Positions 1 to 64,000 of a stretch of 64,000 nucleotides of DNA are shown here, in pieces. Origin of the DNA: Massalongia carnosa (lineage: Eukaryota). Each line of letters starts with the position of its first letter. The stretch's first letter is position 1. Location of the stretch: positions 1,612,001-1,676,000 of the forward strand of contig OZ287084.1 of assembly GCA_965645245.1 (NCBI GenBank), given 5' to 3'. A program made the position numbers and the translations under genes. The notes under the pieces are model-generated. The model searched no databases and was not told the origin of the DNA. It was given only the letters and a program-made list of their open reading frames with translations.

Positions 1-975
1 AAACATTATACCATAGCCAACACCTGGAATAAGATTCGATCTCATCAGTATTTAATGACTGCCAATGAAGACGACGAGACGGATTTGAATCATATTGCTC
101 AGGTGATTTGGGAAGACAGATATCTCAGTCAGATTACTGAGCTTCATGTGGTAGCAGCTTTTGTGCTTCCTCAGAATCATGCTATAAAGGTGATTGGCGT
201 ATCTACGGAGCCGAAATTTGCTCCGCTAATGCATAGATTTTTCAATCAACATCTGACTAGTGCAGAGGCAGCTACTGCCATGAAGCAATGGCTCGCATTT
301 CGCGATCAGGAAGATGGCTTTTATACAAGCTCCGAATGCTTGACGTATCAAATGGATCCGGAGCTGTTTTGGAAATTCAGCAGAAATTTTGCATCAACCC
401 TTAGCAGCTTAGCCAGAAAGGTGATGAAACTTCCTGGTAATTCGGTATTTGCCGAAAGAAGCTGGTCGGTAATGAATCTGATCATAAATAAAACGCGCAA
501 TTCCATGAGCTCGATAAGCGTAGATAAACTCATGTTTATCTACATGAAGGAGCGTACCCTCAACCGACCTGGGGATATCAAAAAGAAGTTACAATTTGCT
601 GGCATCGATATTAACGAAAGCGATCTATGTGAAATGGAAGACAGATTGCTGCAGGATGAAATTGTCATTCAGGAGTCCTTGACGTCATCGAAACGTCCGG
701 CCAGGCAAGAAATAGGAGGTGATTCAGCGAGATCATGGGTTGAATAAGTAGAAATACATACAATTAATTGTATGACGATGACCGGCAAAATTACGTACTT
801 TTTAAGTTTACTATTTGCTGACTTTTCCCCGCTTTTCCCCCTTTCCGCACCTCCCTACCCACCCCCTCCCCCCCTGTAAATAATCCATGAAAGTTTCACT
901 CATGAAGATGACAGTGAAAGTTTCGCCCGATCGGGTTAGGCAAACTTTCAGTGTTCTTTTCAAATCGGAGCCCTA
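1..975 (+). mobile_element. 3' part of a hAT-superfamily DNA transposon (left part outside the window)
   Basis: Contains ORF 55-747 with a hAT dimerisation motif. A candidate right terminus ...CAAATCGGAGCCCTA (reverse complement TAGGGCTCC..., a hAT-like end) finishes near 975. The partner TIR and TSD are not in the window. Confidence 0.65.
55..747 (+). CDS. hAT transposase C-terminal region (partial, probably degenerate)
   Basis: FWK...LSSLARKVMKLPGNSVFAERSWSVMNLIINKTRNSMS...VDKLMFIY matches the hAT C-terminal dimerisation pattern (W...LA..L..P.SS...ER.FS......R..L). Confidence 0.8.
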   Translation: MTANEDDETDLNHIAQVIWEDRYLSQITELHVVAAFVLPQNHAIKVIGVSTEPKFAPLMHRFFNQHLTSAEAATAMKQWLAFRDQEDGFYTSSECLTYQMDPELFWKFSRNFASTLSSLARKVMKLPGNSVFAERSWSVMNLIINKTRNSMSSISVDKLMFIYMKERTLNRPGDIKKKLQFAGIDINESDLCEMEDRLLQDEIVIQESLTSSKRPARQEIGGDSARSWVE

Positions 976-1762
976 GCACGGATACTTGCAGTACTAGCAG
1001 AAACGTCACTCGCGGAAGGTCCCGAGTGATCACATGTACTAGTACGCCGATTAAGTAAATCTGATCTCTAATAGTTTTGTTGAATGGGATCCCCAACTCA
1101 ATTAATCATATCAGATAGATAAAGACGAGTCATACGCCTCAAAGTATCTGCCAAAATATTTCCCGACCAAACAGACTCCTTGCTTGCAAAAAAAATCCTC
1201 AAGGACCCAGATTAGACTGCACGCAACGATAAAGAAAGCGCTACACGCAACGATTAAGAAAGCGGAGAAAGCTTGGTATGTAAATCAAATATTTCATCAG
1301 GAGTTGACCAACCGCAGGAGGTAAAAATCTCACAATAGGACGAGTGCCTGATTGTCTTTGAGATTTGTGATAACCGGTAACGATAATAACTGAATCATCG
1401 TTTATAAAAATATTGCGTGCAGTTTCTCGATTTTATCACTTGATTCTAGTTAAATGGTATATCAGGTATGGAGGAGAGAAGACTGCATGAAGGTGTGTTC
1501 TATTGAGATCTGTCTACAGTACTAGGCCAAAAGTCTGCGGCCCCGCACCCCACCAACATTTCAATCATTCTATTCAATCAACAATCAACCACGTCACGAT
1601 TGCTGAAATGTCTTGAAACTTTACATAATGATTACATACATACTAAAAATGAATTCCCCTAAAAATTGATTTTTAATATTTAGTATACCATCCTTCCGAC
1701 GCTATACACGCTTTTATCCTCCTATTCATGCTCTCTATTTACCTCCTCATCATTTTCACATC

Positions 1763-2210
1763 TGTCAAGGACTGGGCAGGGGATTGAACTAATGTTCCTA
1801 GGAATTGGATTGGGTGATCAAGATGTCTTTATTAATAAGGCTATAGCTAGGTGATGGATTGCTATACAAGACGTCGGACAAGGAGTCAACTATCTAATTA
1901 ACTTGTCCTTCCTTTTATATTTGTCTCGAACCCCTTTGCATGAAGATTCCATCAGTGTTCATCTCCCCCTATTAGGAGACGTACGGCACGAAGGTTTGAC
2001 GAGGTGTTTGACAATAAAAGGTGGAGATGAGGTTCTCCTGTCGTTGGTACGCTTTGATGGTGATGGTACAGCTTTGACCTGAAGCCGTTGAGAGGGGTCT
2101 AAACTCGATTTAGTTAATGAGATTCTGAATAAGCTGAATAGAGGAACGGGAGCTTAGTCAGATTCATCTGCGGGATTGATTCTGGATCGGGTTGGTTCGA
2201 TTTCATGACA
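1763..2210 (-). repeat. Gypsy-A 3' LTR
   Basis: TGTCAAG...CATGACA; one mismatch seen by eye against 10164-10611. Confidence 0.97.
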
Positions 2211-2250
2211 GTAGCTCCCCTTTCAAGAGCTGAGCTCCTGCGAAGCAGTT

Positions 2251-3144
2251 TTATTCATGACAGCGACATCGAGGAATGGAACAGGGGGTGAGATGTGGGC
2301 CGGATGCACCAGGATAGGCTTCGTGGAATTCGTCCAGAGCTTGTTGACAGTTGGTTAGTAGGTGAAATGGCTCCCAGGTGGGGGTATGTCCTTCCCAGTT
2401 GACGAAATACTTGAGAAGCGGAGGTTGATAACGTCTGTCCAGTTTCGAGTTCAGAATGCTGTTGACATACCATTCTCGCTGTCCATCTTCGGCTATTATT
2501 GGGTCGCGAAGCTCGGGAATTTGTCCTGGGAGGGGGTCGTCTGCGTCGTGTTGTAGCAGATTTACATGAAAGACCGGATGAATTTTAACCGTGTCGGGGA
2601 GTTCCAGTTGAACAACAAGAGGGTTGGCGAACACCTTACAGACTCGGTAAGGACCGACATTTCGATCGTCCAGTTTGGCTGCCGGACGGGCTGTCTGGAT
2701 ATTTCGGGTGTTCAGCCATACCATGTCTCCTACAAGATAACGAGGACAGGGACGGCGGTTCTCATTGGCGGAAGATTCGTATGAGGCCTGCGCGATCAAC
2801 ATCTCTTCTCGTAGGTGAGTGTCTACGTCTCGCATCTTGTCTACGAATCGATTGGCGGCGATCAGGTTAGCGATTCCCTGGGCGGTCAGGTCTTGCGGAA
2901 GGGGCTCTTCGGGTTCGAATCCTACCCTGGGGTGTTGTCCATAATTAGCCAGGAAGGGAGAGGCGAGAATGCTGGAGGAGTCGGTGTTATTGCTGGAGAA
3001 TTCGGCACCGGGTAAGTACTGGGCCCAGTCATCTTGCATGTAATTGACGTATGCCCGAAGATAGTGTTCCATGGTTGCATTAGCCCTCTCGGTTTGGCCA
3101 TCTGTCTCGGGATGAAAACTGGTTGATAGCCTAGCATCAATTCT
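2251..3144 (-). pseudogene. pol: Gypsy-A pol C-terminal piece (integrase end, GPY/F module, chromodomain)
   Basis: YLRAYVNYMQDDW, GPYRV, HPVFHVNLL and a chromodomain WYVNSILNSK...YFVNWEGHTPTWEP. Separated from the rest of pol by the 3145-5409 insertion. Confidence 0.92.
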
Positions 3145-3460
3145 TGTAGAAGTATGAGGTTATATATTTTTGTTATATTGATGATTCTATGACTCTACTT
3201 CTAAGGTCTGAAATCCTCCTAGTCCAGGATGCGTGCCGCATACCGGAATAGGTCTACTGTTACACGTGACCATAATAATGTCTAGCGCCATAGGTTGGTA
3301 TCCAACACCCCCCCACAAGCTATGCGCTAGTTACGTAAGAATCGCCCACGCTAACGAATCGATTTTTATCTCGTTTTTTCTGGAAGAATCAGCAGCTGTT
3401 GGTTGCATCGGTTCATTGGTAGGTTGTGGCTCCAGGTAGTGTGGCTGTGCTGATTTGGCT

Positions 3461-4402
3461 CTAGGTCATCTGCATCTGTTCGACAAAGGTGTGGAACTTT
3501 GCGTGCGTTAGGGCCTTCGTCAGGCCGTCGGCGATCATCTCCCCAGTTGGCACGTAGGTCAACTCGATTCTCTTTGCCTCCACCTCGTCTCGGATGTAAT
3601 GGTGCTGGATATCGATGTGTTTGGTCCTGGCATGGAATACTGGGTTGTGTGCCAGAGCAAGAGATCCTTGGTTGTCACCTTTGAGTGAAACAGTGGGGTC
3701 TCCGTCGCTGGGCTTGAGGCTGTTGAGGTCTCTGTCGATCGCTTGTACGCACGAGTTCTTGTTGGAGACCTTGATCTCAGCATGCTGTTGGTCCGCTTCC
3801 AACACCCCAAGCTCTGTGAGGAGTAGACGAAGCCAGGTGGCTTCTTTGGCGGCCAGCGTGAGTGCGATGTATTCCGCTTCTGTGGAAGAGAGAGCAACTG
3901 TTAATTGCCTTTTAGAGCACCAGCTTATCGGTCCCCCGTTCAGCATAAAGATGAAACCGGATGTTGACTTCCGGCTGTCCTTGTCACCTGCCCAATCCGA
4001 GTCCGAATAGCCTTCGATTTTCAGTTCTTCATCCCCCCCATAGGTTATGCCTCGATGTTTCGAGCCCTTGAGGTATTTGAGGATGGTTTTGACTGCTTCG
4101 GTGTGCTGATGGCTCGGGTTCTTGGCAAAGCGACTTACGAGGGACGTGGCGAAGGCAATATCTGGTCTGGTCTCTACCATGGAGAACATTATGGACCCCG
4201 TCATTTCGGTGGGTTTGAAGCCCATGGCTATGATGTCCGATCTGACGGACTCCTTCGTTGGCTCTGGCTTTCCGGTGACTGCCCAGGCGCAGTTCTTCTG
4301 CTTGAGCTCTCCCAGAATGTAGGATCGCCATAATGTATAGTTCTCGGAGCCTTGGAGAATGATGCGGGGAGCCTTCTCCTGCTCTTCTCGTCGGTCTGAC
4401 AT
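3461..4402 (-). CDS. In-frame fusion of Copia Gag N-terminus to RT C-terminus/RNase H (313 aa)
   Basis: ATG at 4402 (MSDRREE...LQGSENYTLW..., Copia Gag-N like) runs directly into GSIMFSMVETRPDIAF, YSDSDWAGD, SSTEAEY, GDNQ, TKHIDIQHH, ADGLTK. Confidence 0.85.
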   Translation of the reverse strand: MSDRREEQEKAPRIILQGSENYTLWRSYILGELKQKNCAWAVTGKPEPTKESVRSDIIAMGFKPTEMTGSIMFSMVETRPDIAFATSLVSRFAKNPSHQHTEAVKTILKYLKGSKHRGITYGGDEELKIEGYSDSDWAGDKDSRKSTSGFIFMLNGGPISWCSKRQLTVALSSTEAEYIALTLAAKEATWLRLLLTELGVLEADQQHAEIKVSNKNSCVQAIDRDLNSLKPSDGDPTVSLKGDNQGSLALAHNPVFHARTKHIDIQHHYIRDEVEAKRIELTYVPTGEMIADGLTKALTHAKFHTFVEQMQMT

Positions 4403-4477
4403 TTTGTGGTTTTTTGGGCGAAGAGTTCTCAACGCCTTTGGGTTGTAGGAAGGTGGGTTGCCTTGTAGCTGTTGTGG

Positions 4478-4990
4478 TATGCGAGCGTCTTCGCTTCGTA
4501 ACCTTTGGTATATGAGCAAGTTCTCCGCCTCGTAGCCTTCGGTATGTGAGCGTTCTGCTTCGTATGAGCGTCTTCGCCTCGTAGCCGTCTGGTATGTGAG
4601 CGTCTTCGCTTCGTAACCTTTGGTATATGAGCAAGTTCTCCGCCTCGTAGCCTTCGGTATGTGAGCGTTCTGCTTCGTATGAGCGTCTTCGCCTCGTAGC
4701 CGTCTGGTATGTGAGCGTCTTCGCTTCGTAACCTTTGGTATATGAGCAAGTTCTCCGCCTCGTAGCCTTCGGTATGTGAGCGTTCTGCTTCGTATGAGCG
4801 TCTTCGCCTCGTAGCCGTCTGGTATGTGAGCGTCTTCGCTTCGTAACCTTTGGTATATGAGCAAGTTCTCCGCCTCGTAGCCTTCGGTATGTGAGCGTTC
4901 TGCTTCGTATGAGCGTCTTCGCCTCGTAGCCGTCTGGTATGTGAGCGTTTGCCTCGTAGCCTTTGGTATATGAGCGTTCTACTTCGTATC
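4478..4990. repeat. Tandem array, 115-bp period, about 4.3 copies, built from 20-30 bp sub-repeats
   Basis: TATGAGCAAGTTCTCCGCCTCG recurs at 4511, 4626, 4741 and 4856. Confidence 0.95.
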
Positions 4991-5234
4991 CTTTCAGTAC
5001 GTGGGCGTAGCACTCTTCCTATCTATTGTGGTAGGTGGTCAGGCGCATTGGCTTGATTCCACACCGCCATTTCAGAATTGGCTCCTTTTGGTAGCCAAGT
5101 GGTCTTAACCCTCCCGCCTCACACCATTCCTCCTTTTCGGGTAGGAAGTTCTTCGTTCTAGGTGCTTTGCTCTGGGGGGTGTGGGGTATTTGTGGCCTGT
5201 CGCTAGCGAAGATTAATGAGCTTATGCGCTGGCC

Positions 5235-5246
5235 GGGCTCATAACC
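5235..5246 (-). other. Primer-binding site GGTTATGAGCCC (initiator tRNA-Met half-molecule type)
   Basis: Immediately inside the 5' LTR; complementary to the tRNAiMet anticodon arm, as in copia/Ty5-type priming. Confidence 0.85.
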
Positions 5247-5414
5247 TGTAGAAGTATGAGGTTATTCATTGTTGTTATATTAATGATTCTATGACTCTAC
5301 TTCTAAGGTCTGAAATCCTCCTAGTCCAGGATGCGTGCCGCATACCGGAATAGGTCTACTGTTACACGTGACCATAATAATGTCTAGCGCCATAGGTTGG
5401 TATCCAACAATTCT

Positions 5415-8400
5415 AAGCCGTTTACACATGATGTCCCAGAAATCGGAGGTGAATTGGGTGCCTCGATCCGAAATCAAGGCGTCTGGGAGACCGTGTAATT
5501 TCCATACATTTTGGTAGAAGGAGTTAGCAGCCTCTTCTACCTCCATGGAGGTGGTGGGGACGAAATGTCGCATCTTGGAAAGGCGATCGATGAAGACGAG
5601 GATATAACGATAGGTTATACCCATGAAGGTGCTCGGAGGCAGCGGACCTACGTAGTCCATGGAAACGTTACGCCATCGACGTTCGGGTGGGGACAGAGGG
5701 CGTAGCCATCCTTGGTATCGTTGGCGGGATGGTTTGGATCGTCTACAGGTGTGACAGTTACGAATGAATCGTTTGACGGTTTGATGCATACTGGGCCACC
5801 AGTATGATCGATTCATTAGTTCGTAGCATTTGGAACGACCGGGATGGCCACCTGCTACGCTGTCGTGTGCCTGTTGAATGAGACGGAGACGGAGCCGATC
5901 CGAATTTGGTACGTATCGACGGTTTCGAAAATAAAGAATCCCTTCTTTATCTTCACATTCGGCTAGCTGAATGCCGTTATGATATCTGACATTATTGCGA
6001 AGCATGTCTAGAACTTTCAGAGAGAATTGATCCTGTTCCAGAGCTTGTTCCCATAACAGCTGAGTTGGGACGTCGGTCGGGTCTTGGCCAGGATTGGTTT
6101 GGTCGGCAGGCTGATCCAGCTGTGGTTCAGGTTCAATGAACTCGTGATCATGTCCAACGGACTCGGGATCCTGTTCGATGAACGCGGGGGCTAGGATAAT
6201 CGTGGATAAGAAACATTTCGCCACTTCGTCGTCCAGGTTATGAGTTTTCAGGATGGTTTGATGCTGATGTTTATGTCTTTCATCTGTTTCATCCCCCTCT
6301 TTAGGGAGGTCTCCTGAGCGACGAGTCAGTGCATCTGGTTTTCCACCAGCTTTTCCGGGTCGATAGACTATTTTAAAGTCAAATCGGGATAAGAATTCGG
6401 ACCAGCGAGCTTGACGACGACTGAGTTGTTTGGTTGAAGCGAAGTATTCCAAATTCTTATGATCTGAGATAACGCTGATGGGGTGAGCAGAACCTTCCAA
6501 TTCCGGTCTCCATTCTTCGAAGCATCGGACGATGGCCATGAGTTCCTTGTCATAGATCTCATAATTGCATTCGGCCGGGTTGTGTTTCTTGGAGAAGTAT
6601 GCGATAGGGCGAAGCACGTTCTCGTTGTCATACTGAGAAAGGATACCACCAGAGACGTAGTCCGAAGCATCGGTTTCCACGATGATAGGACGATCGGGAT
6701 CGAAATGCATCAGTATTAGTTCCGAGGTGAAAGCTTTTTTTAGAGTTTCGAATGCCTGTTGACATTTGTCAGTCCATTGAAAGCTGACCTCCTTTTTGGT
6801 TAGATTCGTCAGTGGGCCGGCTATCTTACTAAAGCCGTATACGAATCGTCTATAGAAGTTAGCAAATCCCAGAAAGCTTTGTACATCTTTCATATTGATC
6901 GGTATTGGCCAATGAGTTACTGTTTCGATTTTAGCGGGGTCCATTTTGATTCCCTCGGTGGTTACGATTAGTCCGAGATAGGCAACTTCTGTGACATGAA
7001 ATTTGCATTTGGTGATGTCTACTTGCAGCCCGGCTTCTCTCAGCTTGATGAGGATACGTTTGACGTGGATTTCATGCTCGCCTTCAATTTCGCTGTAGAT
7101 GAGAATGTCATCTAGATAGGCCGTGCAAAAGTCGTCGAGATACTCTCGAAGAGTATCATTGATGAAGTGTTGAAAGGAGGCGGGGCCGTTACAGAGGCCG
7201 AATGGTAGGACCAGGGATTCGAAGAGGCCAAAACGGGTTCTGAATGCGGTGAGTTCTTCATCTCCTTCCTTGATGCGGAGCCGATTGAACGCTGAAATAA
7301 TGTCCAGCTTGGTGAATATCTTAGCCCGACTCAGGCGATTCAGGGTTTCGGTGATCAGGGGAAGCGGATACCGATTCTTAATCGTGATGGCATTGAGGCC
7401 TCGATAGTCGACACAGAAGCGAAGTCCTCCTCCTGGCTTCTTTACGAACATGACTGGGGAGGCAGCGGGGGATTTACTAGCTCGGATGAAGCCTTTCGAC
7501 AGGTTCTCATCAAGGTAGCGTCGGAGTTCTTCGATTTCGGTTCGACTCATGCCATAAAGAGCTTGATTCGGGATTGGAGAGCCTTCTTTTAGCTTTATGG
7601 CATGGTCGTAGGGTCGGTGTTCGGGCAGGACGTCCGATTCTTTTTTGGAGAAGACATCCAGAAAGTCGTGATACTGTTTGGGTAGAAGGGGGGCTGGGTC
7701 GACGTTCTTTCGCTCACGATAAGCGTTCAGTTCTTCGGCGGTCACTGATGATTGCAGTGTCAAGGGTTGAGGTTCGGGTTCGGTCACTGAACATAACTGT
7801 GTCAGAGCCTGGTTCATACGGAACAGGGCTAAGTGATATTTCTTTTCACTAGGGCTGGACCGGGGGTTGGGTTGGTAGGTTGGTTTCGAGTGTGCCCAGT
7901 CAGTCTCTTGACGAAGGCGAGATTCGGGTTTGGGTTCAGGCTTAGGTTCAGGTTGAGTCAGGCCGAGAAAGTGATCGATTTCTTTCAAGGAGAGAGCAAA
8001 CATCTCGTGACTCTTTTTTCGTCCGAGATAGTTGAAGTTGAGGGCGCCGATTTCACAGACGTCCAAAACAGGAGGATTGCGATTCTGCTGGGCAGCATGT
8101 CGCTGAGTGGAGGTGCGATACGAAGAGGGACTTCGATATCGGATTTTCGGTGAGTCGCCCTGTTCAATCGCTTTTTCGATACGACTGATGTCCTGATTTT
8201 CGAGAGAAGTTGTCTTACTATCGCGCGGCGTGGTTTTATCGGACAGGACAGGTTTTTCGGACAGGATTTGACTATTGGACGAGTAGTTTTCCGATTCCCA
8301 TACTTCCTGACTTTCCGCAGGAGATAGGAATTTCTCGCCCGTGTAGGCCTTCACCTTGACTGGATGAGGGCTACAATGAGCCAGGCAGAAAGAGGAAGAC

Positions 8401-8912
8401 AGGGAGAGAGAGTTGGACTCGAAATCAGCGAGAGCTTGATGTCGTCGCAACCACGGGTGTCCCAGGACGATGGGGTAGGTTTTCAGTCCTGTTACGAAAA
8501 GGAATAATCTTTCTACATGTCCGTTTAAGTCCATGATTACCTCGGCCACATGAGTGATATTTCCAGTCAGAGCCGGCTGACCGTCGAAGCCTTCAAGGCG
8601 TCGGGCGTATTTGAGGGGATGAAGGGGGATTTGGTGAGTTTGCGCAAACTTCTTGTCAATGAATGCATAGCCAGATGCACCACAATCAATCAGATTGAGA
8701 GCTTGAATTCGAGATCTACCTAAACGTAAGATACATGATACCACTAGGTGGCTATCTCGAAACGCTTCTTCGGTTTCAAACAGCTCCAAAGCGGAGGCTG
8801 CGGAAAAACGAGTGTTTGATTGAAGGGGGGGAGAAAACGAGTTGGCTAACAGACAAGAAGAAATTAAAATAGGGCTCTGCGCGCGACGATGCGCAGAGTC
8901 TAGACGTTTCCC
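5415..8912 (-). CDS. pol: Gypsy-A pol (protease, RT, RNase H, integrase N-terminus/core), truncated by the insertion
   Basis: LIDCGA, CVDYRGLN, YLDDILIYS, ETDASD, YDKELMA, HPG..C..C. Open in the -1 frame from the slippery site at 8906-8912. Confidence 0.95.
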
Positions 8913-10093
8913 GAGTCGTCAGTCTCGGGAGTGAGGGTCGAGACGACTTCCATGTTGCGAAGGCGTTTGGTAGGCTTATTTGGACAGTCGGATGCCGACC
9001 CGAGGTGTTGCAATTTGCAATAGAAGCACAGGTTCCAATTCTCGCAGATCTTCCTTACTCCCTCGGTTTTCAACGACTGACCTTTGACAGCCGCCATGGC
9101 CTGACTTAGGTCCATGGGGTCTCCAGCTGGGGGGAAGGCGGGGGTTGGGATCAATGGGGTGACCGTGCCCGTGACGACAGTGCGGGGGAAAGGGGCAGCA
9201 GGAAGGTTGGTGCCGTTTCTTCGATTGGCGGGAGCTGATGTGGCCGGAGTCGTGGCCTTGGGTGCCAGATGACGGATCTGACGGATTTTCCGGTCCGTGC
9301 TTAACCACATTGCGACGTGCTCGTCGAAGGTGATTGGCTCCAGATTGGTGCCGGGGACTCGGTAGTGGACGGCCGCGGTTTGAACGGAGTAGTTGATGTT
9401 TGCCTTCATGGCATCAATCAACGAAGCGTCTTCCATTCTGGATCGGTCTTTTTTCTGAGAGAAGAGAGTGTTGTACTCTTCGAAACTCAGAGAGCCCTGC
9501 TTGAGGGTTTCTCGAAGGTACTTACGGGCATCCTCTTGTTCGAAGGGGTTGCCGCAGGCTAGGCGAAGAGCAGAACGCCATTCGGAGAAGGTGGTGAGTC
9601 TACAAATGCCATCCACTCGATACGCATTCATAAGGTTGTGAGCTCGTTTCCCGATGGTGAGCCGGTTCTCCGCGTATGCAATCTTGGAGGCATCGGTGGA
9701 GTATCGATCATGATTAACGTGCATCCGTTGAATCAGGCTCTGTTCCCAGGAGTCCAACTTGGCTTCATCTCCATCGTACTCGGAGATGTCGGGAAGTTTT
9801 TCGGAACGAAGATCGGTTTTGGACTCGGAATTCCGGGTCAAAAGGAGCTGCAGGAGGGCAGCTATCTGAGGGTCCATTGCCGGAACGGACGAGGGAGACG
9901 AGGTTGATGCTGGAGTGGGTATAGGGGGGTCGGGAGCTGGGGCGGCCTGCAACCGGGCCACCTCGTCTTGAAGTCGTCGTATTTCCGCGACGAATACTTC
10001 AGGATTGGTTTGGAACTGGTTTTGAAACAACTTCACGTTCTCGTCGATGAGAGGATTTTGGGGGACGGTCATCTCTTCTGAAGACGAAGACAT
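8900..10093 (-). CDS. gag: Gypsy-A Gag (397 aa)
   Basis: Follows the 5' LTR; KLPD..YDGD, DPMDL and knuckle CFYCKLQHLGSASDCP. Confidence 0.93.
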   Translation of the reverse strand: MSSSSEEMTVPQNPLIDENVKLFQNQFQTNPEVFVAEIRRLQDEVARLQAAPAPDPPIPTPASTSSPSSVPAMDPQIAALLQLLLTRNSESKTDLRSEKLPDISEYDGDEAKLDSWEQSLIQRMHVNHDRYSTDASKIAYAENRLTIGKRAHNLMNAYRVDGICRLTTFSEWRSALRLACGNPFEQEDARKYLRETLKQGSLSFEEYNTLFSQKKDRSRMEDASLIDAMKANINYSVQTAAVHYRVPGTNLEPITFDEHVAMWLSTDRKIRQIRHLAPKATTPATSAPANRRNGTNLPAAPFPRTVVTGTVTPLIPTPAFPPAGDPMDLSQAMAAVKGQSLKTEGVRKICENWNLCFYCKLQHLGSASDCPNKPTKRLRNMEVVSTLTPETDDSGNV

Positions 10094-10163
10094 GATGGTG
10101 GAATATGAGGGGGGACAGGGGCTAGTGCTATGAAAGGCACCTTTCGATGTAGGTCCGACGTAA

Positions 10164-10611
10164 TGTCAAGGACTGGGCAGGGGATTGAACTAATGTTCCT
10201 AGGAATTGGATTGGGTGATCAAGATGTCTTTATTAATAAGGCTATAGCTAGGTGATGGATTGCTATACAAGACGTCGGACAAGGAGTCAACTATCTAATT
10301 AACTTGTCCTTCCTTTTATATTTGTCTCGAACCCCTTTGCATGAAGATTCCATCAGTGTTCATCTCCCCCTATTAGGAGACGTACGGCACGAAGGTTTGA
10401 CGAGGTGTTTGACGATAAAAGGTGGAGATGAGGTTCTCCTGTCGTTGGTACGCTTTGATGGTGATGGTACAGCTTTGACCTGAAGCCGTTGAGAGGGGTC
10501 TAAACTCGATTTAGTTAATGAGATTCTGAATAAGCTGAATAGAGGAACGGGAGCTTAGTCAGATTCATCTGCGGGATTGATTCTGGATCGGGTTGGTTCG
10601 ATTTCATGACA
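10164..10611 (-). repeat. Gypsy-A 5' LTR
   Basis: 448 bp, near identical to 1763-2210 and to the reverse complement of 29738-30185. Confidence 0.97.
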
Positions 10612-10616
10612 ACATC

Positions 10617-11611
10617 TATCAACGTCCAGGCTTCTTCTAACGCTTTCCAAAGTACCTCACGAACAGTTTCATCACTGCCGCTCACCAAATCTATGTTCGG
10701 GTTGACTTGATAGACGAGCTTTTTGAGCATATACCAAACGTGCTCGATGGGATATAAATCAGGTGAATAGGGGGGCCAATCGATGACCTCTATGCCGTTC
10801 TCATTGAACCATTCCATCACCTTTTTAGCCTTATGTATAGGTGCGTTATTCTGCATGAAAATGAGGCCCGGTTGCCAAATTCCAAGCAGATAATCGTTCA
10901 ATAATTCTATATATGAGTTCGCCGAGTACCCCATCTTCTTCGCAGCAAAATCACGAGCCAATTTGTAAAGATCTGACCTGTTATCTCCCCAAAAAGCTGC
11001 CCAGACCATGACACTGACTCCTTTGCCTTTGGGGATAGGTTGTATCATCTCTTTATTCCATTTTTCTTTCGGCAATCTGAACACCCACTGACGCTGTTTT
11101 CTTGACCCTTTTCCACCGAGCACTCATCTGACCATATAACTCTTGACTACTGCTCAAAAGTCTACTCACGCCGCAGCAAGCACCAATCCAATCGTTTCTT
11201 GGCCACCTCAGGCGTCAATAAAGGTCGTTTTTTAGCCACCTAGTTGGTTAAACCATACAGTTTGAGTGCCTGATGAATGGTCGTAGGACTGCAGCCGAGC
11301 CCCACTTCTAGTTTGATTTGTGCATAAGTGATTCGTGGATTGATTCGTGCATGCTTGATGATATAACGTCGATCGCGTTCTGACAGCACTTCAGGCCGTC
11401 CAGAACGTGATTTAGACACGCCGTCGTTGCGAATTGAGTGCTTCTGAATGGTGCTCTGCACGGTCGATTTAGTGAAATTAAGAGTCTCCCCAATCTCGGT
11501 CGGTGTGTGCCCCAACGCCTGGGCCCCAACAATCATACCACGTTGATATGGCGTCAATTCAGTGTTACGAGGCCGATTACCATTTATGGGGGTCAAAGAA
11601 GCACGAAGCAT
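10617..11611 (-). pseudogene. Tc1-family transposase (HTH plus DDE), disrupted
   Basis: ELTPYQRGMI, RSGRPEVLSERDRR, VMVWAAF, FMQNNAPIH, WPPYSPDLYPIEHVW. Stop or frameshift at 11124-11240. Confidence 0.92.
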
Positions 11612-11713
11612 GGTGAAATGATGAGGTGGAAGATGGGGGGTTGATGAGTTGAAAACGCGAAATCACGAAAATTACGGGTTGGGCCGCAGACTTTTGGCAC
11701 GGGACTATACATG

Positions 11714-11900
11714 TGTTACAGCGGTACTCAGTACTGCTAGCCAGCGGGCGTAATATGTACATGAGCGCCTAAGGAGGTACGGTGACGTACCGGGCGCGGG
11801 GCACCTATATGTAGTATAATAAGCGGTAGTGTCTCCATAGGAGAACTACCATAGTAGCCTTTTGGCTCAGTGGCTTAGGTGACTTGTTACCACTGTTACA
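11714..11900. mobile_element. Probable solo LTR (187 bp)
   Basis: TGTTACA...TGTTACA ends with an internal TATA-like tract. Flanking 5-mers differ (ACATG/AAAAG). Confidence 0.55.
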
Positions 11901-12083
11901 AAAAGAATGATATACGAAATATTAAAAAGATTTTTCTCAGCTCAAATTTCTTGTTAGAATATATGTATTCATCATACGAAGTTTCAAGACATCAAAATAA
12001 AAACTTAATGATTGGTAATTCAAAGCAGTGAAGGGGGTAAAAAGTTGTTGGGAAGGCTTTCAGAAACTTTTGACCTAGTACTG
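11901..12083 (+). mobile_element. 3' end remnant of a second Tc1-family element
   Basis: Ends ACTTTTGACCTAGTACTG|TA. Its reverse complement resembles 1517-1690 and it encodes a decayed (GW)YTKY* C-terminus. Confidence 0.75.
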
Positions 12084-12104
12084 TATGAGGAGTCTACAAC
12101 GTCA

Positions 12105-12196
12105 CTGTTATGTTACTGCTTTGTGACTGCTATAAAAGCAGGTAGACAACCCACATAGATAATTATCTTCAATAACAATCTTGCTACTATACTTAC
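12105..12196 (+). repeat. Dispersed ~90-bp repeat (copy 1 of 4), same family as the Ngaro terminus
   Basis: Core TGACTGCTATAAAAGCAG.TAGA.A.CCCACATAGAT...TCAAT.ACA; also at 17886-17972(-), 21224-21300(-, diverged) and 53326-53395(+). Confidence 0.85.
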
Positions 12197-12443
12197 ACAT
12201 GAATCATCATATTCAACAAATCCGACGGGTTTTGTAACCCGACGGGTTTAATTCAACCCGTTGCGACGTATTCCAGATACTTGTTTTCAATTCTATATGA
12301 AATAAAAATTGTTGCTATGTCAAAAATGCCACGAAACCCCTCTTCCTTCGTACCAAAAATATTTGCTATTGGTAATTCCCAAACTGCCAATAATCCTGAT
12401 TGTACCGATCTCTCGACCGTAAGGTTCTATCATTTGCTGCCAT

Positions 12444-13109
12444 CTAAGCGCCGTTGGGATCAAGACCAATCATGAGGTAATCATCACCAGTTCCAATCTT
12501 GATCTCGCCGCCTCTGGTGTCTGTACCTTGATCTCCCTTGCCCTGGCAGAAAACGCTCGTAAGCTGCTGATAAACGGTACTGCAAACGGTGTCCGTGAGC
12601 GAAGGGGCACTCGCGCTGTTGTAGAACCAGCGGAAGGTGGTCACGATCTGATTTCCGCTCGCTCCTGGTTTGCTGGGCGATTGCCAAACGTTCCAGGCTT
12701 TCTCCGCCACAGGCGCGCCAGGGACTGACTTTAGAAATGTGGAGCAGGCATCAGTGGCGAGAGATTCAATGGTGCTGCTGACTCCGTAGGCACCATTTTT
12801 TTCGCAGGCGTAGGATGCTGCATTGCCTGCAATCTGTCCAATATTGGTGAAGCCATCAACATCGGCGCTAGGACCGTGACGGACAACTACTCTTTTCGTA
12901 GAGCCTGGCTGGGCTGATGAGACGAGGTCGGCAGGAATAGTAGCCGTGCGCCCTCCATTTTCGGCTGGCCACCAGTCGATCTGGCCATTGGAATCGAGCT
13001 GACCCACAACAAATGAGATCGCACCGGTTGTTTGGGGTTGGGGTGCTGCCGAGCAAGAAAGGCTGTAGAAGCTGCCGGCAGCGAGAATGGTGACGATTGA
13101 AGTATGCAT
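12444..13109 (-). CDS. Small secreted Cys-containing protein (221 aa), effector-like, possibly Y3 glycan-binding-protein-like fold
   Basis: Hydrophobic N-terminus ending SCSA-AP, dibasic KR at 72-73, four mature Cys (102, 122, 176, 188), C-terminal TRGG...IGLDPNG. TATAAA on the minus strand at 13276-13281. The gene call is firm; the family is tentative. Confidence 0.8.
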   Translation of the reverse strand: MHTSIVTILAAGSFYSLSCSAAPQPQTTGAISFVVGQLDSNGQIDWWPAENGGRTATIPADLVSSAQPGSTKRVVVRHGPSADVDGFTNIGQIAGNAASYACEKNGAYGVSSTIESLATDACSTFLKSVPGAPVAEKAWNVWQSPSKPGASGNQIVTTFRWFYNSASAPSLTDTVCSTVYQQLTSVFCQGKGDQGTDTRGGEIKIGTGDDYLMIGLDPNGA

Positions 13110-15109
13110 AATATCGATGTTTCAGGCGAGGGAAATTGTGCTTTTCAGAAAGAAGTTGATTTGAAGGTATCGGCTTAAAGTGATGAAAAGTGTTTTTGAA
13201 AATGGCAAATTCAAAAGCTGGTAAATTGCTGTAATGAGTCTAAGCTTGTGGTTTTGATGAAGATTCAAAGCTCTCTTTATATCTTTGAAGGCCTACGCTC
13301 TGAAGCAGGCTTATGAGCACCATGATAAAGGCCAAGATACTCGATGATCCGGCTGTGTCATTCATCAGCTATTCGCAAGTTCTGAGACAGCCTGAAATGA
13401 TCGGTGGTCATCAATTATTTGATTGCAGTGTTGGGAGGCGTAGAGGATGTTATTTCCAGCTCGATGAAAGCGATTTGGGTGATTTCATTCGACGGACAGG
13501 GGGAAAGAGTTTCACGAACCCAACAGTCATCCAACGTACGTAGTAGACAATGTAAGACATTACAATGTACGGCTTAGATCCTCAGACAGCATTATGCAGT
13601 TGGGCTAAGAGGATTGGATAAAATTTGATATGCCAAATAGGACGTGAATCAGTCAGGCTTACGTAGCGTCCTTGCCTCACGTACCTAATCAATGATAAGA
13701 TCCCAGCTCATCAAGTAGATCAACCCAATGATCCCAAAGCCCACTTCAATAGTCCCTACGCTAACAGTATCGCCGTGCTTACCCTATGTACATCATCGCC
13801 AAGAGCTCTTGCGGGCTGTGAAGATTTTTGAAACGTTATACGCCGCATTCTCACAAGACTAGCTCAAGGTAAGAAAGGCCCACACTTCACTTAGGCTTTA
13901 CCTATGTTCGCTTCGTTCCGTGCCGTTCGTTTGCACCCAGTCGATGTAAATAATTCCTTCATCTCTCACTGTTAAAAAACGAGTAACCGATGCCAAATAC
14001 CGAAACCAGCTGACAAAGCAATTTGCATCTGCACTCGGCAAGAAAAGGCCTGTGGCGGTGGCAAATTGGTATGGAGTCAGAAATCGTATCGGAAGAGACA
14101 ACCGATGAGATGGGAATAGAGGCTTCTGGAATGGCAGCTACTTTTGAATTGTGCTCCTATTTGCTGACCACCGATGAGGTCATCTGGACTTTCGCCTCGC
14201 TTGGGCCAAGGCTGTGCTTTTGGGAACGACGGCTGTGCTGACGTTCTCGGGAACCTCTGCATACAAGCTGGGAAATCAGTGAATGGCTGATAATATTGTC
14301 TCTGAGGAAGCTCTACAAGCGTATTAGTATTGACGAAACATCAAGGGTCGTATCCCAAGTGTTTGCTGATCTGCTTCAGAGCAAAGCGCGAGTGTTACTA
14401 CTTATGTCCTACGAGGCTGTAGAAGAGGCTCACCCTTAGGATCTCGCTTTAATGGAAATTCTGATCAGGTCAAATATTTTAGTGCTAATGGAGCGTGCAG
14501 CTACTACCCCACGAGTCGATTGTAACCGGGAGTATCCAAGGTTTCCGAGAGGTTACCAATTCGGCTTAAATCTGGTCGATCAGTCTGTCAATACCTTTTC
14601 ACCCGACGAGGCCAGAGGATTGAGGAAGCGTCAATTGAATTGTATCACTTAATAGGCCATATTAGTTATTGAGCCTGTGAGCATTGCACCTAATATGCTT
14701 GCCATGACATTTGAGTATGTTATCGTCTCATTTTTCAACGTTATGATTTGGAGAAAATGGCTTAGAATGATAAATCACATTGGAACATTCCAGCTTGATC
14801 ATGTTCATGAATAGAGCGAATGGGCATGAATAAACTCCAAATTTCTCTTCAAGTTTTATGAAGGACTAGAATACAAGATGGATAACGATAAACTTCTGTT
14901 AGCTTTACAAAAAAGAATATGTCAAATATCTAATTTCCATATCGAAGAAACGTCCAGAAACCCTCCCCAATTCCAATAACCTATAATGTGCCAGTTAACC
15001 CAAACAGACTGAAGACTCGCTTTGCCACTGAACACACTTGTCAGAATACTTTGTACGCAAAGGCAGACGATGCATAACTACGAATAAGCAAGCAGCCAAT
15101 GCGATTGTC

Positions 15110-15724
15110 TTAAGCGGGGCTGGCTGGAAGATCAACAGGATCCCCTCGTTTCCAGATTTGGACAGGAGCTTGCGTGATATCATCAGGATCGATACGAACG
15201 ACTGAAGTGATAGCCCCATTCCGCATCAATGTGGGAAATTCATTGACCACCCAGATAGATCTGCCGATCCTAGGATCCCGCCCTGGCGAGATAAGAACAT
15301 AAGCTGTCCCAGAGGCGGCTGCGGCTATGGCTGTAGAGATGCGAGGGACGAGTTTGTCTTGTTCCGTTGGCTCAAAACCGCAGTTATCAAGCCATCCAAG
15401 CATATCGTTCCGGGATACCAAGCTACCATAGTAGTTGCCCCTGGGATCCAAAGTAGTGCTGAGTGAGAGGGCTTGCTGACTGGTGGCGGGCGCAGTGTAA
15501 AAAATTGTGTTATCCCCTGCACCTTGTGATTGCATGAAGGCGGCGAGGGTGCTCACGGAAGGACACGTGCCGCGTTCGAAGACTTTCTTGTCGGAAATTT
15601 CTTTGTTTTCGATTGGAGCACCAGATGCTGGAATACCAAATATATTGATTAGCATGAGGAAGGTAACGAATACCGACGCCAGACGGACGAGTCCATCCGC
15701 GAAAGAGCTTGTTGAGGATCGCAT
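15110..15724 (-). CDS. Secreted protein (204 aa), candidate CD38/ADP-ribosyl-cyclase-fold NAD(P)+ glycohydrolase
   Basis: Likely start is the ATG at 15724 (CAAAATG context). Signal peptide ending ASG-AP, pro-region ending ER. Motifs IFYT, ISTAIAAAASGTAYVL and SIWVVNEFPTL parallel the ARC-family FWS, S..FA..A.G.V.V and S.F..VE...L motifs. The gene call is firm; the function is inferred. Confidence 0.72.
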   Translation of the reverse strand: MRSSTSSFADGLVRLASVFVTFLMLINIFGIPASGAPIENKEISDKKVFERGTCPSVSTLAAFMQSQGAGDNTIFYTAPATSQQALSLSTTLDPRGNYYGSLVSRNDMLGWLDNCGFEPTEQDKLVPRISTAIAAAASGTAYVLISPGRDPRIGRSIWVVNEFPTLMRNGAITSVVRIDPDDITQAPVQIWKRGDPVDLPASPA

Positions 15725-16926
15725 TTTGCGAGTCTGTTGAGTTCCTTTCTTCGATGGGTTGGTGAGGGAGCTGGGCTGGGTTGAAGAGTGGACACAATGA
15801 TTTGTAAATGAGAATAATGATGCAAGGCAACACCTTTCGAATATGATCTGAAAGACGAACTGTACAATTGAGATCTCTCTCTCGACTGAAGTGCTGTTAT
15901 TTAGTTTGAAAAGTATTCGTCTTATGGCCTTTACATATTGAGAATGTGCAACCAGGATTTGCTTCAAAGCTAGACCCAAAGCCTCGTGGACAGCACTAAC
16001 TGAAATTTCTTTGTCACAGAGTATCAACGAGGTGCAGAAGACGAAACGCCAACATCATGGAGCAACATCAGCTCGATTATCTGCAAGGCGCAGCGAGCTT
16101 TGCCATGATCATCCATGACATGGACGCTACCCAGCCGCTGTGGACTGAAGTTCCTTCCATGCACGTAGAGGCTACAAGAAGTTTTAACTGGCTGTCGCCG
16201 TGGAGCTACGTGCTCCATGACCAGATTTGATTTAGCTGTGATTTGATTTAGCTGTGATCTGAGGCACAAGACCCATATTGACTCAGGTACAGGCTTGGTG
16301 TACGGCTTCAGGTGACCGAGACGTCAAGGCACGACGTCGACACCACCTTATGCTAATCGTAAGCTGCGTTAGTCGTTCTTCGGGGACCTAGGCACGTTGG
16401 AGGCATGGCGCGGAGCCGTTGTGCGAGTAGCGTGGTCTGAGGCTGAATCCCACGCCACCGAAACCAAAATCTTACGGGGTTCAGGTTAGAAAAGGCGCTA
16501 ACTTAGAAGCCCATTCTGATCAAGGGAAGTACTAACGGCGTTGGTGTCTGAAAGTCTGCAAATTGAGCTTCAAGGGAGGTTTGCGGTCTACAATCGTGCA
16601 TTCCTGCCGGGTACTGTACCACCTCCAGCTTATATTAGATCGCAACAATCGTTTCGAAGCAAGAGACGGGTACATTGTATCTCCTTACGTTTTCGTGATC
16701 GGCAGTTCTCTGAAAACCACCTTACAGTGTGGGTCTGTGGGAAGTTGATTGACCGGATAATCTTCGCATAAGCTGGTTCTGCCGGGACCTGTCACCGTAC
16801 AAGTAACCACATTGCCTGAGTCATTTCTTTGAGAATACTTTGACAAAAACACCTAAATAAGTTTTAGGAGACTCTTCCACTAAAGCAGTCGCTCTCGATA
16901 ATCAGTGACTGTCTTCAATCCTCAGT

Positions 16927-17763
16927 ATGTCCATGTCCATAGCGAAGGAGCAGCTCCTAGCAGCCTGCACTAATGACGACACTTCAAGACTGCGAGAGCT
17001 TCTGCAAGCCCCCGCCACCGCTGACAACATCAAAACATCCAGACCGAAGGATCTCGTCCAATTGGATCCATCGGTGACCGATGAGATGCTAGCAAAAGCA
17101 TGCCAATTCAACAATATCGAGACTGTTCAACTCATCCTGCAAACATATCCTAAGACAAACGTCACAGAGGAAGTCATTCGTCATGTCATCACCACGAAAT
17201 CCATTCTTCTCTACGACACCTTAAGACGTCATGACCCGAACATCGTTCAAATGACTATCTACGATGGCCGCGAGTCCCAGCTTGGTCGCGCCCTCAGCAC
17301 CCCGACTACGCCAGAATACATCGAGTTCCTTTTATCCTCGGGAGTGAATCCAAACCCCCATATCGACAGCGATGCTATTAGTCCGCTATGCCTAGTTGCT
17401 TTGCCGTGGCAATCGAGATCCATAGAATTCTGTACGATTTTGATCCGATATGATGCGAAGCTGCGCGGTTCTGGAACATTGGCTGCCGCGGCCATGCATG
17501 GGCAGAAGGACTTAGTAGAATTCTTACTAAAGCAGGGGGCAGATGTGAATGACGTTGTTCTTGAATCTGGTTTCGGTCATAAGTGGCCTCCATTGCACGC
17601 GGCTGTGGAGGCGGGACAAAGCGATGTTGTTTTGATTTTCTTGAATCAAGGAGCTGATTGTGATATTTTGGACGAGAAGAAGCGCACGGCGCTTGCCATT
17701 GCTGAGGCGAAGGGTGATGCGAAGATGATTGACCTGCTTCAAAATTATAGGAGCAATCGCTAG
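16927..17763 (+). CDS. Stand-alone ankyrin-repeat protein (278 aa), no signal peptide
   Basis: GTLAAAAMHGQKDLVEFLLKQGADVN, PPLHAAVEAGQSDVVLIFLNQGADCD, TALAIAEAKGDAKMIDLL, plus degenerate N-terminal repeats. Confidence 0.92.
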   Translation: MSMSIAKEQLLAACTNDDTSRLRELLQAPATADNIKTSRPKDLVQLDPSVTDEMLAKACQFNNIETVQLILQTYPKTNVTEEVIRHVITTKSILLYDTLRRHDPNIVQMTIYDGRESQLGRALSTPTTPEYIEFLLSSGVNPNPHIDSDAISPLCLVALPWQSRSIEFCTILIRYDAKLRGSGTLAAAAMHGQKDLVEFLLKQGADVNDVVLESGFGHKWPPLHAAVEAGQSDVVLIFLNQGADCDILDEKKRTALAIAEAKGDAKMIDLLQNYRSNR

Positions 17764-18130
17764 AAACGCTCGGAAGTCGACGGTCTTGGTATCGGATTCA
17801 GTACAATCCGAGGCTTCGCTAATCGTCCAAGTTATCATTGACCCTTATATATCTCTTAAACCTGATAGATAGTATGATTCACGTCTAGGTATAATAACAT
17901 GATTGTCATTGAAGTTACTCATCTATGTGGGCTATCTATCTGCTTTTATAGCAGTCATACAGCAGTCATATAGTAATTCGCGGGCTCATAATTTCTATCT
18001 ATGTTTGGGCAACTCTCCCCTCGCTGCTGCCCTGCTGGCGCTCAGTTTTGCTGAGGGCCCCTCCTGTAATGGCTTTGTTTTGGCAGCAGTGAGGGGAAAA
18101 ACTCCCAACCCCAAGCAGGGAATGGCCCAC

Positions 18131-19180
18131 CTACGGTGGTGCTGTTCGGAACGTGGCGGGGGGTCGTTGAAAACGAAGGGAGGTCGCTATTAATTGGTCC
18201 GGGTGAGTCTGAATGTACAATTGATACGAGTCTGATTTCCATCGGCCCAAGGTCTGAATATCTTCCTCTTGCAAGCCCGAGTTCTTGGCCGTTGTTGCTG
18301 CACCCCGTCGAAACGAATGACCCGAGTAATTCCCTCGGACGCCAACTGCCCGGAGACCACTCCGTAGGGCCTGCACTAAATATTCACGAGTGAAGGTCTT
18401 TTCCTGAACCTGGAACAATGGGGACGATGCTGGTTTCGGGAATCGGGTAAACAAGTTCCGAATGGAGGTGATCGAGCATGCTTCGTCGTTTGTTGCTGCG
18501 ATATAAATTTTTCTACCCCTTCGAAAAGGATCCGTCTTGGATGACGGTAGGGAAAGAATTATTCGATCCGCCTGTTGATCCACCGATTATCTAGTTAAAT
18601 GCCATGAATCGAAGCTAGAGTCTTGCATTTCTCCCTGTTTGTAGGTAAATTCTCCCGCTCCTAAGAGAATGCGATGCTGTATGCCGCATGAAGTGTTGCC
18701 TGGACCTCGTTAGTAGTGTCTAGTTTCCGTAGCAATTTTATCAAAATGTTGCGTGTGATTGGTAGCCTTTCTCGTCTTTCTGGTTCACCGTGCATTCGTT
18801 TTATTCCCGCAATTATTCTGTCTAGGACTGGATGGTGAAAGACCTCCAGGTCCCCCAGGCCCATGTCCAATTGGCTCGATCGTACTCCAGCTAAATAGTT
18901 TTTGATGGTTTTGGGGCGGAGCCCTCGCTGACCCAGGGCGGCTATCCATGCCGAAAGGCTTCGAATTGTCGCTGGAAAGGGAGGGAAATTCGTTGCTAAT
19001 TGACAGTAGGTCGTGTAGCTTTTCCGGGCTGCATCGTATAGCCCTCGAGTCCTAATTGCTATGCCCCACCATAAATATCTGGCTGCTTGGCGATCCAGCG
19101 GAACCTCGTTATACCAAGTCTCTGGAGGGTCGCGGGCGAGTGACGCCGTTATTTGTTCGATGAAATGCCCTGCAGGTTGG
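18131..19180 (-). pseudogene. Tyrosine recombinase of the Ngaro element
   Basis: TIKNYLAGVRS, RLPIT, LPSSKTDPFRRG, GHSFRRGAAT, LGRWKSDSYQLY; broken near 18584-18663. Confidence 0.9.
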
Positions 19181-20770
19181 GTGGGGTAATTGTCAGCGAT
19201 TTTTCCAAATAGTCCTCGGGACAACCAATCTGCTAAGAAATTTTCTTTGGTAGACAGCCAGTGTGGTTCAATCTCAATGTCATATATTGCCGCCATCATG
19301 GCGATATTCCGGAGGGGATGCATGGCCCCGCCCCGAATGGAGGTCTTTTTGACCCCGGACATTACAGCAAAGCTGTCGCAATAAAGAAGAAGATGAGCTC
19401 CCTTGCACATGGGGAGCCACCGCCGTATGGCGTGCAGAATCGCTGTCATCTCCTTCTCATTGATATGTTTGGCTCTGAGCCTGGTGGTATAACGTTCAGA
19501 AACCACTTGCTCAGCGGGCAATGTGTGTGTGGTCTGACCACCTTGAAGTATGTATGCCCCGATTCCGAAGTCCCCACTGGCATCCGTCCAGAGACGGAGC
19601 AGGGGTCTCGAAGGGCTAATAATGTGTATGCCGTTCCATAATGGAAGGAAATGATGCCACCATAAAAGATCAGCTTTTATGTGAGAATTGATATGAATAA
19701 ATGGGCGCGCGGGCCCGATTTTGCTGTTGAAAAGGCGTCGGAGAAAAGTTCTTCCCGGTACCACCACTTTGGCTGCAAAGCATAGAATCCTAGTAGAGTG
19801 TCTAGCTCGTTTCTGGTTATCGTGGATTTATTCAATGTTGATTGGACGAGATCCTTAGCTTTCTGAAGCTTTTCGGCCGGTAGTCGTGCCTGCATCAGGT
19901 GTGTGTCCAGCTCTATGCCCAGGAATTCGACTACCGTGCCTTGTTTATTTTTCTTTTCGTTGAATTTTAGGCCGAGGTCTGAACAATTTTCGGCAAAGTT
20001 CCGATCGAAGGATTCCGCATCGGGAATAGCGCGAACGATTCCGAGAAAATCGTCCAAGTAGTGACTAACTTCGCCATTTGTTTTATTAATCATCATCATC
20101 ATCCAGTTCAGACCTTTCGCGAATAAGTCAAACAAGAAGGGAGACGTCCTAAGGCCGAATGGAAGAAAGCGTTCTATCCAGTAAACCCCGTTCCAACAAA
20201 AAACCCAGCAACCACCAATCGCTTTGCGCCACTGGAACGTGGCGGAAGGCATCGGCTAAATCTCGTTTGATCAGTACGCAGTCCTTGCCCATTCTTCTGA
20301 CGCCGGCGATGGCTTCGTCGAAAGTGATATATTCCAGAGCGCCCCACTCCTCGGGAATGAAGTCGTTCACCGAATTACCCTCGGGGTGGGAGAGGTGATG
20401 AATACGGCGCCATCCTCCGTTTGCTTTGAGGACTAAGCCTAAGGGGGAGCCTATATATTTGGCTGGTAGGGTGGGCACCTCGATCAATCGGTTTTTGGCC
20501 CTTTGGTCCTCTACGTCCATGGTCAGAATTTCTGGGGCCTCGTTGGCCGAGGCCAGGTTGCTGCTTAGAATGAACTGATCTGGGCCGGTGTAACCAATTT
20601 TGGCCCCGTACACGATTATATAGTGAATGGTCTGTTTGTAAAGTTTGTCCGGATGACCCATGAGGTGAAGTTCCCAGCCTTCTTTTCTTAGAGGCCCTGA
20701 GGGTACGATTGCTGATTTATCTATCAGCGGATAGGGGAACCCTTCGGCGATATGATCAAATGGGCCGGCT
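19180..20770 (-). pseudogene. Ngaro RT-RNase H
   Basis: WRRIHHLSHPEGNSVND, DLADAFR, LPFGLRTSP, HYLDDFL, WTDASG, HINEKEM, ADWLSR, spread across three frames. Confidence 0.9.
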
Positions 20771-20771
20771 A

Positions 20772-21170
20772 GTCAATCTCGTCTACCTGTTGACATGAAA
20801 TGTGGGTTGCTGATATGTGCCTTGGGGCAGTTGTTTTTTGTGTGATGGCCGAAACAGAGACTGCAGACGTGAGGGTACCTGCAGTCCTTGCATTCCCGCC
20901 CTGCGTTGTATCAATTGCAGGACATAGGCTTTGGTTCAGTGGAGCCGCCTACCGGAATTGATCCCGGGTGCTGCTTGGTCGTACCTCCCGTCATGGACAA
21001 GTTAGCTGTCCGTCGAGTAAGGTACATGTTTTCGACGGTGGTGTCGATTCTCCTCCATCTGGCCGGGTCGTTCACTCCTTGGTACACCCGACCCCTGTGG
21101 AAGATTATATGAAATACTCGTACTGACTCCCAAGTGTAGATGGTGTAATGTACGAGTAGAGTAATCTTGT
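20772..21170 (-). pseudogene. Ngaro gag C-terminal part with paired zinc fingers
   Basis: Manual translation: CN*YNAGRECKDCRYPHVCSLCFGHHTKNNCP (CCCH followed by CCHC). Confidence 0.75.
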
Positions 21171-21223
21171 TACTACGATTTACTGAGCTTCAGCCCCATC
21201 CGGCTATGAAATATTGGTTTACT

Positions 21224-21300
21224 TGGTAGGTATAATAGCATGATTGTCATTGAAGGTGTGGATTATGTGAGCTATCTACTTCATTATATAGCAATCAAAT
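21224..21300 (-). repeat. Diverged copy of the Ngaro-terminus repeat
   Basis: TAGGTATAATAGCATGATTGTCATTGAAG matches 17886-17914 at all but one base. Confidence 0.8.
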
Positions 21301-21998
21301 TGGAGACCTTTCGGCGACCCTTTTCATAAGGAGTAAGCCGGTCCCCATGGTAGAGTCGCCGAAGATAAGCACTAGATGAATGCCCATGATAGTAGTCCTT
21401 ACCATCTGACACCGGCTAAGTTGGGTGGGGAGCTCGAGAGTCTAGGACCGCCTGGATTCACCCCCCCGGGACATCATCGCCCCCGCCCTCGCCTCCGCCC
21501 CCCCGGGGTCATCCGAACCTGTCTTCACCGGGAGCTCCCGAAGCCGATTCCTCAATACTCCATTCACTTTGGGGGGCGCGGGGGGGCCGTACCCAGCGAG
21601 AATAACCTCGTGGAATGGCTCTCGCATCAGGAGACTTCCTCGTCCTCCATTCCGCCAACCCGTTGCGCCTCCCGACTCCGTCGAAAATGACCTTTTATAA
21701 GGGAACCCGCACCCAGCGGGCAGCCCATGGCCCTGGTCCCCCCCCCCCCCCCCCAAGTTTGCCAGAAAATTCCTATAATGAGAGGGAGCTGTATCCAGCG
21801 GGGTCAACCCCATAGAACAGCACCTTATTAGGGGACTTCATCGCCTCCGCCCCCTTGCGGCCGCCCCCTTGCGGCTCTCCCTCGCTCTCACCCCCCATTG
21901 CTCGTTTCCTCTCAATCCATAGGCTCCTTCCCACCCAGCCAACGCCCCCGCCCAAACGCTCCCACCGCATACACAAACGCATACGTAACGCATCAGCT

Positions 21999-24900
21999 CG
22001 AGTAGATTCGGGACAGACCCCATCTGGCAGACTCCTCGGAAAGTTCTACTGCTTATTAGGACTAGCTTAAGCCTCACCCTCACACTAAATTAACAGTCCA
22101 TCTACTAATGCAACGTCCCCCCGCAATTATTTGATGAGGGGTAATCATCTCATATGCCCAACGTTTATCATCTTTTCGATTATATTCTTTCTCTCAGTCA
22201 TGGCCTCCGCCTTATTTTCCCTAGATCAGAAAATTGGAAAGGCCAAGGCCCTTCTCCCTCCAGCCCATTGTCTCCCCCCTCAAGAGGGAGAAGGTTTCGC
22301 TAGCTGGGAGGAGGGAAAGGCTCGCCTTCAGGACTGTGCTTACCCAGGGGTTCGCGATAGTCATAGAATCTTTTCAGAAAACACGGGGAGTCATGTTATT
22401 AGAATGCACACGTCACCATCGAAAAGAGAGAAACACCAGAAAACTGGCTGAGACAGACCGCCAACGAAAGAGTACGAAAGTTTCGTTCAATAACTGCAAA
22501 TATAGAGTCCGCCTGAGAGAAAAAAAAGATGAGATCTGGAGCTTAGCACTCACCAACCCCGTACACAATCATTCCATGGCCAATGACCCTTTCAGTTTCA
22601 AAGAACATCATAATAGGGACCCCGACCGAGCAGAAACCCTAGACCATGCGAAAGGTCTTCGCGATTCATGTACTAAATATACCCAAGCCTCAAGAACTTT
22701 GCGTGTTCGGGGACTTCGTCTTTCGAAGAATGATTATTATAACCTAGTTCGATCTGAAGGGAGTCATACACCCGCAGAGGAAATGGATTACACACTTGGA
22801 TGCTTGAAAGAGGGAGGGTTTCACGTGCGCTGTTTGGAGAAATATATAGCTGAAAACAACATACGGCAGCGACGTGTTGTGGAGTTATTTTTCTTCTGCA
22901 ATAAAGAGCAAATCAGATTAGCCAGACGTTTCGTCAGTGGGTTTTTGATCGAAACGGATGCAACATTCAATACTAACAAATTGAACTTGCCTCTGTCCGT
23001 TGTAGTTGGAGTCACTAATACAGGACTTACCTTCCCCGTGGCCTACTGTTATATAACTTCCGAATCGGCGGAATGCTTCACTTTTCTACTTGATTGTATG
23101 AAGGACTTGATCTTTCATGACGAATGCCCTGGTCCTAGGGTCATACTTGGAGACTTTGCAGCTGGGTTATCGGCGGCGATGCAGAGAAAAAGGCTTCAAG
23201 CAGTAGATGCTGACGCTGCATTGGGCATGGCATGGCAAGTCTCTCAATCGATGATCGCGGGCGGTTATGACTGCGCTTTGCAGCTTTGCACCTGGCATGC
23301 AGCCGAAGCCATTAAGAAACGACTCATCAAGGCGGGGACCTATCCAGTAGAGATTCAGAAAGAATTGATGGCGTTGATCTGGGCATGGATAAAGTCTCCT
23401 ACTATCGAACAATTGAATGAAAGAAGGAGGACGTTGTTGAACAAACTGCAAGATTCAGAAAAGGTATGTTGATGTGTAGAACTTGAGGTTTAACCCTGAG
23501 GTTAAACCTGATTGAGTTAGAGTTAGGATTAATTTTCGCGAGGACTACGGCTAATAGATATGTTTTTATTTGCAGGATTATCTTATAAAATTTTATAAAC
23601 GCCAGGAAGCTCACTTTGTGCACGCGCATACCAATCAACTCCCTAATTTAGGTGCGAATAGTACTCAGCGGGTTGAAGGCCTACATCCTATGATCAAAAG
23701 TGTGACCAATAGGCATACTCCCATGAGAAAATCCGTTCAGAAAATCTGTGATGAGGTTGAGGAGAAGCAGATTGAATATGAAACCATGATCAATCAGCAA
23801 CGAATCAATAATCCTCGATTGATGGATAGGTTTGCATTCAGACATCTCACGGGAAAAATAACTCATCAAGTTATTGACCTCGTCTCCAGAGAGTTGGATG
23901 GGGCCAAAAAGCTAGCTGAAGAGTTCAATCAGCGAGTCTATTCAGAATTGACCTCACCAATTGAACTAACAGGCGAGAGTTGTGTATATGATTGTCAACT
24001 GCCTTTGCGATTTGGTCTCCCGTGCAAGTGTTGGTTGTATTCTTGCGTCGTTGACGTCATTCCCATCCCCATCTCTCTCATTCATCCTCGCTGGTTTTTC
24101 GATGGTCCGCCTGCTGTTTTCTCGTGGCGAATGACTTTCGATTCTGCCTTAAGCTTTGAAGACATGCTTAGAAACGCTGCGGGAGAGGGAGGTGCGGAGC
24201 CAGAAGAGGATAAGGAAGATGAAAAGGAGGAGGTATGGGGGGAGGGTGAGGATGAGATGGAAGAGGATGAGGAGGAGATGGAAGAGGAGGATGAGTAGGA
24301 GGTGAGAAGAAGGAAAGGCGAAGGGGGAGAAGTGAAGAAGGACGGTGATAGATATCGCCGCGGTGGAGTTGATATGATGCAATCTGCAGCATTTGAGTCA
24401 ATGGATTTGCACAAATTAATGGAAAAATCACATCGAGATGAGGAGTATGCTCGAGCATACGTAGCAAACAGCGCCAAAGTCAATCAACAATGGCTGGAAA
24501 GGGAGTCGGCTGGATCTCTTATCCCAACAACTTTCCCTGATGAAATCCGACCGAAGGAAAACCTCAGATGGAAAAAGGGAGGAAGTCGTCGCCGTGCTTA
24601 CACTGGCCGCGAGGCAGCTGAGGCAGATGAGGCCAATCAGCGACGTGCTAGACGTAAGGACTCGATTGAACAAGGGAGAAGGCGACGGCATGATAAACTG
24701 CGTGAAAGCGATGAAAACGAGAGTGTGATTAGCGATGGTAAAAACCTACGATATAAGCAAATCGACGCAGCGCGGCTAACATATGATGTAGTAGATTTGA
24801 CTGAAGATGCGGTCATCGTCTCCGACGACGATGACCTGCATTATGTAGACACTCAGCCGATTCCCGATCCTTCTACAAGTCTCACACTTCCTTCGAATGA

Positions 24901-25491
24901 CAACGATGCATCTTCAACGTCTTCCGATTCGTTTGAAGATATTGATGAAGTGCTGGCGAAACATAGCCAAAAAGTCTCATCTCAAACGGCCCCGTCCCTA
25001 TATAGTCTTAGTCAAAACCTCAGTTGCCTCCTACTTCGTCTGCCACAACGCGAAGGTCTCCGGGTGTAGCCAAAAAATCAAAGGCTCTGTTGGAGTTGGA
25101 GTCTCAGCAAAGGGCTGAGCAAGCAGATAAACAGGCTAGGGCCGAGGCGAAGAAGCAGGCGGCAGCTATGAAGATTGCTAGGACTCTGAAGCCTAGAAAG
25201 GAGGATGTTTCGCAACTGATTGATGAGTTTTCAGAGTTGAGGTCATCGCAATGAGTTGTATTATAATATTAATGAAATAGTAGAGTGTAATAGGTGTGAC
25301 TTTTTCATACAGTCAATCTGGATATAACGATCTTTTCGGCTTATCAGCTAGGTATATGAAGCTTGCGGGGGGGACATTGCATTAGTAGATGGACTATTAA
25401 TTTAGTGTGAGGGTGAGGCTTAAGCTAGTCCTAATAAGCAGTAGAACTTTCCGAGGGGTCTGCTAGATTGGGTCTGTCCTGAATCTACTCG
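21999..25491 (+). mobile_element. Complete Mutator-like element (MULE-1)
   Basis: ~127-bp TIRs (21999-22126 and 25362-25491) and 9-bp TSD GCATCAGCT (21990-21998, 25492-25500). Confidence 0.95.
22200..25254 (+). pseudogene. MULE-1 transposase with one intron (23463-23575) and disablements
   Basis: HNH motif, ETDATFNTNKLNLPL, GDFAAGL, QLCTWH, STQRVEGLH, C..GLPC.C (SWIM-like). GTATGT...GCTAAT...TTGCAG intron; stop at 24296-24298 and frameshifts. Confidence 0.88.
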
Positions 25492-26080
25492 GCATCAGCT
25501 ACCCTCGAGAACGTTTCCTTGGACTCGTGCCGGAGAGTTTCGGGCGACTGACCCTGACCTGTGAAGGCCGGCTATAATGATACCACCAACCCTATGAGGA
25601 GATGGGGGAGACACACGCTAGATTTTAACAGTGGACTTGCACCGGGAGGGAGTCAGAACCGGGGCTGATTGGCCTGAGTAAGCTTCTTCGGGAGCACACT
25701 TAGGCTGATGGGACCGCTTAGGGATAACTCTCTTTTAGGAAGGCTGGGTGATCTAAACCAGCTACGGATTACCATTTTTCACTCTTGCTAATAACAATAT
25801 AGGTGACCTTCTGCTACGTGATGTAAGCCAAGCCTATTTGATTGTAGGTTTACGTTGGTTGTACATTCAAAATACTTTATGTCTTTGATACTATCCTTTT
25901 CTTGTTAAATACGAATCCCAAAAGCTGTCAAATAGCAGTTCGCCAAGGCTGAAGAATGACCTTGACGTGAAGACATTTCATCCAGTCAGACATAGATCAA
26001 CTAGTGATTTGTTGAATAGACATATGATCACATTTATATAGAAAATATCGCGAAAAACATCACCAGATACGGAGGACGCG

Positions 26081-27553
26081 ATGAACATTCAACTCGAAAA
26101 CACGTTCGTGATCGCGCACGCGGAGCAGAGAGATCAACTGCTGTACAAGATAGATGACTATCTGATAGGCATAGGAGACGGAGGGAAACCGGAGGGAACA
26201 GGGATTCTAGAGGAGGTGAAAATTTTTCTCGATAATCAGAGAAGCATCGACAACGACAACGAAAACATACCGAAGCCCATTCACGACACCCTGACTGAAA
26301 TACAAAGAAGTCTAGCCCGTATCGAAAGTGCTAAGACAGCTACAACAACCACAAACAGCTATTCCGCAGCCGCCACCAGAGGTCAAGCCTCCGAGGCCCC
26401 CCCGATTCCCCGCCGCACCAAGCCAATCACTTTTTCAAAACAAACCGAACCCTCACCACAAGAAGTTCGTCAGGCCAGAGCAATGACCGTAGTCATTTCC
26501 AGCGCAAGCGACAAGGAAAAAATAAAGAACATGCCCACAAAAGATCTCGTGGAGACACTACAAGCAGAAACGGAGGGGATTCGGGGAGTATCGCGACTCA
26601 TTAGCGGAGATCTCAAAATTCACACTGAATCACTAGAAGTCAAAAAGACTCTACAAGAAAAGTCGGAATGGACCCGAAAAATAGCCGACTCAGCGGCGAT
26701 TAAGACACGGAAATACCCGGTCAGAGTAAATGGTGTCAAGATGGAACACATCAAAACCGCCAACCAATCGCAGGCCATAGGGTACCTGCAGACCGCTAAC
26801 GCACGCCTGCACCCAGACCTGCAGATAAAGAAAATAGCCTGGTCCACCTGGGCTATAAGGGAAAAGAAGGCGTTCTCCACGCTACATATAGAAGTGGCCA
26901 CCGCCGAAACGGCCAATCGGGTCATAGCCGAGGGTCTCATAATCGACTATAAAATCAAAGACTGTGAAAGATTCACAAAGGGATGCACCATGACGCAATG
27001 TGTTAATTGTCACAAATATGGTCATATAGGTCGATCATGTCCCAACCCCACCGCCTGCGGTCACTGTGCTGGGGCTCATCCTAGCACCGAATGCAACATG
27101 GAAACAACAGGTAGATATCGAAGATGTGCGGCTTGCAGTGAAAAGGGAGACGAAGCCTGGTCAACATCCTACGAAATCAGGAAAGTCGAAAAACGCAAAG
27201 CAGAGAGGGCTATGCAAAAACGGGTCCCATTCTACCCAGTAGTCGCCCCCGTACCGGCCACGTTCAGGTTCCAGAGCGAAAACATCAACCCGGTCCTTGG
27301 CAGCACAAACAGCAAAAAGAGGAAAACCGCGCCCCCCTCCGATACCCCCCCGAATCCCCCACGAACGGGAACATCCTGGGCTGACACGGGCATCATGAAT
27401 CCAGAAAACATGACAAAGGCCCTTGCAAAACCAGTTGTAGGTAGACCCCCACTCAGACACCGAGCTGTATCTACTGCCCCGGCGATAATCAGAGCAAACA
27501 ACACCACCAACGACCCCTCGACCTCCCAGGCCGAATCAGTGGACGTCCTATAA
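26081..27553 (+). CDS. LINE-A ORF1 (490 aa)
   Basis: CVNCHKYGHIGRSC, CGHCAGAHPSTEC and a third decayed knuckle. Confidence 0.9.
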   Translation: MNIQLENTFVIAHAEQRDQLLYKIDDYLIGIGDGGKPEGTGILEEVKIFLDNQRSIDNDNENIPKPIHDTLTEIQRSLARIESAKTATTTTNSYSAAATRGQASEAPPIPRRTKPITFSKQTEPSPQEVRQARAMTVVISSASDKEKIKNMPTKDLVETLQAETEGIRGVSRLISGDLKIHTESLEVKKTLQEKSEWTRKIADSAAIKTRKYPVRVNGVKMEHIKTANQSQAIGYLQTANARLHPDLQIKKIAWSTWAIREKKAFSTLHIEVATAETANRVIAEGLIIDYKIKDCERFTKGCTMTQCVNCHKYGHIGRSCPNPTACGHCAGAHPSTECNMETTGRYRRCAACSEKGDEAWSTSYEIRKVEKRKAERAMQKRVPFYPVVAPVPATFRFQSENINPVLGSTNSKKRKTAPPSDTPPNPPRTGTSWADTGIMNPENMTKALAKPVVGRPPLRHRAVSTAPAIIRANNTTNDPSTSQAESVDVL

Positions 27554-29737
27554 GGGACACGAAATCTCTCTCCATATTGCAGTACAATGTCAGAAATGAC
27601 AGAGTGAGTACAATGTTACCTCTCTTAGCCGATCCGAACACCCAGGACTATGACATTATCGCAATTCAGGAACCCTGGCGCAATCTATCTATTCCTACCA
27701 CGTTAAGCTCTCATCAAAGTAGGTTTCATTTATTATATCGCCCAAATGGAGACACCAGAGTGTGTTTCTACATAAATGATACTATTGACCCTAATAGCTG
27801 GGAAGTAGAGTATCCGTCGGCCGACATGTGCACCCTAAAAATTCGAATGAAAATTGGAAACACATCAGACCTGATCCATATCCACAATGTGTATAATCCC
27901 TCTCCCATTTCCTATTCTTCTATAGACAGTCCGTCCACGCTAGCAACAGTAAAACGCCAATTAATTGCAGAGACAAAACACATTTTACTGGGCGACTTCA
28001 ACCTACATTATCCATTGTGGAATCATTCGTCGAGGCATACTCAACATGCGGAGTCGGAAAAATTACTGAACATAATTGAAGAGGCAAATCTATCACTAAC
28101 GCTTTCAAAAGGCACCATTACATGGGAGGCTAGACAATCGTCTAGCACAATCGATCTTGTATTCATGTCAGAAGAATTAACGGATAGACTAGAACATTGC
28201 ATGTCAAGACCGGAACTCAATCAGTCGTCCGATCACATTCCGATCTCCACCCGAATTGCGCTGAACAGTAAGGTTCAAACAATCAGAGAACGCAGGGCCT
28301 GGAAACTGACGAACATGAGAAAACTGAGAGAAGCGGAAAAGAGGGCGCCCCCCCCGAAGACCCCCCGATCCCCCGCCGAAATCGATGCTTATACCGTGTC
28401 AATTCAAAAATTTCTTCAAGGAGTGATAGAAACCTCTGTACCTTGGGCTAGACCCAGTAAGTACGCCAAACCCTTTTGGAATAATGAATGCAGTGTGATC
28501 ACGAAAGAAACTCGTAGGCTCAGACGTGTCTTTTCCAATTCCAGAGACATTTCTGATTGGATAACATACACAAAATCCAATCACAGAAAACAAAAAATCA
28601 TTCAAAAGGCTAAAAGACTGTCGTTCCGCAAGGAAATAGAAAAAGCCACAGAATCGCCGACTGTTCTCTGGCGACTAGCCAAATGGGCGAAAGACAAAAG
28701 TGACCAGACAAGAGAAATTCCCAAAATGCCCAATCTCGTTCGAGACGACCAAGTAGCAGAGACGTTCGAGGAGAAATCAGACATGCTAAAACAGAAATTC
28801 TTTCCACACGCCCCTCCGGCCGACCTCAGCGACATAGAGGGTTTCGTTTTACCCCAGCCAGCCAAAATGTCCAATGATCATAACCAAACCAGAGGTGATG
28901 GAAGCCATACGCCGACTCAAGCCCGATACGGCCCCGGCTCCGGACGGAATAGCCAACAGAATTGTAAAGGCATGCTCGGAAAAGCTAGTCGAATTACTCA
29001 CCCCACTGTTTCAAGCATGTGTAGAACAAGCATATCATCCTCGTGCATTCAAAACCGCCAACACAATCACGCTCAAGAAACAGGCAAGGATGACTATTCG
29101 GCCCGAACGCCTATCGACCTATAGCACTCCTAAACACGCTTGGAAAAGTAATGGAATCCATCATGTCACAAAAAATAACCCATCTAGCGGAAACCCACCG
29201 ACTCCTGCCCGACACCTAGATGGGCGCCAGACGAGGAAGATCAACCGAATCTGCACTAGAATTGTTGACTGAATATATTCATACAGTGTGGGGCCAAGGC
29301 ACAGACAAAGTAGCCACATTATTGAGCATGGACGTAGCAGGAGCATGGACGTAGCAGGAGCCTATGACACAGTGACACATCGAAGACTGATTCACAATCT
29401 TCGCAAAAGGAAAATCCCAAAATGGATCACTGACTGGGTGAACAGTTTTCTGAATGAAAGAGCACTACCCTGGCGATTCACAGCCGAGTCACGGGTATAT
29501 TCGATGTAAAAACCGGAATCCCACAAGACTCCCCTATTTCTCCTATTCTTTATCTGTTCTACAATGCAGACCTACTAGACATATGTGAAAGACTAGGCAG
29601 CAACACGAGTGCTCTAGGCTTCGTAGATGACATCAATGTGCTAGCATACGGAAAGAGCACCGAAGAAAATTGCAAGACGCTAGATGTAATTCACAAAAAA
29701 TGTGAAAAATGGGCAAGTCGACATGGTTCAGTCTTCG
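27550..29737 (+). pseudogene. LINE-A ORF2 (AP endonuclease plus RT), frameshifted
   Basis: LQYNV, IAIQEPW, GDFNLH, SDH, APAPDGI, DVAGAYD, FVDD. 17-bp tandem duplication near 29324-29357. Confidence 0.92.
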
Positions 29738-32357
29738 TGTCATGAAATCGAACCAACCCGATCCAGAATCAATCCCGCAGATGAATCTGACTAAGCTCCC
29801 GTTCCTCTATTCAGCTTAGTCAAAATCTCATTAACTAAATCGAGTTTAGACCCCTCTCAACGGCTTCAGGTCAAAGCTGTACCATCACCATCAAAGCGTA
29901 CCAACGACAGGAGAACCTCATCTCCACCTTTTATCGTCAAATACCTCGTCAAACCTTCGTGCCGTACGTCTCCTAATAGGGGGAGATGAACACTGATGGA
30001 ATCTTCATGCAAAGGGGTTCGAGACAAATATAAAAGGAAGGACAAGTTAATTAGATAGTTGACTCCTTGTCCGACGTCTTGTATAGCAATCCATCACCTA
30101 GCTATAGCCTTATTAATAAAGACATCTTGATCACCCAATCCAATTCCTAGGAACATTAGTTCAATCCCCTGCCCAGTCCTTGACATTACGTCGGACCTAC
30201 ATCGAAAGGTGCCTTTCATAGCACTAGCCCCTGTCCCCCCTCATATTCCACCATCATGTCTTCGTCTTCAGAAGAGATGACCGTCCCCCAAAATCCTCTC
30301 ATCGACGAGAACGTGAAGTTGTTTCAAAACCAGTTCCAAACCAATCCTGAAGCATTCGTCGCGGAAATACGACGACTTCAAGACGAGGTGGCCCGGTTGC
30401 AGGCCGCCCCAGCTCCCGACCCCCCTATACCCACTCCAGCATCAACCTCGTCTCCCTCGTCCGTTCCGGCAATGGACCCTCAGATAGCTGCCCTCCTGCA
30501 GCTCCTTTTGACCCGGAATTCCGAGTCCAAAACCGATCTTCGTTCCGAAAAACTTCCCGACATCTCCGAGTACGATGGAGATGAAGCCAAGTTGGACTCC
30601 TGGGAACAGAGCCTGATTCAACGGATGCACGTTAATCATGATCGATACTCCACCGATGCCTCCAAGATTGCATACGCGGAGAACCGGCTCACCATCGGGA
30701 AACGAGCTCACAACCTTATGAATGCGTATCGAGTGGATGGCATTTGTAGACTCACCACCTTCTCCGAATGGCGTTCTGCTCTTCGCCTAGCCTGCGGCAA
30801 CCCCTTCGAACAAGAGGATGCCCGTAAGTACCTTCGAGAAACCCTCAAGCAGGGCTCTCTGAGTTTCGAAGAGTACAACACTCTCTTCTCTCAGAAAAAA
30901 GACCGATCCAGAATGGAAGACGCTTCGTTGATTGATGCCATGAAGGCAAACATCAACTACTCCGTTCAAACCGCGGCCGTCCACTACCGAGTCCCCGGCA
31001 CCAATCTGGAGCCAATCACCTTCGACGAGCACGTCGCAATGTGGTTAAGCACGGACCGGAAAATCCGTCAGATCCGTCATCTGGCACCCAAGGCCACGAC
31101 TCCGGCCACATCAGCTCCCGCCAATCGAAGAAACGGCACTAACCTTCCTGCTGCCCCTTTCCCCCGCGCTGTCGTCACGGGCACGGTCACCCCATTGATC
31201 CCAACCCCCGCCTTCCCCCCAGCTGGAGACCCCATGGACCTAAGTCAGGCCATGGCGGCTGTCAAAGGTCAGTCGTTGAAAACCGAGGGAGTAAGGAAGA
31301 TCTGCGAGAATTGGAACCTGTGCTTCTATTGCAAATTGCAACACCTCGGGTCGGCCTCCGACTGTCCAAATAAGCCTACCAAACGCCTTCGCAACATGGA
31401 AGTCGTCTCGACCCTCACTCCCGAGACTGACGACTCGGGAAACGTCTAGACTCTGCGCATCGTCGCGCGCAGAGCCCTATTTTAATTTCTTCTTGTCTGT
31501 TAGCCAACTTGTTTTCTCCCCCCCTTCAATCAAACACTCGTTTTTCCGCAGCCTCCGCTTTGGAGCTGTTTGAAACCGAAGAAGCGTTTCGAGATAGCCA
31601 CCTAGTGGTATCATGTATCTTACGTTTAGGTAGATTTCGAATTCAAGCTCTCAATCTGATTGATTGTGGTGCATCTGGCTATGCATTCATTGACAAGAAG
31701 TTTGCGCAAACTCACTAAATCCCCCTTCATCCCCTCAAATACGCCCGACGCCTTGAATGCTTCGACGGTCAGCCGGCTCTGACTGGAAATATCTCTCATG
31801 TGGCCGAGGTAATCATGGACTTAAACGGACATGTAGAAAGATTATTCCTTTTCGTAACAGGACTGAAAACCTACCCAATCGTCCTGGGACACCCGTGGTT
31901 GCGACGACATCAAGCTCTCGCTGATTTCGAGTCCAACTCTCTCTCCCTGTCTTCCTCTTTCTGCCTGGCTCATTGTAGCCCTCATCCAGTCAAGGTGAAG
32001 GCCTACACGGGCGAGAAATTCCTATCTCCTGCGGAAAGTCAGGAAGTATGGGAATCGGAAAACTACTCGTCCAATAGTCAAATCCTGTCCGAAAAACCTG
32101 TCCTGTCCGATAAAACCACGCCGCGCGATAGTAAGACAATTCTCTCGAAAATCAGGACATCAGTCGTATCGAAAAAGCGATTGAACAGGGCGACTCACCG
32201 AAAATCCGATATCGAAGTCCCTCTTTGTATCGCACCTCCACTCAGCGACATGCTGCCCAGCAGAATCGCAATCCTCCTGTTTTGGACGTCTGTGAAATCG
32301 GCGCCCTCAACTTCAACTATCTCGGACGAAAAAAGAGTCACGAGGTGTTTGCTCTCT
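29738..32357 (+). mobile_element. Gypsy-A copy 2 (5' LTR 29738-30185, gag, start of pol), truncated
   Basis: Reverse complement of about 7990-10611 with few differences; pol stop at 31716-31718. Confidence 0.96.
30256..31449 (+). CDS. gag: Gypsy-A copy 2 Gag (397 aa)
   Basis: Two amino-acid differences seen against 8900-10093. Confidence 0.93.
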   Translation: MSSSSEEMTVPQNPLIDENVKLFQNQFQTNPEAFVAEIRRLQDEVARLQAAPAPDPPIPTPASTSSPSSVPAMDPQIAALLQLLLTRNSESKTDLRSEKLPDISEYDGDEAKLDSWEQSLIQRMHVNHDRYSTDASKIAYAENRLTIGKRAHNLMNAYRVDGICRLTTFSEWRSALRLACGNPFEQEDARKYLRETLKQGSLSFEEYNTLFSQKKDRSRMEDASLIDAMKANINYSVQTAAVHYRVPGTNLEPITFDEHVAMWLSTDRKIRQIRHLAPKATTPATSAPANRRNGTNLPAAPFPRAVVTGTVTPLIPTPAFPPAGDPMDLSQAMAAVKGQSLKTEGVRKICENWNLCFYCKLQHLGSASDCPNKPTKRLRNMEVVSTLTPETDDSGNV

Positions 32358-32359
32358 AT

Positions 32360-32692
32360 TGTAATTGAAGCTCTGCTGGCATAGTAAAAAGCTCACTTTT
32401 GAAACGATTGATCTTTCTATCTACCTATCTAAGGACCGTGTTTATATAGATAGAAAAACATGCCGAAAACCGTTCTCCCTATGACTCACCTTCCTGCTTC
32501 CTAGAAATCTAAGATTGGTGATTGACTCATATCCAATTTATGACTCGATGGGAATGTTCATAGAAGTTTTGCGGTGCTTCTCGAGGTCGTTATGTGTTGC
32601 CTAATGTTCTTACCAACGCACTAATCCCAATGCGGTACTATGTGACTCTGAACACTTTACTAGGCATCAGCCGGGTGACTTTGCACATTACA
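32360..32692. mobile_element. Probable solo LTR (333 bp) with non-matching flanks
   Basis: TGTAAT...ATTACA inverted ends; sits between truncated Gypsy pol and truncated pogo transposase. Confidence 0.7.
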
Positions 32693-33099
32693 ACAGTATC
32701 CAACTCTTTATGACGGGATAAAAATTTGCTCACCCAATTGATACCCAAATCGTTGCGATCGTCTCGCTTTATCAGCATTTCTAACGCCATAAAGCGAAGT
32801 TGTGTTACACGAGGAGGCCAGCCCCATGCCTCCATTTGTATTGTCCAGTCCACGAGAGCGGATTCCTCCTCCGGAAGTAATCGCTGCTGCAATAGAGCAG
32901 CTTCTTTATGAGTTTTCGTTTCTGCAAGTCGTCTAGTAAGGGTGGAATGAATGATACCATGCTTACGGGCGATTTTTCGAACGGATGGCTTGTCTTCGAA
33001 AGCTTTGGGACCGGCTTCCCAGTCATTAAATGACTCTCTATAAGCAGCAATAGCAAGCTGAATGCGCTCCTCTTTGGGCAGTTCGTCTGCTGAGTTCAT
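32693..33099 (-). pseudogene. Fot1/pogo transposase N-terminus (psq-HTH plus CENP-B/Tc5 HTH)
   Basis: EERIQLAI, SVRKIARKHGI..STL, LLPEEESALVDW, GWPPR, LGINWVSKFLSRH. Confidence 0.88.
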
Positions 33100-33117
33100 A
33101 ATGAATTAATTGAGTTG

Positions 33118-33604
33118 TGTCACGGACAAGGTCCAGATAGGGAGATATGCAAGAGTTACTATTAGAAAGCTAGGTCTAGGGATAGTATACAAGACGTCCG
33201 ACGAAGAGCTCCAAACACCTGAGAAACCACATAGCTTTTATAGCCATGGCTTCCAACTCCCCTATTCTTGACTTGCCCTCATCTCTGTTCGTTCTAATTT
33301 CCTAACCATGATCGCTTTGACCTGTTCCGCCTTTCTCCATGCCGAAGCAATCTCTCTCTGCTGGGCAATCCCAGTCGTAGGCTTGGATAGTGGAGACGTT
33401 GAGATTGGATTCGGATGTAGGAGTTTGGGAGTGCACTGAAGGCAGCGGAAGAAGGTCTGAACACATGGGGTGAGGTTTTCAGGATAGTTCGGAATAACGA
33501 GCCACGGTTCTATTCAACATGCAGGGCAGGTTTCACGGCAAGAGAGCCTGTTAAATACTAACCCGATCAGGAAACGTGGGAGGGTGTGAGGTAATTCCAT
33601 GACA
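33118..33604. mobile_element. Solo LTR (487 bp)
   Basis: TGTCACGG...CCATGACA with TSD AGTTG (33113-33117, 33605-33609); shares TATACAAGACGTC with the Gypsy-A LTR. Confidence 0.9.
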
Positions 33605-33689
33605 AGTTGACAATGCAGATAGAAGAGGGAGAAATGAAAAAAATTTGATATACCGGAGTTAGCGGACTTTAATGCGGGTGCTTACTAAC

Positions 33690-36202
33690 TAGCGTGTTGC
33701 AAATGGGGGTGTGTTGCAAATGGGGGTGAATACGAGTAAGTGACGTAAATTCTTCATTTTCTCATCTCAATTTTCAGTTTCCTGATCCTACATTCTGGAT
33801 CAATCATGCCTCTATTACCTCCCGCCGACAGGCAGTCTTTCGAAACTCTAGAAGACTGTCTATTCTGCCTGAATCGACATGCCGGCCCTGAGGGATACGC
33901 CGTTGTCCTGCATCGTACCAAGAAATCAAAGCTGGGAATTCGTCGAAAAGCGTGGATCATCTGCGATCGAGGTCGCAAGGCCAGACCGCACGGCGAAGAA
34001 CGATGTCACAGTAGCCGTAGACGAATTGAGTGTCCCTTATCCTGCATCGCTACCTTCGTGAACGACGTCGCCTGGCATTTGGAAGTAGTCAAACCGGAAC
34101 ATAATCATGAAGCTAGCTTGAGTGGAGCACATCCCGCGCATCGAAGAGTCGCCTTGATTGAGCATAAGGAGGAGATTTCTCGTCAATTGACTGTACAAAC
34201 CAAACCGGCCAACGTGCTGTCGAGTCTTCGTATTGGAGATCCGACTCCGAATTCGGCCAGATTGGATGAGAATGGCAATCCTTAAGTCGTCAATCCGATG
34301 TTTATCAGTCGAGACATATACAACTTTCGAGCTCAATTGCGACGAAATGCTTTGGGCTCATTGACTCCGATACAGAGTCTGATTCAGGAGTTTGACAAGG
34401 GCGACTGGGTATACGAGTTGCAGACAAATGATGAGAATCAGGTGAGTTTGACAAGGACCGGACAACTGAAATTGCAGACTAATGACGAGAACCAATCAGA
34501 TCGTCAATTTTTTTTTCAGTAAATGCATTAATCAGACTCTTTTGAAGGCAAATCCGGAAGTTTTAGTGATGGATTGCACCTACAAAACCAACAGATTCAA
34601 AATGCCTTTGTTGATCATCGGCGGACAGACCGCATTGCATACTACGTTCTATGTCGCCTTCTACTTCATGCATGAGGAGACAAATGAGTCTTACATCTGG
34701 GCCATGACTCGTTTGAAAGTCTTGTACTCGCAGCTAGAACTTTCTTCTCCAACGACGACAGTCACCGACATGGATAGAGGTTTGATGTCGGCATTTGAGC
34801 TGATTTTTCCATCTACCAGTCATTTATTGTGTATCTGGCACATCAATAAGAATGTCCTAGCTCATTGCAAGAAATCATTCAGTACTGAGGCATGGGAAGT
34901 CTTTTACGGACGATGGAAATCACTTATTAAGGCTGATTCCGAGCCGAATTTTGAAGAGCTGTGGGGACAGTTTCGAATCACATACAACCGTACACATGCT
35001 AATTTGGTGAAGTATCTTAATGCCACCTACATTTCTTTTCGTCAGAGATTTGTAAAGTGCTGGACTGACCGAGTGAGGCATATCGAGACAACGACTACTT
35101 CGCGAGGTGAGGGCGGACATGCTGTATTGAAAAGGCAGCTGGGAACCTCCAATGGTGACTTAAAAGCAGCCGTAGATGGCGTCGCCTTGCTACTAACCAA
35201 TGAGCTTCATAATCACCTCATCGCCATAAATTCGGCTAGGATCGCTATCCTACCGACTTGCGCAAACCGATTTTCCAACGTTTGGCGAGTCGGGTCACCC
35301 CGTTTGCACTTCGAAAAATTCTTGGTCAGTACAATTTGTTGGTTGATCAACCAACGGCGATCAGGGCCTGCACCGAGGTCTTTACTACTGTCACCGGCCT
35401 GCCCTGTAGTCACAGAATTCAGGAACGACTGTACGATGACGGTGTTTTGTTGTTGGAAGATGTCCATCCTCATTGGAGGTTGGTTTCGATCAAACATTGT
35501 TGAATTCAACTAATTCTAAATCTAGATTTGAAAGAGACCTTCCAGCTGATGATAATGATCCCTTGCTGGCGGTGCAGGATCCCGCTGTCGTGCGACCTCG
35601 CGGACGCCCTCGAGGTTCCGAAAACAGAAGACAACAAGTCTTTGAAGCTTCCACCCTGCGAGAACCTTCCTTATTCGAACGGATTGAGGCGGAAATAGCT
35701 GATCTACAAGGCGGGGAGGTGGCTCCGGACGTGGAAGCTGTCGTACATCGAGCTGATCCAGCTCCAGGGCGGGAACGCGGGCGGGGGGTACGAGCACGAG
35801 GACAGGGACAGCGACAGCGACAGGAATCGGGACAGGGACAGGAACAGGGACGGGGAAGAGGGCGGAGACGAGATAGGGCATCTCGGGCAAGGGGCGCTGC
35901 TACAAATCAAGAAGGGGCGATACCGAATGAGGTTTAGTAGCATGAAATCAGAGACTGATTCATGAAGATGATGCCAATCGACTCCATTTCATCAAGGCAA
36001 TTGCGGTCCATGAGAGATGTGCACATACTTTTCAATTCAAATTTTGAAAGTGGGCGAAAATTTTCAGTCGCTTATCCTAATGAGGTTTAGGGAGGGGTCC
36101 AGCCCTACCCCTAGAATTGTTTTGTGTGGGGTGTCTAGATAGCCGGAAGGGGTGTGTCTAGGTAGCCGGAGAGGGTGTGTCTAGGTAGCGGATGGTGTGT
36201 CC
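33690..36202 (+). mobile_element. MULE-2, degenerate transposase (33806-35937); boundaries approximate
   Basis: CDRG..ECP..HNH, MDCTYKTNRFKMPL, VTDMDRGL, LCIWH, TTSRGEGGH, GLPCSH, RPRGRP. Short tandem repeats at both ends; no matching TIR pair found. Confidence 0.85.
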
Positions 36203-36309
36203 ATATATCAGAACCCTATTCTGTTGGGTAACCCAACTATAACCCAACCCAACCAAAAACCCATTGGGTTGGGTTCTCATTTTAATAACCCAACCCAACC
36301 CAACCCATT

Positions 36310-36895
36310 CCGCGGCGTAGATTTATCTAGAGATAAACGTCTTCAAGCTTTCACTTTACGCGATGTGGGATGGAGTTATGCACGAAATTGTTGAGCGTTT
36401 ACAAATTACCATTCGTCAGGTCCAGTAAGTTATGCATGCACCGTTGGTCGATTAACTCAACAAAAGAAATTTCGATGCGGACCTAAATCTTTAATTGATA
36501 ACGCTTCTCGACAAACATTGATTGAATTCGTTTGCGCTTCGTCAGAAAATCGCCGTATACCTTACTGTCAAGTTGCCTGGAAACTTGGATGGAATGTTTC
36601 AGAGAATGCCATACGAAAAGCTCTGAAACAAGAGGGTTTTTCTCGAAGACTAGCACGTCGAAAGCCTATCATGTCCGAAAATCAATCGTGTTAAACGTCT
36701 TGAATAGGCTCGAGAGCATTTGAGTTGGAGCAAAGAGCAGTGGGAATCTATATTATGGAATGATAAAACATGGGTAAATGGCACCCGCCATCGACGCATT
36801 TGGGTGACGAGACGAGCAGGTGAAGAACTGCATTCAACCTGTGTGATTCCTCGTCTTCCGAGCAAGGGAGGATAGATGTTTTGGGGGTGTTTTAC
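36310..36895 (+). pseudogene. Decayed Tc1-family transposase fragment
   Basis: Manual translation gives DLSRDKRLQ, GFSRRLARRKP, EQWESILWND.TW and MFWGCF, with stops. Confidence 0.75.
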
Positions 36896-37926
36896 ACACG
36901 CTCCGCCATCCCCTCGCGAGTATTGCCGGGAATCTTGGGCGTTTTCATGGCGAATACCGGTGTATGGTCGTCACGCGTACTCGGGCGGCGTGGAACCTGG
37001 GGGGGTCGAGGTCGAGCATCTAAGGGAGGAAACAATAGAGGGGCTGGAAGACGGGCGCCGACATGAGGAGAAGAAGGAGGGTTAGGAGGATTAGGAGGAG
37101 GGCTCTCATGGGGACGGCGTGCACCCTGGAGCGGAGTTTGAGGGTTAGGACGAAGAGGGGTGGGCGAGCTTCGTAGGCGAGCAGGAACTTGGCGGCGACG
37201 ACCCCCCCGAGTCGGCGCCGGCGGCAAAACTTGGTTAACTAGTCCCTTTTTACTCCGTCTATTTGGAGGCATAATAATTTCTATAGATGTCTACCAAATT
37301 ATAAAAATATGTTAGGATTTTAGTGTAGGGAATATCTAGGAAAATCAAGATTTGGAGTTTGAATGGTAGGGTCATGTTGGTGGTATGTGTTTTCATAAGC
37401 GAAATTGCAAATCATTTTGCATACGCTAATAGACTACCCGCTATCCACGTTATGAGGCAGTGAGCCCAACAAGCTATTATAACAATAATCGCAACCGCCA
37501 TTCAACAAAGACTTTAAATGTGCTGTCAGGGTCCTGGCCTGACCCGACATGCTCTGGTGGTCACGGGACAGCGTGACTCGCCTAAGCAGTAGCGCGCGTC
37601 GCTTGACTGGCTAGCGCACCCACGGTAGATTATGTTTAGGAGTTCAGCGATGATTATTCTTTTCTTTCCTTCCTTGTAGTTAAATTCTAGTTCATAGCTA
37701 CTGAATAATATCAGGGCAAGCTGCCTGACATAATTTAACTACCTTTAATGCTTATTAGTACTCTTCCAGTCTTCTAGAACTTTCAGCACATTTAGAAAGG
37801 GACAACGACCTGCTCCTTTAGCTTTCCAGAACGATCACTCGTGAGAATTCGAGCTGGTCCTCACTCCAGAACCTTTAGAACTTCCAGAATCGAAAGACAG
37901 AGCTCTTTCACCTCCAGAACACAGTC

Positions 37927-39531
37927 ATGAGTTCGAAAACTCCCCTGACTGCTCGAAAGGCCGGCGCTCCTCGCGAAGACGCTCAAGCAGGCCCTGCTTT
38001 TAACACTCGCGCCCGTTCCATGTCCTGTCATTCGGCTCGCTCTGATAGTATGCCAGGGACGTTCGAAGACTCCGAGCTTACACCCGGTGAGCAGATGGGA
38101 GACGAGACAGAATGCACACTAGAAAATACCCCGAAGGCTGGGTCAGGAAATGAGAAGGAAGGGGCTCGCGAGATTGACATCTCGGAACATCCATACTACG
38201 AACGAGAAACTCGGAAACATCCCGCACGATACAAAATTCGCAACCTAGAAGACTTCCGAAATGCCGTCCTAGACGAGAACGAAGGTCCTCGTTGGTATGA
38301 GTTTTTGTCCAGAGCAATTCCCTATGACAAAACACTGTACGAAAAAAGCTTCGGGCTTCATGAGAAGCTTATCAAGACCAAGAAGCATTTAGAACAATAT
38401 AAGCAGATTAATGACCGTTTCGCTGACGAAAAGGATGAAGACGAACGCCAAATCCTTCTTGCTCAGGAAGAGCTTTCGCATAAAGAAATTGAGTTGGAAG
38501 AAGCCCTCCAGGCCCAACAGGACTTACAGAAAGAGAAGGAGAATCTTGAGCGACGGCTAGCAGCTCCCGACTCCTCTCGTGGCCAACGGGAGGACACTGC
38601 TACAACCCAGAGCACCACTATAAATCCCCAGAACTGGCGTCCACGTGGCATTCACCCCAGCAAGCCTCTGAAAGGCGAAGACGCTGAGGAATATAGTCCT
38701 TGGCAATACTCACTCCGAAACAAGCTTAAGACCGATTCTCCGCTTTACGCCAACGAGGGCGAAAAGGTCAGTTATGCTCTATCGCAAATGGAAGCGCCTA
38801 TTTTTGGGGCTATGCACTCCTGGGTCGTCGACATGGGCGACTCTCTCACCATTGACGCTCTGTTCGACGAGATCGAACATTATATGGGCATACATCTCCA
38901 GAGTCGAGATGCCAAGAAAGAACTCATCACCATCACAATGAAAAGTGGTGAAAGTGTAAGCGAGTACTATCATCGAATTTTTAAGCTTTGGCAAAAGGCC
39001 AAAACCCCCATCGACGAGAGGATAGAGAAGTTTCTTGTAACATTGAAGCCAAGCATCTCTAATTCACTGATGGGTTCAGTTTTCACCGACTTTCGTCCCT
39101 TGCTCGACGAAGCTAGGAGAATCGAAGATCGACGCAAGGATGTCGCTCACTACTTTCCTCGGCCAGAGAAGTCTGGTCCGTCAAAGAACTCTGGTCGCGA
39201 AGGCAAGTCCTCGAGTGGACAAACCTCCATTTCCGATTCTCGTCAATCGAGTGCAAAAGAGAAGAAGTCGGGTGATCATCCAAACTCCAAGTTCAGCGCC
39301 ACGATAGTCAAACCCGCTGGTTGGATAGGGGTTTGGTACGATCCTGACCCCAACCCCAAAAAGTTGGAGAAGGAAGAGCGAGAGACATTGTCGCGTCAGG
39401 GACGCTGTTGGGCATGTCGGGGGTCAGGTCATCGAGGAAACGACTCGATCTGCCCTCAATTTAAAGAAAAGAAGCTTAACACTACAAGAATTGTTGAGAT
39501 AGACTCTGACTCCGAGTCGGGAAAAGCTTAG
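37927..39531 (+). CDS. gag: Gypsy-B Gag (534 aa, coiled-coil N-half)
   Basis: Capsid-like ESVSEYY..F and knuckle CWACRGSGHRGNDSICP. Confidence 0.92.
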   Translation: MSSKTPLTARKAGAPREDAQAGPAFNTRARSMSCHSARSDSMPGTFEDSELTPGEQMGDETECTLENTPKAGSGNEKEGAREIDISEHPYYERETRKHPARYKIRNLEDFRNAVLDENEGPRWYEFLSRAIPYDKTLYEKSFGLHEKLIKTKKHLEQYKQINDRFADEKDEDERQILLAQEELSHKEIELEEALQAQQDLQKEKENLERRLAAPDSSRGQREDTATTQSTTINPQNWRPRGIHPSKPLKGEDAEEYSPWQYSLRNKLKTDSPLYANEGEKVSYALSQMEAPIFGAMHSWVVDMGDSLTIDALFDEIEHYMGIHLQSRDAKKELITITMKSGESVSEYYHRIFKLWQKAKTPIDERIEKFLVTLKPSISNSLMGSVFTDFRPLLDEARRIEDRRKDVAHYFPRPEKSGPSKNSGREGKSSSGQTSISDSRQSSAKEKKSGDHPNSKFSATIVKPAGWIGVWYDPDPNPKKLEKEERETLSRQGRCWACRGSGHRGNDSICPQFKEKKLNTTRIVEIDSDSESGKA

Positions 39532-42500
39532 TCCTTGATCAAAATCGCGATCAAGGACGTCTTAAGAAAGATGTCATTTGTGAAATTGGTAGCGCTGAAA
39601 TGAAGACAGTAAGGGTCTCTAGTTGTGCTGTTCTCGATACTGAAAAGAAGATCGAGGGCAAGCATCTAGTATTTAAAACTAGCATAGCTGGAATTAAAAC
39701 TCGTTTACTTGTTGATAATGGAAGTGAGGCTGAGCTCATTGATGAATCCTTCGCGCGTGTAAATAAACTGAACACCTCCAAATTAGAAACGGGGGTTAAA
39801 CTGACCCTTGGAAACGGAGAGGTTGCCCAACTTCTCACGAGGACCGCCCTAGTCGACGTCAAAATCGGGGATCATCAAGAACAAGTCCTTTGCTATGTAG
39901 CAAAACTGGACATGTACGCGGTTATTCTAGGAGATGGATGGCTACAAACTCACAACCCCAGCATTGACTGGAAAGAGCGAATTATGAAGTTTAACTCTGC
40001 CGATTGCTTGGAAATGGGATGCCTTTCGCGTGGAATAACCTGCACCGAATTTGCTGTTGGAAGTAGGGCAAAGAATAGGATCGGAACAAAAGACGATATC
40101 GAAGTCCTTCCGGTCAATGCGAAACATTTCTTTCGGATGGTTAGGAAGAAAGATCACGAGGGATACTTATGGACTCCCCGAGAACATAAGACCTTCTGTG
40201 CCACAACCACTGGGGCCGTCACCTCAAAGGATTACGACAAGTTTATGAAAGGCAAACCCGAGTACTCCCGCGAAGAATTGTTGAAGAAAATTCCCTCAGA
40301 GTATCATAGCATGATAGAAGTCTTTATGAAGCATAAAGCAGACGAACTACCGGAACATCGTAAGGAGGATCACGAGATCAACCTCATGGACGGAAAAGAA
40401 CCCCCTTATGTCAGGAACTATAAGCCTATGTCAGAACAGGAGTTGGAAGCTGTCAAGAAGTATATTGACGAACATATGGGAAAGGGATTCATTCGTCCCA
40501 GTTCGTCGACAGCAGCAGCTCCAGTCCTTCTAGTTCGAAAACCAGGTGGTGGACTGAGATTTTGTGTGGACTATCGAGCCTTGAATGCCATCACAGTAAA
40601 GAATCGATATCCTATTCCCCTAATTAACGAGACGCTCGGAAAACTCTCGCAGGCAAAACGCTTCACGAAACTAGACGTTATTACGGCATTCAATCGTCTT
40701 CGAGTAAAAGAAGGACATGAATGGCTTACCGCTTTTAACACAAGATATGGCCAGTTCGAATATCTGGTCATGCCTTTCGGTTTATGCAATGCTCCAGGGA
40801 CTTTTCAGAGTTATATAAATAATTCGGTTCGGGAATATTTAGACGTCTTTTGTACTGCTTATCTGGATGACGTCTTGATCTACAGTGATAATGAGGAAGA
40901 ACATTCAGATCACGTCTTGAAGGTTCTTAAACGCTTGGGGGAACGAGGACTCCAAGTTGACATTGACAAATGTGAATTCTCGGTGACTAAAGTAAAGTAC
41001 CTCGGACTTATAGTCACCACTGATGGAATACAAATGGATTCCGAGAAGATTGAAGCGATTTTGAAATGGGAAACTCCGGAGTCCGTGAAGGACGTGCAAG
41101 CTTTTTTAGGCTTTGCAAACTTCTATCGACGATTCATATCAAAGTTCTCTCAGCGTACAAGGTCTCTGGCGGAATTAACAAAAGGAGAACAAATAACAAC
41201 CAAGTCGGGCAAGAAGAGAACCCGATATAACGTGTTCATCTGGACCGAAGACTGTAAAAAAGCTTTCGAAGATTTGAAAGAGGCCTTCACTACTGCACCA
41301 GTGTTAGCGCACTATGATCCTTCTCTAGAGACATGGATAGAAACAGACTCTTCGGATTTCGTCACTGCCGGAGTCTTATCTCAGATGCATGACGGAGTGC
41401 TCAAACCGGTAGCATATTTCTCCAAGAAGATGACACCGGCCGAATGTAATTACATGATATATGATAAGGAACTCCTCGCTATCATAAAGAGCTTCGAGGT
41501 CTGGCGGCCCGAGGCAGCAAGTGCTGCGCCTGACCAGCCAATCAAAGTTTATACTGATCATAAAAACCTGGAACACTTTATGACGACAAAGCAACTGAAC
41601 CGCAGACAGGCCCGATGGGCTGAATTCCTTTCGGAGTTCAATTTCAAAATCATGTATCGACCGGGCAGACAAGGCGAAAAGCCGGACACACTTACTCGAC
41701 GTTCTCAAGATCTTCCAAAAGGGTTTGACGACTCTCGACAACAACATCAATTCCAGACATTGCTACAGGAGCATCAACTAGACGATGACGTAAAGAAGGC
41801 TTTATCAGTGATCTTCTGTGCAAACACAAGAACAAATGACACTGACGAAGAAGCTGAGGAACCTCAGACCATCGAGGACGATGAAGAGGCTCAGGGTCAG
41901 ATTTTAAATGAAAATCCGGTGAAAGAACTAGGCGACGATTCGGAAGAAGATCCATCAGCGAAACCTCTAGAAGAACTAATTGAAGAAGCTTATGAAAAAG
42001 ATGAAGTAGTTCAAGACATAATCGCTGCCAAAACACGAGAACTTCGCAAGCTTCCATCGCATCTTATAAAGAAAGGGATCAAATTAGCCATGGGAGATCT
42101 CAAAGTGAAAGATGAAAGACTATATGTCAAAGATAGGCTGTATGTCCCAGATCATGAACCCCTTCAATTATGCCTGTTGCAGAAACATCACGAACCTCCT
42201 CTGCAAGGACACCCAGGATATAAAAGCATGTATCAGTCACTGATGGAAAACTACTTCTGGTTCGACATGAAGGATCACTGCAAAAGATACGCAGTGAACT
42301 GCTCCGTTTGTCGAAGGTCAAAATCATACAATGTCAAGAAACAGGGCTTACTGAATCCTCTACCCATACCGAACAGAAAATGGACAGACGTCTCTTTAGA
42401 TTTTGTGGAGTTTTTGCCGGAATGTCGGCGAAGGAATAGAGTGTATCAACACATATTAGTGATAGTAGACCGTCTAACAAAAAGACGATTATACGAACCG

Positions 42501-43349
42501 CTTACGTCACTCTCCACCGACGAATTAATGGACGCCATGTCTCGACGACTCTTCTCCTCGTATGGCTTTCCATTGTCAACGGTAAACGATCGAGGCAGTC
42601 AGCTGACTGCTCATCTGTGGAAAAGAATTTGTGAAAGATACGGAGTAAAGATAAAGTTCTCTTCAGCGCATCATCCAGAAACGGATGGTCAAACTGAGAA
42701 TGCAAATAAAGTAATGAAGAATTACCTTTGATCATACATCAATTATGCTCAGGACAACTGGGTCGACTATCTTTCAGATGCCGAGTTCGCCGTCAACAAT
42801 CATGTTAACGTTTCGACAGGAATGACACCATTTTTCGCAGATCACGGCTTTCATCCTCGTTCGGGAACAGAGCCTCCAGGAACATATGAAGAAAAGGGAA
42901 AAGCCGAGATACTTCATGCTGACAAAATAGTCGCTCGCCAGGAAGCAATGCGAGAATGGTTAAGAAATCAGCTAACATGGGCCCAGGAAGAACAAACACG
43001 ACATGCTAACAAAGATCGTCAACCGCACCCAGAATACAAAGTGGGCGATTTAGTGTACGTTAATGCTAAACATTTCGCATCAGAGCGTCCAAGTCGTTCA
43101 CTCGGGTTTAAAAACGTTGGTCCCTGGAAAATTGTTAGGATAATCGATAACAAGGCATATGAGCTTGACATACCACAGCATTTAAAGAATGTGGGACTCA
43201 CCCCAATATTTCATCCATGGAAGTTGCATCTCGCTCCGTCCAATCCGTTCCCAGGGCAAGTACTGCCTCCCGGCCCACCTGTCTTGATCACCGAGAACGA
43301 TAACGTCAGACCATCTACGGAAACCGTAGATGGACCCGATGAGGCTTAG
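39519..43349 (+). pseudogene. pol: Gypsy-B pol with a single premature TGA at 42729-42731
   Basis: LVDNGS, YLDDVLIYS, ETDSSD, GHPG..C..C, VDRLTK, NDRGSQ, DGQTE, GPWKI. The frame continues after the stop. Confidence 0.94.
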
Positions 43350-43653
43350 CTTCGAATAAGGGATTATTCGTTTCTTTAGTCAAGAATTGGTTGAACGGAG
43401 CGGATTATTCACGACTCCGAGACGTCGTCCATAGAAGGGGGGGTAGTGTCAGGGTCCTGGCCTGACCCGACATGCTCTGGTGGTCACGGGACAGCGTGAC
43501 TCGCCTAAGCAGTAGCGCGCGTCGCTTGACTGGCTAGCGCACCCACGGTAGATTATGTTTAGGAGTTCAGCGATGATTATTCTTTTCTTTCCTTCCTTGT
43601 AGTTAAATTCTAGTTCATAGCTACTGAATAATATCAGGGCAAGCTGCCTGACA

Positions 43654-44162
43654 TGTGCCTCGAATCACCGTCATTCACACTCTTCAAAAGCACTCAGAAC
43701 GCAACAACGAAAAGTTCAAATCGCGATCGAGTCGACCTGAAATATTTTCGGGTAGCGATGGAAGACATATCATCAAATTTGCACGAATCAATCCACGCAT
43801 TATCTACGCGCAGCTGCGTACGGAGATTGAGATGCAATGTAGTCGATTCACTTTCTATAGAACGCTCAAAGTGTCAGGACTCGGGTGTGGGAGCGCTAAA
43901 TCCAACCGCTCTTTCCGACCGAAGCTTCGGAGATAAGCTTCTAGAGCCGGATGGAAACTTCGAGAAGAACGGCAAACGGGGCATATAGATTTCACATTCT
44001 TCTTTGTAGATAGATTTCTCTTCTTCATACTTAGTCTCTTAGGTAGCTGACTACTATTCATTTTCCCTGGATAGTCGTTCTTTACACAAAGATTATGATC
44101 TAACAAACTGATTGATTAAAAAACGGCCTTTATTGACGATGAAGGTGGCAAAGAAGAGACTA
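43654..44162 (+). pseudogene. Decayed Tc1 transposase HTH region, host of Gypsy-B and a solo LTR
   Basis: KSRSSRPEIFSGSDGRHIIKFARINPRIIYAQL resembles 11240-11611, and resumes as KKRPLLT after 44091. Confidence 0.8.
43872..44086. mobile_element. Solo LTR (215 bp)
   Basis: TGTCAG...TTTACA with TSD CAAAG (43867-43871, 44087-44091). Confidence 0.85.
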
Positions 44163-44825
44163 ACGTATTAGCCACCAATTAGGGCCAGCCACCCAATCGG
44201 GCCACCCCATAAAAAATATCCTGGCCAACTATCCCTCCACCAAAAGGAAAACAACATCACCATGATACTTCTTAGATCCCCAAAATAAACAAAAAATATC
44301 ACTATCTATACGCATTTCTTCCCAGACGGCCTTTGCGAACTTCACTTTACCATTTAAAGCATGATATCGCTCCTTTTCTCTGGCTAATGCCTCCTCTTTT
44401 TGCTGATTCTCTTCGATCTTAGCCAGCCCCTCACCCACAGTTAGCACCCTCGCTTTATCACACCCCTTTCTAGACGCCTTTTGGCGTCGCTGAGCCTGTT
44501 TTTCAACTAGTTCCTGATTGGTATGCCGTAGGATAACTTTATCAGCAACGGCATTCAATGCGGTTGTTTGAAGCAATTCAACATGCGCGCGGAGAGATGG
44601 GGTTACACGGGTTAACAAAGCATCGCTAGCTACTTGAATGCGTTTGGTCGTTGTGGGGGTAGTGGTGACGATATCAAGAGGTAAAGGAATGATTGATCTA
44701 GGCAATTTGCCCAAAACATGCTCGGGATTGTATGGAATAAGACCTGCCCCGCGCCATGCATTCATGATATTGATGAACGTCATAGCTTGCTTTCTAGCCT
44801 CCTGAAAAAGGTGTAGGAAGTCCAA
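44163..44825 (-). mobile_element. Fot1/pogo 3' end (TIR plus transposase C-terminus)
   Basis: TA|ACGTATTAGCCACCAATTAGGGCC... terminus; DFLHLFQEARKQAMT..NI..AWRGAGLIPYNP and ARVLT motifs. Confidence 0.85.
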
Positions 44826-45259
44826 TTTCGAGATATTTACGGCCCCGTAACGTGACCGCGCAGAAACAAGTTTTGAATAGGTCTATGACTATTGCTATAT
44901 GACTATGTAAAGATAGGGGCCTGTATGACCATGATGTTAAGGATGCAGAGTTGTTACGGAGTGCAGAGCAATCTGTTCCTTTTATCTTGGTCACCTCTGC
45001 TAAGCGAGATGATAATAGTTTATCCGAGCCCCTATGCGATTAGATTAGATCTGATCTTATCTAATCTATCGGCTAGGCAATGCTGCTCAAGTTCTGGACC
45101 AACAACTTTCGCACTTTTTAGCTAGCACTAGAAATTGCATTCGTTACCCATACAAGCCCTCAATAATCATTGTGATCACGTAGAATTGCTCCCCGACTCT
45201 GTAGCTATCTTGGCCGAAAGTTATATCGTCCCTTCTGTTGTGGCTGCATTGTGGCAACC

Positions 45260-46948
45260 ATGGGGAGCTCTTTTGTCGTGCCCAACGACGCCCCCCCCGA
45301 TTCACTAGACGAGCATCGTCACTTCCTCACCAATGTGCTTAATAACTTAACTAACTGCGAGGCATATCAGAAGCAAAGACCTATGAATGTTCAGTCTTAC
45401 ACCCCGTTACTCTCCAGTATGCTCAGCCTACTGGAAAAGATGCGCAACCAGCCCACAATGGATCAGCTCCAAGCTACCATCAACCAAATAAAGAACACTA
45501 CAGAGCAAACGCTCACTAAAGTCACCTATGTCGAGCGCAAGCAAGACACCGCCCGCACAACACCCACTACCTCCTCCGCGGCCACTACTGGCTACAAGAG
45601 GACGATAAGCTGGGCAGAACGGGCAGCCTTTGCTGCCTCGGCCCCAACGATCTCTACGCTTTCGGGGACGTCCATCCCCGCTCCTATACTAGAAGAGAAA
45701 GCTCGTGAAATCGTCGTCAAACTGAACAACGAAGCCATAGCAAAGGATCTGGCCAAACTGGCCTCCTCAGCGCTCAAAGACAGAATCAACGCGGCAATAT
45801 CTAACGCGTTAAAGGATCATAACAACACGAGAATTCCGACCAATCAAAACGCTCCCGCCCCCCCTATTTCCAATGGCACAGCCAAGGCAGCAGCCGTAGC
45901 AATAGCAACAAGGGTCCTCCCTAGCGGAGACCTACAGGTAATAGTCAACAACGCCTCAGACACGGAACGCCTAAGAAAAGACACCCGATGGGCCATCAGG
46001 CTATCGAGCAAAGCTACTATAATACAGCCAAGCTTCGGCTTAATCGCGCACTTTGTACCGGCTAATCTAAGCATGACAGACATCAAGGAACGCCTCTGGG
46101 AGGAAAATAAGTCACATATGCCCGTTAGGAATAGGGTAACAGGAGTAGAATGGTTGTCCCGCACGAGTAAGGCAGGAGCCACAGCTAGATCCATGGTGGT
46201 ATACTTTGAGAACGAATTAGACTGCAATGCCATTTTGGCCTCGCAGCTATATTTGGATGGGAGATCTTTCGCGGTGGAAAGACATGTTCCGGAGGCCAGG
46301 CTTAGGCAATGTTTCCGGTGCGGTAAGTATGGTCACACGAGCCATGCTTGCCGACAGAAGCATCAAACATGCTTCAAATGTTCCGAAAGTCACCACATGA
46401 CCGATTGCAAATCGGTCACTCTCAAATGCAATGCGTGTGGCAAGGAGGGCCACGGGGCAAGCGCAGAGTCTTGCCCGGAGCGAAAGAAGGAAAAGGCCCG
46501 AATGAAGCGGGCCAAAGAAGAAGCTCTCCCCTTCTGGCCTCTCAGGGCCTCCTCAAGGGAGACCCTAAATGGTCAGGAACAAGAGCAGAGCAGTCCGCCG
46601 GCATCGACCACGCCGACGGTCACGACAAGCAGTGAGGTGACCCCAGCCTCAACCCAGGTGGAACAGGGCCCTCGAACGGGCTCTGTACGACAGAAAGATT
46701 GGCAAACCGTGCCAACTCTCCGCAAGGGGAAGAAGCGGGCGCATGGGGAGGTAGAGCCCCTGGCAGACAACCCCAGTTCTACCAACAGGAGCATGGCACA
46801 AGCAGCTTCTAAGAAGGGAAAGAAGAAACCCTCCTCGAAGGCTGTGAAAGTCTTGAGCGATAAGAAGAACGACGATAGTTCTTCAATGACCACCAGATCG
46901 GCAACCCGTCGCTTGCAGCCCAGTACTCAGACAGAAGAGGAACTATGA
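45260..46948 (+). CDS. LINE-B ORF1
   Basis: Three CCHC knuckles (CFRCGKYGH, CFKCSESH, CNACGKEGH); first ATG at 45260. Confidence 0.9.
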   Translation: MGSSFVVPNDAPPDSLDEHRHFLTNVLNNLTNCEAYQKQRPMNVQSYTPLLSSMLSLLEKMRNQPTMDQLQATINQIKNTTEQTLTKVTYVERKQDTARTTPTTSSAATTGYKRTISWAERAAFAASAPTISTLSGTSIPAPILEEKAREIVVKLNNEAIAKDLAKLASSALKDRINAAISNALKDHNNTRIPTNQNAPAPPISNGTAKAAAVAIATRVLPSGDLQVIVNNASDTERLRKDTRWAIRLSSKATIIQPSFGLIAHFVPANLSMTDIKERLWEENKSHMPVRNRVTGVEWLSRTSKAGATARSMVVYFENELDCNAILASQLYLDGRSFAVERHVPEARLRQCFRCGKYGHTSHACRQKHQTCFKCSESHHMTDCKSVTLKCNACGKEGHGASAESCPERKKEKARMKRAKEEALPFWPLRASSRETLNGQEQEQSSPPASTTPTVTTSSEVTPASTQVEQGPRTGSVRQKDWQTVPTLRKGKKRAHGEVEPLADNPSSTNRSMAQAASKKGKKKPSSKAVKVLSDKKNDDSSSMTTRSATRRLQPSTQTEEEL

Positions 46949-49900
46949 GTGAATACACCCACTATCTGTCCATACTTCAGTACAACTGCAACAAATTCAA
47001 GAACACTGTCATGGCGGACTTCCTTCGCAGGGAGGAAACCATGAAATACGGCATCCTGGCCATCCAGGAACCCTGGGCGGGGAACCCCTATCAACACACC
47101 ACGCACAATCCGGTCAAAAATGTTTTCCACCTTCTCTATCCCCCCGAAACAGGAGAACAAGAGCTCCCTCCGAGAGTATGCATGTTCGTCAACAAAGACA
47201 TAGCAAGCGCCTCTTGGAAGGTAACCTTCCACTCTCCCGATCTGATGACTTTGCACTTGGAATTTCCTGGCGAAACCCAGCGAGTCATCAATATCCATAA
47301 CATCTACAATCCCTCCCCCTCTCAGGGAAACTACAGCACCTTGCCAGACCTAAGCAAGGCGCTAGAGGTGGAGGGAGAACACATAGTGGTAGGGGACTTC
47401 AATCTTCACCATCCCCTATGGACTGGCGAAGACTACCATCATCAATATCCGGAGGCAGACCAACTACTGGAGATTCTCGATCATAGCGAGCTAGAACTTC
47501 TGCTCCCCCCTGGCACCATAACATACGATCATAGATCAGCACAGAGCACGATAGACTTAACGTTCGCAACCCCCGCAGTGGCTTCAGCCGTACTCATGTG
47601 CGATGTGAGAAGAGAGTTGGATTGTGACTCAGATCACTACCCCATTGGCACAGCATTCGATATCACCACAGTTAAGAGGGCCATAAGGTCCTCTTGCATG
47701 TGGTCTAAGACTGATAGGAAAAAGCTACTAGACACGATGACAGACAAGCTCCCGGCACCTAGGAGCGTGAGCACAGTTCAAGAACTCGACAACTTGGCCC
47801 ATGAGTTAGTTGAAGCTATCCAGCACGCAGTGGAGACAGCAGTCCCACTTTCTAGAGGGTGCAATCATTCAAAACCTGGCTTTACCCCGGAATGCAAAGA
47901 GGCAGTCACCCTATGCAGACGTCTCAGGCACAAGCATAAGGAAACGCGCTCTCTGGAAGACTGGGAAGCCTACCGAGAGGCGAGAAACAGCAAAAACAAA
48001 ATCGTACAAAAAGCTCTTAAGACAACACATAGGGACAGGGTAGAGGAGGCCACCAGCACTCCAGATGGTCTCTGGAAGCTTGCGAAATGGGCTAAGAACA
48101 GGTCGACCCCATTCCAAGCCTTCACCCCAACCCTAATGAAAAGCGATGGCTCCAAAGTGACGGAGGCTTCGGGCAAGGCTAAACTGCTTCGCAGACAGTT
48201 TTTTCCTATCCCGGACGCGACCAATCTTGAAGACATCGCCGATTATCACTATCCAGAGCCAATCCAATTTGCTCCCATCTCAGCTCGGGAAATAACTAAA
48301 GCCATCACAAAGGCAGCACCACTCTCGGCCCCAGGCCCCGACGGACTGCCTAATAGAATCCTCAGAGATGTGTTACCGCTCATCATGCCCACACTTGTAG
48401 CTCTGTATAACTCCAGCTGGGAACTGGGTCATCACCCCAATGCTTTCAGAGAATCCACCACGGTGGTTCTCAGAAAACCAGCTAAGGCCGACTACAGTTT
48501 GCCGAATTCATACAGACCCATAGCCTTGCTCAACACTTTAGGTAAGACTATGGAGAAGATCATTGCAACCAGAATCAATCACGCGGTGGAGACCGAGAGC
48601 CTACTCCCCAGACTCCATATAGGCGGCAGGCGAGCTAGATCACCCGAACACGCCCTCCATCTGCTCCTAGAGGCCATCCACGCAGCCTGGCTTAACAACG
48701 AAGTGGCCACAGTGCTCATGCTGGACATCTCGGGTGCTTACGATAACGTATCCCACGAAAGACTACTGCACAACCTACGGAAGAGAAGAATAGGCGGCAA
48801 CATAGCTAAATGGATCGAAAGCTTCCTTCAGGAAAGGAAAACGACCATCGCCATGCCCGAATACACCTCGCAACCGTTCACCACGAACTTTCGAGTCCCT
48901 CAGGGATCCCCTATATCTCCTATTCTTTATCTCTTCTACAACGCCGACCTTATGGAAGAGGAAGGGCCCAAATAGATGAACTTGGGCTATGTCGATGACA
49001 TATCCAAACTAATTATTGGAACTTCAGCAGAACAGAACTGTAGAAATCTCGAAGCCTCGTTCATGACGAGGGAGCAGAAATGGGCGGACACACACGCCTC
49101 CAAATTTGCCCCCGCCAAATTCCAGCTCTTGCACTTCATCAAAGGACCCTCAGAGACGGATTTGACCCCCCCGGAGAGAGTTATCTCCCTAGCGGGCAAA
49201 ACCATCAAGCCACAGCATACCGCCACCTACCTGGGCGCCACATTTGACGACAAGCTCAAATGGCACGCCCATTTAAGGAAACTGGAAGCCAAAACCTCAA
49301 AGAGACTGGGGGCCCTAGGCAGCCTTGCGGGCTCCACATGGGGCACCAGTCTTGCGAGCCTTCGAAGGATCTATCAAGCCACCATACTACCGCAACTCAC
49401 CTTTGGATGCTCTGCATGGTATGTTCCCGAGGGCGGATACGGGACTATCACGCAAGCAACCGCCGTGCTCAAAGCCGTCAGATCTATTCAGCGACGGGCG
49501 GCACTCATCATTTCAGGGGCATTTAGAACAACCTCGGGCCCGGCCTTGGATATGGAGCTTCACCTCCTGCCTGGCCGGCAACGCATGGAGCAGGCAGTGA
49601 ACGAGTCACTACTGCGCATACGTTCAAGCCCCCTTTACGCCATAATACGTGAGATCCGCGCCTGGACAAGCCAAGCGGACTCCCACTATCGATACTGGAG
49701 CCCTCTAGCTAAGCTAGAGTCCCGCTTAATGACTTCGGGGAAATGCCCTCAACCCTGGCGGTTAGAGGTCATTTTTCCACTCATAGTGGAACCATGGTGG
49801 TCTCCCCCCGAAACGCACATTGCTTCCAGTAAAGAGGAAGCAATCAAAGAGCATGACAAGATGACATCAGAGCCGAACCAAATAGTCATATACACGGATG

Positions 49901-50799
49901 GGAGTGATAACCCCTTCGGAGTTGGTGCGGCAGCAGTCATCCCCAGCGACAACACACGGGTAGGAACCCGCCTCGGAACGAACAAAGAAGCCACAGTTTA
50001 CCTCGCGGAACTAGTGGGCATCGACCTGGGACTGGCGGCGGCTATTGCACGATGGCAAGGGGAGATAATAACGGTTTTTGCAGATAATCAATCAGCCATC
50101 AAATCAGTAGCCGACCCCGGAACTCAATCAGGTCAGTTCATACTACGCGAAATCATTGGAAAACTCCACGCATGCCGGGAGATGCAGGCCAGAGTCAGAC
50201 TCTGCTGGATACCTGGGCATATGGGAGTAGAAGGCAACGAGATAGCAGACCAAGCAGCAAAAGAAGCATCAGGCTGGTTAGAACCTGGCCAGAGTCCCTC
50301 CATCACCCACTTCGACTTCCTCGGACACACAGTGAAGTCGGCGATAAAACGCAACATGAGGACAATGATCAGCAAAGAATGGGCTGGGGATTGGGAGGCA
50401 GAAAAACGCGGACAGATGACGAAAAAGCTCCTCCCCCAGCCCACTAACAAGATCTTGCAGCTCTACCAGGGGCTTCACAAGTCAATGAGTTCTACCCTGG
50501 TGCAGATGAGAACAGGTAAGATTGGTCTTCGCAAGTATCTCTCAGATATAGGCCGCACCGAAACGGGCGAATGCCCATGCGGCTTCGGTTATCAAACAGT
50601 TCACCATGTGCTTCTAGAGTGCGTCAGGCACCATCGATTGCGCATGGAGACTATCTGGATAGGCCGGAAGGTGTTCGATCTCCAAGAAATTTTTAGCACC
50701 ACCAGACTGGCCAAGGCAGCATCCAAATTCATGCTATCCTCACGTCTCCTCGGCCAATTTGGAGACGTGAGGATAGCAACCGAACAATCCACGAGTTAA
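46945..50799 (+). pseudogene. LINE-B ORF2 (APE, RT, RNase H, Cys-rich end) with one in-frame TAG at 48973-48975
   Basis: LQYNC, IQEPW, GDFNLHH, SDH, PGPDG, PQGSPISP, YVDD, YTDGS, DNQSA, WIPGH.G..GNE.AD, CPCG..TVHHVLLEC. Confidence 0.95.
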
Positions 50800-51159
50800 C
50801 GGCAGGCCGGCTCTTGTTTTATCCCGCTCACAGAATAGTCTCTACCATGGTAGGGCTTGCATGTATCAACACCAAGCACAGGGGCCCAGGAGGGTGGCGT
50901 TGGAGTTCTATTTATCGATTTGTCTCAAGCGGTTTGTCCCTCTGTTCGTGTCTTCTTTTCCCTCTTCCTTGCATTCACAACCCCTCGTACAGCTAAAAGA
51001 GTTTTTGTATTTTTTGTACTTTCAGCGCTTAGTGCAGCAATTCTGCCCTCAGCAGACTTAGATACCCATCCCCTGGGACACCCCCCGATGTAGTTTAGCA
51101 CTCCCGCATAAGGGCCTTCGGCCCTTGGATCGGAGTATGAATCAATCAATCAATCAATC

Positions 51160-54100
51160 CCTCAAGTTCTGCCAGTACTTGTTCTGATGATCAAAACCGC
51201 GCTGCGCGGTGTGAACTCCACTAGATGAATTCATGTGAAGTTGTCTGATGAAGGAGAAGAATTTGACGTGGGTAAGCGGTTTGGTCAGTCCGTCCGCTAC
51301 CATGTGTTCTGTTGAAACATAGGTGAGGTCTATTCGACCCTCTGTGACCTCATTCCGTATGAAGTGATGCTGAATGTCGATGTGCTTAGTCCTTGAATGT
51401 AAGACGGGATTATTGGCCAGTGCTATAGCACTCTGTTTATCACCTTTCAATGCTATAGCGCCTTCCCTTTCAAGTACATTCACTGTCGGAGTAGCATCAT
51501 CCTGCATCAGGCTGAGTTCTGTCATCAATAAGCGTATCCATATGGTCTCCTTAGCAGCTAAGATGAGTGCCATATATTCGGCTTCTGTGGATGAGAGGGC
51601 AACGGTTTTCTGTCTTTTTAAGGCCCAGCTGATTGGTCCATTGTTCAGCATGAAGACGTATCCGGAGGTGGACTTGCGGTCTTCCTTGTCACCGGCCCAA
51701 TCAGAATCGGAATAGCCCTGTATAGACAAATCTCCGCCATCAAAGGTAATGCCTCTGTCTCTGGTTGCACTGAGATATCTGAGAATCTGCTTGGCTGCCT
51801 CCATGTGTGATTTGCCAGGATTTTTGGCATGTCGGCTGACCACTGTGGTCGCGTAGGCAATGTCAGGGCTTGTTTCTATCATAGCAAACATGATGGAGCC
51901 GACGATTGCTTGATACTGTTTAATGTCTGATTCTGAGGCCTGGGATTCATTTCTGAATAGACTGCCTTCTTTCATTGGGGTGGTGGTAGTTTTCGCGTTC
52001 TGCATATGAAACTTCTCCAGGACCTTTTCGATGTAGGAAGATTGAGATAGTTTGATTGTTCTGTTATCACGATTTCGTTCTACATTTAGGCCTAGATAAT
52101 GACTGATTGAGCCCATGTCCACCATCTTGAACGCAATGTTCAGTTGTTTCTTGACTTCAGATATCATAGGAGATCCCTTTGGACCTATGATGTTCAGATC
52201 ATCAACGAAGGAGGTAACAATTGGACCTCTTATTCCTGCCGAAGAGGAGAAGATACTATGATCTGCGTGAAGTTTGGACAGACCCAGCTTGGTAAGTAGA
52301 AATTCGGATAGCCTTTCATACCATAGGCGTGGAGATTGTTTCAGGCCATAGAGAGCCTTGTTCAGTTTGCAGATCATGCCCGCTTTTTCATATCCTTTGG
52401 GCATTTGGACGTAAATCAATTGAGCTATTACCCCATACAAGAATGCTGTGACGACATCAAGCTGTTCGATGTCCAAGTCATGATGAGCTGCTAAGGCAAA
52501 CAATAATCGGAAGGCCATTGATTTCACTACGGAGGCATAGGTCTGTTCGAAATCTACTCCGTACTGCTGGAGATAGCCTTTCACCACCCATCTGGATTTG
52601 TACCGTGTGATATTTCCATTGACGTCTCGTTTCAGTTTGTATACCCATTTTCCACTGAGAGCAGTATGATTGGGCTCCATATCCTCGGTTATGACAAGAG
52701 TCCATGTTTCGTTCTCGAGAAGACTGTTGTGTTCATTGTCCATGGAACGACTCCAGCTTTCTGAATGTGGACCTTTCATAGCTTGATGGTATGTCTGAGG
52801 TTCAGCTATGTCGAGTTGCGACAGTGCGTCATAGTCTTCCAATCCTGATGATCCTTCCTTTTCCAAGGTTCTGGCAAGAAGAACGAGTGGATCCTCTGTG
52901 TCTATGTCATCGTATGTAGGAGTATAATTGGGTTCATCTAAAGCTGTGTCTGATAGAAGAGACAATGCGTGTTCTATCTGAACATGCTTTCTAGGTCTGC
53001 CACGTCCACGTTTTGGAATCGTTGTGGGGGATGAAATGACTGTTGATTTTTGTTGAGAATTGAGCCGAGATGTCTGCTTATTAATAAGAGCACTAACCGA
53101 ATGCGGATCAAGCACTAAGGGTTATTTCGGCCGTGGCAACACATCACTAATCATTCGAGATGTCATCCATCTGCCAGGGGAGGCAAAACGGAATATATTG
53201 TTAGATGGTGAGGCTACCATTGGTTAGATGGTCAGGCTACCATCAATATAGGCATCCATCGCGAGTCACACGGGTGTCTACCAGGCACCTATGGAGGTGC
53301 CTAACAGGCAGCTATGGGAAGCCTACAGCATTACTGCTGTGTGACTGCTATAAAAGCAGGTAGATAGCCCACATAGATAATAACCCTCAATGACATGTAT
53401 GCTTCTTATTTGCCCTACTTCCGTTTCATGATCAATAGCCTGGTGTTTCAACAATTTTGATGGAGTGACTGTATCGGGAGTCATGATGGCCTCGTATGTA
53501 GGAACGTTGGTCTGGTCTTTGGAGATGGCGTCTTCGTGAACGCGCAGATCTTTGACCCTGATGACCCTGTGGTCCTTTTCCAGAAAGACTCGATAGATCG
53601 TGCATCCATCGTACCCACACAAGACTCCGCGTTGGGCCCGAGGTAGAAATTTGGCCGATTTGCTGTTGGCGACTTTGCGTTCTTCCTCATGAATGAGGAC
53701 ATACACGGTTGATCCTAACACTCGCAGATGATTCAGAGGAGGTGACTTTGACTCGTAAATTTCAAATGGGGTCTTTCCGGATAAAGCATTTGTAGGTCTG
53801 ACGTTTTTTGTGTGAACCATAGCTAAAACCACCTCTGTCCATAGGTAGTCCGGAATGCCTCCTGCAATGATGGTACATCTAGTCATGTCCATGATAGTTC
53901 TGCCTGTTCGTTCAGACACACCGTTTTGTTCCTGTGAATACGGTGCGGAGGGTTCAAACGTTATCTCTTCTTTCAGGAACCAATCATCCGATTTCAGACT
54001 TCGAAGTTCTGTGCAGAAATCAGTTCGAAAGATGTTTATTGGCTTGCTCTTTCCTGTCTTGTTCTGAGCTAGACTGTAGTATGTCAACAGATGATCAAAC

Positions 54101-55650
54101 CATTCGCTCTTCTTGATGCCTGTATACACATGAGTGTATCTGCTGGCATCGCAGGTGAAGGTAAAGAAGTACTGTTCTTCAAGAAGTCCTGCTGGTTTGA
54201 TGGGTCCTACTAGATCGGAATGAACCTTTTGAAAGATGCCTGTTGCTCTCTCCTGAGGTGTCCGGTTGTATATCTTAGTGGCCTTTCCGAGTTCACAGGA
54301 TGAACAGTACCAATCTTTGTTCACGTTGTCTGAGTACGACACACCGAGTCTTTTCAGAAATGCTCAGCAGGTGATCAGGTTTAAATGACCAAGACGCGCA
54401 TGCCATGTTGACAGGTCTGTTATGGCTGACGTGTGGTAGACTGATGCGTTCGGCCACTGAAAGGTGCTCTCATCTGTCTGCATAAGATGTGTAGCCACGT
54501 CTGGGGCGTCCAAGGTCTTTAGTACAAAGTTTCTATTGACTCTTGGCACATAGCCTATGATGTTCTGACTAATCCCGTTGAATAGGGTCCATTTAACATT
54601 GTCATAGTAGATGTTGTTTTGGTTGAGTAGTGCCAGACTGACGAGGTTCACTGGACACTGTGGAATGAAAAGAACGTTGTTCAGTATTAACACTGACGAG
54701 GGTGAGTCGTCCTGTAGTGCAAACGTTTTCCGGATCATTCCCCTCCCTGGAGACGTGCCATCTGATGTAGATCCTGCCAGACCTGTGGAGCGTGTTATGT
54801 AGTTGATGAACGACTGCCTGTGATGCATACGTGCATGTCCGCTGCGCTGTCTAGTAGCCAGGTGTCTCTGTTGAGATGGTTGATGGTCATGACCTTCTGT
54901 AGAGTGGTAGTCATGACCACTGTGAGTCAACTGCTCACTGTGGGAGTTGTAGTGACTGTGGTGCCTGGAGTTGACGTGGTGACTTCTGGCTTGGAGTTCT
55001 TTTGTCTCTTGACCCTCCCTGATTCAGCCGTGTCTCCTCTCGCCCGTTTTAGATGGGGGAATTTCTGGAAACACTCATCTGGCCAATGTCGTGTTCTGTT
55101 CCTATTTACACACTCTGGAACGGTGCAACTTCCGATAGGTGCTCTACCTCTGTTGGAAGCGCCAGTGTGAAAAGCCTTGACAGTTAGGTTTCGTGCATAG
55201 GCTATGAGGATTTTTGTTGTTTCCGAAAGGTTTGTGGTGTCGTGCGTCCAGTCCCTGCGGAGTTGTGCAATGAGCGGGTCATACTTGTCTGTGCAGTTAC
55301 CAAGCAGCATTCCCTGAAGTACAAACTCTATGGAGTCGACGTTCACCTTGACCTCTTCGATCAACATGCCCTTGATCTGATTGAAGGCACCGTCATACTC
55401 TGAACAGTATTGACTGACTGTGTCGAAGTCTCTCATCTTTTTCGTACTAACCCTCAAGATGACATCCGTGATGCTCATTGGTGCCACGTCCTGGAATCTA
55501 TTCTTCAGAATGGCCCTCATCTCGACAGCGGTCTTGTTATTGATGAGGTTGTAGTGACATGGTGCAACCAGTCCATGGATGATTCCAATAGCCTTGGTCA
55601 TCTCATATCAAGCTGGTTATCGCTTTGATATGCGTAAGCTTTCCAGCTTA
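51160..55650 (-). mobile_element. Copia-A internal region, degenerate, both LTRs missing
   Basis: Gag 54927-55601, protease/GAG-pre-integrase 54364-54930, integrase 53411-54342 (HSDLVGP, EQNGVSER), RT-RNase H 51154-53115 (FVDD, YSDSDWAG). Confidence 0.92.
53161..53395 (+). repeat. ~235-bp LTR-like insert in Copia-A, ending in the dispersed repeat
   Basis: TGTCAT...ATGACA ends, internal tandem duplications, and the TGACTGCTATAAAAGCAGG core; no TSD. Confidence 0.6.
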
Positions 55651-55724
55651 TTCGTTAGGTAGGTTTACGTTCTAAAGAGACTCGTTTTGGATTTGATAAA
55701 TTGATCTGGTTTATTTAAGATGGT

Positions 55725-56597
55725 TGTTGATGATAGAAATCATCCCTAGCTAAATATCTATTTTATCTTATCCCATCACCTTTGTGTGTACTCGGTAGCC
55801 AGCCATTCACTAAGTGCAACACTTGCTAACCGAGTGACACTTCTATTAGTGGTGATATTGGCAGGCCACCTACCAATTAGTGTGGTCTAATCGGTTAACA
55901 CACCCCCTTGGTGAAGATCTTCTTCTTCTCTATGGAGAAGATCTTTATCAACCTCTTTAGTATTGTCATTCTCCGCACCCCCGAGGCCGAGTAGCCTCAC
56001 GAACTCTTTATGACGTTGAGGTGGTAGTGATTTGGTTAATCCGTCAGCTAGAATGTTGGTGGTTGATACCCATTCTATGCTTATCTTTCCGAGAGCGATC
56101 TCCTGTCTTAGCCAGTGTTTGTGAATATCCACATGCCTCAGTTTGGTAATTAATCGATTGGTGGTTAGTGCTCTTATGGTCTGCATATTATCACATTGAA
56201 TGCTAGTGATATGATTCAAATCCAGATGGATGGATTGGAAAAATCGAATCCACCAGATTAGCTCCTTGCCTGCTGCAGATATAGCTAGTAATTCGGCTTC
56301 AGTGGAGCTGGTCGTTACAGTCCTCTGTTTGGAAGCTTTCCAATCTATCATTCCGTTGTAGAGTTTAAATGCATATCCCTGAGAGCTATATCTAGTAATC
56401 GTATCGTCAGCAAATGAAGCATCGCTGCTTGCTAGGAAGATGGTTTGTGAATAAGCTCTCAAACTGAACACAATAGATGTTTTGTATGTGCCAGATATTT
56501 TGAGAGTACGATTGACGCAATCCATATGGTGTTTGGATGGGTTGGTTAGGAATTCTGATAGTTTAGAAGCTGATTGGGCCACATCTGGCCTGGTAAT
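55725..56597 (-). mobile_element. Copia-C 3' end (3' LTR 55725-55900, PPT, RNase H)
   Basis: TRPDVAQ, SSDASFAD, SSTEAE, CDNMQ, ADGLTK; TGTTGA...TTAACA LTR next to the purine tract. Continues at 63121. Confidence 0.85.
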
Positions 56598-56831
56598 TGT
56601 TGATGTTACGCTAAACAATGAGAACCCGGATGCGTACCTGCATTACAATTACATAGTCACTACGAATATATTCTAATCAGGTAACTGACCAACCAGTCAG
56701 CGTTCCTGCGACCCCAAACAAGCAAATAGTCGACCAGCCAGTCAACTTTTGCTTCGACCCCCCACCAAACGGTGCAGACGCACCAGATCGACCAGACCCG
56801 ACCGAACCAATCATATTTCAGTACCGCAGCC

Positions 56832-59800
56832 ATGGGATCTGATGCAAAGTATGATTATAGCTTTAAAAAGCTGACCGGCTCAACCAATTACAAGCAATGG
56901 ACTCGCGACATGTCTTTTGCGTTGGAGGAAGCTAAGCTATGGGACCATGTTCTAGGAACGGCTATTCCACCTCCAACATTGGTAGCGACCACAAATGATG
57001 ATGAAGAAAGGGCCGAACGAATTTACCAGCGGTCCCTAAAAATCAAAGACTTCAACGATGACTCGCGCCGTACGGTAGCAAAAATTGGGCGAATGTGCAC
57101 CGAGACCGTCCAGAAAGAATTCCTATCCAAAAACACACTCGCTAGATGGACTCCAAAAGAGCTATGGGACCACCTACAATCGCGATACACGTTACAAAAT
57201 TGGGCATCAAAATGGAATACACTCGGAAAGTTGCACTCCATCCACCAACGGGACTGCAAGAACGTGGCCGAGTTCATCAGTAAAATTAGGGACATTAATT
57301 CTGAAATAAGTGACCTAAAAATAACCATGGACGAGGCGGTCATAATTCATACCCTAAATTCATTAGACACTCAGTTCAAGTCCTACCTGGCCATCCTCAG
57401 CCATGAGTCGAGGGAGAAAGCAGAACTTCCAACACTCGAGGTCCTAGCAAAGGCCTTGGAGGATGAAGAGTTACGACTAGCCAATCAGGACAAAGCAACC
57501 GCGAACTACACGCAGAAAGGAAAGAAAGGTGGGGACTCCGGTAAAAAGAAAAAGCCGGGGGAGAACTCCAACTCCAACTCCAATAACACTTCCGACAGCA
57601 AAGACACATATGTCTGCACCAGGTGCAAGAAAACGCACGGAAAAGGTGATTGCTGGATGGACAAAGCGGAGTGTAATGGGTGTGGTAAACGTGGCCACAT
57701 CAAGAAGTTCTGTAAAAAGAACAAGACGAACCAGGAAAGTGAGGCGACCACCCCAGAGGCAACCACCAAAGGGCTATCTTGCTTTATCAGAAAGATCATA
57801 CCGATCACACCGACCAATGAGGTCGAAGAGAAGAAAGGAAGGGGGGCCATTCATTTGACGTGTAAGTCAGTGGCCGCAGTCATTCCAAAACCAAACCCCT
57901 ACGTAATCATAGACTCTGGGGCCACCGACCATTTCTTCTCAAACCGAGGCTTTTTTACCACCTACACTGAGTACTACCATGAGTTCCAAACGGGCTCGGG
58001 GCAAGTTCTTCCTGCCTTCGGGTATGGTGACGTAGTCCTAAACATGGTCCAGGAAGACGGATCAATAAATGTCCTGACAGTAAAAGATGTAAGCTGGGCA
58101 CCTGCCCTAGGCCACAACTTATTGAGCACCGTTCCCCTTGCAATGAAAGGTGTTGAGGTGTTCCTGAGACGTACGGATGTTCCTACCCAATTAATTCATG
58201 AGAACAAAATCCACGGACTAGCTGACGTTATCAATCGACAATATGTGCTTCGAATTAAAACCTCGGAGGCCATGACGAACTTCGCAAACACTAAACCAGT
58301 AGTGAATGCAATCAAACCAACCATTGAAATTTGGCATCAAAGAATGGGCCACCTTGGTTATCGAAACATCCTAAAACTTCCGAAAATAGCTGAAGGAATT
58401 GAGGTGAAAGGGCCGGTCCCAGAGGAAATTTGTGGGCCATGCATGAAGGGTAGACAGCAACGTAAGCCGTCACGAACTCCCATGCCCCGAGCTTCAAAAT
58501 TCCTGGAAGAGGTCCATAGTGATTTGGGAGGCCCATACCCGGCCTCCAGAAACGGGTTACAATACTACATATCTTTCAAAGACGATGCCACTGGAACGTA
58601 CCATGTTTATCCAATGAAGCTAAAGAGCCAGGCCTTTGAGAAGGCAAAGGAATATATCGAATGGACGTCTCAGGAAACTGGCATGCAGATGGGAGCACTC
58701 CATTCGGATGGGGGAGGTGAATATGACAATGAAGCCTTTCAGGACTATCTTAAGAAACAACACATCAGATGGAAATGCAGTGCCCCATACACACCCGAAC
58801 AAAATGGAAAAGCCGAGCGACTGAATTATACTCTGATGAGTTCAGTCCGGTCCATCTTATCAGCAATGAAATTACCGAAGGGCCTATGGCCTGAAATCAT
58901 CAAAGCAGTGTGTTGATTGATTGATTGATTTATTCTTATTCCGATATGACACCGGCCGAAGGCCGGCCCATGCGGGCTGTCTATGTTTATCATACAAGGA
59001 AAACCCTTCTTGGGAATAAAAACCCCGTAGACTACGCACTACCTCCGGAGCCTCGCTGGCAACAGGCTGCTCTCTGTGATCGTTTTTCTTTAGAATCCTT
59101 GACGAAAATGAGAAGTTATATCTCGTATAACATTTGCGATGCTAGTGAGAACTGTGTTAACAAGTTTGCTTTTATTATCCATGCAGTTAGCTTTTTCAGC
59201 ATTTTCGACGAACGCGTAATCGTCCGGTAGTCGTGGGTGCCCAATTGTCTGAGCAGCTCATATCTGCCTTCGATTAGTCTGCAGTGTAATATGATGTGTT
59301 TGGCAGTCTGTTTCTGCCAGCCACACGAGCAAGCTGGAGTCATAGCTCCCGGAACCCGACGATTGAACAGGAAGTTTGCCAAACCTATTTTCTCAGTGCG
59401 GATTTGCGTGGTTAGCGCGCTTTCCGCCTTCATCAAGTTGTCATGAATCTTCAATCTAGTTCTGTTGAGTGGTCCGAGCTGTGCCTCTGTTGGGTAGGGA
59501 ACGCGGTTCTGATACGCCTTCCACCTGGTCTCCCAACGCTCCTTGATTCGTACTGTAATGGTCTTTGCGTGCTTTCCGATAATTCGGCGTGCCGTGATGT
59601 ATTTCTCGAGACGGACAGGGTCGGGTCCTGACCAGGGTCGGGGCGGCGGCGGTATTGCGGCTGGGGCTTCGTTGTTTAGCATCTTGCTGGCCCATTCGTG
59701 TTTTAAATCTCCTAGGGTGGGGCGTTGTATTCTTTTGCGTCCTGCCTTGCCTCGTAGCTTGTTCGCTATTGTGCTGCAGGCAGTGGTGATCAGTTTCGCT

Positions 59801-62800
59801 TGCCCTGAGGCCCGTAGGCGGTATCTTGCTTTCATCTGCAGATGATCCAAGTGTAGCTCCATAGGGGCGATGAAAGTTTCCGCTTCGAGAACCTCGACGG
59901 GTGTTGCTTTAAACGCTCCTGCCACAGTGCGTAGGCATTTGTTCTGCATGACACTGAGTTTGGACATCGTGGCCTTGTTTTTCTTGATTTCCTTGGGCGT
60001 GTGCCACACGGCGCTTCCGTATGTCATTGCCGGGCGGACGACGGAGGTGTAGACCTGCCGGGCCTTTGCGAAGGATGCTCCCCAGGTGGATGCCGAGATT
60101 TTTGTGAGCGCTAGCGACTGCGACGTCATCTTTTCCTGCGTCTTCCGTATATGAGCTCCCCATTTTAGTTTTGTGTCGATTTGTAGGCCCAGTACTCTTA
60201 TGTCCGTTTTTGGTTCAATCAGATTGGTTTCAATTTGAATAGTGGCCGTCATGTTGAATTTCTTTGGATTTCTTGACAAATGAATGAGTTCATATTTATC
60301 CGGTGCAAATACGGAGCCATGCCGTGTCGCCCACAATTCGCATTTCCTGTGAATTCTTTCAAGAGTTCTGCAATTTTCTTCCGTGCTTTTACCGTATGCC
60401 AACACGTTTACGTCGTCTACGAATCCCAGCGCACTCGTGTTCGTGCCGGGTCTCTGGCATATCTCTAATAGGTCCGCGTTAAAGCAGTGTGTTATTTGAA
60501 GAACAGAAGTCCTAACACGGACGGGGTGACACCATATGAGAAACTAAACAACAAAAAGCCTAACCTCGGTCATCTAAGAGTGTTGGGTGCACGTGCTTGG
60601 GTTCATATTCCCAAGGAAAAACGAAAGAAGCTAGACGAACGGTCCTGGCAGGGAATCCATGTGGGCTATGAAGGCACCAATCAGTACCGGATATATGACC
60701 CCTGCACAGGCAAAGTTCATGTTACTAGAGACGTAACTATTGATGAAAAGAACCTATTTGACCGGAAAGCCTACAAATCAAACGAGCTTGTTGATGACGA
60801 ATGGGCACAAACAGACGATGATCAGTTCGGAAATCCAGACGATTTTGACGACGAGGGAAATAACAAACCCGAGGACTATTACACCCCTCGGTCAAATAAA
60901 CCTCACCTACCTACACCCCCCGATTCTCCTCCAAACACGGAACATTCACACCAAAATTCAGTGGGAGATTCACAACAAACAAGGCCAGAAGGGAGAAATG
61001 TCGAAGAAAATTATGGAGGGGGAAATTATGATAGTCCCTATGATAGTCTGACCCACGACCCCAAGGCCACCAACCACGAGGCCGAGGCCACCGACCCCGA
61101 GACCCCCCAGGCCTCGGAAGGCCACAATTCTTCCACCTCTGACCATGTTCCATTGAGAAGGTCCAAGCGGGCACCAGTCAAACGAGCACAATATCCTGAT
61201 GAAATTTTTTATGGACCAGGTAGGCTACCGAAACGAACTAACTTCACTAGCAAAAACGTGGCAAAATCCCACATACATATGATGAAGGCACTAACCATGC
61301 TTGCAAACAACATTGATAATGAAGGGCCAGACGAACCCTTCTCGCTCAAAGAGGCTATGGCTAGGCCTGATTGGCCCAAATGGATGGAGGCCATGAAGGC
61401 CGAAATTGAATCTCATACCGAAAATGGCACGTGGGAGTTGACCGAAGCACCAAAAGACCGACGGGTAATCACCGGACGGTGGGTGTTCAAACTGAAAAAG
61501 GATCGACATGGAAATATCCTAAAATACAAAGCACGATGGGTGGTTCATGGCTACAAGCAGGAAGAAGGTCTAGACTACATCGACACCTTCGCTGCAGTAG
61601 TCAAGCCCATGTCATATAAGGCCATGATGGGTGTAGGAGTTAAACGTGGATTTACCATTCGTCATATGGATGTTGTGACCGCTTTTCTCTATGGATATCT
61701 GGATGAACTGATATTTGTCGAACAACCTCATTTATTCAACCCGACACCGCACCTAGTTTGTAAGCTGATCAAAGCACTTTATGGACTGAAACAATCACCA
61801 CAAGTGTGGTACCAGACCCTTGTTGATTTCCTGAAGAAACTAGGATTTCATCGCTTGGAACTTGATCATGGAGTGTTTGTTTCTGATGACAAGAAGCAAT
61901 TCATAGCGATATATGTGGACGACCTACTACTCTTTGGGGCAGACATACCCCGCCTCGAGTTCATACAAAAACAACTATCTGATCGGTTCAAAATGACGAA
62001 CCTGGGTGACGTCTCTCACTATTTAGGAATGGAAATTGACGTTGACGTTGGAAAAACAATAATCCTTCGTCAAACAACCTACCTCAAAAAGGTTCTGGAC
62101 CGTTTCGGAATGACCGACTGCAAGCAATCCTCCATACCAATGGATCCGGGAGTAGCAAGCTCCCTTCTACCCTCAAAACAGGTGGCGGACAAAGCCACTG
62201 TGGCCTGGTATCAGTCAGCAATTGGGTCACTGATGTGGCCAGCAGTCCACACCCGACCCGACATCTCTTATTCTGTGGGAGTCCTCAGCCGCTATTGCAG
62301 CAACCCCGGACCCACCCACATACAGCTAGTCAAACAAATCTTCCGCTATTTAGCAGGGACACTGACCATAGGACTGACATTTTCGGCTGACTCTCCGGAT
62401 GAACTAATCGGATACACTGACTCTGATTGGGCGGGGACCGTAGATGGAAGAAAGTCGACCGGTGGGTACGTTTGGATGCTTTCGGGCTGTCCAATTTCTC
62501 ACCAATCAAAACAACAACCGACCGTCGCTCTGTCTTCATGCGAAGCTGAGTATATGGCGATCACTGAAGCAGGGAAGGAGGCCTTATGGTGCTCTCGCTT
62601 CCTCGAGGCCCTCGGGCACAGACGACCTGACCAACCAGCAGACCTCCGAGCAGACAACAAGGGGGCGATTGACCTTACCGCTAACCCAGAGTTCCATAAA
62701 CGAACAAAGCATATTGACGTACGACATCATTGGATAAGGGAAGTTGTACTAGACCGAAAGATAATCATCACATACATTTCAACGAATGAAATGATAGCAG

Positions 62801-62868
62801 ATGGGATGACAAAGCCGCTACCACCAGCAAGGTTCCAGGCCTTTAGGGCCATGATGGGCATGAGGTAG
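56832..62868 (+). pseudogene. Copia-B gag-pol polyprotein, interrupted only by LINE-C
   Basis: KLTGSTNYKQW, CCHC, IIDSGAT, WHQRMGH, HSDLGGP, EQNGKAER | YVDD, YTDSDWAG. Removing the insert and one TSD restores IIKAVCYLKNRSP. Confidence 0.93.
58915..60480 (-). mobile_element. LINE-C: 5'-truncated Tad1-like LINE (RT C-terminus 59116-60480, no RNase H)
   Basis: 13-bp TSD AAAGCAGTGTGTT (58902-58914, 60481-60493) and (TCAA)n tail; protein close to LINE-A (LAYGKSTEENC). Confidence 0.95.
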
Positions 62869-63120
62869 GGCAGGGCAATTTCTGAATAGCATCAACCAAG
62901 GCAGACACCATGCCTGAGTGGGAGTGTTGATGTTACGCTAAACATTAGCCTAACGGACAAGTGTCAGGCAGTTGGTGACTGCTTGGCCGGAATGGCCGGA
63001 ATGGGCCTAGGGTAGTTTAGCCGATGTGGGTGCTCAAAAGCACCCACGATAGAATTAATCAAAACTATTCCTTCTAAATATTCGTACATGCACTATAGTG
63101 ATCAACAATTCACTTCAACA

Positions 63121-64000
63121 GTAATGACTGCGGCAAAGTTTAATGAACCTACTCGCTGTTGATAAGAATGGATTTCCTGTGGTGTAGCTGTAGAAGGGTT
63201 TTTCGTTAATTCTTCTGTTTGTAATGGCGAGTCTCTCGCTCGTTTAGTGATATCGGTATTTATATTGATGTTGAACTTAGCTATCAATTTTCGATATAGG
63301 ATTCCTGAGATAGCCAGAGCTTTCTAACACTTCTTTCTCATAAAGCAGAACGATATCGTCCACGAAGAAGAATAGCAGTATATGACTATCCTGGCTGATA
63401 AAGAGGCAGTCCACTCCCGAGATTGGTTCAAGGTTCAATTCTATGAGAGCCTCTGATAAATTCCGATACCATAGGTCCGGTGATTGCTTTAGACCGTACA
63501 ATGCTCGCAATAGCATTAGTAGAATATTAACAGCTCCAGATCCTGACCCAGGCTACCCTTCAGGTAACCTACAGTAGGTTGGTTCATCAATAGGGTTATT
63601 TGCGAATACATTTACCGCATTGTATTGCCGTGTTTCGAGATCAAATGCTGCTAGGATTGCCATTAACGCTCGAAAGATTCGTGCAGCTAATGTTGCTGCG
63701 AATGTATCTTGCTCGGTGCGTTGAAGATCACCCCTAGCGCATAATCTTGATTTGTATTTAACTAGATAACCTTTTTCATCGAATTTATATTTGAATACTC
63801 ATCTCGTTGGTATCGGCGTTTTGCCAGCAATAACAGCTGCTTCGTGTCCGACTTCAGTCCAGGTATTCTTAGCAATAAGGGCCTGAACCTCTACCTTCAT
63901 GGCTAGCTTGAAGCCTTCTGCATGCGGGTGTTTTAGCATTTGCCGATAATGTTCAGGTTCGGGAGGTAGGCTATCTCTATGAAACCGGGTGCTTAGAACC
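63121..64000 (-). pseudogene. Copia-C RT, frameshifted, running off the window
   Basis: ALYGLKQSP, FFVDD, YQQRVGSLNFAAVIT, which joins RPDVAQ at 56592. Confidence 0.88.

What the first reader, a model, noticed from the sequence alone, without database searches (positions are those of the whole stretch)
15110..17763. Candidate fungal toxin-immunity pair: secreted CD38/ARC-fold NADase head-to-head with a cytoplasmic ankyrin protein
Seen: two intact, apparently intronless ORFs transcribed divergently (ATG 15724 on -, ATG 16927 on +) across a 1.2-kb spacer with no recognisable TE, in a window otherwise full of TEs. One has a signal and pro-peptide; the other is ankyrin-only with no signal. Known: ARC/CD38-fold enzymes cleave NAD(P)+; bacterial NADase toxins are encoded next to immunity genes; ankyrin repeats are a recognised immunity-protein class in polymorphic toxin systems; fungal effector pairs can share a bidirectional promoter. 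Inferred: the ankyrin protein may protect against mis-targeted or incoming toxin, giving a two-gene antimicrobial or host-directed module. I know of no such described module in fungi, but I cannot search. Stand-alone ankyrin genes are common in fungi, so adjacency could be chance.
Basis: partly seen in the sequence, partly recalled or inferred. Interest (0 to 1): 0.8.

Follow-up and report, generated by a model that had tools for sequence, protein, structure and literature searches.

The report
Fungal secreted NADase-like enzyme with ankyrin partner
A probable lichen fungus carries a secreted enzyme of the CD38/bacterial NAD-destroying toxin fold, and the neighbouring ankyrin protein is predicted to plug that enzyme's active site, much as bacterial toxin-immunity pairs work.

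Summary
Both ORFs exist, 15110-15724(-) of 204 aa and 16927-17763(+) of 278 aa. They are divergent across 1,202 bp, inside a single-copy island in a TE-filled window.

The 204-aa protein has a signal peptide, a pro-region and an ARC/CD38-fold domain. The family profile hits the bacterial ARC toxins 9ro8 and 9ouf at E 2e-12 and 3e-12. The AF2 model (pLDDT 90) aligns to 9ro8 at Z 14.3. The catalytic Glu (E162) is invariant in 44 of 44 relatives. Two of the four residues essential in the bacterial toxin are replaced (G100, V126), so NADase activity is inferred, not shown.

The partner is an all-ankyrin solenoid with no signal peptide.

- The head-to-head pair is kept in another taxon (L001/L002; ARC 57-60% identical, ANK 56%), where the flanking genes are entirely different. 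It is probably also kept in a third taxon.
- A complex prediction scored 0.79, against 0.01 for the best control. It places the ankyrin's conserved loop (residues 110-116) on the catalytic cleft.

Toxicity, inhibition and expression remain untested. Linkage is shown only in a narrow clade.

Verdict: a credible, apparently undescribed fungal enzyme-inhibitor ("toxin-immunity"-like) pair.

The parts
15110..15724 (-). ARC-family gene: a 204-aa pre-pro-protein, intronless, stop codon included
   Evidence: ORF. Homologues. Full-length gap-free alignment with relatives.
15620..15724 (-). Predicted signal peptide (about aa 1-35; hydrophobic core at residues 12-31, followed by P-A-S-G-A-P)
   Evidence: Sequence. 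AF2 helix 8-29 followed by a low-pLDDT linker. All 44 relatives begin with a hydrophobic N-terminus followed by small residues. The cleavage site is inferred; no signal-peptide program was available.
15572..15619 (-). Predicted pro-region (about aa 36-51), ending in the conserved F49-x-R51
   Evidence: F49 and R51 are invariant in 8 of 8 close relatives. KR or RR sits at the same place in many wider relatives. pLDDT is 55-62. Processing is inferred.
15113..15571 (-). Mature ARC/CD38-fold catalytic domain (aa 52-204) with invariant C54 and C115
   Evidence: Profile A1 against PDB: 9ro8 at 2e-12, 9ouf at 3.1e-12, CD38 at about 4e-4. Foldseek top hits are 9ro8, 9ouf, Aplysia cyclase and CD38. VIA-align gives Z 14.3, rmsd 2.9 A over 123 residues against 9ro8_A.
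15239..15241 (-). Codon of E162, the predicted catalytic glutamate
   Evidence: Invariant in 44 of 44 sequences. It aligns with the Glu of ...NVELP... in 9ro8, which is ARCtox E356, and with the Glu of ...SVEVH... in CD38 (residue list from PMC12605009). Codon read.
15725..16926 (.). Divergent 1,202-bp intergenic spacer (presumed shared promoter region)
   Evidence: No repeat within the window. No DNA or tblastx similarity to the 2.1-kb spacer of L001. Promoter function is inferred only.
16927..17763 (+). Ankyrin-repeat gene: 278 aa, intronless, no signal peptide
   Evidence: Pfam Ank_2 at 3.7e-19, Ank at 2.8e-17 and others. The AF2 model (pLDDT 87) is helix pairs from residue 7 to 277. Orthologues, alignment A3.
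17254..17274 (+). Ankyrin loop T110-I-Y-D-G-R-E116, predicted to sit in the ARC catalytic cleft
   Evidence: In one search the lowest-error contacts are ANK 111, 112, 115 and 116 with ARC V126, I129, S130, Y99 and I157. I111, G114, R115 and E116 are invariant in 9 of 9 orthologues.
17874..17972 (.). Right edge of the single-copy island: the first repeat, a TE end
   Evidence: 83% identical, in inverted orientation, to 12109-12207. It also matches 21227-21297 and 53330-53395. Summed contig depth jumps from about 857 to about 83,000 in run X1 at 17850 (a hint only, not a copy number).
13872..14339 (.). Left edge: a short repeat between the pair and the next single-copy gene
   Evidence: Summed contig depth in run X1 is 21,862 and 3,601 in these two bins, against about 860-900 on either side. 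The bin limits are approximate. No second copy lies inside the window.

Best explanation
This is a two-gene enzyme-inhibitor module in a probable lichen-forming ascomycete. The 204-aa gene encodes a secreted, pro-peptide-bearing enzyme of the ADP-ribosyl cyclase (CD38 / bacterial Tox-ARC) fold. It most likely cleaves the nicotinamide-ribose bond of NAD(P)+ outside the cell, using E162. The divergently transcribed 278-aa gene encodes a cytoplasmic ankyrin solenoid that binds this enzyme through its concave loop face. Its loop 110-116 lies over the catalytic cleft (Y76, Y99-S101, V126-S130, S156-W158). In this way it would neutralise any enzyme that reaches the producer's cytosol, whether by failed translocation, retro-translocation or re-uptake. 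Shown here: the fold, the invariant Glu, the gene order and its conservation. Predicted by a model with controls: the binding and its site. Inferred: secretion, NADase chemistry, toxicity and protection.
For: (1) Fold and homology. Family profile A1 hits the Pantoea ARC toxin 9ro8 at E 2e-12, Tac1 (9ouf) at 3.1e-12 and CD38 at about 4e-4. The AF2 model has pLDDT 90.2. Foldseek ranks 9ro8, 9ouf, Aplysia cyclase and CD38 first. VIA-align gives Z 14.3 and 13.6 for the bacterial toxins and 8.2 for CD38. (2) E162 is invariant in 44 of 44 sequences and W158 is nearly invariant. S130 is invariant in 12 of 12 close relatives. (3) Bacterial ARC domains are toxic in E. coli and in yeast cytosol, and each is neutralised by an adjacent immunity protein that is modelled with a loop in the catalytic cleft (PMC12605009 and PMC12356396, passages read). 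(4) Linkage. Three metagenome loci were returned. L001 and L002 both carry the ankyrin orthologue upstream and divergent, about 2.1 kb away. They are 99.98% identical to each other, so they count as one taxon. The third locus, L003, is too short to tell. None of 13 L001 flank ORFs (Peptidase_M3, ALG10, Metallophos, Psf2, DUF2196, rhodopsin and others) has a tblastn hit in the 64-kb window, so only the pair is shared. ARC relative P0001 (68% identity) and ankyrin relative P0081 (73%) were each seen on one Logan contig, both of length 27,831. This is probably a third taxon with both genes on one contig. (5) Complex prediction. ipSAE was 0.79 (runs 0.79, 0.80, 0.78), against 0.01 for the best of 3 controls. 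The runs agree in at least 80% of their contacts, and partner pLDDT is at least 85. The mark was reached by 51 of 78 solved complexes and 2 of 108 mismatched pairs; on eukaryotes, by 39 of 65 solved pairs with no like complex among older structures and by 2 of 126 unrelated pairs. The ARC residues in the interface are the ones that line the active site.
Against: Two of the four residues whose alanine substitution abolished ARCtox toxicity (W273, E299, W323, E356) are not kept here. By the alignment they map to Y76, G100, V126 and E162. The chemistry may therefore differ or be weaker. Pfam's own ARC model does not hit this protein at E<=1, and only 9 of 44 relatives match it weakly. A secreted eukaryotic enzyme may need no immunity factor at all, as Stromland et al. 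argue for the fungal TNT-fold NADases (PMC7955114, passage read). Linkage is shown directly in only one other taxon. The ankyrin orthogroup has 7 full-length relatives at E<=1e-60, whereas the ARC family has 75 representatives including basidiomycetes, so the pairing cannot be family-wide. Predicted interface residues are not significantly more conserved than the rest: ANK 0.69 against 0.64, p=0.19; ARC 0.55 against 0.51, p=0.23. The D-G-R of the ankyrin loop resembles the general ankyrin-repeat consensus (recalled), so its invariance is not specific evidence. Of neighbouring genes drawn blind, 7 of 44 also passed the complex test. The two spacers share no detectable sequence.
Confidence: 0.55

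Rival explanations
1. The two genes are unrelated neighbours. One is a secreted ARC-fold enzyme and the other an ordinary stand-alone ankyrin gene. They have stayed adjacent through inherited microsynteny within one fungal lineage, and the predicted complex is a false positive.
For: Direct linkage is seen in only one further taxon. Interface residues are not significantly more conserved than the rest. The ankyrin orthogroup is much narrower than the ARC family. The complex test is passed by 2 of 126 unrelated eukaryotic pairs and by 7 of 44 blind neighbours. Stromland et al. argue that secreted fungal NADases need no immunity factor.
Against: The score of 0.79 lies above the range of the 4 mismatches that passed (0.34-0.59). 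Both kinds of control gave 0.00-0.01. The interface falls on the catalytic cleft rather than on an arbitrary face. The pair is the only content shared between the window and L001, whose other genes are all absent from the 64 kb.
Confidence: 0.2
2. The two proteins do bind, but the ankyrin is not an immunity factor. It could be a regulatory or trafficking subunit, or a chaperone. For example, it could hold the precursor before translocation, or control a membrane-anchored signalling cyclase that makes cADPR/NAADP-like messengers, in the manner of CD38.
For: Binding is predicted. The second glutamate, which in CD38 favours hydrolysis of the cyclic intermediate (PMC12356396, passage), is absent here (G100), so a cyclase-type product is conceivable. 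The N-terminal hydrophobic stretch is long (about 20 residues) and could act as an anchor in this clade. A non-toxic bacterial ARC (Nac1) that makes cADPR exists.
Against: The wider family has short, classical signal peptides followed by KR or RR sites, and it has two invariant cysteines. [quoted passage not shown] The predicted contact covers the active-site cleft, which suggests occlusion.
Confidence: 0.15
3. The ARC-fold protein is not an NAD(P)+-cleaving enzyme at all. It could use another substrate, or be a binding protein or effector that merely retains the fold. In that case 'toxin' is the wrong word, whatever the ankyrin does.
For: G100 and V126 replace two residues essential in ARCtox. 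There is no Pfam ARC hit for this protein.
Against: E162 is invariant in 44 of 44 sequences. W158, F75, G96 and P164 are nearly invariant, and S130 is invariant in the close set. This pattern is typical of a conserved active site under selection.
Confidence: 0.1

Closest known systems
Bacterial ARC polymorphic toxins with adjacent immunity genes: Tac1-Tci1 (Streptococcus parasanguinis, PDB 9OUF) and ARCtox-ARCimm (Pantoea ananatis PANA_2924/2923, PDB 9RO8)
   Same: The compact ARC fold of about 150 aa is the same (Z 13.6-14.3; profile E about 1e-12), and so is the catalytic Glu. In both cases the neighbouring gene's product is modelled covering the catalytic cleft.
   Different: The host here is a eukaryote. 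Delivery is by signal peptide plus pro-peptide, with no LXG, PAAR or CdiA delivery module. The partner is an ankyrin solenoid, not Imm74 or Imm63. The genes are divergent rather than co-directional in an operon. Two of the four catalytic residues are replaced.
Fungal Tox-ARC homologues noted by Zhang, de Souza, Anantharaman, Iyer and Aravind 2012 (PMC3482391)
   Same: This is the same family. That paper's table lists Tox-ARC in Ascomycota and Basidiomycota and proposes acquisition from bacteria (passages read). The named relatives found here are from Hypholoma, Lentinula and Colletotrichum.
   Different: In the passages I read, that paper gives no function, no partner and no gene neighbourhood for the fungal members. 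The only immunity families it names for Tox-ARC are Imm74 and Imm63.
Fungal TNT-fold surface NADases (AfNADase, NcNADase; Stromland et al. 2021, PMC7955114)
   Same: They are secreted or surface-located fungal NAD(P)+ glycohydrolases, proposed to act on hosts or competitors.
   Different: The fold is unrelated (TNT, not ARC). The authors found no immunity-factor homologue and argue that secretion makes one unnecessary. The present pair would be a counter-example.
Ankyrin-repeat immunity proteins (Imm-ank) of bacterial polymorphic toxin systems
   Same: An ankyrin repeat protein is encoded next to a toxin domain and is presumed to bind it (PMC3482391).
   Different: In the passages I read, Imm-ank is listed with Tox-AHH, Tox-GH-E and deaminase toxins, not with Tox-ARC. 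It is bacterial. No homology beyond the repeat type was tested here.
Secreted enzyme plus cytosolic inhibitor pairs: TNT-IFT of M. tuberculosis (mentioned); SPN-IFS of Streptococcus pyogenes, barnase-barstar, and mammalian secretory RNases with the leucine-rich-repeat ribonuclease inhibitor (these three recalled, from no call)
   Same: The logic is the same: an exported hydrolase that would be lethal in the cytosol, and a cytosolic protein that blocks its active site. The RNase inhibitor is likewise a eukaryotic repeat solenoid.
   Different: The folds and organisms differ. None of them is a fungal chromosomal gene pair.
Yeast killer toxin-immunity pairs on cytoplasmic plasmids or viruses (review PMC13442484; search listing and start of abstract only)
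   Same: These are fungal secreted protein toxins with a co-encoded self-protection factor.
   Different: They are extrachromosomal elements with different toxin chemistries, and no ARC or ankyrin component appears in what I saw.

Membership tests
ADP-ribosyl cyclase / CD38 / Tox-ARC superfamily | ARC fold of the catalytic domain | tested here: met
   The AF2 model has pLDDT 90.2. Foldseek gives 9ro8_A at E 6.7e-8, 9ouf at 1.1e-6 and Aplysia cyclase at 7.7e-4. VIA-align gives Z 14.3 (rmsd 2.9 A, 123 aligned) for 9ro8_A, 13.6 for 9ouf and 8.2 for CD38 (3ofs_D).
ADP-ribosyl cyclase / CD38 / Tox-ARC superfamily | Sequence homology detectable by profile | tested here: met
   The 44-sequence profile against PDB gives 9ro8 at 2e-12, 9ouf at 3.1e-12 and many CD38, BST-1 and Aplysia cyclase chains at 4e-4 to 5e-3. 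The single sequence reaches only E 0.47.
ADP-ribosyl cyclase / CD38 / Tox-ARC superfamily | Match to Pfam PF02267 (Rib_hydrolayse) at its curated threshold | tested here: not met
   The window protein has no Pfam family at E<=1. Of 44 relatives, 9 match PF02267 weakly, with a best E of 3.3e-4.
ADP-ribosyl cyclase / CD38 / Tox-ARC superfamily | Catalytic glutamate (ARCtox E356; CD38 E226, number recalled) | tested here: met
   E162 is invariant in 44 of 44 sequences. It aligns to the Glu of the 9ro8 and CD38 motifs. The residue list is from PMC12605009.
ADP-ribosyl cyclase / CD38 / Tox-ARC superfamily | Second active-site glutamate (ARCtox E299; CD38 E146) | tested here: not met
   By the alignment this position is G100. 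The column is variable in the family (G/S/D/P/A/E). A loop misalignment cannot be excluded.
ADP-ribosyl cyclase / CD38 / Tox-ARC superfamily | Two active-site tryptophans (ARCtox W273 and W323) | tested here: not met
   W273 maps to Y76, so the aromatic is kept (Y or W in 12 of 12 close relatives). W323 maps to V126 (V/A/I/N in the close set). A different tryptophan, W158, four residues before the Glu, is nearly invariant and is shared with 9ro8 and 9ouf.
ADP-ribosyl cyclase / CD38 / Tox-ARC superfamily | NAD(P)+ glycohydrolase or cyclase activity | not testable with these tools
   This needs an enzyme assay.
Toxin-immunity (enzyme-inhibitor) gene pair | The partner gene is adjacent, and the adjacency is conserved in relatives | tested here: met
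   The window pair plus L001/L002 (one further taxon) show it directly. P0001 and P0081 are each on a contig of length 27,831, which is an inferred case. L003 is uninformative. The result applies to a narrow clade only.
Toxin-immunity (enzyme-inhibitor) gene pair | The partner binds the enzyme and occludes its active site | tested here: inconclusive
   The only evidence is a prediction: ipSAE 0.79 against 0.01 for the best control. The mark was reached by 51 of 78 solved and 2 of 108 mismatched pairs. The interface lies on the cleft residues. This supports binding but does not show it.
Toxin-immunity (enzyme-inhibitor) gene pair | The enzyme is toxic in the cytosol and the partner rescues | not testable with these tools
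   This needs expression experiments.
Bacterial polymorphic toxin system (sensu Zhang et al. 2012) | An N-terminal trafficking or delivery module (LXG, PAAR, RHS, CdiA...) and an Imm74 or Imm63 immunity gene for Tox-ARC | tested here: not met
   The protein has only a signal peptide and pro-region before the ARC domain. Pfam finds only ankyrin-type families significantly in the partner. The definition is from PMC3482391.
Ankyrin repeat proteins | Ankyrin repeat profile matches above the curated thresholds | tested here: met
   Ank_2 scores 69.5 bits (cut-off 27.3), Ank 62.3 (21.1), Ank_3 50.3 (22.3) and Ank_4 50.8 (22.7). The AF2 model is a helix-pair solenoid.

The most novel reading that the evidence does not exclude
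This would be a chromosomal, eukaryotic toxin-antidote cassette. A fungus took up a bacterial ARC toxin domain, fitted it with a secretion signal, and evolved its own ankyrin 'immunity' protein, which plugs the catalytic cleft convergently with bacterial Imm74. The two genes travel as one unit between unrelated genomic settings: a housekeeping neighbourhood in one taxon and a TE sea in another. They would serve in conflict within the lichen consortium, against competing fungi, bacteria or the photobiont, or as a self/non-self or selfish poison-antidote element.
Probability: 0.3. Interest if true: 0.85.

Novelty: new variant of a known kind. Interest (0 to 1): 0.72.

Why it matters
Adjacent toxin-immunity genes are a defining feature of bacterial warfare. 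For secreted fungal NADases, the published view is that no immunity factor is needed, because the enzyme leaves through the secretory pathway (PMC7955114). A conserved fungal ARC-ankyrin pair, with a confident model of active-site occlusion, would show three things:
- eukaryotes can also guard against their own exported NAD-degrading enzymes
- ankyrin repeats can be recruited as ARC inhibitors
- the fungal Tox-ARC family, listed since 2012 without a function, is potent enough in the cytosol to require such a guard

It also provides a natural protein inhibitor scaffold for CD38-fold enzymes and a first candidate effector system for lichen-forming fungi. All of this can be tested with two small intronless genes.

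Tried and rejected
- Whole-genome search: no genome is held for this window.
- RNA evidence: no RNA holder is listed among the runs, so expression, co-expression and transcript ends could not be examined.
- Metagenome scan with the wide alignment A1: failed because no stretch was conserved enough. It was repeated with the closer alignment A2. That scan used one peptide pattern and returned only 3 loci.
- Prokaryote genome scan: A2 failed again. The single protein gave 281 pattern matches, and none encodes a relative. This finds close relatives only and says nothing about distant bacterial ARC domains.
The 27,831-base contig that probably holds both P0001 and P0081 could therefore not be read.
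- Conserved spacer motifs: blastn and tblastx of the window spacer and flanks against L001-L003 gave nothing outside the two coding regions.
- Interface conservation test: not significant.
- Matching contig lengths between the other ARC and ankyrin clusters: only 27,831 coincides. Only the longest contig of each cluster is reported, so this neither shows nor excludes linkage elsewhere, including in Lepraria neglecta, where only the ankyrin orthologue was seen by name.
- Earlier findings of this scan: nothing by sequence, place or words.
- Literature: five searches gave no paper on a fungal ARC enzyme with an ankyrin or any other inhibitor. The two 2025 JBC papers contain 0 occurrences of 'fung' or 'ankyrin'. 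Their supplementary figures were not consulted.
- Hypervariable allorecognition-type locus, considered and set aside: the X4 contig over the pair differs at 20 of 2,554 bases, no more than the neighbouring single-copy contigs (23 of about 1,620 and 16 of 1,164).
- A joint 17196>17987 appears in one contig each of X1 and X4, with only 21 letters on the short side. It is below the tool's own reliability guide and was not pursued.


Full report
**1. The observation**

One search confirms both ORFs exactly as described. One is 15110-15724 on the minus strand (204 aa). The other is 16927-17763 on the plus strand (278 aa). Their start codons face away from each other across 1,202 bp.

Of 34 long ORFs scanned, 17 carry TE-type Pfam domains (Ty3 and copia RT/integrase, LINE endonuclease-RT, MULE, Tc1/mariner DDE_3, hAT). 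The other 17 have no hit at E<=1e-5, and none carries a non-TE domain.

A self-BLAST shows no repeated DNA between 12208 and 17873. It also shows that a TE-end repeat starts at 17874, 110 bases after the ankyrin stop codon. Public contigs laid on 12000-19000 give the same picture. Cover is even and low over 12234-13871 and 14340-17849. Summed depth is 20- to 100-fold higher at 12000-12233, at about 13872-14339 and from 17850 onward. This depth is a hint of repeats, not a copy number.

In one independent run (X4), a single 2,554-base contig spans 15350-17903. That covers part of the first gene, the whole spacer and the whole second gene. The adjacency is therefore not an assembly artefact of the window.

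**2. The 204-aa protein**

On its own the protein hits no Pfam family at E<=1. Against PDB sequences it reaches only E 0.47, to an entry named "ADP-ribosylcyclase toxin".

An exhaustive phmmer search found 75 cluster representatives at E<=1e-3, most of them 160-260 aa. A 44-sequence alignment (A1) used as a profile gives:
- 9ro8 (Pantoea ananatis T6SS ARC toxin): E 2e-12
- 9ouf (Streptococcus parasanguinis Tac1): E 3.1e-12
- dozens of CD38, BST-1 and Aplysia cyclase chains: E 4e-4 to 5e-3

AlphaFold2 with A1 gives mean pLDDT 90.2. It shows an N-terminal helix at 8-29, a low-confidence linker at 30-50 and a compact alpha/beta domain from about residue 52. Foldseek ranks 9ro8, 9ouf, Aplysia cyclase and CD38 first. 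VIA-align gives Z 14.3 (rmsd 2.9 A over 123 of 127 residues) for 9ro8_A, Z 13.6 for 9ouf and Z 8.2 for CD38.

**3. Active site**

PMC12605009 (passages read) names W273, E299, W323 and E356 as the ARCtox residues whose alanine substitution abolishes toxicity. In the numbering of the 9ro8 chain as aligned, these are W35, E61, W85 and E118; the spacings of 26, 24 and 33 residues match.

Through that alignment they correspond in the window protein as follows:

| ARCtox residue | Window residue | Status |
|---|---|---|
| W273 | Y76 | Aromatic kept (Y or W in 12 of 12 close relatives) |
| E299 | G100 | Replaced |
| W323 | V126 | Replaced |
| E356 | E162 | Kept; invariant in 44 of 44 |

W158 is nearly invariant and is shared with the bacterial toxins. 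S130 is invariant in the close set and aligns with the Ser of the CD38 and 9ro8 motif.

The catalytic glutamate and a conserved pocket are therefore present, but half of the canonical tetrad is replaced. Two consequences follow:
- In CD38 the second glutamate governs hydrolysis of the cyclic intermediate (PMC12356396, passage). A different product spectrum is therefore possible.
- NAD(P)+ cleavage is an inference from homology, not a result.

**4. Export**

Residues 12-31 are hydrophobic and are followed by P-A-S-G-A-P. F49-x-R51 is invariant in the eight closest sequences. In the wider family the same place often reads KR or RR, directly before the first invariant cysteine.

C54 and C115 are invariant, which fits an extracellular disulphide. 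The signal peptide and pro-peptide are thus supported by family comparison. No dedicated predictor was available, and the cleavage sites are inferred.

**5. The 278-aa protein**

Pfam finds ankyrin families well above threshold in residues 129-260. The AF2 model (pLDDT 87.1) is a continuous stack of helix pairs from residue 7 to 277, so the whole protein is an ankyrin-type solenoid. It has no signal peptide.

Of 9 hits at E<=1e-5, 7 are full-length relatives at 45-100% identity (E<=1e-60), after which scores drop abruptly. One of these relatives is named, from Lepraria neglecta. One run that holds 76% of the sampled words of this stretch is labelled a lichen metagenome. I therefore infer that the source is a lichen-forming ascomycete; this is an inference.

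**6. Is the adjacency conserved?**

A metagenome scan with the 12-sequence alignment A2 returned three loci. In L001 and L002 the ARC gene (57-60% identical) has the ankyrin orthologue (56% identical) upstream on the opposite strand, about 2.1 kb away. L001 and L002 are 99.98% identical to each other, so they count as one additional taxon. L003 (ARC 43% identical) has only 559 bases upstream and is uninformative.

In L001 the pair lies among ordinary genes: Peptidase_M3, ALG10 and a metallophosphoesterase on one side, and a piggyBac-type fragment, GINS Psf2, DUF2196 and a rhodopsin-domain gene on the other. None of 13 flank ORFs from L001 has a tblastn hit anywhere in the 64-kb window. The two genes are the only content the two regions share.

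A probable third case comes from contig lengths. ARC relative P0001 (68% identical) and ankyrin relative P0081 (73%) were each recorded on exactly one contig from the same source, both 27,831 bases long. I could not read that contig.

The limits are real:
- Linkage is shown in a narrow clade only.
- The ARC family extends to Colletotrichum, Lentinula and Hypholoma, while this ankyrin orthogroup does not appear to.
- I could not inspect the neighbourhoods of the distant members.

**7. Do the proteins bind?**

I submitted the mature ARC domain (52-204) and the ankyrin protein to the complex test.
- Score (ipSAE): 0.79 (three runs: 0.79, 0.80, 0.78).
- Best of three controls: 0.01 (partner replaced twice, enzyme replaced once).
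- The runs agree in at least 80% of their contacts, and partner pLDDT is at least 85.
- The mark was reached by 51 of 78 solved complexes and 2 of 108 mismatched pairs.
- On eukaryotes it was reached by 39 of 65 solved pairs with no like complex among older structures, and by 2 of 126 unrelated pairs.
- The four mismatches that passed scored 0.34-0.59.
- Of neighbouring genes drawn blind, 7 of 44 passed.

The tool's verdict is that the model supports binding but does not show it.

The position of the interface is what makes the result informative. On the enzyme it comprises Y76-A78, Y99-S101, V126-S130 and R155-W158. These are the positions that correspond to the ARCtox active-site residues and the stretch leading to E162. 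On the ankyrin it is centred on loop T110-I-Y-D-G-R-E116, and I111, G114, R115 and E116 are invariant in 9 of 9 orthologues. This matches how the bacterial ARC immunity proteins are modelled, with a loop entering the catalytic cleft.

Two cautions apply. Taken as a whole, interface residues are not significantly more conserved than the rest (ANK p=0.19, ARC p=0.23). And the D-G-R of the loop resembles the general ankyrin consensus (recalled), so its invariance is not specific evidence.

**8. Mechanism proposed**

The fungus secretes an ARC-fold NAD(P)+-cleaving enzyme. Its role outside the cell could be to deplete or convert extracellular NAD(P)+, or to act on other members of the lichen community.

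ARC domains are lethal in the cytosol of bacteria and yeast. Any enzyme that fails to translocate, is retro-translocated, or re-enters would therefore endanger the producer. The cytosolic ankyrin protein would capture it and cover its active site.

I put this at 0.55. The alternatives are:
- unrelated neighbours with a false-positive model (0.20)
- binding for regulation or trafficking rather than protection (0.15)
- an ARC-fold protein that is not an NADase (0.10)

**9. Comparison with what is known**

The fungal Tox-ARC family itself is not new. Zhang et al. 2012 list it in Ascomycota and Basidiomycota and propose acquisition from bacteria. Bacterial ARC toxins and their Imm74-type or other immunity proteins were characterised in 2025.

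What I could not find in print is any fungal ARC enzyme with a function, or with an inhibitor, ankyrin or otherwise. For the other class of fungal NADase (TNT fold), the authors found no immunity homologue and reasoned that secretion makes one unnecessary.

The present case works like a bacterial toxin-immunity pair. It is not a member of the polymorphic-toxin systems as defined: it has no delivery module, no Imm74 or Imm63 gene and no operon. I file it as a new variant of a known kind.

**10. Verdict**

The remaining questions are experimental and simple to address, because both genes are small and intronless.

Noticed in passing
window 12447-13109 (-): A third intact gene lies in the same single-copy island. 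It encodes a 221-aa protein with an N-terminal signal-like sequence and several cysteines, and it has no Pfam hit. The ESM Atlas feature search gives ascomycete clusters at 0.92 (unnamed) and 0.91 ('Ecp2 effector protein domain-containing'). This is a lead only. It has no counterpart in L001-L003.
   Followed up: partly
window 12109-12207 and 17874-17972; also 21227-21297 and 53330-53395: Copies of a repeat of about 70-100 bases, probably TE termini. Two of them, in inverted orientation at 83% identity, bracket the 5.7-kb island that holds the three non-TE genes. I did not examine whether this is coincidence or means the island sits inside a composite element.
   Followed up: no
window 1-64000: The window holds many TE reading frames that are long and open: a Ty3-type pol of 1,209 and 1,073 aa, copia RT, LINE endonuclease-RT, MULE, DDE_3 and hAT. 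GC stays at 0.40-0.56 with no AT-rich blocks. This suggests recently active TEs and little RIP-like decay.
   Followed up: no
L001 11400-12065 (-): In the other taxon a piggyBac-type (DDE_Tnp_1_7) transposase fragment lies about 800 bases downstream of the ARC gene. The pair therefore borders mobile DNA in both genomes.
   Followed up: no
window 17196 > 17987: One contig each in runs X1 and X4 joins these two places and skips 790 bases, which would remove the 3' part of the ankyrin gene. The shorter side is only 21 letters, below the tool's reliability guide, so it may be a repeat artefact.
   Followed up: no
proteins P0029, P0042, P0048, P0051, P0061, P0076: Some relatives of the ARC protein are 636-1,164 aa long and match in 3-11 separate stretches. 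This suggests proteins with tandem ARC-like domains. They were not examined.
   Followed up: no
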